In this document: in pieces, positions 1-64,000 of the stretch | How positions within the stretch are numbered: position 1 is the first letter of the stretch | Layout of the letters: each line of letters starts with the position of its first letter | Assembly: GCF_030028105.1 (NCBI RefSeq) | Contig: NC_092377.1 | Location: 103,779,177 to 103,843,176 of the forward strand | Direction: 5' to 3' | From: Mobula birostris | Lineage: Eukaryota | Length of the DNA stretch: 64,000 nucleotides | The notes under the pieces: generated by a model | Told to the model about the DNA's origin: nothing | What the model saw: only the letters and a program-made list of their open reading frames with translations | Database searches by the model: none | Made by a program: the position numbers and the translations under genes

Positions 1-680
1 GCTGCTGCTGTCTTGCCCGGATAGATCATCCCCCTCAGCAGTATCCAAAGGGCTATACCTGTTGCTGAGGGGAATGGCCACAGCGAGACCCTGCACTGAC
101 TTCCTTCTCCCTGTATCTCTCTTGATTTTCACCCACCTACTCCATGAATGCTGCACTCTCGATGTAACCACCTGCTCAAAAGTTGTATTTATCAATTGTT
201 CTGCTTCCCGGATGATCCTTAGTTCATCCAGCTTCAGCTCCTTCGTGCGGTCTTTCATGAGCTGGAGTTGGCGAAACTTCCCGCAGGTGTAGTCATGAGG
301 GGGACCATCAGGTTCCATGAATTCCCACATCCTACAGGAGGAGCATTTCACTGCTGTATCTGCCACCCTGCCTGCATTGTACAATAGGCAACCCATTCAG
401 CAATAACAAAAGGAAAAACTAACCCTTCTGACCTGCTTCTTTGGCCTCGGCCTCTTCTCGTCAAAACCTGATGATCCTACTCTCACCGCTGGCCTACTCC
501 CAATAATGGCTGCCCCACTTGTCCCTTCTGTACTTTTATTCAATTCGCAGTGCTCTGCTCCAGTCACTGATTGGGCTTCTGAAATGTCTGAACGCCCATG
601 AAGCTCTCCTTTTATACAAGCTTCGCCGGCCTGCGAGTAAACAGGTCGAAGTGCTCTGCTTCTGTCACTGATTGGGCCTG
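1..680 (-). mobile_element. CR1 LINE 5' fragment (ORF1 N-terminus plus probable 5'UTR), degenerate
   Basis: Similar to the CR1 ORF1 regions at 8298-8621 and 18380-18700 (ggaatggccacag, catccagcttcagctcc, tcccacatcct). Confidence 0.65.
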
Positions 681-684
681 CAGA

Positions 685-1340
685 CTGGAGTACTGTGACT
701 AGTGGGGTGCCTGAGGAGTCAGTGCTGGCCCCTCTGTTATTTATTATTAATGTAACAGATTTGGATGTGAATGTACACGGCACGGCCGGCAACGTTACTG
801 TTAACACTAAATTACTGGGTCTTACTGATAATGAATTTGGTTACACTGAAATTACAAAGACATGTTGATCAGTCAGGGAGATGGGCTGAGGAATGTGAAA
901 TGCTTTTCAATGTAGATCAGTGTGAGGTGACACATTGTAGACATTCAGACCAGGGTGGGGCCTATACAGTGAATGACAAGGCACTGACGAGTGTTGAGGA
1001 AGAGAGGGAGCTGGGACCACAAGTGCACGGTTCACTGAACGTGACAGCACAAGTAGACAGAGTGGTGAAAGCGGTTTTTAGCTTGCTGGCCTTCATCAGT
1101 CAGGGCATCGAGTTTAGGAGCAGGGGCATTATGTTGTAGTTATATCAGTTATTGTTGAGTCCACTCTTGGAATATTGTGTGCGGTGTTGGTCACCCTGTT
1201 GTAGGGAAGACATTGCCAAGCTGAAGGCGTGCAGAGGAGATTTATGAGGATGATTGCACGACTGGAGAGCCTCAGTTATAGGGAGAGGTTGGTCACTCTG
1301 TCTCTTTATTCCCTGGAGGGCAGGAGAATGAGGAGTGACT
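685..1340 (+). mobile_element. CR1 LINE RT/3' fragment, degenerate
   Basis: gtgactagtggggtgcct (VTSGVP) motif; ORF 771-1139 has QVDRVVK..F..LAFISQGIEFRSR, typical of the CR1 ORF2 C-terminus. Confidence 0.8.
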
Positions 1341-2231
1341 GCAATGTGATTCTTCCTACTGCCTGTAAACAGAAGTTATTTTAACATTTGTTCTGTGTTC
1401 TTTCCTGGTTCACCTCAGGGAATTTGCATATGTATTTACAAACAAAAGGAGACAACACACATGTTCAAGGCCACAAGAAAATACTTTATTAGAACTAGCA
1501 CAAATGCAATACAAAAAAAACAAATCTCTAGAGCAATAAGTAGTAGCAGTACAAAAATCAAAATAGTACTTGTCATCCTCTAAGTGAGCTGATGTGTGGA
1601 ATGCTGACAGACTTCTACACAGCCCCTCCTCTCTCTCTCTTCTGAAGTCTAACTCCATTTCGACACGCTCTGACTCTCCTCGACATACTGACCCTCTGTC
1701 AGCACCCATCACCAGCTGTGACCAGCCTGGGACAAAACTTTCTCTCCTTACACCAGGAACGTGTCCCTTTTATACCCTTCAAAATCCCCTACAGTTGTAC
1801 GTTTCCATGCATTTGTTACCTGTCTCTGCGCAATGACCTCGCCTTCCCCAGTAAGACATGTTTTTCACCATTTTCCACTGTTATGTTGATAGACTTGTAT
1901 TCCCTTAACTTTCTCAAACATTGCTGTGAGCTGCTTCTCTTGTACTTTCTCAAAACAATCCCACTCTAAGCTAACACCATTTTGTCTGACAGACTTCCAC
2001 TGTACCTTAGCAAATACCGAGGAATCACATTTAACTTTTCCTTACACCACCATCTGTCACATCTGTCTGGTTAAGTCCAGGCTCAGGCTGAGGGGCCAGG
2101 TGCTGACTGAACCCAGCTCAGTGATGGTGACACAGTGTTGTATCCACCCCGTCCCTTGTCCATCTCCCCCTTCTCATTCACCAACTCACCCTCCCACCAT
2201 CCACCTCTCCCAACGGTCTCCTCCTCCTAGG

Positions 2232-3220
2232 TGGAGGGGCAGATAATGTTGAGGAAGCAGGGTGTCTGCAGAAGGACTGAGAAGAGCATGGTCATTGAAC
2301 AAAGATATATCATAGATTGAACAAAGGCATAGACAACTTTCTAAACAGGGAGAAGATTCAAATATCAGAGGAGCAAAGTGACTTGGGAGTCCTTGTGCAG
2401 GAGTCCCTACTGGTTAATTTGTAGATTGAGTTGGTAGTAAGGAGAGCAAATGCATTGTCACCTTTCAGTTTCAGAGATCCAGTACATTCAAGATTCAAGA
2501 TTGTTTATTGTCAGTCTTCAGTGTAAAAGAGAGTGAAAAGATTGTTACTCTGGATTCAATGCAGCATAAAAAACAGAATAAACATAATGGGAACAATAAA
2601 ACATAATAAATACAAACACATAAGATTCGCTAAAATACGTAGAGTTATTGCATGTACATAAAGTGACTCAAATGTAATGCCAGCATTCATTCTGAGAGGA
2701 CTAGAATATAAAAGGAAGGATGTAATGCTGAAGCTTTATAAGGCATTGATCAGACTGCACGGAGTATTGTGAGCAGCTTGGGCCCCTTATCTATGAAAAG
2801 ATGTGCTGGCATTGGAGAGGGTCTAGAGGAGGTACCTGACAATGATGCTGGAACTCAAAAGGGGTGCTCGAGTATTGAAAGGCCAAGATAGAGTGGATGT
2901 GGAGAGGATGTATCCAATAATAAGGGAGTCTAAGACCAGGGGACACAGCCTCAGACTAAAGGGACACCCATTCAGAACAGTGATGAGAAGGAATTTCTTT
3001 AGGGTAGTGAATCTGTTAACTCATTGCCACAAACTGCTATGGATGCCAACTCATAGGGTATATTTAAAGCAGAGGTTGCTAGGTTCTTAATTGGTCTGGG
3101 TGTGAATGTTCATGAGGAAAATCCAGTAGAATTGAGTTTGAAGGGGTAATCAATCAGCCATGATGGAATGGCAGAGCAGACTCGATGGGCTGAATGGCCT
3201 CATTCTGCTCCTATGTCTTA
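2232..3220 (+). mobile_element. CR1 LINE 3' fragment
   Basis: TRGHSLRL..FF.RVVNL motif; 3' tail gggctgaatggcctcattctgctcctatgtctta. Confidence 0.8.
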
Positions 3221-4149
3221 AAGCCTTTTCGTTAGTTAACACGGTTATCTCTGATCTGTGCTGATCACAGCTCCAGTGTCTGTTTCCCTACCCCTTAGTT
3301 CCTCACTCCCTTTATCTATCCCCACCTGAAATATACCTAGCCACATGGCCTCCACACCCTTAGGGTCAGAGAATCCCATAGATTGCTCACTCAGACATAT
3401 AATTCCAGAAAATTCCATATGTCTCCATATGAAATGAGCATCCCCTAACTTTGCCCTGTCCATTACTTTCTGACTGATGAAGGGAGATGGCCTATCAAGA
3501 TACTCAACAGACACCCTATCAGGCCCCCTTAATATCACATGTGAATATACTCTAAATTCAGGCCCAAATTGTCTCCCCTCTGCTGGTAAATCATCCCAGG
3601 AATTTCACTGGCAAATCTCCTCTGGACTGACTCCAATGTTATTCTTATCATTTCTTTTAGCTCAGGGAACAAACCGTGCACAGAATTCCAGATGAGTCCT
3701 CGCCAACACCGTGTACATTGGGAACTACACCGCCCCGTTCCTAAACTCCACTCCCTGTGCAGTAAAGGCCAAAGAGCCATCTGCCTTCTGAACCACTTGA
3801 TGCAGAATCACAATGTCATCATCGGATTTCCTTCCACTGTCTCTGTGTCATCAGCAGACTTGGACATCTCACATCTCGTTCCCTCCTCATGGTCAACAAC
3901 TGTGGCCAAGAGCCGATCTCTAGGGTATTCCAAAAGTTACCTCCTTCCAGTGAAATCGACCCACTTATTCCAGCCACTCATAAAACACTGGGGAGCTCAG
4001 TGGGTCAGGAAGTGTCTCTGGAGAGGAATGGACAGTGGACAAAGTCATTGTGTCACCTTTGCTCATTTAGGAAATCACTTTGTTCAGCATCCTGTGGTTC
4101 TGACTATCTGCCACTGAGACCACGTTTGTTTTCTGTTTTCTCTGGGTAC

Positions 4150-4702
4150 GTAACAATGTACTGAGTAACAAGTGACCAGTGGCATTCACACCACACAGAG
4201 TCAATCTCCAACGAGAAAGCATCATCACCTACTCTTGAGGGTGAATGGCATTGCTGACTCGGAGTTTACCACCATCAAATGTCAGGAGGGTCACAATAAT
4301 CAGAAAGTCTTCAGAAACAGCTGTGTAAATACAATGTGTTCTTCGTAAGTCTGTGGGACAGGCCCAGAATGTGAAGCTAACCTAATGGAGCGCGACAAAC
4401 TTAACCAAGTCACAGACTGATGAAAGGCAGAAATGAGCCATTCTGATATGGAGGGAAGGCAGAGAATTTGATGTTGTGTTCAGATGCCTGACTGTGCCTG
4501 GTTAGAAGACCAAAATTATTTTAGCTGAAACATTTTCCTTCACTCGTTGACATCCTTTGTAGAAAAGACAAAAGATGTGTGTATGGGTATCTCAAACACA
4601 ACAGCACGAAAATTCTGCTGTGTCTTTCAGTTTAACAGCATCTGAATGCCACCAATCCTTGAATGTGGAGGAGGAGATTCTTGAGGAGACTGCACACCAG
4701 TC
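4150..4702 (+). pseudogene. 5' part of ZNF paralog (intron end and start of exon), separated from its fingers by a CR1 insertion
   Basis: Aligns by eye with 11010-11570 (upstream of the intact ZNF) and 14580-15230. Confidence 0.65.
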
Positions 4703-7700
4703 CATAAGACCATAAGACATAGGAGCAGATCTAGGCCATCGAGTCTGCTCCGCCATTCCATCATGGCTGATCCCGGATTTCACTCAACCCCGTTCACCTA
4801 CCTTTGATGCCTGACGAATCAGGCAACTATCAATTTTCGCTGTACATATAACCACTGACTTGGTGTCCACAGGAGTTTGTGGCAGAGCGCTCCACAGGTT
4901 CATTATTCTCTGGCTAACAAAATTCCTCCTTACCTCTGTTCCAACGGGTCACCCCTCAACTTTGAGGCTGTGCCCTCTAGTTCTGGATACCCCCACCATA
5001 GGAAACATCCTCTCCACATCCACCTTATCTAATCTTTCAACATTCGGTAGGTTTCAATGAGATCTCCCCACATTCTTCTAAATTCCAGTGAGTACAGACC
5101 GAAAGCTGCCAAATGCTCCTCATAGGTTAACCCCTTCATTCCCAGAATCATTCTCATGGCCTCTCTCTGGATTCTGTCCAGTGACAACACATCCTTTCTG
5201 AGATATGGGGCCCAAAAATACTCCAAATGCAGCCTGACTAGTGTCTTATAAAGCCTCAGCATTGTCTTCTTGCTTTTATATTACACTCCCCTTGAATTAA
5301 ATGCCAACATTGCACTTGCCCTCTTTACCATAGACTCAACCTGTAAATTAACCTTCTGAGAGTCTTGCACAAGGACTCCTCAGTCCTTCTGCACGTCTAA
5401 TGTTTGAATTTTCTCCCTATTTAAATAGTCTGAACTTTTGTTCCTTTTAGCAAAATGCAGTATCATACATTTCCCAACACTGTATACCATCTGCCACATT
5501 TTTCCCTGTTCCTTCAGTTTCTCTAAGTCCTGCTGAAATCACATTGCTTCCTCAGCACTACCTACCCGTCCACCCCTCTTCATATCATCTGCAAACTTTG
5601 CTACAAAGCCATCAATTCCATTATCTAAATCATTAACAAACAATATGAAAAGTAGCAGTCCCAATACTGACCCCTGAGGAACACCGCTAGTCACTGGCAG
5701 CCAACCAGAAAAATTCCCCTTTGTCCCACTTGCTGCTTCCTTCATATCAGCCATTCCTCTGTCCATGCCGGTATCTTAATTGTATTGCCATGGGATTTTA
5801 TCTTGTTAAGCAGCCTCATGTGTAGCACCTTATCAAATGCCTTCTGAAAATGCAAGTGAATGACATCCACTGCCTCTCCTTTGTCCACCCTGCTGTTACT
5901 TCCTCAAAGAACTCTAACTGATTTGTCAGGCAAGATTTCCCTTTACGGCAACTATGCTGACGTTGACTTACTTCATTATTCGTCTCCAAGTACACTGAAA
6001 CCTCATCTTAATAATAGACTCCTAACACTCTCTCAATCACTGAAGTTAGGCTAATTGGCCTATAATTTCCTTTCTTTTACCTTCCTCCCATCTTAAAGAG
6101 TGGTGTCACCATTGCAATTTACCAGTCCTCTGGGACAATACCAGGATCAAATGATTCTTGAAAGATCATAACCAATGCATCTGCTATTTCTTCAACAACC
6201 TCTTTCAGAACACTGAGATGTAGTCCATCTGGTCCAGGTGATTTATTCACCTTAAGACATTACAGTTTGCCTGGCACTTTTTCTTTTGTGATAGCAATGG
6301 CACTCATTTCCGCTCCCTGACACTTATGGACCTCTGGCAGACTGCTAGTGTCAACCACAGTGAAGACTGATGCCAAGTTCATCCGCCATTTCTTTGTCCC
6401 CTATTAATACCTCACCAGCCTTATTTTCCAGTGGTCCAATATCAGCTGTCACCTCCCTTTTACTCTTTATATAACTGAGAAAACTCTTAGTCTACTGCTT
6501 TATATTATTGGCTAGTTTACCTTCATATTTCATCTTTTCCCTTCTTATAGCTTTTTTAGTTGCCTTTTGTTGGATTTAAAAGCTTCCCAATCATGCAACG
6601 TCCCACTCACTTTTGCTACCTTTTATGCACTTTTCTTGGCTTTCATGCAGTCCTTAACTTCTTTTGTCAGCCACAGTTGCCTTCCCCTGCTATTTGAGAA
6701 CTTCTCTTTCTGTGGGACATACCTATCTTGTACCTTATGAACTATTCCCAGAAGCTTCAGCCACCTCTGTTCTGCCATCATCCCTGCCGGTATCCTCCTC
6801 CAATCCACCTGGGCAAGCTCATCTCTCATGCCTCTGTAATTCCCTTTATTCCATTGTGATACTGATACATCTGACTTATGCTTCTCCCTCTCAAATTGCA
6901 GAATGAATCCAATTATATTATGATCACTCTCCAGAGGGTTCCTTTATCTTAAACTCCCTTGTAAAATCTGGAATATTGCACAACACCCAATGTAGGACAG
7001 CCTTTCCCCGAGTAGGCTCAAGCACAAGCTGTTCTAAAAAGCCATCTCATTGGCATTCAACAAATTCCCTCTCTTGCGATCCAACATCAACTTGATTTTC
7101 CCAATCCCCTTGCATAATGAAGTCCCCCATTACAATTGTGTCATTACACTTATTACATGCCTTTTCCAGCTCCCTTTGCAATCTCAACCCCACATCTTAG
7201 CTACTATTTGGAGGCCTATATATGATTCCCGTAATGGCTTTTCTTTTTAACTTGCAGTTTCTTAACTCCACTCACAAAGATTCAACATTCTCTGACCCTG
7301 TATCATCTCTTTCTAAAGCTTTAGTTCCATCACTTACTACCACCTATGCATTCCTGCCTGTCCTTTTGATACAAAGTATATAATTTTATATTAAGCTCCC
7401 AACTATGACCTTCTTTCAGCCATGACTCAGTGATGCCCACAACATCCTACTGACCAATCTCTAATTGCGCCACGAGTTCATCCACCTTATTCCGAATTCC
7501 ATGTCCATTTAAATATAGCACCTTCAGTCTTGCATTCTTCGTCCTTTTGAATTCTGCTTCAGTGGTACAATTTAACTCTTTACTCTGTCTGCATTTGTAC
7601 CCAATCATTGGTTTGTCCTTCCTTACATTCATGTTACACGCATCATCCCAGCTCATCCTCAGCTCTATCAAACTGATTCCTGTCCCACTGCAATATTAGT

Positions 7701-8627
7701 TTAAACCACTCCCAACAGCTTTAGCAAACCTGCCCATAAGGATATTGGTCCCCCTTGGATTCAAATGCAACTTGTCCCTTTTTGTACAGGTCACACTTGT
7801 CAGAAGAGGTCCCAATTATCCAGAAATCTGAATCCCTGCCTCCTGCTCCAATTCTTCAGCCACGCATTTATCTGTCACCTCATTCTATTTCTATCCTCAC
7901 TGTCACGTGACACAGGCAGCAATTCCGAAATGACTACCCATGAGGTCCAGCTTCTCAACTTGCCTCCTATCTCCCTGTATTCTGTTTTCAGGACCTCCTT
8001 CCTTTTTCTACCTTGGTCTTTGGTACCAATATGTCCCACAAGTTCTGGCTGCTCACCCTCCCTTTTCAGGATATTGTGGATGTGTTCAGAAACATTGTGG
8101 ATCCTGGCACCTGGGAGGCAGTCTGCCATCCGTGTTTCTTTTTTGTGTCCAAAGAATCACCTATCTGTCTCGCCAACTATAGAGTCCCCTATTACCGCTG
8201 CCATCCTTTTCAGTTTCCTACTCTTCTGAGCCACAGGGCCAGACCTTGTGCCAAAGGCTGTTGCTTCCCCCGGATAGGCCCCAACCCCCAACAGTACTCA
8301 AAATGGAGTACTTATTGTGAGGGGGACGGCCACAGGGGTGTTCTCCACTATCTGACTTTCTCCCTTCCATCTCTTGACAGTCATCCATTTATCTGTTTCC
8401 TGTAACCTTGGGGCGACTACCTCCCTGTAGCTCCAGTCTATCACCTCCTCACTTTCCCTAACAAGCCGAAGATCATCGAGCTGCAGCTCCAGTTCCCTAA
8501 CACGGACTCCAAGGAGCTGCATCTCAATGCACCTGGTGCAGAAATGGACATCAGGGAGGCTGGAAGTCTCCCGGACATCCCATATCTGACACCCAGAACA
8601 GAACACTGACCCTACAGACATACTCTG
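4703..8627 (-). mobile_element. Near full-length decayed CR1 LINE (ORF1 with SGNH esterase-like region; ORF2 APE endonuclease and RT) with 5-bp TSD cagtc
   Basis: ORF fragments CLPGARI..VGHIGT (ORF1), LYLNGHGIRNKVDEL (EN), [12 protein letters not shown] and KFADD (RT); tail cataagaccataagacat; cagtc at 4698-4702 and 8628-8632. Confidence 0.9.
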
Positions 8628-8632
8628 CAGTC

Positions 8633-9340
8633 ATAGCCAGGAGAACCTGTATGTGTGTACATACCCGTGATCTGACCTGATAATTTGCCATCAAGTTGAT
8701 AACAATGAGATGCCATCCATTGGCTCTCATTTTGGAAGGGATTCATGAAGTCATCGTACATGCAGATACACCAGCAAATTCACACTGGGGAGAGAACATT
8801 CACCTGCTCTGTGTGTGGGAAGGGATTCATTCAATCATCTGATACACAGAAGCACCAGAGAGTCTGCATTGTAGAGAGGACATTTATCTATTCCAAGTAT
8901 GGGAAGGGACTTATTCAGTTATTGGAAACACAGAGACATCAGCCAATTCAGACAGGGCAATAGCCATACACCTGTTTTGAGCATGGGAAGAGATTCATCC
9001 AGTTAACCTGCCTTGTCATGCTCCGGACAGTTCATAATAACTAGAGTCCTGAGAAAGCAAAGAGACTTCCTTGGTCATCCTACTGCTGAAACACCAGCAA
9101 CTGCACATCAAGGAGAAAGTTCAGATAAGCTGTATGTTAAATTTTTAACCATCCTGCTGACTGAATCCAGTTAAAAGTTCACAAGAGAAGGGTAATATCA
9201 GATTCTGTAGATTTTGCGGCTGTTCAACACATCCAGGACGGACCCCTGATCACTGAGCATTGGAGGGGTGTGTTCTGCTGTTGCTGACCTTAAGTTAGAC
9301 TGGTGTTTAATGTTGTGGATCTGTGACAAATAAATCTGTT
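8633..9340 (+). pseudogene. Degenerate C2H2 zinc-finger pseudogene exon
   Basis: HQQIHTGERTFTCSVCGKGF followed by decayed fingers with stops; 3'UTR similar to that of the intact ZNF, with aataaa at 9329-9334. Confidence 0.85.
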
Positions 9341-10169
9341 CTATTTCAAATCCTGTGTCTCAGGTGCTTCCTGTCTCTGTCACACACCCTATGTACAGTA
9401 GAGGCCACTCAGTCCAACTGGTCCCTGCCCATGTTTCTGTTCCACATCAGTCCTTTTAAATCCATCCCTGCTATTCATCTCTTGCTCTCCCTGTGGTGAC
9501 AGTTTGCAACTGGTCACCACTGTGGGTGAAGAAGTTTTGCTTGAATTTTCTGCATGAGTTTCTGCAGGTTGAATAAGATGATGAGCTCACTGTGATTTTA
9601 TCCCAGACATTCCTGGTTCCTCAGGGCTCTGGGCCCAAGGAGAATGTCATGCATGGTTAAACTCCTTCCCTGTTCACTTTAACGTTGTGGGTCATTTTCA
9701 CTGATTTCAAAGGCTGTCCCTCACATAGCTCAACAGTTGCAATACACCACTCTCCTCTAAAGGGTAACGGAGGAACGGTGTTGATGGAGTAGGGTCAAAA
9801 CCCAAAGGGGAGCCAGCACAAGTCAGGGCTTTGGGGATCCAGAAAGTGGCAGGGTCTAGAGTTCCCAGGGAGGACAGAAATCAGACGGGGAGGATGTGGC
9901 AACAAATGAAAGATTAGCAATATATGTAAAGTTGATTGTTTATTCTTCTGCTTAGATGCTGCCTGACCTGCTGAGTCCCTCCAGCACTTTGTGTGTACAG
10001 TATTGCTCTGTATTTCCAGCATCTGCAGAATCTCTTGCGTTTTTAAGTGAGTTAGATTTTGATATTTGACACACGGAATGCCTATTGATATTAAGTATAT
10101 TATTTGTGGGAGCTTGCTGCGATAGTTAGCTGCTGTCTTTCTATATAAAATCATTAAATATCTTTTAGA

Positions 10170-10660
10170 CTTGTGGCGTGGAAACGGAATTTGCAGACAC
10201 TTTTAATGGCACCGCGCCCACACGAAGGAGACCGCGCGTCAGGATTAGCCGCCAGGGACCCACTATCGAATGCGCAGGCGTAAAGGCCGCAGACTGTGCG
10301 CGGAAATCGCGCATGCGCTCAGTGGACAAAAGACTGCGGACCGACCGCAGGTGAGGATCGGTGCTCCGAGTGGGGCGGGGGCATGAGCACCCTGACTGCA
10401 GGGCAATTGCTGTGAGTTCCTGATATTCAGTGGCCCCGCAAACCGGGATTTGTCCCTGTGATTTCGATCTCTCTCAACCCCATGATTCAGACCAAGCCCC
10501 TGGAGGGAGTTTCCCGCTGGTGAGTGAAGGCGCTGGCGCCATTTTGAGGGGCATGCGCCTCCCCCCTGGGACGGTAACGGATAGACAGGTCTCTGGGTCG
10601 TGAGGGTTTCTGGGTAGAGGGGCAGCCGTGCAGACACTGCCTCAGCTCACCGGGCACGTT
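10170..10660 (+). promoter_or_regulatory. CpG-rich promoter and likely non-coding first exon of the ZNF gene
   Basis: Locally high CpG; NRF1-type gcgcatgcgc 10309-10318; ETS-like cggaaa 10301; GC box ggggcgggg 10372-10380; YY1-type gcgccattttg 10536-10546; donors cag|gtgagg (10351) and tg|gtgagt (10520). Confidence 0.7.
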
Positions 10661-10827
10661 TGGAAGCTCAGGTGGAGGAAATGAGAGCGGATGGATCTCT
10701 CAGACCCTGTTGAGCTCCAGCTATCAAACTCCAATGAATAGGAACTCGGAACTCAAATATTATAATGAGTTAATCTTGGATGAATAGTCTTATCTTCCAG
10801 TGAATGGAAATGTCAATCAGTGCTGCA

Positions 10828-10832
<5 letters not shown>

Positions 10833-10871
<39 letters not shown>
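10833..10871. repeat. (AC)n microsatellite, about 19 units
   Basis: Perfect AC run. Confidence 0.97.
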
Positions 10872-10872
<1 letters not shown>

Positions 10873-11510
10873 CAGAATCCTTCCATGGCCTTTAGTTCTT
10901 GAGGAAATCACTTTTGTTCAACCTCTTCCTGTACTGGCCCCTTCTACCTGTAAGAAGATGTTTTGTACCACTCTCTCTGGGTGCATAATGATATCAAAAA
11001 CCTTTGTCCTGCGTAACAAGTGATCTAGATTTCACAGCACAAAAGTGCCACATTCCAATGAGAAAGAACTACTGCCCCCCCTTCCCTTCATATTTATTGG
11101 CATTGCCATGGATGAGTTCACCACTATCAATCACTGGGGGTGGGGAGGTGTGTCAGAGTAATTAGGAAATCTGTAAGAGCAGTCATGTAATATTGTGTGC
11201 TCTTTGTAGCACTGTGGGATATGACTGGAACTTGAAATAATACTGATGGAGAGAGACAAACTGAGCCAAATCACAGATTGAAGTCAGGCAGAAATCATCC
11301 ATTCTGATACAGACAGGAGAACAGTCAGAGACTTTGATGCCAGTCCATATGCCTGATCTGTGCCCAACTGGAAGATGAGGAATTGTTCTTCCAACTTGTG
11401 TTGAACATCACTGTAACAGTGTGATGTCAGAGCTCACCACACAGACTAAAATTATCTCATCTGAAGTGTTGTCCTTCACTCATTCATGTCTTTTGTAAAT
11501 CTTTTTACAG

Positions 11511-11924
11511 GTTAGAAATTGCAAAGAATGTGTGTAGGGGAATCTCAAACACAATAACGGAATTTACTCACTCAGCCGACCCACGGTCACACCAGTGAGT
11601 TCACAGTGCGGAGAGAGGCCATTCACCTACTGCGTGTGTGGGAGGGCTCTGTTCAGCCTGAAGATACATCAGCAAGTTCACACGATAGAGGATTCACCTG
11701 CCCTGACTGTGGGAAGTGATTCATTCTGTATTCTAAGCTGAAGATATATCAGAAAATTCTCACCAGTGAGAGGCTATTCACCTGTTAATGTCTGGGAAGA
11801 AACTACCTCACTCAGCTCACCGGCAGAAAATCCAGGGAAGAGAGACCATTCACCTGCTCTGTATGTGGAAGAGCTGTCCTCAGTTATCTGATCTGTGATA
11901 CTCAAGTGATTTCACACTGGGGAG
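11511..11924 (+). other. Putative 5'UTR of the ZNF coding exon, made of about 4 decayed zinc fingers after splice acceptor tttttacag|g
   Basis: Acceptor ends at 11510; remnant finger motifs (ccattcacct, gactgtgggaag) with indels and stops; in-frame TGA at 11907-11909. Confidence 0.6.
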
Positions 11925-13385
11925 ATGCCATTCAGCTGTTCAGACTGTGGGAAGGGATTCACTCGGTCATCTGACCTATTGGCACACCAGTCATTTCACA
12001 CTGGGGAGAAACCATTCACCTGCTCAGACTGTGGAATGGGATTTTCTCGATCATCTAAACTGAAGGTACACCAGCGAGTTCACACTGGGGAGAGGCCATT
12101 CACTTGCTCAGACTGTGGGAAGGGATTCACTGTTTCATCCAGCCTACAGACACACCAGTTAGTTCACACTGGGGAGAGGCCATTCACCTGCTCAGATTGT
12201 GGGATAGGATTCACTCGGTCATCTGATCTTCTGGCACACCAGTCAGTTCATACTGGGGAGAAACCGTTCACCTGCTCAGACTGTGGGAAGCGGTTCACTC
12301 GGTCATTTCATCTGAAGCTACACCAGCGTGTTCACACAGGAGAGAGACCATTCATCTGCTCAGATTGTGGAAAGGGATTCACTCGGCCGTCCTACCTGCA
12401 GACACACCAGCGAGTTCATACTGGGGAGAGACCGTTCACCTGCTCAGACTGTGGGAAGGGATTCACTCGGTCATCTTACCTACTGGCACACCAGCAAGTT
12501 CACACTGGGGACAGGCCATTCATCTGCTCAGAATGTGGGAAAGGATTCATTCAGTTATCCAATCTACAGAGACACCAGCAAGTTCACACTGGGGAGAGGC
12601 CGTTCATCTGCTCAGACTGTGGGAAGGGATTCACTCAGTCATTTGAACTGAAGGTGCATCAGCGAGTTCACACAGGAGAGATGTTGTTCATCTGCTCTGA
12701 ATGTGGGAAGGGATTCACACGACCATCCCACCTACACACACACCAGCGAATTCACACTGGGGAGAAACCATTCACCTGTTCAGATTGTGGAAAAGGATTT
12801 ACTCACTCATCTCACTTGAAGCTACACCATCGAGTTCACAGTGGAGAGAGGCCATTCACTTGCTCTGAATGCGGTAAGGGGTTCTCTCAGTCATCCAGTC
12901 TACAGAGACACCAGTCAGTTCACACTGGGGAGAAACCATTCACCTGCTCAGATTGTGGGAAGGGATTTCCTCAGTCATTTCAACTGAAGCTACACGAGCG
13001 AGTTCACACTGGAGATAGGCCATTCACCTGTGCTGAATGTGGGAAGGGATTCACTCAGTCATCCAGTCTACAGACACACCAGCGAATTCACACTGGGGAG
13101 AAACCGTTCGCCTGCTCAGACTGCGGGAAGGGATTTGCTCAGTCATCTCAACTGAAGATACACCAGCGAGTTCACACTGGGGAGAGGCCATACATCTGCT
13201 CTGTATGTGGGAAGCGATTCACTCAGTCATCCAGCCTACAGACACACCATCGAGTTCACACTGGGGAGAGACCGTTCATCTGCTCTGAATGTGGGAAGGG
13301 ATTCATTCAGTTATCGAACCTTGTGACACACTACCGAGTTCACACTGGGGAGAAAGTTGCAATAAGCTGCATGCTGGATATTTAA
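11925..13385 (+). CDS. C2H2 zinc-finger protein, 17 tandem fingers, 486 aa, no KRAB/BTB/SCAN domain visible
   Basis: 17 CxxC-x12-HxxxH repeats with TGE(R/K)PF linkers, uninterrupted ORF; polyA signal aataaa 13569-13574. Confidence 0.93.
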
Positions 13386-13639
13386 CCATCACAGTTGCTG
13401 AGTCCAGAGGCAAGTTCAAGAATGACTGATGGTATGGAACTCCAATTATTGCTGCTGCTCTTTACACCCGGTTCTGCACCCCACCCTGGTCACTGGATGG
13501 GGGAGGAGTTTCTTCTGCTAATACTCAACTTTAAGGGGACTGGAGTTTAATATTCTGGCTCTATGACAAATAAAGCAGTTCTATTTTAAACTCTGTCTCA
13601 GTATACGATAGAGAGTCAACTCAGCCCAGCTGGTCACAG

Positions 13640-14530
13640 ATTCATTCAAAAGTACAGCACAGAAACAGGCCCTTCAGTCCGTCTGGTCTGTGCCGAACCA
13701 TTTAAACTGTCTACTCACATCGACCAGAGCCCTCCATGGCCTATTCTATGTACCGAAACAAACTCTTAAATGTTGAAATCGAGCTTGCATGCGCCACCTG
13801 TGCTTTCAGGTCATTCCACACTCTCACAACCCTCTGAGTAAGGTTTCCCTTAAACTTCACCCTAATTGATGACCTCTGGTTGTAGTTTCACCCGACCTCA
13901 GCATCTATGCCCCTTATAATTTTGTATATGTCTTATCAAATCTCCTCTCAATCTTCTACATTCCAAGGAATAAAGTCCTAACCTATTAAATCTATTAACT
14001 CCAGTCTTTCAAACCCAGCAACATCCGTGTGAGTTTTCTCAGTACCCTTTCAACCTTATTCACATCTTTCCTGCGGGTAGGTGACCAAAACTGCACACAA
14101 TACTCCAAAATAGGCTTCACAGTGTCTTATACAACTTCAACATAATATCCCATCTCTTGTACTCAATAATTTATGATTAACAAAGGCCAATATGCCAGAA
14201 GCTTTCTTTATGACCCTATCTGTCAGTGATGCCAATTTCAATGAATTATGGACCTGTATACTCAGGTCTCTTTTACCACACTCCTCAGTGCCCTTCTGTT
14301 CACTGTAAGATCAACCCTCATTGGTCCCACCAAAGTGCAAAACCTCACACTTGTCTGCATTAAATTCCATCTGCCAGTTTTGCAGCTGGTCCACATCCCC
14401 TGCAAGCCACAATAGCCTTCCTCATAATATATCTGGGTCCCTAACCTTCCCACTGCTAATGTCAGTCTCACTGGCGTATAATTTCCTTGTTAATTTTTAG
14501 AGCCTTCCTTAAACAGCCGAACGTTTCTTT
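13640..14530 (-). mobile_element. CR1 LINE 3' fragment
   Basis: Reverse CR1 tail (cagcacagaaacaggcccttcag) and RT C-terminal motifs. Confidence 0.75.
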
Positions 14531-14579
14531 GTTTCATCTACTGCTTCAGGGTGTATCATGATAATGAACACCTCTGTCT

Positions 14580-15240
14580 TGGGTAACAAGTGACCTGTAG
14601 CATTCACACCACAGAAGTAATCTCCAATGAGAAAGTGTAATCACCTGCTCTTGACATTCATTGACATTGCCATTGTTGAGTTCACCACCATCAATCACCT
14701 CGGGGCCACAGTGATCAGAAAGTCTCCAGGAGCAGCCGTGTAAATACTGTGAGTTCCAAGTAGGGCAGTGGGACATCACCAGAGCTGCTATACTTTCTCA
14801 ATAGACAGAGACACACTGAGTGAAATCACAGATAGATGACAGGCAGAATTAACCCATTATGATACAGACAGGTAGACAGTCATGGAATTTAATGCTGAGG
14901 CCAGATGCCTGAGCCGTGACAGATAGAAGACGTGGATTTGTTCTCTTAATTTGTGTTGAGGCTCATTGTGACAGTGTGACGACAGAGATCACCAGATAGA
15001 CAAAGACTGCCTTGTCTGAAACGTTGCCCTTCACCCATGGATATCTTTTGTAAACATTTTACAGGGTAGAAAAGGCAAAGGATTGGAGTTCAGGTATCTC
15101 AAACACAACAACTCATCAGTCCTGCTGTGAATGTCAATTCACAAGCAATGGAATACCGTCCATCTTTGAATGTGGTAAGGAGATGATAGATATGATATCA
15201 CGCCAGTCACAGCAAGGACAACTTGGCTACGTGTCAGTGT
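14580..15240 (+). pseudogene. Third copy of the ZNF intron/acceptor unit, with no zinc fingers following
   Basis: Similar to 4150-4700 and 11010-11570; acceptor attttacag|g at about 15064. Confidence 0.55.
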
Positions 15241-15639
15241 AGGGGTGAGATTTCGAGAAAGCAATTTGGAGATAAACCTTGTCTGTCTTTGAGTTATTGA
15301 AGGAGTTAACGGATATTTTCTTTGTAACACTGGTATATCATTGGTGCACTGCAGGTCCTGAGGAGACATTGGATTGTGTAGAGGGAGAGAGAGTAAAAGG
15401 GGGGGGGGGGCAGTCAGCACATTTTGCATGCCACTGCCACCAATGAGAAATTGGATTGTGCTTAATTAGGCACCTGGCAAGGACCAATAAAAAGTAGTTA
15501 GGTTTAGATGAAGTTGCCATTGTTGGGGCAATGTTGAAATAGGTAGGTGAGGCTTTCACAAGGAGAGGCATAGAATGTAGGTATTAATTATTTTTTCCTA
15601 TTGCCCACTTAAAGCAGTGAGGATGCCAGGTAGGGTAGT

Positions 15640-17730
15640 GGAATGCTCCTCTTGAGATATGGGATGGCAGGGAGACTTCCAGTGTCTCTGACGACTACAC
15701 CCGCGGGAAGTGTATCGAGCTGCAGCTTCTAACAGACCGTGCTAAGGAATTGTAGAACTAAGATATCACATTTACTGTCTCCATCAGGGCTCCAGCACTC
15801 TGTTGTCTCCCACAGCAGCCTGGGATACAACTCATCAGGGCCTGGGCATTTATCTACTTTTATCCCTGCAAAGACAGAATAATTTCTCCTTTTAAATCTT
15901 AACATGCTGCAGAACTTCACTGCCAAACCTGAGATCTCCAATAACAATGTCTTTCTCCTTGGTGAATGCTGATGAGAAATATTCATTTCAGGCCCTGCCC
16001 ACATCCTCTGGCCCCACACAATGGTTGTCACTTTGGTTTTGTTTAGCTCTGGTTACCCTCTTGTTCTTAATATACTTAGAGTACTACTTGCTACTGTTAT
16101 TAGTTCTTGAGGTTTTTATTAATATTCAATGTTACTGATATATTGTGACACCACTTTGTTCTTCTGATTACTTAATACATTCCCAACACTCTGTGTCCAC
16201 CAGTCTTCAGCAATCTTTACCCATTACATGCTGCTTATTCTTTCAGTCAATATCCCGTGGCATCCCTTCTCCTTCCCTCCACAGGAAAACAGTGACCGTG
16301 AACTCTCACTACTTCACCATTTAACAACTTCCAATTCCCAAATGCTGGGTGGTCTTGGGGACCTGAGTTAGAAATAGAAGTTGTGTAGATTAGGGACAAG
16401 CCACCAGGGACAGGGCTCTGGCACTGGGACTCTCTGTGACTCAAAGGAGAAGGAGGTAGAGGAATGTGGTAGTGATAGGGGATTCACTGGATAGGGGTAT
16501 AGACAGGAAATTCTGTGGATGAAAACAATACTTCTGGATGTATGTTACTTATTCAGATGCCAGGATCAGAGACGTCTCAGATCATTCATGGGGGGGGGGG
16601 GTTGGTAGCTAGAAGCTGTGGTCCACATCTGGTATCATTGGGCAAGGGTCTTGCAGCTGGATTATAACATTGGTGAATGTTAGGTCAACCATGTTGGAAG
16701 GAAAAAATAGAAGATTCAATTATTATTTCAATGGTGAAAGTTTGCAGCAAGCTGTGTGGCACCTTGTCAAAGGCCTTCTGAAAATCTGATTACAGAACAT
16801 CAACTGATTCTCCTTCGTCTATCCTGCTTGTTACATCTTCAAAGAATTCCAACAGATTTCTCAGGCAAGATTTTCCCTTGAGGAAACTATGCTGACAGTG
16901 GCCTATTTTATCACGTGCTTCCAAGTACCCTGAGACCTCATCCTTAATAATTGACTCCTACATCTTCCCAAACATGAGGTCAAACTAACCGGCCTATTGT
17001 TTCCTTTCTTCTGCTTCTCTCCCTTCTTGAAGAGTGAAGTGATATTTACAATTTCCCACTCTTCCAGAACTATTCCAGAATATAGTGATTCTTGAAATGC
17101 CTCTGTGATCTCTTCAGCCACCTCTTTCAGAACTCTGGATTGTACACCATCTGGTCCAGGTGACTTCTACTGTACTGTACTTTTTTTCCCCAGAACTCTC
17201 TCTCTAGTTAGGGTAACATCACACACTTCATTCCCCCTGACACCTGGAATTTCCACCATACTGCTAGTGTCTTCCACAGTGAAGACTGATGCAAAATTCC
17301 TATTCAGTTCATCCATCATTTTGTTGTTGTTCATATCTACCTATGCAGCATTCGGATATCCACTCTCTTTCCTCTCTTTTACACTTTACATTCTGCTATT
17401 TAACCTGCCATTCAATGGACTATTTCATCAAAATCCCACTCCAATCCTGGATAATCTTCACTGTCCACTATGCCACTAATTTTGGAGTCATCTACAGTCT
17501 CACTAACCATCTTGGAATGGAGGCCAGTGACTAATGGTACGCCACTGTGGTCAATGTTGGGACCCTTGTTATTTGTTATTCATATAAATGATTTAGATGT
17601 AATTGCACAGGGTTTCATCAGTATGTTAATGGACAACACAAAATTAGGAGTGTTTGTTGATTGTGAAGAAGGTTATTGTAGATTACAGAGCGGATTGATC
17701 AGTTAGAGAAGTGGAGCAAGGAGAGGCAGA
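15640..17730. mobile_element. Mosaic of decayed CR1 fragments in both orientations
   Basis: DKCPGPD.LYPRLL; LFKKG..GN.RPVSLTS; W.PVTNG.P..S.LGPLLFVI.INDLD. Confidence 0.7.
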
Positions 17731-17732
17731 TA

Positions 17733-20700
17733 AAGAAAACATACAGCACAGTACAGGCCCTTCAGCCCACAAAGCTGTGCTGAACATGTCCCTACCTTAG
17801 AACTACCTAGGCTTTACTCATAGCCCTCTATTTTTCTAAGCTCCGTGTAGCTATCCAGGAGTCTCTTAAAAGATCCTATTGTTTCTGCCTCAACCACTAC
17901 TGCTGGCAGCCCATTCCACGCACTCAGCACTCTCTGCGTAAAAAACTTACCCCTGACATCTCAGCCATGCACTCATCTGCCATAACCTCCTGTTCCTACC
18001 CTCTCTGTCTTGCGGCACAGGCAGCAATCCCGAGATTACCACCCTTGAGGTCCTGCTTTTTAACTTCTTTCCTAACTCCCTATATTTCTTCTTCAGGACC
18101 TCATCTCTACTCCTATGTATGTCATTGGTCCCCACGTGGACCATGACATCTGGCTGCTCATCCTCTCTCCTGAGAATACTGAGAACTCGATCCGAGACTA
18201 TCTGGGATTCTCGATCTTTCCCACAGAACCTCTTATCCGTCCCCCTAACTATCAAATCCCCTATCACTACTGCTCTCCTCTTTTCCCTCCTTCCTTTCTG
18301 AGCTGAGGGTGCAGTCTCAGTGCCAGAGACGTGACCACTAGAACTTGTCCCTGGTAGTTCATCCCCATCAACAATATCCAAAACGTAATATTTATTGTTG
18401 ATTGGAACGGCCACAGGGGTGCTCTGCTCTTTCTGCCTATTCCCCTTCCCTCTCCTGATAATCACCCAGTTACCTGTCTCCTGACTTTTAGGGGTGACTG
18501 TCTCCCTGAAACTCCGATCTATTACTACCTCTGCCTCCCGAATGATCTGAAGTTCATCCAGCTCCAGCTCCAGTTCCCTAACTCTGTTTAACAGGAGCTG
18601 CAGCTGGATGCACCTTTTGCAGGTGTATTCATCAGAGACAATTGTGCTGTCCCTGACTTCCCACATCTTACAATCAGATCACTGGACTGCCCTATCTACT
18701 GCCTCCATTACCAACTCCTAAATTGATTAAATTAATTAAAGAAACTTACCCGGCTTTACCTCACTGGGAGCAAGCTCGTCCTCAATCTCTGCTTGCCGAA
18801 GCTTCTCGAGCCAAAGCCCCGAAGCTTCTCGAGCCAAAGCCTCAAAGCTCCACTCCTTCACTGGCCCACTCACTCACTGTCCGCGTCTGCTTGAGCTACC
18901 CCTCTTTTTATTTGTTTAAGCTTTCAATTTTCAATTGCCTAATCAAGCTGCTGATGAATGCGTGACTGAAGAGTTGGTGCAAGGGGCAGGGGTTCAGATT
19001 TCTGGATCATTGGGATCTCTTCTGGGGAAGGTCTGACCTGTACAAAAAGGACAGGCTTCACCCGAACTGGAAAGGGACCAATATCCTGGCGGGCAGGTTT
19101 GCTAGAGCTGTTGGGGAGGGTTTAAACTAGCTTGGCAGGGGGGTGGGAATCAGAATGTGAATGCAGAGATCAGGGTAGAAGGACAAGGGCATGATGCTAT
19201 GTGTTCTGAGTTGGTGAGGAAGGACAGGCAGGGGACAAAACATAAATATAGCCAGTTAGAGGGGTTGAAATGTGTCTATTTCAGCGCTAGGAGTATTAGG
19301 AATAAAGGGGATGAACTTAGAGCATGGATCAGTATGTGGAACTACGATGTTGTGGCCGTTACTGAAACTTGGCTGGAGGAAGGGCAGGATTGGCTGATGC
19401 AGGTACCGGGGTTTAGGTGTTCTAAATGGAATAGGATGGGAGGTAGAAAAAGGGAGGGGGGGGAGTAGCATTACTGCTCAGGGATAGTATCACGGCTATA
19501 AAAAGGGAAATGCTGTAGAGGGAGTATCCATTGAGTCGGTGTGGGTGGAAGTCAGAAATAGGAAGGGATCAATCACTGTGGTGGGAGTAGTCTATAGGCC
19601 CCCAAATAGCCCTCAGGACACCAAGGAGCAGATAAGCAGGCAGATTTCAGAATGGTGCAGGAAATACAGGGTTGTAGTTAGGGGTGATTTCAACTTCCCT
19701 TATATTGACTGGCACTTCCTCACTGCAAGGGGGATAGATGGGGCTGAATTTGTCAGGTGTGTACTAGAAGGATCCTAAAACAGTACGTGGACCAGCCGAC
19801 GAGAGGAGAGGCCATACTGTATCTAGTTCTGGGTAATGAACCTGGTCAGGTGGCAGACCTCTTGGTGGGGGAGCATTTTGGTGAGAGTGACCACAACTCC
19901 CTGAGCTTCAGCATAGCTATGGAAAAGGATAAAAACAGACAAAATGGGAAAGTGCTTAACTGGGGAAGGGCTAACTATGAAGGGATGAGGCAGGAACTAG
20001 CGAGAGTAAATTGGAAACAGATGTTCAAGGGTGAAAGCACACAAGTAATGTGGAGGAAGTTTAGGGACCACATGTCCTGGGTTCAGGATAGGTTTGTCCC
20101 ACTGAAACAAAGAAAAAATGGCAGGAAAAAGGAACCATAGCTGATGAAACACGTGAGGCAATTTGTCAAGAGGAAGAAGGAAGCATATGTTAGATATAAG
20201 AAGCAGGAGGGGCTCAGGAGAATTATAGGATAGCCAGGAAGGAGCTTAAGAAAGGAGTTGGGGCGAGCTCAAAGGGAGCCTGAGAAGGCCTTGGCATATA
20301 GGATTAAGGAGAACCCCTTGTGTATGTGAAGAACAGAAGGATGACAAGAATGAAGGTGGGGCTGCTAAATGATAAAGAAGGCAACATGTGCCTGAAGGTG
20401 GAGGAGGTTGGGGAGGTCCTAAGTGAATACTTCGCTTCAGTATTCACAAGATAAAAGGACCTTGATCAGGGTGAGGTCGAAATAGAACAGGCCTGTGTGC
20501 TGGACAATGTGGAGATTAAGGAAAAAGTAACATTGGATCTTCTTAAAAACATCAAGATTGATAAGTGCTGTGGGAAGTGAGAAAAGAGATCGCTGGAGCA
20601 GTAGCTATGATCTTTGAATCCTCTTTGGCTGCAGGGGAGGTGCCGGAGGATTGGAGAATGACAAATGTAGTTCCCTTGTTTAAAAAAGGTAATAGGGAGA

Positions 20701-22730
20701 ATCCTGGGAATTATAGACCGGTGAGTCTTACGTCGGTGGTCTGCAAACTATTGGAAAGGATTCTTAAGGATAGGATCTGCGAGGATTTGGAGAAGTACAG
20801 TCTACTCAAGGATAGTCAACATGGCTTTGTGAAGGGTAGGGCGGTAGATGTGGTCTACATGGATTTTAGCAAGGCATTTGACAAGGTCCCCCACGAGAGA
20901 CTCATCCAGAAAGTCATGAGGCATGGGATCAGTGGAACCTAGGAAGAAAGCAGAGGGTAGTAGTGGAAGGAAAGTATTCTGCCTGGAGGTCGGTGACTAG
21001 TGGAGAGCCGCAAGGATCTGTCCTGGGACCCCTGCTCTTTGTGATTTTTATAAATGAACTGGATGAAGAGGCGGAAGAATGGGTGAGTAAGTTTGTGGAT
21101 GACACAAAGATTGGAGGAGTTGTGGATGGAGCTGTAGGTTGTCGAAGGTTACAAGAGGATATAGACAGGATGCAGAGTTGGGCAGAAAAGTGGCAGATGG
21201 AGTTCAATCCAGATAAGTGTGAGGTGATGCATTTTGGAAGGACAAATCAGAAGGCTGGGTGCACGGTTAATGGTCCGTTACTTAAGAGTGTGGATGAACA
21301 GAGGGATCTTGGGGTTCAAATCCATACATCCCTCAAGGTCGCTGCACAGGTTGATAGGATAGTTAAGAAAGCCTATGGGATGCTAGGCTTCATTAATAAG
21401 ATTAGGGAGTTCAAGAGTAGAGTGGAGAGGTCACATTGCAACTGTACAAAGTCCAAGAGTAGAGAGGTCATGTTGCAGCTCTACAAATCTTTGGTGAGAC
21501 TCTGGTCACCTCATTATAGGAAGGATGTGGAAGCTATGGAGAGGGTGCAGAGGAGATTTACCAGGATGTTGCCTGGATTGGAAAACAAGTCTTATGAGGC
21601 AAGGTTAGCAGAGCTGGGACTTTTCTCTTTGGAGCATAGAAGGATGAGAGGGGACTTGATAGAGGTCTACAAGATTACGAGAGGCATAGATAGGGTGGAT
21701 AGCCAGTACCTGTTTCCCAGGGCACGAATAGTAAACACCAGAGGGCATATGTACAAAGTTAAGGGAAGGGAGACATCAGGGGTAAGTTTTTTTTAAAACA
21801 CAGAGGGTTGTGGGTGCCTGGAATGACTTGCCAGGGACGGTGGTGGAGGCTAAAACATTAGAGATATTTAACAGCCTCTTGGACAGGCACATGGATGAAA
21901 GAAAAATAGAGGGTTACAGGGTAGTGTGGGTTTAGTACTTTTTTTTAAGGATTATATGGGATGGCACAACATCGAGGGCAGAAGGGCCTGTACTGTGCTG
22001 TTGTATTCTAGTGTATAGTATCTCCTCTGTACCTACTTCCAAGCATCTTAAAACTATGCCCTCTCATGCTAGCAATTTCAGCCCTGGGGCAAAGCCTGTG
22101 ACCATCCACACGATCAATGCCTCTCATTACCTTGCACACCTCTATCAAGTCACCTCTCATCCTCCGTCGCTCCAAGGAGAAAAGGCCGAGTTCACTCAAC
22201 CTATTCTCATAAGGCATGCTCCCCAATCCAGGCAACATCCTTGTAAATCTCCTCTGCACCCTTTCTATGGTTTCCACGTCCGTCCTGTAGCGAGGCGACC
22301 AGAACTGAGCACAGTACTCCAAGTGGGGTCTGACCAATGTCCTATATAGCTGTAACATTACCTCTCGGCTCTTAAACTCAATCCCACGATTGATGAAGGC
22401 CAATGCACCGTATGCCTTCTTAACCACTGGGTCAACCTGCACAGCAGCTTTGAGTGTCCTATGGACTCGGACCCCAAGATTCCTTTGATCCTGCTCACTG
22501 CCAAGAGTCTTACCAGTAATACTACATTCTGCCATCATATTTGACCTATCAAAATGAACCACTTCATACTTATCTGGGTTGAACTCCATCTGCCACTTCT
22601 CAGCCCAGTTTTGCATCCTATCAATGTCCATTGTAACCTCTGACAGCCCTCCACACTATCCACAACACCCCCAACCTTTTTTGCTGATGACACACTTACT
22701 AACCCATCCCTCCACTTCCTCATCCAGAAG
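17733..22730 (-). mobile_element. Host CR1 3' half (17733-17962 plus 22020-22730), split by a nested CR1 insertion
   Basis: acttacccctgacatctc|ctctgtacctacttccaagc is contiguous in the related copy at about 63770-63810; ORF 22008-22631 is the CR1 ORF2 C-terminus. Confidence 0.85.
17963..22019 (+). mobile_element. Near full-length CR1 with inverted 5' segment (5'UTR and ORF1 on minus, 17963-18950; ORF1 end, ORF2 and tail on plus, 18951-22019), TSD atctc
   Basis: Minus ORF 17947-18666 is ORF1 (VIGD..VRG, VHVGTND, SGLLP); plus strand carries EN (SARSIRNK, ETW, GDFN, SDH) and RT (NYRPVSLTS, DFSKAFD, PQGS, FVDD). Confidence 0.88.
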
Positions 22731-22759
22731 TGGGGCAAGGAGTGGCAAATAGTCACAGA

Positions 22760-25235
22760 ACAGCACAGCACAGAAACAGGCCCTTTGACCCACAGAATCC
22801 ATGCCAGACTATTATTCTCCCTTGTCACGTCGATCTACTCCCAGAGCATAGCTTTCATTCCCTTCCCATTTATGTACTTAGCCAAATTACTCTTAAACAT
22901 TGAAATCGAACCCTCAATTATCACCTCCACAGGTCATTCCACACTGTCACCACCTTCTGACTGAAGTAGTACCCCTGATATTTCACCTTTCACTTTTATC
23001 CCTTAACCTTTGACCTCTAGTTCCAGTTTCACTCAACCTCAGTGCAAGAAGCCTGCTTGCATTTACCCCATCAATAAATTTGGATACTGTACCTCTATCA
23101 AATCTACACTCATTGTCCCACGCTCCAATTTTGAATCTCCACCCGAGGACCGGACCTACTGTATCCTTTTCTATAATTATCTTGAAACTAATGAAATTAT
23201 GATGACTATGTCCAAAGTGTTCTACCATACACTCCTGTCACCTGCCCTGTCTCATTCCTGAATAGGAGATCCAGTATCACACTCTTTCTAGTTGGGACCT
23301 CTGTATATTGATTAAGGAAACTTCCCTGAACACATTTGCCAAACTCTATTTCATCCAGCCCCTTTACTTCATGGGGTTCACAGTCAATATGTGGAAATTT
23401 AAAATCAGCTACTATCAAAACCTTATTTATCTTGCAACTGTCTAGTATCTGTCTATAAATTTACCCTAAATTCCACTGACCTTTGAGTGGTCTATATTAT
23501 AATCCAATTTAACCTATTCCTCTGTTCCACCCTTGCAGCCTCAGTGGACGAGCTCTTTAGCCTGTCCTGACTGAGTACTGTGGTAACATTTTCCCTGACT
23601 ATTTACTCTATCCCTCCTACACTATCATGTCAAGTACATTTCAACAGGTATGATATGCATAATGGGATGTCAAACCAGGGCTTACACAATGAGTAATAGA
23701 GCACTAGGTAGTGTAATGGAACAGAGAAATCTGGGAATACAAACACTTAGTACATTGAAAGAGGTGTCACTGATACAGTGTGGTGAAGGGGTTGTTTGTC
23801 CTCTGATCTCCATCGGCAGGGCAGTCATTGGGTACGGGAGCTGAGACATTATGTTGCAGTTGTATATGTTGTCAGTGAGGCCTCACTTGGAGGACTAGGT
23901 ATTGTTTTGGTCACCCTATGACAGGAAACACATAGTTTAACTGGAAAGAATGCAGAAAAGGTTTGTGAGGATGTTGCTTGCACTAGAAGACTGGAGTTGC
24001 GGGCAGAGGTTGGCCAGAAGGGAAATCTTGAATGACAAATCTGTTAAGAGTTCTTTGAGGAAGTAACAAGCAGGGTGGACAAAGGTGGATATCCTTTACT
24101 TGGATTTTCAGAAGGCGTTTGATAAGGTGCCACACACGAGGTTGCTTAACAAAATAAAATCCCATGGCATTGCAGGAAAGATACTGGCATGGATAGAGGA
24201 ATGGCTGACGGGCAGGAGGCAGCGAGTGGAAATAGAAGGGGCCTTTTCTGTTTGGCTGCAGGTGACTAGTGGTGTTTCTCAGGGGTCAGTATTGGGATCA
24301 CTACTTTTCACATTGTTTGTCAGTGATTTAATGAAATTGATGGCTTTGTGGCAAAGTTTGCAAATGATATGAAGATAGGTGGAGGGGTTGGTGTGCTGAG
24401 GAAGCAATGTGATTGCAGCAGGACTTAAACAAATTGGAAGAATGGGCAAAAAAAGTGGCAGATGGAATACAATGTTGGGAAATGTATGATAATGCATGTT
24501 GGTAAAAGGAACATAGTGAGGACTATTATCTAAATGGGGAGAAGGTTCAAACATCAGAGGTGCAGGGGGAATTAGGAGTCATCATGCAAGACTCCCAGAA
24601 AGTTAATTTACAGATTGAGTCTGTGGTAAAGAAGGCAAATGCAATGTTGGCATTTATTTCAAGGGGAATAGAATATAAAAAACAAGGAGATAATGCTGAG
24701 GCTTTGTAAGACAGCAGTCAGGTCACTTTGGCAGTATTATCAAATGTTTTGGGCCCCATATCTCAGAAAGGATGTGCTGTCATTGGAGAGTCCAGAGGAG
24801 GTCAACAAGGATGATTCAGGGAATGAAGGGGTTAACATCAGAGGAGCATTTGGCAGCTTTGGGCCTGTACTCACTGAAGTTTAGAAGAATGTGGGAGGGG
24901 GTGGCATCTCATTGAAACCCATCAAATGTTGAATGGACTCAGTAGGGTGGATGTAGAGAGAATGCTTCCTATGGCAGGGGTATCTAGAACTAGAGGGCAC
25001 TGCCTCAAACAGAGGTAAGGAAGATTGTTTTAAGACAGTAGTAAATCTGTGGAATGCTTTGCCACAGACTGCTGTGGAGACAGAAGTTGATTGTTCTGAT
25101 CAGTCAGGGCATCAAAAGACATGGCGAGAAGGCAGGTGTATGGGGTTGAGTGGGATCCAGAATCAGCTGTGATGGAATGGCAGAGCAGACTCGATGGGCT
25201 GAATGGCCTAATTCTGCTCTTATGTCTTATGGTCT
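22760..25235. mobile_element. CR1 fragments, including a plus-strand RT-to-3'-tail piece at 24030-25235
   Basis: YLDFQKAFDKVPH, VTSGVSQGSVLG; tail gggctgaatggcctaattctgctcttatgtcttatgg. Confidence 0.8.
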
Positions 25236-25469
25236 GAATTTTCAGAGAAATTTAACCAAAGATAGTCAGCAAAAAATCTAGAGGTTATCCTTTTCTACCC
25301 CTCCCTGTCTCTCCCCGCACTGAAGAGGACTCTCTCCTCACATTCCCACCTTCTTTGAAATATTAACCATTTAATGTGAGATTGAATTTCAGAAAAACCA
25401 GTGGACGAGGTTGTCAGGTAATTATTGATAATTACACCACGGGATTGAAACCGCTCCAAACACAGACTG

Positions 25470-25680
25470 GAGCGGATATCGGGTCACAAAGAGCGCCGTT
25501 GTTACATTGAAGGGTCTGGAGATTAAGTTCCCATTCTCTTATAGTGAGCGCAATAACCCAGTGAGAGTACGGCCTTATTCATCAATGAACAGAGAGAGTG
25601 AGTTCCCTGGATGACCTGAAATTTGAAAAACACGCCGGAAAGGTTGTTTATTTATCAAACAGAAGTCTGCCAGTGATATT
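25470..25680 (+). repeat. Diverged local duplicate of the H3-downstream block at 27030-27340
   Basis: Shared gatatcgggtcac.aag.gcgccgtt, aagggtctggagattaa and ggatgacctga.attt.aaaa. Confidence 0.75.
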
Positions 25681-27962
25681 AAACCCGATTCTGATGCCCA
25701 GCACCTTATCAAAGGCCTTCTGTAAATCCAAGTTAACAACATCTTCTGACACTCCTTTGTCTATGCTGTCTGCCATTGTTCATAATGGACTCCAACAGCC
25801 TGCCAACCACTGGAGTCAATTTAACTGGCCTATAATTTCCTGTCTTTTGCCTTCCTAAAAGATTGGAATAGCATTTGTAATTTTCTAGTCCTCCTGCGCC
25901 ATTCCAGAATCTAATGATAATTGAACGATCACTACTAATACCGCCACAATCCTTTCAGCTACTTCTTTCTGAACCCTGGGGTGTAGTTCATCTTGTCTTG
26001 GTGACTTACCTACCTTCAGATGCTTCCCAGCCATCTCCTCCTCAGTAATAGTGACTACACTCACTTCTGCTCAATAATATTCACTCATTTCTGGTGGATT
26101 TTCCCAATGCACTTATATATATTGAAATCTATGACCATTGTAACATTGCCCTTTTTACGTGACTTTTCTATCTCCCATGGTAATTCATACCCCACATCGT
26201 GGCAACTGTTCCGAGGCCTGTATATAACTCCCATCTGAGTCTTTTTAATCCTGCAGTTTTTTTTAAAAACTCTACCCACAAGGATTCTGCATCTTTTGAT
26301 CCTATGTCACTTTTCAGGATTTGATTTAATGTTTTTTTTGAACCAATAGAGCCACCCCACTCCCTCTGCCTGTCCTTTTGATAGGATGGAAACTCCAATG
26401 CCCTTGAATGGAAGAGCCTACAAAATATGTGTACTACATCATGGATAAACCAATGGACTGACTCAGTTTCAAGGACACTTCTCATGTTCTCAATATTTAT
26501 TGCTTATTTACTTTATTATTATTATTATTCTTTCTTTGTATTTGCAGTTTGACTTTTGAACACTGGTTTGAAATTTACTTTGAAATTTGATCTTTTGCCA
26601 GTTTATTTATTCTGGAAACTTCTGTAACCTCTCCTGAACTCTCCTTCATTTCAGCTTTATCCTCACTTTTCCAAACAGTTGAACCCACCCCACCACCTTG
26701 CTATTTAGTTTAAGGCCCTATCCACACCAATTCATGCGGATCCTGGTCCCAGCATTGTTCAGGTGGAGCCTGTCCCACCGGAACAACTCCCTCCTTCCCC
26801 AATCCTGGAGCCGAAGCCCCACAAGTTCAAAATCCACTTCTCCTACACCAGTCCTTGAGGCACATATTGCCCAATCCTACTACCCCTGTACCATTTTGCA
26901 ATGTACCTTTTTGGTTCTATATTTTAATTTAATCCCTAGCTGCTCAGATTGCCTCAGCAGAATCTTTTTCTTTGTGCGTACTACGATGTTGAAACGCCTA
27001 ATCCTGTACCAATCTTTGAGCTAATTTGCCTGGGCGATATCGGGTCACGAAGTGCGCCGTTAAGGGTCTGGAGATTAAACTTCCATTCTCTTATCACAAA
27101 CACAAAGAAATATGCAGATGCTGGAAATTTAAGCAACGCACATAAAAAATGCTGGTGAACGCAGCAGGCCAGGCAGCATTTTTTTTTACGTGTGTTGCTG
27201 CCATTCTCATGGCGAGCGCCATAACCCAATCAGAGAGCGGCCTCATTCACCAATAGACAGAGTAGCAAGAGAAGCGCCAAAAGTACCCCAGTTCCCCGGA
27301 TGACCTGACATTTCAAAAGCCCGCCGAAAGTTACTTATTCAACCATAGACTGTAAAAATATGCTTTGACTCATTAATCCGATGAATAGTTCTTACAGTAA
27401 CCGCCCATACGTTATTTAACTCACTAGTTTAAATGTTGCTGGACATTTAGTTTCCAAAAGCCAGTAGTTTATACTCGCGGTCTGTCTGTGTATTAACGTC
27501 GTTTGGTTCTGCACTAGTCTTTCTCAACCTGCGGTCTAAGGAGAGTTTGTAACGCGAAAAGAGTTCTGTGAAAGAACCTTAATTCCAGTGTCTGAAGTGT
27601 CCCCGTGGATTAATCATGGTCTCGACTAGAAATGGGACCGGGAGACTATTAAAACCCATTCTCCACGACGGTAACAACCGCAGATACATGGAAAACTTGG
27701 CAATAAGAAATTACCAGCTGTACATGGCAGGGGTATGGGGACAGAGACCCTGACGGCGAGGGAGAAGTTTATCTCTGGTGTTCGCACTGCGTTAACTCAA
27801 CGGCACAGAACTGCTGATTCTCAGTGTTGGTGGGTCCGGCCGTGTTGGAGTCTGTAACAAACCAGGATGAATTATTGAACAATATTACACAAAACACCCA
27901 CAGGGGAGGATCAGAGGAAATCGGCGTGTCGTTAACACAAAAGGTGAGTGAATAGGAAATGA

Positions 27963-28003
27963 CAGCTCTTTCCACTGCTGAGTTAGTGGCTCTTAAAAGA
28001 GCC
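27963..28003 (-). terminator. Histone 3' stem-loop (27988-28003) and HDE (about 27963-27973) of H3
   Basis: Minus strand GGCTCTTTTAAGAGCC followed by GGAAAGAGCTG. Confidence 0.95.
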
Positions 28004-28032
28004 TTTTGTTGTGCTTGGTGCCGAGACCGGAT

Positions 28033-28449
<417 letters not shown>

Positions 28450-28499
28450 TCAACAGTCCGAGTGTAGTCTCCAGTACCGAGGTTGAAATGTCGGAGCAA

Positions 28500-28760
28500 C
28501 CGCGGGGACCGACTTTTAAGGGATTGAGGGAAGCCGCCCAATAATTCTTGATTGGTTCTAAGGGAAATGTCCATTATCGGGTCCCAGCGTTTCGATTGGC
28601 TGTCTTTCCTTCATCGGTTTGAAGTTGGTCGGTGGGGGAGGTGGTGGGGAATGTTACTTATGACCAAATTTGGAAACTGGTGACGGAGGGTCAGAATTCA
28701 GCCAATCAGACTGCAGTGAGTTCCTGTTCCATTTCAAATTGCCCGCCAATTTCAAGAACA
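28500..28760 (-). promoter_or_regulatory. H3 promoter: TATA-like CTTAAAA (28514-28520), several CCAAT boxes, E2F/CHR-like site
   Basis: attgg at about 28551 and 28596; ccaat at about 28538 and 28702; atttcaaattgcccgccaa at 28731-28749. Confidence 0.65.
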
Positions 28761-29239
28761 ACCGGCATATTTAACAATGAATATAATAATGAATTATTAA
28801 ATTTCACCTTTATTTAAATCAACGATCAGCTTAGTCTGAAATTTTACAGCTTCTCGAGGTGAGTGAATTCAGTACTGCCGGAAACGAGAGGACAGACAGT
28901 TTTGAGATCGATTTTAATTTACTGCATTTACAAATGATTTTGGGGCAAAGAGTTTTCAAAGACATACACTGAACTGAAATGCGGCACAATATGTCTACAA
29001 AAACATTCATTCCAATCAAGTAGTTAAATTCTTTATCTGCTGTTGCTCCAAGTCGCAACTCAATGTCAAACCGAGCGCTGCTGTCTACTTTTATACACAC
29101 CGCCCTGACCAACCGGAAGTAGAGTGACAGCGCCATCTCATCTTTCAGCTCCCTCTCAACTTTACTACAACCGCCTATTTTCTAGTTCTTTCCTGGGAGA
29201 TGTGGGTGGATCTTGAAAGAGTCGTTTTGGTCGCCCTGT

Positions 29240-30975
29240 AATCATCTTCACTGTCAAGAATACCTCATTTTGTGTCATCCACAAACTTACTGGCCAAGCC
29301 TTGCGCACTTGTATTCAAAGTGTTTATATATAAAAATGAATAACAAAGGTGCAAACACCAACACCTGAGGCACACCACAGGTCATCAGGCTCTATTCCTC
29401 CTACCAAAGCTATGCTGACTCCTCCTAATCACACCCTGTCTCTCCAAATGCTGGTGGTTCCTGTCCCTCAGAATCCCCTCCAATCACTTCCCCACTATTG
29501 ATGTCAGGCTGACTACCCTGGCTTATCCTTGCTATTCTTTTTAAACAATTGATTAACAATGGCACATTCTGCACTTCAGGAACTTCATCTGTGGCTAATG
29601 ATGAAGCAAATGTCTCCACGAGCACTCCATAATTTGCAGTCTATCCTCTCAGAAAGTCCAAGGAAGTACTCAGTCAGGCCCCGGGCTTTTACCCAACTAA
29701 ATGTGTTGTAAGGTTGCGAATACATCCTTGGTAACATGAATATCCTACAAAAGCTCTCCACTTGTTTCCTCGATCTCTTGAGCCATGATTTTCTCCTTAG
29801 TAAACACTGGGGAGAAATATTCATTACAAATCCCACCCACCTCCTTTGACTCAAGATCTCAGCAGCCCCGCCGATCTCCAAGGTGACCTAATCTCTCCCT
29901 GTCACCCTTTTACTCTTCAAACAGCTAGAGAACCTTTGGGAGACTCCTTAACCTTACCTGCCAGATCCAACTCATACCCTCACTTTGACATCCTGGTTTC
30001 CTTCCCCAGAGTATTCTGAATCCTTCTGTAATCAGAAAGGGATTTGTTCGATGGCAACTTCCTGAACGAAGTGTATGTTTTCTTTTTTAACCCGAGCCTC
30101 ATTTTCTCTCATTAGCCCAAACCTGCCAGGTTATCCTTCACCCTAACAGGAACATTCCGTTCCTGGATAATTGGTGTTCCACTTATAAATGCCTTCCTTT
30201 CTTTTGCCTTTCATTCATTTTCTCTCTTACAGGGCTCTCCAAATCGACCTTGGCTAGACGCTAATTCCCCCACCCTTACTCTGCTCCAGTTTACAACCCT
30301 AACCTGTGCAGCTGGCCTATCTTTCCCATCACTCTCTTAATCTAACAGACAGAATGAAGGAGGTGTCAAAAATTCCAAGGGAATCTTGGTCAACAGTGTA
30401 AGTCAGCTGAGGGAAGGTTGCCTTATTGAACATCCACACTCAGAAAATGCTGTGCAAAGGAAGTGCAGCTCTCGAAGGTTTGGTTCAGCTTGTGACTGTC
30501 GAGTGTCTGCACTCTGTTCTGTCAGTAACAATTCTTTTTACTTACTGAGATACAGCAGGGAATTGGCCCCTCCAACCCCTCAAACCACACCACTCAGCTA
30601 TATCCAGATGTAATCTCAGACTGATTATGGGACTGATTGGATAGAAGTGTATAAGATGATGAGAGGCATTGATAGTGTGGATAGTCAGAGGCTTTTCCCA
30701 GGGCTGAAATGGCTAACATGAGAGGGCACAGTTTTAAGGTGCCTGGAAGAAGGTACAGAGGAGATGTCAGAGGTAAGTTTTTTTCATGCAGTGAGTGGTG
30801 AGTGCGTGGAATAGGCTGCCGGCAATGGTGGTGGAGGTAGGTACGATAGGGTCTTCTAAGAGACTCCTGGATAGGTACACGGAGCTCAGAAAAATAGAGG
30901 GCTATGGGTAACCCTGGGTAACAGCATTGTGGGCCGAAGGGCCTGTATTGTGCTGTAGGTTTTCTATGTTTCTAT
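29240..30975. mobile_element. Old minus-strand CR1 ORF2 fragment (29240-30350) and plus-strand CR1 3' end (30630-30975)
   Basis: ETFASSLATDEVPE motif; tail gggccgaagggcctgtattgtgctgtaggttttctatg. Confidence 0.7.
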
Positions 30976-31110
30976 GGGACAATTTACAATGACCAATTAA
31001 CCTACCAACCAGTACATCTTTGAACTGTGGGGGGAAACTGGAGCATCCGGAGGAAACCCGGAAGAACATACAGACTTCTCACAGGCAACAGCAGGACTTG
31101 AACCCAGGTC
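30976..31110 (-). mobile_element. V-SINE (HE1-like) fragment
   Basis: Minus strand gggtttcctccggatgctccagtttcccccca matches the V-domain core. Confidence 0.65.
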
Positions 31111-32199
31111 ACTGATAATTTTAACCCTTGTTTTGCTGAAACCTCCACAAAAGTGACATCACAGGTGGACAGGATGGGGAAGAAAGCAATTGGCACACTG
31201 GCCTTCGACAGCGATAGGAGCTGGACTGTTATGTTCTTTTTGAGTAAGCCATATCTAAGTCCACACCCAGAATACTGCATGCAGCTTTACTCACCCTCAT
31301 TATAGGAATGGTGTAATTAAGTTGCAAAGAATGCACAGAAGATTTAGAATAATGGTGGGAATTGAAGGACTGAGTTACGTGATGGTATTGGGATTCTGAA
31401 CATGAACATCTAAACTAAGTGAAAACATAAAGACCTACTGGATATAGGTAACCATGAGTACTCTCACTAAAGGGAGATTATACTGACTGTAACTACCCAA
31501 TCTTCAAAGAAGGCTGTCTGAACTACAATAGGACGTACATCATGAAATGATAGGTGAAATTTAATTCAGACAAATCTCAAGTGGAGCTTTTGGTTGGTGA
31601 GACCAGTACAGATGATTACACAGTAAAGGGCAGTGCCCTGGAGAGCAATGCAGAACAGAGGCCTGAGAATGCTGATGTAGGTGGACAAGGTAGCAAAGAA
31701 GGTGATTAGGGCACTAAATTCCAGAGGTGGGATGTTGTGTTACAACTCTACAAGCTGTTAGTGAGATTGCACTTAGGGTATTGTGTGCAGTTCTGATCAA
31801 CTAGCTAAAGGAACAATGTGATTTAGTTGCAAATTGTACAGAAAACTTTCACAAGGATGTTACTGGAGGGCTTGTGTTACAGGAGGAGACTGGGATAGGG
31901 TGGGCCTGTTTGTTCTGGAGCACAGGAATGTGGGGATTGAATTTAAAGAGGTATATAAAATCAGAAGTGGCTTAGATAAATATAAATTGCTCTGCAGCCT
32001 CACACTCAGTAACCTCCTCCAGTGCCTGCTCTGCTACAGCTGTGGACTATTTTCATCCTCACTTCCTTCTGTCAGATTGCAGACCTGTGACGAGTGTGGG
32101 CTGCAGGGATCTGTGCTCTGTTTTTGGTCACAGGCGTTCATGGTTTGGGTGAGAATATAAATGGCATGAGTGATAAATTTGAAAATGACACCATTACAC

Positions 32200-33140
32200 A
32201 TTGGAGCAGAATTAAGCCATTCAGCCATTCTGTACTGTCATTCCATCATGGCTGAAAACCCATTTTCCTGCCTTCCCTCTATAACCTTTGAGACTCTGAC
32301 TATCAAGAACCTCCACTTTAAATATACTCAGTGATTTGGTCTTCACAGTCATCTGTGGCAATGAATTCCACAGATTCACTACCCTCTACCTAAAGAAATT
32401 CCCTGTCATCTATGTTCAAAATGATTGCCTCTTGATTTTGAGGCTGTACCCTCTGGTCCTAGAGTGACCACTACAGGAAACATCTTCTATACATCCATTC
32501 TATCTAGGTCTTTTAATTTTCGATAAGTTTCAACAAGATCCTCCCTCATTCTTCTAAACTCCAGCGGTTATAGGTCCAGAGGCATCAAATGCTCCTCATA
32601 CATTAACCCTTTCATTCTTGTGAACCTTCTCCAGGCCCTCTCCAATGCTAGCACATCTTTTCTTCTTTTCTTAAATAAGGGGCCCAAAATTGTTCACAAT
32701 ACCCCAAGTGCAATCTGTCCAATAACATATAAAGCTTCAGTATATATCCTTGCTCAAAATGAATGCTGACATTGCATTTGCCTTCCTCAGCACAGACTCA
32801 ACCTGTAAGTTAACTTTTAGGGAATTCTGCACAAGGACCTCCCAAGTCCCTTTGCATCTCTCATTTTTGAATTTTCTCCCCATTTAGAAGAGAGCCTACA
32901 TGCTTTTTCTTTCTTCCGAAGTGCATGACCATACACTTCCCTGCACTATCTTCTGTCTGTCACTTCCTTATCCATTCTCCCAATCCGTCTAAGTCCTACT
33001 GCACACTCTCTGCTTCCTCATCCCTACTGACCTGTCCACCTATCTTTGTATCATCCTCACAGTTGACCACAAAGACATCAATTCCAACATCCAAAATTCT
33101 GACCCCTGTGGAACACCACCAGTCACTGGCAGCCAATCAG
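32200..33140 (-). mobile_element. CR1 3' fragment
   Basis: Reverse tail ggagcagaattaagccattcagcc; similar to 4703-5700. Confidence 0.75.
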
Positions 33141-33249
33141 AAAATTCCAGTATGAGGGGTCGAGTGGACAGTGAGACAGGGTGGTGAAGAAGGCATTTGG
33201 TACATCAGTCAGAGTACTGAGTACAATACCTGGGATGTCATGTTGCAGT

Positions 33250-33460
33250 GTGGCAGTTAGCACGACACTGTTACAGCTCAGGGATCTGGGGTTTGGAGTT
33301 CCGTTTCGGCGCCATAAAAAAGAGCGTTTCCTCTCCCTGTGAATGTGTGCGTTTACTCTGGGTCCTCCAATTTTCTCCCACAGTCTGAGGACATATCAGC
33401 TCATAGGTTAATTGGTTTCCGTAAATGTTCCTGTGATTAGGCTAGTGTTGAATAGGTGCC
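33250..33460 (+). mobile_element. V-SINE (tRNA-derived), degenerate
   Basis: A-box-like tggcagttagc; V-domain-like gtgcgtttactctgggtcctccaattttctcccac; aggttaattgg. Confidence 0.55.
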
Positions 33461-33609
33461 TCCGATGTTGTTACACAGTCCCTGAAAGGGGCAGACAGGA
33501 TTGTGAAGAAGCTGTGTGGTCTGCCTGCTTTCATCAGCCAAAGAATTGCATACAAGTGTCATGCCACAGCATCTCAATTGATGAAAATGAAAAAGAGTTA
33601 AGGGCTGGA

Positions 33610-33980
33610 ACCTGACTTTGCCCATTCCAAAACATTTTTAAACCATTCTGTTGTTGATTTACTCTTGTGTTTCAGATCATTGTTTTGTCCATCGTCCAAC
33701 TTCTATTAAGCTTCAGGTGACGGACCGCTACTCTGATATTATCCTGTAAAATGTTTTGATACAATTTTGAACTCATTGTTCCCTCAGCGATTGCAAGCTG
33801 CCCAGGCCCTGAGGCAGCAAAGCAGCCCAAACCATGATGCTCCTTCCAGCATGCTTCACAGTTGGGATGAGGTTTTGGTGTTGGTGTGCAGTGCCCTTTT
33901 CCCTCCAAACGTATCAATGTGCATTTTTTGCAAAAAGGTTTTTGTGTCACCTGTCCACAGAACATTGTTCCAGACAATGT
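33610..33980 (-). mobile_element. Tc1/mariner transposase fragment (DDE region), frameshifted
   Basis: GCFAASGPGQL..EGTM.S..YQ.ILQ.N motif; ccaactgtgaagcat (PTVKH) on minus. Confidence 0.85.
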
Positions 33981-34319
33981 AGAAGCTTCACATGTGACAG
34001 GGACGGATATAAAAAAGGGGTTTGGGGAATGCTGCATTATTGATCAAGGAGACCATACTGCAGTAATGAGAAAGGATATCTCAGAAGGTTCTTCACACAA
34101 GACAGTGTGAGCGGAGTTTAGGAATAAATAAAATATACACATTGCAGCAATTACATTGTAATTCTCCCAGCAGTTAGCGGGAGAATGAGGAATAGGTATG
34201 TTGGTAAATCACACAGAGGTGTAATGGGAATTGGGCATTTCAACTCCCCCAAAATTAACCAGATCTCCTTTGTGTGAAAGAATTAGTCATGGGAATTTTG
34301 AAGTACATCCTGGATAATA

Positions 34320-37090
34320 TAACATAGGAGTAGAAATAGGCCATTTGGCTCATCAAGTCTGCACTGGCATTCCATCATGGCTGATTATTATCTCTCTCAA
34401 CCCTATTCTCCTGCCTACTCCCTGTAATCTTTGATGCCCTGACTAATTGAGAACCTATCAATCTCCACTCTAAATATACCCAATGACTTGGCCTCCACAG
34501 CCCTCTGTGACAATGAATTCCAAAGATTAACTACCCTCTGCCTAAAGAAATTCCTCTTCATCTCTGTTCTTAATTGGCATCGGTCTATTCTAAGGCTGTA
34601 CCCTGTCATCCAAGACTCACCCACTATAGGAAGCATCCTCTCCGCATCCACTGTATTTGATAGTTTTCAAAGAGATGCCCACTCATTATTCTAAACTCCA
34701 GTGATTACAGGCCCAGGGCCATCAAATGCACCACATATGTTAATCCTTTCATTCCCAGAATTATTCTCTTGAACCACCAATGGACCCTCTCCAATGCCAG
34801 CACATCTTTTCTCAGACAAGGGCACAAAAGCTGGTCACAATACTCCAAGTGTGGTCTGACCAATGCCTTATAAAGCATTAGTATTACACCCTTGCTCTTG
34901 TACTCCAGTCCTCTGAGAAAGAATGCTAATGTTGCATTTGCCTTCCTTATCACCAACTGAACTGGCAAGTTAACTTTTTAGGAATTTTGCACCAAGGATA
35001 TTTGAATTTTCTTCCTTTTTAGAAAATAGTCTATCAAAATGCATGAACATAAACTTCTCTTCCTGGCCCTCCACTTATCTTTATATCATCCACCAACTTG
35101 GCAGTAAAGGCATCAATTAATAATAATAATAATAAAATAAAAGATTTGAAAAGTAAAGGCATCAATTACAACAAGCAAATCATTGACATATAATGTGAAA
35201 AGGAGTGGTCCCAACACCGACCCCTGTGGAACACCACTAGTCACTGGCAGCCAACCAGAAAAGGTGGCCTTTATTCCCACTCTTAGCCTCCCATCAGTCA
35301 GCCAATTTTCTATCTATGCTAGTATCTTTCCTGTAATACCATGGGCTCTTATCTTGTTAAGCAAGCTCATACGCGCCACCCTGTTAAAGATCTTCTGAAA
35401 ATCCAAGTAAACAACAAGTGCAGATTTGTCAGGCAAGATTTTCCCTTAAGTCATAGTCATAGCCGTACTTTATTGATCCCGGGGGAAATTGGTTAAAGGA
35501 AACTATGCTAACTTTGGTTTATTTTATCATGTGTCTCCAAGTACCCGGAAAGCAAGTCCTTCATAATGATTCCAACATCTTCCCAACCTCTGAAGTCAGG
35601 CTAACCTCCCCCTTCCCTTCTAAAAGAGTGCAGTGATATTTCCAAATTTCCACTCCACTGGAACCATTCCAGAATGTAGTGAACTTTGAAAGATCATTGC
35701 TAATCGCTCCACAATCTCTCAGCTACTTCTTTCATGACCCTGGTCCAGGGGACAACCTACCTTCAGATTTTTCAGCTTCCCAAGCACCTTCTCCTTATTA
35801 ATAGATTTTGCCCCCTGGGATCCAGCACCAACCGGATTTTCCAAATCTACCTGCATATTGAAATCCCCCATAACTATTGTAGCATTACCCATTTTGCATG
35901 CCTTTTCTATCCCTTGTAATTTCCAGCTCACATCCTGGCTACTGTTCGGACGCTTGTACATATTTAACTCCCATAAGGGTCTTTTTACCTGTGCAGTTTC
36001 TTAACTCTCCCCTCAAGGCTTCAACATTTTCCAAGGAATTGATTTCATTTTTACCAACAGAGCCAACCCACCCCCTCTGCCTACCTGCCTGTCCTTTCAA
36101 TACAATGTGTACCCTTGGGTGTTAAGCTCCTAACTGTAATATTCTTTCAGCCACAAATCAGTGATGCTCACAACGTCATAACAGCCAATCTGTAAATGCA
36201 CTACAAGATCATCTATCTTATTCTGTATACTGTGTGTATTCAAATGGAACACCTTCAGTCCTGTATTCAACACCCTTTTCAATTTTGCCCTCATGGTACA
36301 CTTCACCTCAGCCCATTGACTGCAATTTTGCCCTATCATCTGCATGCCTTTCCTCACAGTCTCACTACACACTGCACCTACTTGTATACCAACTGCTGCA
36401 TCCTCAGCCCTATCACTCGGCTTCCCAACACCCTGCCAAAATAGTTTAAACTCTCGCCACAGATATAGCAAACCTACCAATACCCCCCTCCCCTTGGGTT
36501 CAGGTGTAACTCCTTCCTTTTGTACAGGCCAAGTCTTCCCCAGAACAAATCCCAGTGATCCAGAAATCTGAAACTATGCCCCCCGCAGCAGTTCCTCAGC
36601 CTTGCATTCATCTGCCAATTCATCCTATTCTTGCCCTCACTTTCTGTTCCCCTAATCAACAAATCCTCAATCATGACAGCGTGTCCATCTCCCCATTCAC
36701 CTCTGAGCTACAGAGCCAGATTTAGTGCCGGACACCTGACTGCTGTGGCTTTCCTCTGCTAGGTCATCTCCCTGACCCCCCAGCATACCCCAGTATCCAA
36801 AGAGGGGAGTACCTGTTGTCGTGGGGAATGGCCACAGAGGCACTCTGCACTGGCTGCCTATCCCCTTTTCCTTCCCCTGCAATCACTCAGCTACCTGCCT
36901 TCTGCAACTTCGGAGTGACTACCTTACTGCAGCTCCTAGCTATCACCTCCTCATTCTCCCATGTGAGCTGAATGTCGTCAAGCTTAATACGGTCTCTAAG
37001 GAGCTGCAGCTCAGTGAACTTCATGCAGATACAGTATCAGGGAGACTTAAGGTCTCCCGGAGTTCCCAAATCTCACACAAAGAACCACAG
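34320..37090 (-). mobile_element. Internally deleted CR1 (ORF1, EN and RT remnants, 3' tail)
   Basis: RFLDHWDLFWGR..LY, LN.HSIQNKIDDL, MGDFN, LVRPHLEYC, FF.QRVVNLWNSL. Confidence 0.85.
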
Positions 37091-37239
37091 TTAATTCTGG
37101 ACCAATTCTCAGTGCACTAACTATGTACTAATTGACAAAGAAAGAGAAGAAAGAACTTGCTACAAACTTAGATTGAACCAAGCCTGTTGAGTGAAGCTTC
37201 CCACTCTAACACTGGCCCACAGGTGTAAGGCACTGCTTC

Positions 37240-37605
37240 TCTCTGCTACTCAGCAGGTTAGACTGGGGCAAGGCATTACACCTGTTTATCTCCCCGATCA
37301 GGGTCACGGGAAGCAGTGGGAGCAGGTGGTGGATGGTCGTATGAACAGCCGGTGCCCATCATGTCCTTGTTATGTGACCACTGACACCAAACAGACCGTC
37401 TCTGAAGGGTATTGATAATGGCTGGAGTCGCTGTCTTGTAAAGACACTGCCTAGAAGAAGGCAATGACACTTCTGTGGGACAATTAGCCAAGGACGGTCA
37501 TGGTCATGGAGAGAGAGAAGAATAAGAATATCTTGAGACTGGGGACAGACGGGAGACCATGATCACCTATGCCTTACGACATTGCACATAATGTTAATGA
37601 TGATG
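37240..37605 (+). mobile_element. Probable SINE with an RTE-type 3' tail
   Basis: agaagaaggcaatg motif resembling RTE/Sauria tails; ends in (atg)n-like repeat. Confidence 0.35.
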
Positions 37606-40189
37606 TGTTAGGGAAAGAGCACTGAAGACTTGGGAGGTCCTTCAGCAGTACAGAGAGTTCAAAAGGAGAGATTTGAAGGGCAAATACAAGTCATAAATTA
37701 TCAGTGGCAGCTATGATTAAGGGAATGCTCAATAAATGATAATGGGTGCTTTAAGTATATGAAGATCAAGAGGGTAACCAAGGAGTGAAAGGGTCTGTTC
37801 TGGAGCAAAGTGACAGCTTGTGCATGGGCCAGAGGAGGTGGGCAGGGAATGAAATGAATAGTTCTCAGTTGTATTCCCCAAGGAGAATGGCATTGTGTTT
37901 GGAGATTACACTTGGTGCAGTGAATTTCCGGAGCGCATGAAAAGTACAAAGGAGGAGATATTACATGTCTTAGTAGGGCTAATGGTGGATAATCCCCACT
38001 TCTGATGCCACACAATCTGAAAGGTGCGATTGGACTGGAGAGGCGATTTAGCACCTCTGGTGTTACAAGGAGAGTCTGCATAGTCTGGGCTAGGAGGATG
38101 AGGAGCGAAATTAAAGAGGACATTAAACCATGAGGGTCATAGACAGTGTGAATGGACAAAGGCTTTTCCAAGCACAGGGGGGTCTCAAACTAGAGGACAT
38201 AGATTTAAGGTGAATGGGGAAATATTTAAAGGGTGACGAGGGACAACATGCTCCACGCAGATGGTGGTGGATAAAGAAAGAGGTAGAGGTGGGTTCAATT
38301 ACTGGGTTTAAAAGACATTTAGACAGGTTCATAGGTAGGATTGGTTCAGAGGGATCTGGGCCAAATGTAATCAGCTCAGGTAGACATGGATCAGGTGAGC
38401 TGAAGGGTCTTTTACTGTGCAGAACAACACTGACTCCTGTCAGATGTGTGTACAACAAAGGGGCAGAGATTTAAGCAGAGGTGTAAGAGGTTTAGAGGGA
38501 TCGGAGAAAGAACTTCCTCTTTTACCCAGAGGGAGGTTACAAATGTAGTACACACTGCCTGAGGGTGTGGTATAGACAGGTAGTTAAGGACCACCTGATT
38601 GAGCATTTCGATCACAAGACACAGCAGGTGACAAACCAAGTGATAAGTTGGTGGAGACAGATCCTCAGTGGTCGGTATAGACATGATGGGCTGAAGTCTC
38701 TGTTACTCTGCTGCAGGAGCCTCTGACTGTGAAAATTCAGTGGAAACCTGGAACACAGCACTTCAGGCCGGACTCACCTGAAACATTCAGAACCCAGAGA
38801 GGTGGATTTCTATTGGATAAGGGTTTCAGTGGTCAAATACTGACTCCAGCCCTCAAAAGAGCACCAAAATACCCCATCTCAAATCCACCAAAAACAGCCC
38901 TTTTACATGGGAAATTGGTGAAGCACTGTGGGTAATGTTAGGGGAGATGGCTGACAGCTTGTTCACAGTGAGAGGGTCCAAGCTTCATCCCAGAAGACAA
39001 GGGGTTCAGTGAGACAAGCTCAGATCTGACTGTCCAGGTAAGAAAAGCCGCTGCAATGGTGGATGCAATGGTCAGAGTTGTGCAGCATAGAAACAGACCC
39101 TTCGCCCATCACATTTCTGCCCACCATCATGCTGAGGTATAATAATCTCACTTTCCTTCATTAATTCTATATCCCTCTGGGCCTTGCTCATTGAAGTACT
39201 TATGCAGATGCCTCGAGTGTTGTTACAAAATTACCTGAAAGTGGCAGCACAGCTTGACATGGTTGTGAAGAAGTGGTGTGTCCTGGTTGTCTACATCAGG
39301 TGAAGACCTGAGTAAAGATTTGGAATGACACATTACAGTGGTACAGAATTTTGGTTGGGCCAGATCTGGCAATCGTGCACCATTCGGAGCATCGCACTAC
39401 AGGAATGATGTGACTAAGGTTGTGTAGAAAAGACTCAGAAGAATATTACCCAGACTGGAGGGCTTGTTATCATGAGACTGGATATTCGGGGTCTTGTTTT
39501 CCTGCCATGAGCGCGGCTGATTGGTAACACTATGGAGATAGATAAAACTATATGAGACTGTTTTCCTTTGCATGACTGCCTAAAACTAAAGGGAATAGAT
39601 TTAAGGTGACAGGGAGGGGGTTTAAAGGGGATCGGAAGGGTAAATATTTAAAGCAGAGAATAGCTGGTACAGTATCTGAAATCAGTGGCCAGAGGAGGTG
39701 GTGGAGGCAGGAACCCTCAAAGTCTCTCTTGATCAACACTCCACAGGAACCTGTCATTTACAGTGTACATCCTGCCCTGGTTTAACTTCCCAGATTCGAG
39801 TCATTGACATATACAGGACTGAAACAGTTCCCTTCGGTACAACTCATCCACACCAGCCAGGTTCCCTGTCTGCTTGCATTAGGCCCACATCCCTCTCAAC
39901 CTCTCCTCTCTATGTAATGTTCAATGAACCATGTACTCCCGGGTCTTCCTGATCTAAAATATCCCAGGGTCCTGTCACTTACTGCCTAAATCCATCTCAG
40001 TTTAACTTGTAAAAGTGCAACATTTTGAACTTCTGTGAGTTAAATTCCATCTAGTTTATCCACATCCCGTTGTAACTTTACTACCAGCAGTTATCAGTGA
40101 ACTTATTTATCAACAGTCACATCTATGTCATTAACATACATGACAAACAACAGGGAACCAGGCACGGATCCCTGTAGCACATCACTGGT

Positions 40190-40362
40190 AAGAGAAAATT
40201 TGCAATGCTGGAAACCCAAGCAACACACACAAATGCTGGAAGAACTCAAAAGGCCAGGCAGCATCAATAGAAAAGAGTAGAGTCGACATTTCCTAAAACG
40301 TTGACTGTACTCTTTTCCATAGACGCTGCCTGGCCTGCTGAGTTCCTCCAGCATTTTGTGTG
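40190..40362. mobile_element. Palindromic Penelope-terminus mini-insertion with 17-bp TSD
   Basis: Inverted arms about 40220-40291 and 40295-40368; flanking tgtagcac(a/g)tcactggt at 40173-40189 and 40363-40379. Confidence 0.75.
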
Positions 40363-40409
40363 TGTAGCACGTCACTGGTCACAGGTCTCCAAACAGAAAA
40401 GGGAGCAAA

Positions 40410-41995
40410 ATCCCTTCTCCCATCGTCAACCCTCCTCCTCTTCCTGGATATCCCATCCTGGTCTTCTGTCTGCTCTGGCCCTTTTCATTGCCAACTGCCG
40501 ACGAGACATCAACTGTCTAGACATCAACACTTCTCTCTCCAATGCTAACCTCACTCCTTCCTAAAGCTCTACTCTCCACTCCACTCCACTCTCCACCAAT
40601 CCTAACCTCACTATCAAACCCGCAGACAAAAGGGGTGCTGTAGTAGGCTGGTGTAGTGATCTCTACCTTGCTGAGGCACAGCAGCAACTATAGACACCTC
40701 CTCTTACTTACCCTTCAAACAGAACCCCACTAAGGAACACCAGGCCATTGTCTCCCACACTATCACCAACCTTATTGACTCTGAAGATCTCCCATCCACC
40801 TCACAGTTCCTGTGCCTCCCATTTCTACCTTCTACCTACCCAAGATCCACAAACCCGCTTGTCCAGGTAGGCCCATTATTTCAGCTTGTCCTGCCCAGTG
40901 AACTCGTATCTGCATACCTCGACTCTGTTTTATCCCCAAAGTTCAGTCCCTTCCTACCTACATCCATGACACTTGACACAGTCTGCATCTTTTCAATGAC
41001 TTCAATTCCCTGGCCCCCATCATCTTATGTTCAGTCCCTGTACACCTCCATCCCCCACCAGGAAGGCCTCAAAGCTCCCGGTTTCTTTACGGCTACCAGA
41101 CTCAGTCAGTTGCCCTCCACTCTCCTCTGCCTACTGGAACTTTTCTGCACTCTAAACAATTTCTCCTTTGGCTCCTCCCACTTCCTTCAAACGAAAGGTG
41201 TAGCCATGGGCACTCACATGGCTATATGGAACAGACTATGTTCCAACCCTATACTGGTGACCGAACTAAACTTTTCCTACGCTACATTGACGACTGCATT
41301 GGTGCTGCTTCCTGCACCCACGCTGAATTCGTTGATTTCATACACTTTGCCTCCAACTTCCACCCTACCTTCAAATTTTGCCTCCATTTTTGACACCTCC
41401 TTCCCCTTTCTCGATCTCTCTGTCTCTGGAGACAGTTTATCTATTGATGTCTATTACACACCCAAGGACTCTCTCAGCTACCCGGACTATACCTCCTCCC
41501 ACCCTGTTACTAGTAAAAACGCCACCCCTTTCTCTCAGTTCCTCTGTCTCTGCCGCATCTGCTCTCAGGATGAGGCTTTTCTTTCCAGAACGAAGATATC
41601 CTCCCTCTTCAAAGAAAGGGGCTTCCCTGCCTCCTCCATCAACTTTGCCCTCAACTGCACTCTTCCATTTGATGGATGTCTGTTCTCACCCCAGCCTCCC
41701 GCATCCTACCAGGGATAGGATTCCTCTTGTCCTCACCTACCATCCCCACCAGCTTCCGCATCTAGTACATAGTTCTCCATGCTTCCGCCATCTCCAATGG
41801 GATCCCACCACCAAGCACATCTCCCCACCCCCCTCACTTTCTGCTTTCTGCAGGGATCACTCCGGTGTGGCCTCCTGTATATTGGTGAGACCCGATGTGG
41901 ATTGGGAGACCGTTTCGCTGAGCTCCTACTCTCTGTCCACTGGAAGAAGTGGCACCTCCCAGTGGCCACTCATTTTAATTCCACTTCCCATTCAT
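40410..41995 (+). mobile_element. Penelope-like element (RT plus GIY-YIG endonuclease), degenerate
   Basis: IKPADK.GAVV, PKIHKP..GRPII, SLYTSIPH.EG, QTKGVAMGT, RYIDD, CGLLYIGET..LGDRF.E..PVATHFN. Confidence 0.9.
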
Positions 41996-42359
41996 TGCTT
42001 GGAGTTCCAGTACCTGTAGATTTTATCTGGTTTGTGAACGGGTTCATTCTTTAACAGCCTTGCCCTGGATCGTTGCCGGGGAAACGACATTGGTGAATAG
42101 CGGGTTGTCGGCACGTCAAGAATGGTTAAATCACAGAGTGTCAGCTGATGGTGTGTCGGCAGCCCAGGAGGTGGGAAAGAAGGAGCTGTCACTCAGAGGA
42201 GCCGCTGTGAACATCACAAAGCTCTTCATGAAACAAAGAGCGATAGGATCCTGATCCAGGGGTTGATCCACGTCAATATGCTGTCCTCTGAAACGCCGTG
42301 TCTCCACAACTGAAGTAATTAAAGTCCATCTGCTTCACGGTTCAGTTTCCGCTTGCCAT

Positions 42360-45300
42360 GCCCATGTCTGCTCTGAAAACTGGATACAGGAGCTCCCCAC
42401 AGCTCCATTGCTCACCCTGGCTCTAATTATCAGGCCATCCCCCTTTGTCCTGCAGTCTCCCAGCAAGGGAAGTAGATTCTTTGCCCTTATCTCAACGTTT
42501 CAATTAATCGCAGTGGAGTGGCAGGGTTATACAGTCTCTGTCCTTGAGGTGCTGGGTTTTTCTGGTGTTCAACGATGTGCTACGGGTCTGTGTGCTCACT
42601 CCATTCAGCGGAGAGCTTTACCGTTCTGCGTCCTTATGGTGAAGGAGGTGATGTTCATTGTCCGTGCCGTGTACTGTTGACTGTTTCTGTACAGTGTAGT
42701 GTGGGGGTTTACTGTGACTGGAGGTGCAGGATTGACGTCTGTACTCTGTGTCCTTGCAGTACGGTTCTGGATGTTGTATCGTTCTGGGTCCTCACACTAC
42801 AGTGGTCTGGTGGTGACAATTACATCCATACCGTGTGGGGAGTTGGAAGTCCTGTGGCTCTACAGTTACAGGGGTTATAAATTGTTGCCTTGGTACAATC
42901 CACTGCTGATGTGTGATGTTAAGGTGCAACACTCCATGCTGTGAAGCCCTGTGCCCACAGGAACACAGGGAGCAGGAGCAGGTGTGGGGCACCAGGACCC
43001 TCAGGGCTGCCTCTCAATTCCATATCATGGCTAATCAGCCCCAAGTCTTAACTCCTCTTCTGTGTCAGTCCAATTGGTCTCAATCGCCAATCTTCCAAAC
43101 ATTTACTGTATCACTCTCCTCTTTAACTCCCTCCAATCATCCTGCCTCCCTGTCCATCGAGGGTAGACAATTGTTCCACGCCTTGTACCATTCTGTACCG
43201 TACAGTACAGAGCAGGGGTTGTATTGTTGCTTCCTGTCAGTTCACTGCAGGGATGTGCGGGTCACACAGCCCAGTGTCAGTTATGTCACTGTGTAAAAGG
43301 CAAGTGTATCCCACTGTTCCAGTTTAGTGGGACTGAGATAAAACCTGAAAATGCTGGAAACTCACCAGATGCAGCGTGATGTGTGAGTGTTTCAGTATTT
43401 TGTATTTTCATTTTACAAATGTTTGTACATTTCCAGTATTTGCAGATTTTTTTTTTGATGTTACTTATCTGTACAACTGGATGTATAAAGATCTGTATCT
43501 GTACAGTACAGTGCTGATGTCTATAGGACAGAGTGACAGTGCAATGCTGGGATTGTCCACTGTTGTGTTCTGTTAAATCCCTGTCCTTGTATTTCTGTTA
43601 AATCCCTGTCCTTGTGCTGTGCTCTGGCAGCTCCGTGTGCTTGGAATACAGTGCCAGAGTTTTTACAGAAGTGAGGCCTTATAAGACCATTGGATATGGG
43701 AGCAGAATTAGGCCATTTGGCCCATTGAGTCTGCTCCGCCATTCCATCATAACTCAGCCAGTTTTCCTCTCAGCCCCCGTCTCCTGCCTTCTCCTCGTAT
43801 CCCTTCGTGCCCTGACCAATCAAGAATCTATCAACCTCTGCCTTAAGTATACATAAAGACTTGGCCTCCACAGCTGCCTGTGGCAAAGAATTCTACAGAT
43901 TCACCACTCTCTGACTAAAGAAATCCCTCCCCATCTCCATTCTAAAAGGATGCACCTCAATTCTGAGGCTGTACCCTCTTGGTCTCACCACGGGAAACAT
44001 CCTCTCCTCATCCACTCTATCAAGGCCTTTCACCATTCAATAGGTTTCAATGGGTCACCCCTCATTATTCTAAATTCCAGTGAATACAGGCCAAGAGCCA
44101 TCAAACACTCTTCATATGACAAGCTGTTTAATCCTGGAATCATTTTCATGAACTTCTTTTGAACCCCCTCCAGTTTCAGCACAACTTTTCTAAAATAAGG
44201 GGCCAAAACTGCTCACAGGTGAGGCCTCACCAGTGTTTCAGAACGTCTACACTAACTAGTCTGGCCTGGAGTTTAGAAGGTTCACAGACATCTTCAGACA
44301 TCTCCTGGGCTCAGGATCACTCTGGGACTGGATCGGACATTTGACCATTGAGCCTGATACAACAATCCCATCAGTCCCCCCCACTACTCACCGCCCCCAC
44401 CCCTACACAGCTCTGTATGTTATTTCCCCGAAGGACATGTCCAATCCCCTTTCAACACCCCGACGGTTTCCTCACCACCCCTGCAAGCAGACAGTCCCAG
44501 ATGGGAACCACACTCAGCAGAACACAAGACAACGGGAGCAGGAGTCACCCACCTGGCCCCTCACCCCAGCCCCACCATGCAATGTGAACCTGGCTGATCT
44601 GTCCCAGGCCTCACCTCCTCTTCTGTGCCAGTTTATTCTGTCTCTTTCATAGACGTGATATCACAGACTGGCTAAAACACTGTAACAGACATTCTCTGAG
44701 GCGCTCAGCTTCTGGTCTTGATGCTACTTACTGACTGTACCCGCCTCTACCACTTCCTCAGGCAGATTCCAGATTCCAACAACAGTGATAAAGAAAATTC
44801 CCTCCTCAGATCCCTCGAACCCTCCTTCCTCTCATCTTGTGCCAAAGTCCTCTTGTTGTAGACACCCCACCAAGGGAAAACTGTTCTAACCATTGATCTG
44901 TGCCAAAGCCACCTGATGGCCCCTTGACCTTACTAATTTCCTTCTTGAGTGTACATGCTGCATTCTCTACGTACTTGCACAGATCCACTTGGTCCCAGGT
45001 GTGTTGCTCTAGTACTTTATGTTAACAACATTACCATTCAGATTGTTAATCTGCTAACAGAGTAGTGCAGCCGGCAACACTCACTGTGCACTGGTCTGCA
45101 TTCCAGCTCTCTCCCTACTTCTAGCAAGATCATTTTACAACCACTGCTGTCAGGTTCACTGGCTTGTTCTTGCAGTACCACACTAGTCATCCTCCAGTCT
45201 TCTGGTACAGCACCAGTGGCTTAAGGAGATACAAATTTCTGGGCCAGGGCCCCTGTAGTTACTTCCCTAGCTTCGCACAATATCCTAGGGTACTACTGAT

Positions 45301-46230
45301 CAGGTCCCAGGGATTTATCCACCTTTATGTGCTCTCCTCTGAAAAGTGGTGTCCCTGTGACTGCAGCAATCCCACACACTCTCCAGCTGATCAACCCTCT
45401 AAGTTCATCAGTGCATAAAAATAGATTTAACTTCCCCATCCAAGCCCTCCCATGTCTGCTCTGCCCATTTGGCTGATGCCATTGTCTGTGAAACCCTGAC
45501 ATCCCCATCGCACAGTCAGGCTCTTATTTCCTTGCTCTGGACTCTCCCACCAGGGAAGTAGATTCTTTGCTCTTATCTGACCAGTTCCTCAAATTTCAAT
45601 CCAGTGTCAGTCTCTGTCCTTGAAGTACTGCATTTGTACTGGTGTTTCACAGTGGAGTACAGTACTGGGTGTGTACAGGCCTGTGTGCTCACTCCACAGT
45701 GTGGAGAGTTTATCAGTCTGTGTCCTTTTGGTGAAGGACTTAGGGTTCATTATCCTTGTAGAACACTGCTGACTGTTTCTGTATAGTGTAGTGTGTGTTT
45801 GTGGGGGCGGGGGGAGTTGTTTACTGTGCCCTGAAGATGCAGGGTTGTGGTTTATACTCTCTGTGTCCTTGCAGTACAGTTCTGGATGTAGTATCATTCT
45901 GGGTCCTCACATTACAATTACATCCATACCGTGTGGGGAGTTGGAGGTCCTGTGGCTCTACAGTTACAGGGGTTATAAATGTTCACATCCCTACAATCCG
46001 CTGCTGATGTGTGATTGTAAGGTACAACACTCCGTGTCGTGAAGCTCTGTGCCCACACATTGCCACAGGAACAAAGAGAACAGGAGCAGGAGTAGGTCAC
46101 CAGGCCTGGCCCACAATTCCATATCATGGCCATTCGGCACAAAGTCTCAACTCCTCTTCCATATCAGTCCACTTTGTCTCAATTCCCTGATCTTACAAAC
46201 AGTTATCTCCCTTTACTCCCTTCAGTGATC
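42360..46230 (+). repeat. Direct duplication of an unclassified ~0.8 kb sequence (42360-43150 and 45450-46230)
   Basis: Shared tacatccataccgtgtggggagttgga.gtcctgtggctctacagttacagggg and gggaagtagattctttgc.cttatct. Confidence 0.8.
43680..44235 (-). mobile_element. CR1 3' fragment
   Basis: Reverse tail ggagcagaattaggccatttggccc. Confidence 0.75.
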
Positions 46231-46664
46231 CCCACCGTAAACCCACAGAACATTACACCTCCCAGCACAGTGCAGGCACACATCAATCCCTCTAGGGTAG
46301 GGGATGGTAGTGCTTGTGTTCTATAGGTCTGTGCACTGGCAGTACAGTGAGGTGCTTGTATTAGACCATAAGATATAGGAGTAGAATGAGGCCATCGGGT
46401 CGGTCCGCCATTCCCTCTCGACCCTATTCCAACATGACCCCTTTGGCATCCTCACTAATAAACAAAACCATCAAGCTCCACTTTAAATATACCCAATGAC
46501 TTGGCCTCCACAGTCTTCTGTTGAAATGATTTCCACCAATTCACCACACTCTTTTCATCTGTTCTAAAGGTATGACCCTCTATTCTGAGGCTGTGCTTCT
46601 GGTCCTAGCCTCACCCACTATAGGAAACAGCTTCTCCATGTCCTCTCTGTCTAGGCCTTTCAAA

Positions 46665-47200
46665 ATGCACAAAATGCTGTAGAATTCCACAGGCCAGGCA
46701 GCATCTATAGAAAGGACTGAACAGTCAACGTTTAGGGCTGAGACCATTCATCAGGACTGGAAAAAAAGATGAGAAGTTGGGGGGTGGGTGGAAGAAGCAG
46801 CGAGCTGGGGGGAGCGGATGAAGAAGTACAAGGTGGTAGGTGAAACCGGGAGGGGGTGGAGTATGAAGTTCAGAGCTGGGAAGTCTTTTGGTGAAATCGA
46901 TATCGGGCAAAAGAAGGGGGAAAATGATGGGAGAGGCCAGAAGGCCATGGAAGGGGGACGGAGCATCGGAAGGAGGTACTCGGCAGGGAAGTTGATAAAG
47001 TGAGAGAGGTATATGGGGAATGAAGAGGGGCAGTTACTGGAAGCTTGAGAAATCGATGTTCATGTCATCAGGTTGGAGGCTGTACAGACGGAATATAAGG
47101 TGTTGTTCCTCCAACCTGAATGTGGCTTCATCGCGACGGTTGAGTAGGCCTTGGACTGAGATGTCGGAATGGAATGGGAAGGAGAATAAAAATGGGATTC
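46665..47200 (-). mobile_element. Penelope-like element 3' end/pLTR with hammerhead motif
   Basis: Typical tail gatgctgcctggcctg on minus; CTGATGA core with cagtc/gactg stem at 46722-46759. Confidence 0.75.
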
Positions 47201-47202
47201 CC

Positions 47203-48018
47203 AGCTCAGGACTTCAAGACCAACCTGCGCTTCCAGAGCTCAGCCGTCATGGCCCTGCANNNNNNNNNNNNNNNNNNNNNNNNNNNNNNNNNNNNNNNNN
47301 NNNNNNNNNNNNNNNNNNNNNNNNNNNNNNNNNNNNNNNNNNNNNNNNNNNNNNNNNNNNNNNNNNNNNNNNNNNNNNNNNNNNNNNNAATCCGGCCTCG
47401 GCACCAAGCACAACAAAAGGCTCTTTTAAGAGCCACTAACTCAGTAGTGGAAAGGGCTGTCATTTCCTATTCACTCACCTTTTGTGTTAACGACACGCCG
47501 ATTTCCTCTGACCTTCCCCTGTGGGTTTTGTGTAATATTGTTCAATAATTCATCCCGGTTTGTTACAGACTCTAACACGGCCGGACCCACCAACACTGAG
47601 AATCAGCAGTTCTGTGCCGTTGGGTTAACGGCAGCGTGAACACCGGAGATAAACTTCTCCCTCGCCGTTAGGGTTCCTGTATACTAGAGATAAACCTCTC
47701 CCCGTATGGGTCCCCATAACCCCGCCGTGTACAGCTGGTTATGGTGGGCAAGGTTTCTGGGTATTTGCGGTTGTTACTGTTACGGAGAATATGTTTTAAT
47801 AAATGTAGCCTTCGTCTCCCGTTTCTAGTTCAGTCCACAGTTAAATAGAGCGAATTAACGAGTAAATACATATTTTTGCAGACAACGGTTCAATAATTAC
47901 ATTTTCGGCGGGCTTTTCAAATTTCAGGTTATCCGGGGAACTGGGGCACTTTCGGCGCTTCACTCGCTGCTCTCCGTTCATTGGTGAATGAGGCCGCTCT
48001 CTGATTGGGTTATTGCGC
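47203..48018 (+). pseudogene. H3: 5'-truncated inverted duplicate of H3 and its 3' flank; part of the coding sequence is an N run (47260-47388)
   Basis: [18 protein letters not shown]; stem-loop ggctcttttaagagcc 47419-47434; about 580 bp of downstream flank matches the reverse complement of 27217-27990. Confidence 0.85.
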
Positions 48019-48364
48019 TCCAATCCCTGAACAATGCATTTATCCTGCACCTCACTGTATTCCTGTACTCACTGTCGCATGGGGCAGGCAGCAATCCCGA
48101 TATTACTACCCTTGTGGTCCTGCTTCTCTGCTTCCTTCCTAACTCCCTGTAGTCTGTTTTCAGGACCTCCTTCCTTTTTTTACCTATGTCATTGGTACCA
48201 ATATGTACCACAACCTCTGGCTGTTCACCTTCAAGATATCATGGACGTGATCAAAAACATCCCGGACCCTGGCACCTGGGAGGCAAACTACCATCTGTGT
48301 TTCTTTCCTGCGTCCACAGAAATGCTTGTCTGATCCCCTAACTATAGAGTCCCCTATCCCTTTG

Positions 48365-48655
48365 CTTTCTTCCGTGGTCTTCAACCCTCTCCTATCAGAT
48401 TCCTACCTTCTCCAGTACCTTATCTCTTTCACCAATCAACTTCCCAGCTCTTTACTTCACCCACTCCCCCTCTCCCAGTTTCCCCTATCACCTGCCACCT
48501 TGTACATCTTCCTCCCCTCTCCCTACCACCTTACTCTGACTTCTCCCCTTCCTTTCCAGTCCTGATGAAGTGTCTTGGCCCGAAACATCAACAGTTCTCT
48601 CTTTTCCATAGATAGTGCTGAGTTCCTCCAGCATTTTGTGTGTGTCTGCACATTT
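48365..48655 (+). mobile_element. Penelope-like element pLTR fragment with hammerhead motif
   Basis: cagtc CTGATGA agtgtcttggccc GAAA catc at 48557-48589; tail gagttcctccagcattttgtgtgtg. Confidence 0.75.
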
Positions 48656-51600
48656 TCTTGTGCAGTGTGTTTACCGGTTTTCCATGTCTCTTTCTAATCT
48701 ATTGTAATCCTAATATTGCATTCCATTTGAATAAAAACTTAAACATACTGTATATTAAATTGTTAATAGTTCAATATGAGCTGAAGTGCCATGGTAATTT
48801 TGTCAAACTGTTCCTGCTACACTCATTTTTTTGCTCTCATTTCCAACGTACTGAATCCATTGCAGTTGTTCTCCACTCAGAGTGGTTCTGTGCCTTAATT
48901 ACTCTCAGATCCTCAGATCCATCCCTGAAGCCCTAATGGATGTGTGGAACCTGTCCAACCTTTTCAAACTTTTTGAAGGTAGCTTATTTCATTGCTTATG
49001 TTTCGACATTAACTATACCCTAATTTTGAGGGCCAATATTGGATGTAAGATTGGGAAGAGGTTATGCTGTGACGATCAAGAGGTGAGTACTGTGAATGAC
49101 ATGACTATTCAGAATAACGCAAGTCATGTCTAGAAAAGATGAGCCAAGAGTTTAATCAGTGAGCACCAATGACAGTACACAGCTTAAGGGAACCTGTGCC
49201 ATGTACCGCCATCTGATTTTCATGGCATTTGGAGGAGAAAAATCACGCCATTCTCTCCTTCATGCTGGTCCCATAGATCCACCTCCCTTGGGCCGAAGGT
49301 CACATTTCCATCTGCCATAGTTTTCTCTACTCAACCTGCCCATGCCCTTCAAAACTGACAGATTATTTCTAGACTTTGTCATTCATATTGTAAAATATTT
49401 CAAGGGGCCTCCCATATAAATTAGTAAACAAAATCTACCATGTGGCACATATCATTCAACAATTAATGCAAGTTACACAATGTTAAGCAGCAAACATTCT
49501 GTTGGAGGACTTTAGCAGGTCAAGCAGGATCTGTGGGGGCTGGGAATAAATTGTCGATGTTTCAGGTCAAAATCTTATCTCAGAATGTAATCTAGAAGAA
49601 TGTGAAGTATGAGAATCTGCAACAAGGCAAAGGATGATACAATTCATGAGAGTGGCCTTGAAGTTCATGTCTACAAATCATTAAACAGAGCAGAACAGGA
49701 AGATGATAAACTGGGTACAAGGCAGAGAGGATGCTTTCCTTTACAAAAAGCAGCATAAAGTATCAGAGTAGGGAAGTTGCAGCATTCTGGAATTTATAAT
49801 ACCCAGGATTAAGGCACAGCTTGATTTCTGTGCACAGTCATACACCACTTTGCAAGAAACACAATTGCACTGCAGAGGAGATTTAGGTGGATGTTATCAG
49901 AAGTGGAAAGTTTAAGTGCTGAAAAAATACATTGTATTAGCCAGGGTCACTTCCTTTGGAACAGAAGAGGCTAAGGAGAGAATTAATGGAAGTCCAAAAT
50001 TAAAATGATTCTGCAGAAAGTGAATAAGGAAGACCTATTTCCCTTAAACGTAGGATCAAAATCAAGGGGGACATGGACTTATGCACTCAGTGGAAGGATT
50101 AGAAAGGAAGAAAGGAGTTTTTTTTTCATTCTGTGGGTGGCTGTGTCATGGGATTCACTGCCTGAAAGTGTGGTAGAGGTGGAAGCTCTCATCTCATGTC
50201 GAAAGGGATTGGTTGTGGACTTTAAGTGCTGTGACCATTAAGGCCATTGCTGTAGTGCTGGAAGTGTTAAATAAATTAAGTGAAGTAGCTCCTTTTTAAC
50301 CAGCACTCATATGATGGGCAGAGTAGCCTACTTCTGTGTCATCACTTTTGATTTTACAATTCTACAGCTGTATGATTCTTTTGAAGGTTAGAGCTACAGA
50401 ACTGTCAGGATGGAAGTGGTTTCAGAGAAAGTGAATGAGCAGCTGACTCTGGAAGTTGTGGCAAGGCAAAGATTAATTCTTGTCCAGGCAAGGATGGATC
50501 GGAGATAAAGTACTGACAGCCCAGGAAAGTGAGGTCTTTGATGAATGCAGCTTCCATTTTCACAGGAGGAAACGGGAGCCATTTTGGCTTACTGGAGACA
50601 AGATAAGAATGTAATGGAAGAATACAAGGAACATACACCAACTAAGGGACAATTACTTTACTAATGTCAAAGTATCAGCAGTTGTTAGATTGTGGTTTCT
50701 ATTGAATTTTAACACATATTGTCAATGGTAATTGATCTTGCAAGACATGAATTCAAACATACACAGTTTACCAAATGGTCAATATCAGTAACTGCTCTCA
50801 ATTCTGAATAAAAACAACATTTCCCTGTTCAGAACTCAGAACAGTGTGGGTGACAGGGGCCATGCTGTTCTCCTTGTGCACAAGTAAAATAAAGTAGGAT
50901 TGAGGAATGGGAGTTTTCAGAATCCTCCTCTATTTGTGCCCATGTCTGAAAGATTCAGTGGCAGAATTGAAACTAATGGCTGGTTATCTCACAGACAGGT
51001 TTGGTCAGCCATCACTGCTTGGATTTTTTCAGTGTGTCCAGCCATTAAGTTCTTTAGTTCCCAATAAACTCCTTTCTTTTAATCCTATTACGTGAAGCTT
51101 TTATATTCTCATCTATTTCCAAGGAGAAAGATTGAGAAGGAGCTTTATTTATCTCTGTAACATACTTGCACTGACAGCAACAGCAGAACAAGACTAATGG
51201 AATATACTTCAGGAAAGGCTTCCATTTCATGGATTGGTTTTATATATAAAGCTGATTGTATGTGTTTTATTCTCTTAGTTCAGTAGGTTTCAACACCTGC
51301 ACAATTGCTTTGTCTTCAAGGATCAAAATTTTATCTTAAAAAAGGTGATGATGTTCAACAACAGAGGAAACCTTAGCATCCTCAATGTGCTGATTTTAGA
51401 TCACAGGTGTTATTTTATGAAAGGGAAATGGAGATTTAAAAAATATATGAATAACATTGAATTCTCTTATTTGTGGTGAACTGGTCCCCCCTGTCCATTT
51501 TCACCCTCATCCTGATCTACGCAATTCCTCCTACAAGCCCCATCGCTTGGTTTCTTTCCCCTCCTCCACCGACTATATCCACACATCACCAGCTTATTCC

Positions 51601-53360
51601 TCCCACTATTTGCACCTTACCTCCACACCTCTGTCACTTTGTCCCATGCTCGACTTTCCTTTCTTACCAGATTCCATCATCTTTAGTTCTTTGTTGCCTC
51701 CACCTCCAGGTTTCTTTTGCTATTTTTGCTCTTCCCTACTCCATCCATCAATCATTCCTCCTCACCTGGATCCATCAATCAGTCACTAGAATTTGCTCTA
51801 CCACTCCCCTTTGCTTTTTTATACTATCCCCTTTCTATCTTCGAATTCAGATGGAGAGTCTATAGCCAAGACATCATCTGTACATATCCTTCCAATGCTG
51901 GTAAACCTACTGAGTGTCCTAGAAAGGAATGTATCATCCTGGGAACAGATGCAGTGGTTCGAAGGAACTAGGAAAAGGGAATAGCATTTTTACCGAGACA
52001 GAGTATAGTCAAGGTAACTGCAAATTGGTAGATTTATAAAAGCTGTTGGTCAGCAATTTGTCTCCAGAGATGGAGAGAGAGAGATCAAGAAAGGGGAGAG
52101 AGGTGTCAGAAATGAACCAAGTGAATTGTGATAGCTGTGTGGAACGAGCTTCCAGCAGAAGTGGTTGAGGCAGGTTCGATGTTGTCATTTAAAGTTAAAT
52201 TGGATAGATATATGGACAGGAAAGGAATGGAGGGTTATGGCTGAGTGCAGGTCGGTGGGACTAGGTGAGAGTAAGAGTTCGGCACGGACTAAAAGGGCCG
52301 AGATGGCCTATTTCTGTGCTGTAATTGTTACATGGTTATATACCTGCCCGCACCAGCCCATCAGCCAGTTCGTTCCAGATTGGAACCTCCCTCTGGGTGA
52401 AGGAAGAAATTCTTCCTCAGGCTCCTTGGAAATCACACACTCCTCTCCTTAAACCTGTATCCTGTCTGCCTGGAGTCATTAAAATACTCAGTATGGAAAC
52501 AGGCCTTTTGGCCCATCTCATTGATGCCTCTCTGAACCAGTCTCACTTCCTCACATTTGACCCATGTCATTCTGACCTTTCCTGTCCATGTACCGGTCAA
52601 ACTGTCTTTTAAACACTTTATTGTACTCACCTGTACCACTTCCTCTGGCAGCTCATTCCACATACTTGCCACCTTCTTCTAGTAAAAGTTATCCCTCCAC
52701 CTAAAGGCTATGCACATTAGTTTGGACACCTCTATCCTGGGGAAAAGCTCTGACCATTTACCCTATCTATACACCTCATGATTTTATACTCCTTAAATTC
52801 ACCACCCCTGCAGCCTCCTACACATCCCCAGATGACCACCAGTTTTGTGTCTGGTGTAATATTCAAATTGAGTAATATTCAAATCTTACTCCCATTCTCA
52901 GCTAAATTGTTGATGTAGATGACAAGAAGAAGGGAAACAGCACTGATCTCTGTAGTCTACCACTGGTCACAGGCTTCCAATCAGAAAAGCAGCCCTCCAC
53001 CATCACCCTCAATTTCACAGGACTGTCTATGGATGTGGGAGTTGGGAGATTATGTTGCATTTGTACATGATGTTGGTGAGGCCATTCCCAGAGTATTGAT
53101 GATGGTTCCTGATGAAGGGACTCGACTGCTTATTCCTCTCCATAGATGCTGCCTGACCTGCTGAGTGTCTCCAGCATTTTTGTGTGTGTTGCTCCGAATT
53201 TCCAGCATCTGCAGTGTCCCTTGTCCAAGAATGTTGTAGCTACTGGAACAAACCAACACCGGGGTGTTTAATCCTGTATGAAGGGCCTTCCATTCAATCT
53301 AAAGGTTTCAATCAAAGAATATTTTTGATAGTTTATTAAGCAACTAGCTTTCCTGAATCC

Positions 53361-53396
53361 CTCATTTGCATAGGATGGGCGCACTGCTTATTTAAT
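53361..53396 (+). promoter_or_regulatory. H2B promoter remnant: octamer ATTTGCAT (53364-53371) and TATA-like TATTTAA
   Basis: ctcatttgcata is the vertebrate H2B box, at the expected spacing from the TATA. Confidence 0.8.
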
Positions 53397-53447
53397 CCAA
53401 ATTCCGAGCGGGTTCCAAATATTTTTGGGACTAAAACCGACAGAAAA

Positions 53448-53877
53448 GTGCCTGTTCTGGCGAAAGCTCCCAAGAAGGGGCCAAGAAAGCCGCGTCCAAG
53501 GGCAGCAAGAAGCGCAAGAGAACGAAGAGGGAGACTGATAGTGTCTATATCTACAAAGCGATGAAGCAGGTTCACCCCAACACAGGTATTTCCTCCAAGG
53601 CCGTGTGCATCATGGGCTCTACCGTGAACAACATTTCTGACCGCATCGCAGGCGAAGCTTTCCGCCTAGCCCGTTACAACAAGCGGTCGACCATCACTTC
53701 TCGGGAGATCCAGACTGCCGTGCGCCTGTTGCTGCCCGGGGAGCTGGCCAAGCACGCCGTGTCGGAAGGGACAAAGGCGGTGAACAAGTACACCAGCTCC
53801 AAGTGAAGCTCCACAGAGTGCTGACTAAACACAACGGCTCTTTTAACAGCCACTCAATGTCTCGCTGAAAGAGTTGC
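53448..53877 (+). pseudogene. H2B: Histone H2B pseudogene (GTG in place of ATG, -1 frameshift near 53480, many core substitutions, mismatched stem-loop)
   Basis: [51 protein letters not shown]; stem-loop ggctcttttaacagcc 53836-53851; HDE gaaagagttg. Confidence 0.9.
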
Positions 53878-54739
53878 TCCAATATTTCAACAGTGAAACA
53901 TAACAACCAATTCCTTGGAGATTGTCAGTTTGGAAGCAATTGTGATTTATGTTGATGTCAGTTGGTGGTCCACCTGTCCGTCCTGTTCCATGCTGGGGTC
54001 TCTCTCCCTACCCGTCGTACAGACACCGAGACTTAACCTTTCCTATATCAGCTTGGTTTGATCTTCAGACATTCATACACAACTTTACACAAAGAGCTTA
54101 TTCTTGCGGGGTAGATTTTTGCTGTTGTCTATGCAGCTTAATTGCGGTGATAGCGGTTAATTACCTGCCGTTAGGTGATGTAACTGTCCTGAATCCTATT
54201 CAGAATCTACTTGAGATTCACGATCCTTTCGCAAAACAACTTCACGTCGCAATCCCAAACACAGTTCATAACGTGATGCTTTTTAAATAATAAAAAAATA
54301 CTGTCATGTTTTCTATCGATCAGCATTTGATCCGATCGGCAATTCAATACGAGTGTACCATACGGCAGAACTAACTTTCGGGGACTCTGCGGGTCATGCA
54401 CAGTACTATGTATTATTTCTGTGTATCCTGCGTATTAATTTTAAATTATTTCCACGATTTGCCCTCTTCTGCACATTGCTGGTTTGACGGTGGGTGGATG
54501 TTCATGGATTATATTGTTTTCTTACTTTATTGGGGCCTATAAGAAGATGAAGTTCAAGGTTGTGTACGGTGTACATATTTGAGAAATAAACTTTGAATAT
54601 TAAACTTTTGGGCAACATATAGTTTAAATGGATCAGGATCGTGTAACATCTCATATTCACAGATCTATTAAGCTTTGGCCTGTTCTATAAAAATATTTTG
54701 CTACGGACGCACACATTACACGTGTCTTTCCCTGTTGTC

Positions 54740-54880
54740 GCCTGTTCATTGGTGACTGAAGCCGCCGTCTGATTGGGCTTTTTCACTCACCAATGAGATT
54801 GCGCAGTTTACCTCCATTCAAGCGCCACTCCAGAATCATCCCGGAAGCGCTGACGATGGCGGAAGCAACTACATTCTCGA
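54740..54880. promoter_or_regulatory. Orphan promoter-like module between the H2B and H2A 3' ends
   Basis: CCAAT at 54748, 54772 and 54790; ETS ccggaag 54841; YY1-like gatggcgg 54855; actaca 54868. Confidence 0.45.
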
Positions 54881-55044
54881 TGAAAAGAGACAATTCGGGA
54901 ATAGGAGGGAGTCCGGGTTGAAGGAGAGTGCTCCGAGTAGAAATAATGCAGTTTGTTTTTTCTTCAGGGGATGAAAAGCGATTTAGACCGAGTCTGTGGC
55001 AGACACCCAGAACGGAAATCCCCCAGACTCACCCAGTCGGTGCT

Positions 55045-55085
55045 CAGCCCTTCCACAGACAATCTGGGTGGCTCTGAAAAGAGCC
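55045..55085 (-). terminator. Histone stem-loop (55070-55085) and HDE of H2A
   Basis: Minus strand GGCTCTTTTCAGAGCC followed by GGAAGGGCTG. Confidence 0.93.
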
Positions 55086-55115
55086 TTTGGGTTTTTAAAT
55101 TGTCGTTTTATGTCT

Positions 55116-55703
<588 letters not shown>

Positions 55704-55744
55704 TCACTCCTCAAAAGGACATGAAATTAGAAAAAAACTTCTAA

Positions 55745-56840
55745 GTATATCTATTATCAAAGTATGTATCTTATTTACAGCCTTGAAATTCATCTCCTTA
55801 GAGGCAGTTACAAAGCAAAGAAACACAGAAGAACTCATTAAAAAAGACTCTCAAACACCCAATGTGTAAAAAACAAATCGTGCAAACAATAAGTAAACAA
55901 ATAGTATTCAGAATTAAAGTTCATGAAACGGAGTTCATAGCCTGAAATTATTTCCTGAAACAGAAGTATTGAAGCGCTTGCAGAAAAGTATTGATGAAAT
56001 ATTAAGAAAATGTGTATGACATTTAATAGAGCCACTGGGTTTTCAATGGGTACATTTAATGTCAGAGAAATGTGTATAATATACAACCTAAAATTGTTTT
56101 TCTTTGCAAACATCCATAAAAACAGAGGAGTCCCCAAAGAATGATTGACAGTTAAACATTAGAACCCCAAAGCCCCCCAACTCCCCCTGGCACACACAAG
56201 CAGCAACAAAGCAATGAACCTCCTCCCCCACCAGTGAAAGAGCATCGGCACTCTTCACTGAGCACTCAAGCGTGCAGCAAAGCATCAATGAAGACAGAGT
56301 TGCAGTACCCCAAAGACTATTTGTTCACCCATAATTAGACATACCACAGGATCTCTCTCTCTCTCCCTAATAAGGGAAAAAGTGGTGTCACTGTTTCACA
56401 GCGAGAGGGGAGACATAACAAACAACTCGCTGATTAATGATGTTAAAAGTCTGTTGTGTCACTTTTTCCGAGCTCTGCGCCCGGAGAGTCGGTCCCAGAA
56501 AGGCTCAGGTCTATGGACACACAGCCCATGGCAGCTAATCCGCTGCTCCTAATGTTCTGTGTTCTCCTGTGATGCCTCAGTCAGAGGTACCAGCCTTGAC
56601 TGAGCCTGTCTCCAGAGCCACGAAAATCCAGCACCCTGAAGGCAGACTAGTCTTCCAGGCCACGTCCTTGGAATATCAAAAAGTGGCAGGTCGTGAGGCC
56701 CTGAGAGCAGGTCCCTTTCCTGCAAAGAACTAAAGTCAGAGTGTAACTCCAGGTCAGGGTCTTCAAAAGAACCTTGAAAAGGGAAAAAAAGAGATATCAC
56801 AGATAGAAATAGAGCTATTTCCAAAGATGCAAGCAAAGAA
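55745..56840 (-). repeat. Unclassified interspersed repeat(s), probably non-LTR 3' tails
   Basis: Repeat-like composition and no coding signal; family not identified. Confidence 0.3.
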
Positions 56841-56859
56841 GTCACCGTTTAGCGCCATC

Positions 56860-57722
56860 ATCACTTCGCTTAGCCCCTCCTTTCATTGTCTCAGTTTGTC
56901 CTGATGACTCTGGATGATGTGAGCAATGAAAAGACCATTCAATGATCATCAGTCCATGTAATTCTCGACAAGCATTTCCAGTGGAATATGTTGCTTGGTC
57001 AGAGACAATGTGACATGGCAATCTCCATCTCGAAATATAGTCCTTAATCAGATTTTTGTCTCTGTGGCTCTTCTTGCTGGGATGGCTTCCACCCATCTTG
57101 AAATTTGTCCACTCATCTAAAACATCTGAATATCCTTGGCACTTTGGTAAAGTAATGTAATCCACTTGTAGATGGAAAAACGAACCAAGTGGGGCAGGAA
57201 CCCCGAGTCGTGGTATCTTTTCTGTTGATCCGGGGTTTGTTTTCTGACACGTCATACACCTTTCAACTGTTTGTCGAGCTTGCATCCTGAACTTTGCATC
57301 CACCACCACTGGGAGAATCTGTTGACCATCTTTTGCACTCCAATGTGCCCCAAGGAGTATATCTACTGAGCCAGATGAGGCAGTAGTTCATTTGGGGCCA
57401 CTAGTCGATCACTAGTGCCATAACTCCACACTCCATCGTTATTTATCAACTCACCATTTTCCACCCAGTAACACTTCCCTTCATTTGAGCACTGATCTTG
57501 CATTTCTTAAATATCTTGTATGTTTGTTTGTGATACAGAGTTTAACTTGGTTTCATTTACAGGTATCTGGTTTTGTTCTATTTCTTTTATTCCTTCTCTT
57601 GCTGCTCTTTTTCCAGTTTTGTTTGCGAAGGTATTTCCACGGATTTCCATTGTGGTCATTATAGAGTGACCCTTACATTTCAATACAGCAACTTCTGATG
57701 GCAGTTGTATCAGGTCCATAAG
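56860..57722 (-). mobile_element. Endogenous retrovirus (class I/epsilon-like) pol fragment: RNase H C-terminus plus integrase
   Basis: LPSEVAVLKCKGH..GN.FA.K.GK.AA; CMTCQK; LQVDYITLPKCQGY; SDQAT..TG; HPESSGQ.E. Confidence 0.75.
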
Positions 57723-58310
57723 TTCTCATGCTGGATGGTCATTCCTACGAAAAATAAAACCAGAAAGCTTCTGACCCTTCTGCTGACGCATGTTCTGAAA
57801 CCCCACCATGAGCTCCATTGGGCTTCCAGTCGGGCCAAAACTATTGTCCAGTGCTTGCAGATAATTGACAGCTGTCGCCACAAGAGATTTCAACCTGACG
57901 GCTCTCACAACATCAGCGGCACGCCCATTCAAACTTTCAAACAATCTCTGTCAGTTTTCATCGTCAGAGCACTGCCCCTCATCTAACCACTGAGAGGTCT
58001 GCTCTGCCCAAGTCTCATACTGCTCCTCCCCTTCAGGGGTGGGCATTATTCCAGAGAATAGACGGAGCCTACCATAGCTGGGACTTTGAATCTCATTTTT
58101 CCATTTATTCACCAGAAAGGTAAGGGTGGATACTAACTCAGAATTCTCACTCCTCACCGGGCGACCTGGACTAATTAGACATTCCAAATCCGACCACTCT
58201 TTCCCCTCACTCCTCAGAAATGAGAGAACCCTGTCTTTGAAATCTCCACCCCCAGCTACTGCTACCTCAGCACTGGTCTGCATTTCTGCAGTTCTGGTCA
58301 CCCGCTTATT
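57723..58310 (-). mobile_element. Gypsy-type gag fragment, PNMA/Ma-like capsid, one in-frame stop
   Basis: RLRLFSG..PTPEGEEQYETW.EQ..CSDDEN*QRLFESL.G.AADVVR..YLQAL..FG; the two ORFs are in the same frame across TGA 57951-57953. Confidence 0.8.
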
Positions 58311-59259
58311 GGAAGAACGTCGTTAAGCTGGAATGGGGCAGAAGGTTTAGGGGAGTCTAAAACTGGAGGAGATCATGTCAAAGGGAAGAGACTCAAAAGG
58401 GACCCGAGGAACAACATTTTCCACACAGAGGGTGGTGGGTATATGGTACGAGCAGCCAGAGGAAGCTGCAGAGGAGAGTACAGTTACGATGTTTAACGGG
58501 AGGGGTGGAAATAGTCCGTGATAGACAGAGTAGAGGGCGGCTTCTCTTCTTTATGATCCACAACCGCCAGCTTCCAACGGTTTGGCTGCAACGGAGCAGC
58601 CCAGCGTCCCGGGAAAAAAAAAACAACAGATGCACAGATCCGATATCGAAGGTCGGTCTGTAACATTACCGCCTCATGCCCTGGATAACTGATGCAAACC
58701 TCTTCAAATTTCTGCTCAATGCTCCGAAAATTAACCGATGATATTCTGGGAAAAAATAAACACGCAGACCAGAATTCTGAAATTGAAGTAAAACACAGCT
58801 CAGGCAGCAACCCTGGTCAGAGAAACAGAGTTAACGTTTCAGGCAGGAACCTCTTCATCAGATAATATTCTGCTATCTTTCAACATTTAGATAATGTGCT
58901 TTATTGCATATTTTCCTGCAAAAAATGTACAATCTCACTTCCTCCCAAAATCTCTCTCTCTATTGCCTCCTTACCCCATCTTCACAACTTAACGTTCCCA
59001 GTTCTCTTTATGTCACCAGTAGGTTCAGTATTCACGGTGAGCCTTTATTTTCCTGACTCCCTGTGAAGGAGCAGCTTATCAAATGGATATCTCAGTTCAG
59101 GACAACCACCGTTTCCTTTATCCGCAGCTTGTGTTCCCAGTTCAAAGATTCGAATGTAATTGAGAAACGTGGAATCACTTTCACAAAACCCTGTCCACTT
59201 CGCCTGATTGTTTGAAGTTTTGGAAATGTGCATTTATTCTCCCTGTTGTTACAGCTTCA

Positions 59260-62030
59260 AGCGTTCTCTGGGACAGGTGATTAACTGTAGACAGGTGACC
59301 AGAATTGCACACAATACTCTAAATTTGGCCTCAATCAACTTTAACATAACATCCCAACTCCTGTACCCAACGTTTTGATTTATGAAGGCCAATGTGCCCA
59401 GAGCTCTCTCTACGACCCTACCTACCTGTGACTCCACTTTCAAGATCACACTGCAAGCTTCAATATCCTTCCTCGCTGTCCACTATACCCATAATCTTGC
59501 TGTCATCTGCAAATGTGCCTATCTGTTTTACCACATTATCATCCAGATCGTTGATCTAGATGACAAACAAAAATGGACCCAGCACTGATCCCTGCTTAAT
59601 AGAGGAGACGAGATAGATATAGGAAATGATGAGGGGAAGAGTGTGGGTAGATTGCAAAGAGCTTACCCCATATCGAAAGTAGATAATGTACTGGATGGGA
59701 AGGGGGATGTGGGATGTTAGGTTGAGAGAGCAAGAGAGTGAGAGAGGAGTGATTACCCGGAAAGCACTGCCAGAGAGAATGGCAGAAGATTTGCTGATAC
59801 TATTTCAGAAATGTCTCATCAAACACTTGAATTACCCAGGCTACAGGCCAAATACTAGAAGAAGGGATTAGTATGGTTGGTATAGAGATGACGGGCTGAG
59901 TGGCCTGTAAGTGCCGTAACATTCTGCAATAGTGAAAATCAACTAAACTCCGCTACTAGAATCATGTAAACCAGATCAATATGATAATCATATTCACCAT
60001 CTCTGCCCCCATTAACTCTTTTGACCTGCTATTCATTTCATCCCAAGGATCTCTCTGCCAATCCTTTCTGCAAATTAAAATGAACTTTGTTTTCTCTCAC
60101 TTTACAAATTCTGACCTGAAATATTCACTCTGTTTGTCTTTCCATAGACTCTTCCTGAGCTGCTGAGGGTATCCAGCGTTCTCTGCTGTAGTTTCAATTA
60201 CAAACCTTTCCATTTGGTTTTGATCTTTTCATCATTTAAAACCACAGGGATCAGTGCCTGGTCCCATGTTGTTTGTCATGTATATTAATGACTTGGATGT
60301 TACTGTTGATTAATAAATTGATTGTTTTGATAAATAAATTACCATTTTAGATTGAAGGCCTGTAACCAGTGGTACTTCTGTGTATTTTGTTTGTCGGCTA
60401 TATTGACAATTTAGATGAGAATATATCTGGCATCTTTACTAAGTCTGCAGTTGATACCAAAACTGATAATATTCTGAAGTGAAGAAGATCATTCACGTTA
60501 AAATGGAACATTGGACAACTACAAAATTTGGCCAGGAAATGACAGGTGGAATTTAATTCAGACAAATGCTGAATATTATATTTTAGTCAGTCAAACCAGA
60601 GCAAAAGATTACCCAGTAAGTGGCTGTGCCCTGGACATAGTTGCACAATGGAGGGACCTCAGGATAGAATTCCTGCAAGTGAAGAAAGTGCTCGACTTCA
60701 CTTGCCTTCATTGATCAGGCCGTTGAGTACATGTGTTTGGATGTTATGTTCCAACTGTACAGGATGTTGATTAGACTGCACTTGGGGTACTAATGTGTAG
60801 TTCTGGTCACCTTGATGTGATTCAGCTGGAAAGGGCACAGAATGGTTCACAAGATAGTGACTGGGACTGGAGGGCTTGAGTTCCAACGAGAGACTGGATG
60901 GGCTGTTTTCTCTGGAGCACAGGAAGATGAGGTGGGGGTTTAAAGAGGTTTATTAAATCATGGATAAATAAACAATCAGACATAAATTCTTCGGTAGCCT
61001 CACACTAACACTCTCTACCTTCCTCCAGTTCTTGTGAGCCTCTAAAATGTCTGTTCTCCTCCATCCTTGCCCCTTTTGAATCCTCACTTCCGGTTTTAGA
61101 TCGGAGCATCTGCTCTCTTGTTTCTCATATGCATTGGTGATTCGGATGAGAATGTAAATGGCTTAGCTCATACATTCACAGGTGACACCAAATTGGTGGT
61201 ATAGTGGACAATTCTGAAGTTTGTGATATAGATTCTTTCGGAACATGAGCAAGGAAATGGCAGATGGAATTTAACTCAGACAAGAACAGAGTGAGCCAAT
61301 TTGGTAATTTAGATTGGGGCATAAATGGCAGGGCCCTGGTGAGTGTTGTAAAACAGAGAGACAAGGGGCTGTGAGTACATAGATAGACAGGGTGGTGTAG
61401 AGACATCTGATATGTTTGCCTTCACCAGTTGGAGCACTGAGTAGAATTCCCTGGAGGTCATGTGACTGAGCACGAGGCATTCCTGAGACTTTACTTGGTG
61501 AACTATGTGTAATTTCGGTCACAGAGCCGCAGGAAATATGTCATTGGAGCTGGAAAGGGAGTAGAAAATATTCACAAGGATATCTCTGGGGCTGGAGTTA
61601 TCAGGAGAGGGCTTGAGTTATAAGCAGAGAACTGATAGACTGGGACTTTTCTCTGAAGTATAAGGGCTGAGTATAATGACTTTGTGCAGGTTTATGTAAT
61701 CATGAAGGGCATCGATAAGGTGGATGGTCAGAGTTTTTTCCCCTCAGTGGAGGGATGTCGACATGTAAAGGGCATAAATATGTTGTGAGAGGATAAAGAT
61801 TTTAAGGGACCTGAGGGGCAACATTTCCCATGGAAGGATACGTGGAGCAAGTTGTAGAGGTAGGTATATTCACAATATTTAAAATACGTCGGAGCAGGTA
61901 CATGGAGAAGAAAGATTTGGGATGAAATGGCCTAATTGAAGGCAATTGGGTGCAGTTGAGTTCGGCAGCTTGATCGGCCTGGGTGAGTTGGGCCAAAGGA
62001 ACCATTTCTGTGTTGTGTAAATCTGTGACT
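59260..62030. mobile_element. Mosaic of old CR1 fragments
   Basis: LAFINQ.V.YRS.DVML, W..WNLIQT and similar CR1 C-terminal remnants on both strands. Confidence 0.6.
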
Positions 62031-62344
62031 CTGTTTTGGGGAGTTAAACCAGGGAAGATGAACACAGTGAATGAAAGGGTCCTGTGGAGTGTAGTTCAGC
62101 TGTGAGACCGTGTGGGTTCCTGCCTCCATCATCCAAACCCAGCCCTGAGGGTATTGGTAACCTACCCCTGCTCCTGTTGGGTGCAGTCTTTCAGTGATTC
62201 TACTGTGTTTCTTGGATTTACTGTATATGCTCACAAGAAAATTAATCTTGGAGGTTGTATATAGTAACATCTATGTACTTTGATATTAGATTTATTTTAA
62301 ATTATGAAATATACCACCAAATTTGAAGTCATCTATAAATTTAA

Positions 62345-63200
62345 AAATCTGAGTGAGTGGTGCCACAACAACCACCTCTCATTCAACATCCACAAAACTG
62401 ACAAACTAATTACTGACTAGAGTAGGAAGAAATTGAGCATCCATTAGCCAGTGCCCATTAGGGGACCAGAGGTGGAGAGGGCAGAAACTTTAAATTTCTG
62501 GGCGCTATATCAAAGGAAAATTCCTGGAATTTATCATTTCAGAGGATCCGTGCAGGGACCAGCCTGTAACTGTCACTTCACAGAAAACATGGCGAGACTT
62601 TCTTGGAAGTTTGCATGGGTTCATCACGTCCTTCAAGCTGCGGCTAACTTCTATCGATGCACAGTGGAGGGTATCCTGACTGGCTGCATCACAGCCTGGT
62701 ATGGAAACACCAATGATCAAGAATGAAAAGCACAGTTCACGAGCAAAAGCCCTCCACCATTGACCACATCTACAAAGACTGCTGCCACCAGGAAGCAGCA
62801 TCAATCATCAAGGACGCCCACCATCCAGACCATGGTCTCTTCTCGCTGCTATCATCAGGAAGGAGGTACAAGAGCCTAAGCTCCCACACTGCCAGGTTCA
62901 GGAACAGTTATTACCCCTCACCCATCAGGCTCCTGAACCAGCACAGACATCTTCACTCACCACAGTACTGAACTGATCATTGAACACCCTTTCAAGGACT
63001 CTACAACTTGTGTTCTCAATATTATTATTTATAATCATTAGTTGTTTCTATTTGTATTTGCATAATTTGTCAGTCTTTGTGTGTAGTTTTAATTGATTCT
63101 ATTGTATGTATTTGTTCTACTGCGAACGCCTGAAGAAGATAAATCTCAGTGTCGTATTTGGTAGCAGATACATACTTTGATAACAAAATTAACTTTGAAC
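62345..63200 (+). mobile_element. Rex1/Babar-type LINE 3' fragment
   Basis: WC.NN.L..N..KT, FYRCTVEGILTGCITAWYGN, HP.HGLFSLL.SGRRY.SL..T.RFRNSYYP..IRLLN. Confidence 0.8.
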
Positions 63201-63554
63201 TGTACAAGATGTTGTGAGATTGCCTTTGCAGTATAGTGCGTAGTTCTGGTCACCTCGCTGCAGGTACAATGTGATTCAGCTGGAGAGGGTGCAGAAAACA
63301 CTCACAAGGATGTGACTGTGACTGAAGAGTTTGCGTTGCAAGGAGAGACTGGATAGACAGGGACTGTTTTCTCTGGAATGTGGGATGCTTAGGGGTTATC
63401 TTATAGGGGTTTATATAACTGTGAGGGGTTCAGATTGGATAGATGGTCACAGTCTTTTTCACCCAGGCCAGAGAATAAATAAAGAACATAAATGTATTGT
63501 GAGAGGTTAAAGATCTAATGGGCCTGAAGGGCAAATTTTTCACTCAGAGTTTAG

Positions 63555-63898
63555 AAACAGAGAAAGCCGACAGCCCAATACAGGCCCTTCAGCCACAATG
63601 CTGTGTCGAACATGTACTTACTTCAGAAATTACCTCAGGTAACCCATAGCCCTCTATTTTTCTAAGCCCCATGTACCGATCCAACAGTCTCTTAGAAGAC
63701 CCTATTGGTTCCACCTCCACCACTGTTGCTGGCAGCCCATTCCACGCACTCGCCACTCTCTTTGTGAAAAACTTACCCCTGACATCTCCTCTGTACCTAC
63801 TTCCAAGCACCTTAAACCTGTGTCCTCTCGTGTTAGCCATTTCAGCCCTGGGAAAAATCCTCTGATTATCCACACAATCAATGCCTCTCATCATCTTT
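63555..63898 (-). mobile_element. CR1 3' end, relatively young
   Basis: MRGID.VD.Q.IFPR..TRGHRFKV..FFT.RV..WN.LP; same subfamily as 17733-22730. Confidence 0.85.
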
Positions 63899-64000
63899 TA
63901 GACAATAGACAATAGGTGCAGGAGTAGGCCATTCTCCCGGAGGGAAGAGGGACGAAAAGTGTGTTGGCTGGGTGGGTCGTGTACTCAAGTGGGGTCTGAC

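What the first reader, a model, noticed from the sequence alone, without database searches (positions are those of the whole stretch)
17958..22024. CR1 LINE with a twin-priming-type 5' inversion, nested in another CR1 with a clean TSD
Seen: the 5'UTR and ORF1 (17963-18950) lie on minus and stop at ..QMSAWL. The plus strand resumes at the same ORF1 position (atgaatgcgtgactg, MNA*L) at about 18951 and runs through ORF2 to the tail. The unit is bounded by atctc (17958-17962, 22020-22024) inside a host CR1 whose unsplit form is at about 63770-63810, and the inverted end shares ctc microhomology with the TSD. Known: this geometry is the twin-priming signature described mainly for mammalian L1. Inference: a CR1-clade element can retrotranspose by twin priming. 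Caveat: the ~17-bp overlap between the two halves has 3 mismatches.
Basis: partly seen in the sequence, partly recalled or inferred. Interest (0 to 1): 0.7.

Follow-up and report, generated by a model that had tools for sequence, protein, structure and literature searches.

The report
CR1 retrotransposon inserted front-flipped
A dead CR1 jumping gene in a cartilaginous-fish genome sits between two copies of a 5-base target with its front quarter turned backwards, a rare layout in this family (about 1 copy in 100) that likely arises when both cut DNA ends start copying the same RNA, a route known mainly from mammalian L1 and thought unlikely for elements with such short target overhangs.

Summary
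Confirmed. One CR1 copy (17963-22019) lies antisense in an older CR1, between two ATCTC copies; the host holds ATCTC once in unsplit copies. Its 5' 990 nt are inverted; the forward part resumes at the same ORF1 position with a 15-nt overlap. Both halves belong to one family and are equally old (3.8% vs 3.9% divergence). Corrections: exact microhomology with the TSD is 2 nt (TC), not 3; the 3 overlap mismatches are ordinary (18% of copy pairs). Among about 206 other family copies with a visible 5' end, 2 show the same simple layout (candidate TSDs 4-5 nt) and 5 a forward-reverse-forward layout that simple twin priming does not give. Family TSDs are 4-7 nt. So the flip most likely happened during insertion (about 0.85); twin priming is the best mechanism (0.6), end-joining of cDNA pieces the main rival (0.25). 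Public runs did not settle the junctions. It is a counter-example to the published idea that about 5-nt overhangs are too short for twin priming, though at about 1% versus 18-31% for L1. The scan noted CR1 and RTE 5' inversions before on other DNA. Four key older papers could not be read.

The parts
17734..17962 (-). 3' end of the host CR1 (another family, about 70% identical to the insert), left of the insertion
   Evidence: blastn to unsplit copies at 63561-63788 (83%) and 30965-30761 (77%)
17958..17962 (+). Left target-site duplication ATCTC; its last 2 nt (TC, 17961-17962) also match the family sequence continuing past the inverted end (microhomology)
17963..18952 (-). Inverted 5' segment: part of the 5' UTR (about 18709-18952, starts inside the UTR) and the first three quarters of ORF1 (start codon near 18708; zinc-finger-like and leucine-zipper-like stretch by eye, then esterase); one stop, a 33-nt deletion near 18197, a 23-nt duplication near 18837
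   Evidence: ORF1 matches PDB 4c1b 'ORF1-encoded protein' E 8.7e-7, weak Lipase_GDSL_2 E 0.0045, below cut-off
17963..17977 (-). First copy of the 15-nt overlap at the inversion point
18953..18967 (+). Second copy of the 15-nt overlap; start of the forward segment
18953..22019 (+). Forward segment: end of ORF1 (stop 19128-19130), broken ORF2 (endonuclease and reverse transcriptase remnants, several stops, frameshifts and deletions), 3' UTR
   Evidence: Pfam Exo_endo_phos_2 E 6.9e-6 and RVT_1 E 1.3e-11 and 3.5e-13
22008..22019 (+). Tail: one and a half units of the family's CTAGTGT repeat
   Evidence: 3' ends of 20 near-full-length copies
22020..22024 (+). Right target-site duplication ATCTC
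22020..22727 (-). Remainder of the host CR1, continuing without loss

Best explanation
This is a single CR1 insertion whose front part was likely inverted during integration, most likely by twin priming. Shown: one family, one age, a 5-nt duplication of the host, a continuous inversion point with a 15-nt overlap. Inferred steps: the endonuclease nicked the host twice, 5 nt apart; the first nick primed reverse transcription at the CTAGTGT tail and ran about 3.1 kb up to late ORF1; the second 3' end (..ATCTC) paired through its last 2 nt (4 with a bulge) with the same RNA 15 nt downstream of where the first cDNA stopped and copied about 1 kb towards the 5' end; the two cDNA ends were joined nearly blunt and gaps were filled. 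The product cannot move again and has no evident function; it is a record of the integration chemistry. In this family the route is rare, about 1% of copies.
For: 26 of 29 best genomic matches to the left half run colinearly into the right half (88-94%) with the same 15-nt overlap. Non-CpG divergence from the family majority: left 29/756 (3.8%), right 115/2929 (3.9%), Fisher p 1.0; family median 3.3%, 5-95% range 2.5-4.5%, n 127. Both halves carry the majority allele at all readable diagnostic sites, 10 of 11 (weak, the family shows little subfamily structure). Host continuous across the insert with exactly 5 nt doubled. Family TSDs of 4-8 nt: 54 of 150 junction pairs against 18.6 expected from shuffled pairs. 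Two more simple cases: L231 (inverted 3771->5' start, 368-nt deletion at the inversion point, 3-nt microhomology CTG, TSD GCCT or TGCCT) and L129 (inverted 4238->1676, 4-nt deletion, candidate TSD GTAT). Overlap length fits human L1 twin-priming overlaps (median 12, quartiles 4-17; PMC12016303, passages); 2-5 nt microhomology is the L1 norm (PMC2912911, passages).
Against: Five copies are forward-reverse-forward (L077, L152, L281, L321, L322), more than the simple cases; a forward outermost piece is not what a second-nick primer on RNA gives, and in human tumours switching variants are 23 of 1,703 inverted inserts (10.1101/2024.08.27.596794, passages). L281 has an 8-nt TSD, so multi-piece joining can occur during insertion. 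Microhomology at the TSD is only 2 nt here (chance 1 in 16) and 1 nt in L231, and microhomology is also typical of plain truncated junctions. PMC4245944 (passages) found no inversion for the 5-bp-TSD element ZfL2-1 and argues that about 5 nt is too short. The TSDs of L129 and L231 were read by eye without an empty site; a 4-nt or longer match arises by chance in 12% of shuffled pairs. No listed contig bridged a junction in either read lay.
Confidence: 0.6

Rival explanations
1. Inversion during insertion, but by end-joining or template switching rather than by second-nick priming: the cDNA (or RNA:cDNA hybrid) broke or switched template near late ORF1, and the distal piece was joined backwards between the host end and the first cDNA.
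For: Forward-reverse-forward copies are at least as common as simple ones in this family (5 vs 2 among about 206); L281 joins three pieces inside an 8-nt TSD; junction microhomologies of 0-5 nt and 1-13 extra bases fit end-joining.
Against: The same 15 nt lie on both arms, which a single broken cDNA gives only with a staggered break or re-synthesis; in the three simple cases the inversion point faces the TSD, as twin priming predicts.
Confidence: 0.25
2. The element inserted normally and its 5' kilobase was inverted later by staggered double-strand-break repair.
For: L321 and L322 look like in-place inversions with 80-100 nt duplicated at one breakpoint; staggered breaks duplicate short stretches; no orthologue could be read.
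Against: One breakpoint would have to fall within 2 nt of the TSD boundary, leaving no forward remnant of the element and no inverted or lost host base; the two overlap copies differ as much as separate family copies do, so the overlap is about as old as the insertion (only 15 sites).
Confidence: 0.1
3. Two independent insertions of the same family met head to head, or the assembly joined two copies.
For: In L146 an insertion of one family into another ends within about 10 nt of the same reference position, so such coincidences occur; reads did not bridge the junctions in the listed rows.
Against: The left half has no tail and no continuation anywhere beside it, both halves are one family and age, and one TSD encloses both with the host restored exactly. 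In L146 the host continues on both sides and the families differ.
Confidence: 0.05

Closest known systems
5'-inverted (twin-primed) mammalian L1 insertions; model of Ostertag and Kazazian 2001 (paper not held; seen as described in PMC2912911, PMC12016303 and 10.1101/2024.08.27.596794, passages)
   Same: TSD - inverted 5' part - forward 3' part - tail - TSD; continuous inversion point with short overlap or deletion; short microhomology at the outer junction.
   Different: CR1 clade, repeat tail instead of poly(A); TSD 5 nt instead of 10-20; about 1% of copies instead of 18-31%; forward-reverse-forward copies as common as simple ones.
ZfL2-1 (CR1-1_DR, L2 clade) and Nimb-2_DR inserts in cultured cells (PMC4245944, passages)
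   Same: Esterase-type ORF1 relative and about 5-bp TSD (ZfL2-1); one non-L1 inversion was seen for Nimb-2 (TSD peak about 12 bp).
   Different: ZfL2-1 gave no 5' inversion, and the authors suggest a 5-nt overhang may be too short. Their samples (tens of inserts per element) could miss a 1% event.
'Twin priming and 5'/3' switching' L1 variants in tumours (10.1101/2024.08.27.596794, passages)
   Same: A second change of orientation next to a twin-priming-type inversion, as in L281, L321, L322, L077.
   Different: Rare in L1 (23 of 1,703 inverted inserts); I did not see the figure and did not verify that their layouts equal the forward-reverse-forward order found here.
Canonical vertebrate CR1 (PMC13343379, passages)
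   Same: Esterase ORF1, APE endonuclease plus RT in ORF2, no poly(A) tail.
   Different: That survey's main text has no word beginning 'inver': it does not treat inverted copies.

Membership tests
CR1-clade LINE | ORF2 with APE endonuclease and reverse transcriptase | tested here: met
   Pfam Exo_endo_phos_2 (26.4 bits, just under cut-off 27.4) and RVT_1 (45 and 50 bits) in broken pieces
CR1-clade LINE | Esterase-type ORF1 (chondrichthyan L2 lack ORF1 per PMC13343379) | tested here: met
   PDB 4c1b E 8.7e-7; Lipase_GDSL_2 E 0.0045, below cut-off
CR1-clade LINE | RT groups with named CR1 references in a tree | tested here: inconclusive
   No named CR1 reference or tree. Best named homologues are shark, ray and skate proteins (47-66%) and then bird and turtle RTs (39-48%); that bird LINEs are mostly CR1 is recalled
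CR1-clade LINE | Short tandem-repeat tail and short TSD (peak 3-5 bp per PMC4245944) | tested here: met
   (CTAGTGT)n tail; excess of 4-7 nt TSDs
Twin-primed 5'-inverted insertion | Both parts from one element (same family and age) | tested here: met
Twin-primed 5'-inverted insertion | Inversion point faces the upstream TSD; forward part resumes there with a short overlap or gap | tested here: met
   15-nt overlap
Twin-primed 5'-inverted insertion | One TSD around the whole unit, no target loss | tested here: met
Twin-primed 5'-inverted insertion | Complementarity between the second target end and the RNA beyond chance | tested here: inconclusive
   2 nt exact here (1 in 16), 1 nt in L231, 3 of 4 in L129 (TSD there chosen by eye)
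Twin-primed 5'-inverted insertion | Microhomology between the two cDNA ends | tested here: inconclusive
   blunt or imperfect here; 3 nt in L231; one extra base in L129
Twin-primed 5'-inverted insertion | TSD of 10-20 bp as in L1 inversions | tested here: not met
   5 nt; this is an L1 trait, not a requirement shown for the mechanism
Twin-primed 5'-inverted insertion | Inverted at birth (no un-inverted orthologue) | tested here: inconclusive
   contig lays flooded by paralogues
Twin-primed 5'-inverted insertion | Reverse transcription primed from the second nick | not testable with these tools
   needs a retrotransposition or biochemical assay

The most novel reading that the evidence does not exclude
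CR1 integration can build an insertion from two or three separately made cDNA pieces: a 4-5-nt overhang is enough to prime a second cDNA, and forward-reverse-forward products are as common as simple 5' inversions, so short-TSD LINEs use an inversion pathway that differs in kind from that of L1.
Probability: 0.3. Interest if true: 0.6.

Novelty: new member of a known kind. Interest (0 to 1): 0.42.

Why it matters
5' inversion has been treated as a trait of L1 in mammalian cells, and one model ties it to long (10-20 nt) target overhangs. Three genomic CR1 copies with the same layout and 4-5-nt duplications would show that the overhang length lowers the rate (about 1% against 18-31%) rather than forbids the route, which bears on the open question of when the second strand is cut and opened during LINE integration. 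The young, 1,000-copy-scale family makes this countable genome-wide. It has no evident effect on host biology.

Tried and rejected
Read lays (runs X1, X4, X5, X7, X16, all contigs): flooded by paralogues, tables cut; X1 has exact pieces inside the locus and X7 a 97% orthologous flank (17300-17763), but no listed contig bridges a junction; no conclusion. A wide-gap pattern to find inversions genome-wide was not accepted, so frequencies rest on a sample. One pattern had a typing slip and found nothing. Generic all-against-all search for inversions in other repeats over about 1.2 Mb of flanks gave 6 flags; 5 of those inspected looked like separate insertions or unrelated neighbours and none was a clear case; sensitivity is low. 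L104/L120, L146, L246, L257 were rejected as inversions (other family inserted, or two independent copies). Empty sites for L129, L231, L281 were sought among fetched DNA and not found. Subfamily typing gave little structure. Papers not held: Ichiyanagi 2007, Ichiyanagi and Okada 2008, Kojima and Okada 2009, Ostertag and Kazazian 2001. No supplements were read.

Full report
Observation. The window (G000:C9, a 4.0-Gb genome; a cartilaginous fish by its closest named proteins) has ATCTC at 17958-17962 and 22020-22024. Left and right flanks are the two parts of a minus-strand CR1 whose unsplit form lies at 63561-63897 and 30965-30634. Over all DNA fetched, 18 gap-free matches carry the junction with one ATCTC-like 5-mer and none the doubled form, so exactly 5 host bases are duplicated and none lost. 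Between them, 17963-18952 reads on minus as 5' UTR plus ORF1 up to ..QMSAWL, and 18953-22019 reads on plus from MNA*LKSW through a broken ORF2 to the tail.

Element type. ORF1 matches the solved LINE ORF1 esterase 4c1b (E 8.7e-7); ORF2 pieces match endonuclease and RVT_1 models; the tail is (CTAGTGT)n. Best named RT homologues are from sharks, rays and skates, then birds and turtles. PMC13343379 (passages) says canonical CR1 carry an esterase ORF1 while chondrichthyan L2 lack ORF1. CR1 is therefore well supported, though no tree with named references was built.

One element, not two. Of the 29 best other matches to the left half, 26 continue colinearly into the right half at 88-94%; one crosses the point by about 40 nt only, one stops earlier, one is a sister family. 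In these copies the two halves overlap by 15 nt. Non-CpG divergence from the family majority is 3.8% (29/756) left and 3.9% (115/2929) right, p 1.0, within the family range 2.5-4.5%. The three mismatches in the overlap are ordinary: 17.8% of pairs among 48 copies differ at 3 or more of the 15 sites. The family sequence beyond the inverted end matches the TSD for 2 nt, not 3; the internal junction is blunt or imperfect.

Family survey. An exact 29-mer marks 338 tails, a mid-ORF2 24-mer 325 places. I sampled copies by 3', middle and 5' anchors: 301 blocks, 231 distinct by flank, 207 with the 5' end visible, one pair (L177/L322) counted twice. The sample is not uniform and leans to long copies and the first contigs. 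TSDs of 4-8 nt were found in 54 of 150 junction pairs against 18.6 expected from shuffled pairs (a few pairs are duplicates), so this family makes 4-7-nt duplications, and nearly half the copies show none. Two other copies have the simple layout. L231 is inverted from position 3771 to the 5' start, lacks 368 nt at the inversion point, has 3 nt of microhomology there and a 4-5-nt TSD. L129 is inverted from 4238 to 1676, lacks 4 nt, and has a candidate 4-nt TSD. That is 2 of about 206, 1.0% (95% interval 0.1-3.5%), this locus not counted. Five copies are forward-reverse-forward: L077, L152, L281, L322 from the blind sample and L321, which I picked from an opposite-strand pair in the lists. L281 lies in an 8-nt TSD and its forward head duplicates part of the inverted piece, so it was likely built during insertion.

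Mechanism. The layout, the outer breakpoint at the TSD, the intact host and the 15-nt overlap are what twin priming gives in L1: overlaps there have median 12 nt, quartiles 4-17 (PMC12016303, passages); 17% of inverted tumour inserts have duplications and 66% deletions (10.1101/2024.08.27.596794, passages); about 70% have 2-5 nt of microhomology and 31% of recent L1 are inverted (PMC2912911, passages). A later inversion would need a breakpoint within 2 nt of the TSD. I put inversion during insertion at about 0.85. Within that, second-nick priming is inferred, not shown: the microhomology is weak, and the forward-reverse-forward copies prove that another orientation-changing step acts on this family. 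Twin priming 0.6, end-joining or template switching 0.25, later inversion 0.1, two insertions or misassembly 0.05.

Reads. No run held half of the words. Both lays were flooded by paralogues and listed no contig that bridges a junction; they neither confirm nor contradict. The differing overlap copies and the restored host argue against a misjoin.

Literature. PMC4245944 (passages) saw 5' inversion only for L1 in human cells plus one Nimb-2 insert, none for ZfL2-1 with its 5-bp TSD, and proposes that about 5 nt may be too short. Seven searches (listings, with passages read from the papers cited, and from PMC5389967, PMC4476161 and PMC3747384, which added nothing on CR1 inversions) showed no report of twin-primed CR1. 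The four older papers most likely to hold such counts were not available, and no supplements were read, so absence from print is not established. Earlier notes of this scan describe CR1 5' inversions in other genomes and an RTE case in this genome; I did not check them.

Verdict. A real, old, dead CR1 copy with a 5' inversion made most likely during insertion; a new member of a known kind, of interest as a counter-example to the short-overhang limit and because the family's inversions are rare and often more complex than those of L1.

Noticed in passing
L281 (G000:C6:60481100-60490600), 2350-5322: Forward 3279-3566, reverse 4327-1644, forward 4312-tail, inside an 8-nt TSD (AATAAAAA): a three-piece insertion.
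   Followed up: partly
L321, L322, L077, L152: Four more forward-reverse-forward copies of the family; two duplicate 80-100 nt at one breakpoint, one is a 99-nt inverted templated insert.
   Followed up: partly
L146 6278-7933: A copy of one CR1 family inserted antisense into another family, its 5' truncation falling within about 10 nt of the host break in shared coordinates; mimics an inversion.
   Followed up: yes
L034-L055 (G000:C17, 0.9-31 Mb): Sixteen near-identical loci share one copy of this family with the same flanks: a large segmental or tandem repeat spread along contig C17.
   Followed up: no
G000:C5:3833576-4336053: Five tail matches spaced about 120-130 kb apart on the same strand: likely a large tandem duplication.
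   Followed up: no
window:21410-21465: About 40 nt of ORF2 appear twice in tandem with divergence (..AAGAGTAGAG..).
   Followed up: no
window:18800-18845: 23-nt tandem duplication in the 5' UTR of the inverted part; the family 5' UTR itself has a repeated unit of about 230 nt.
   Followed up: partly
P0001, P0005: The closest RT homologues (68% and 62%) are labelled Klebsiella and Proteus on 1.6-kb contigs: likely fish DNA contaminating bacterial records.
   Followed up: no
L263 3' flank: Another copy of the family has its tail at nearly the same position of the host CR1 family as the window's insertion, in the other orientation; chance or a weak target preference.
   Followed up: no
window:7673-8600 (minus), 36414-36615 (minus): Un-inverted ORF1 regions of related CR1 families (67-79%) in the same window.
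   Followed up: partly
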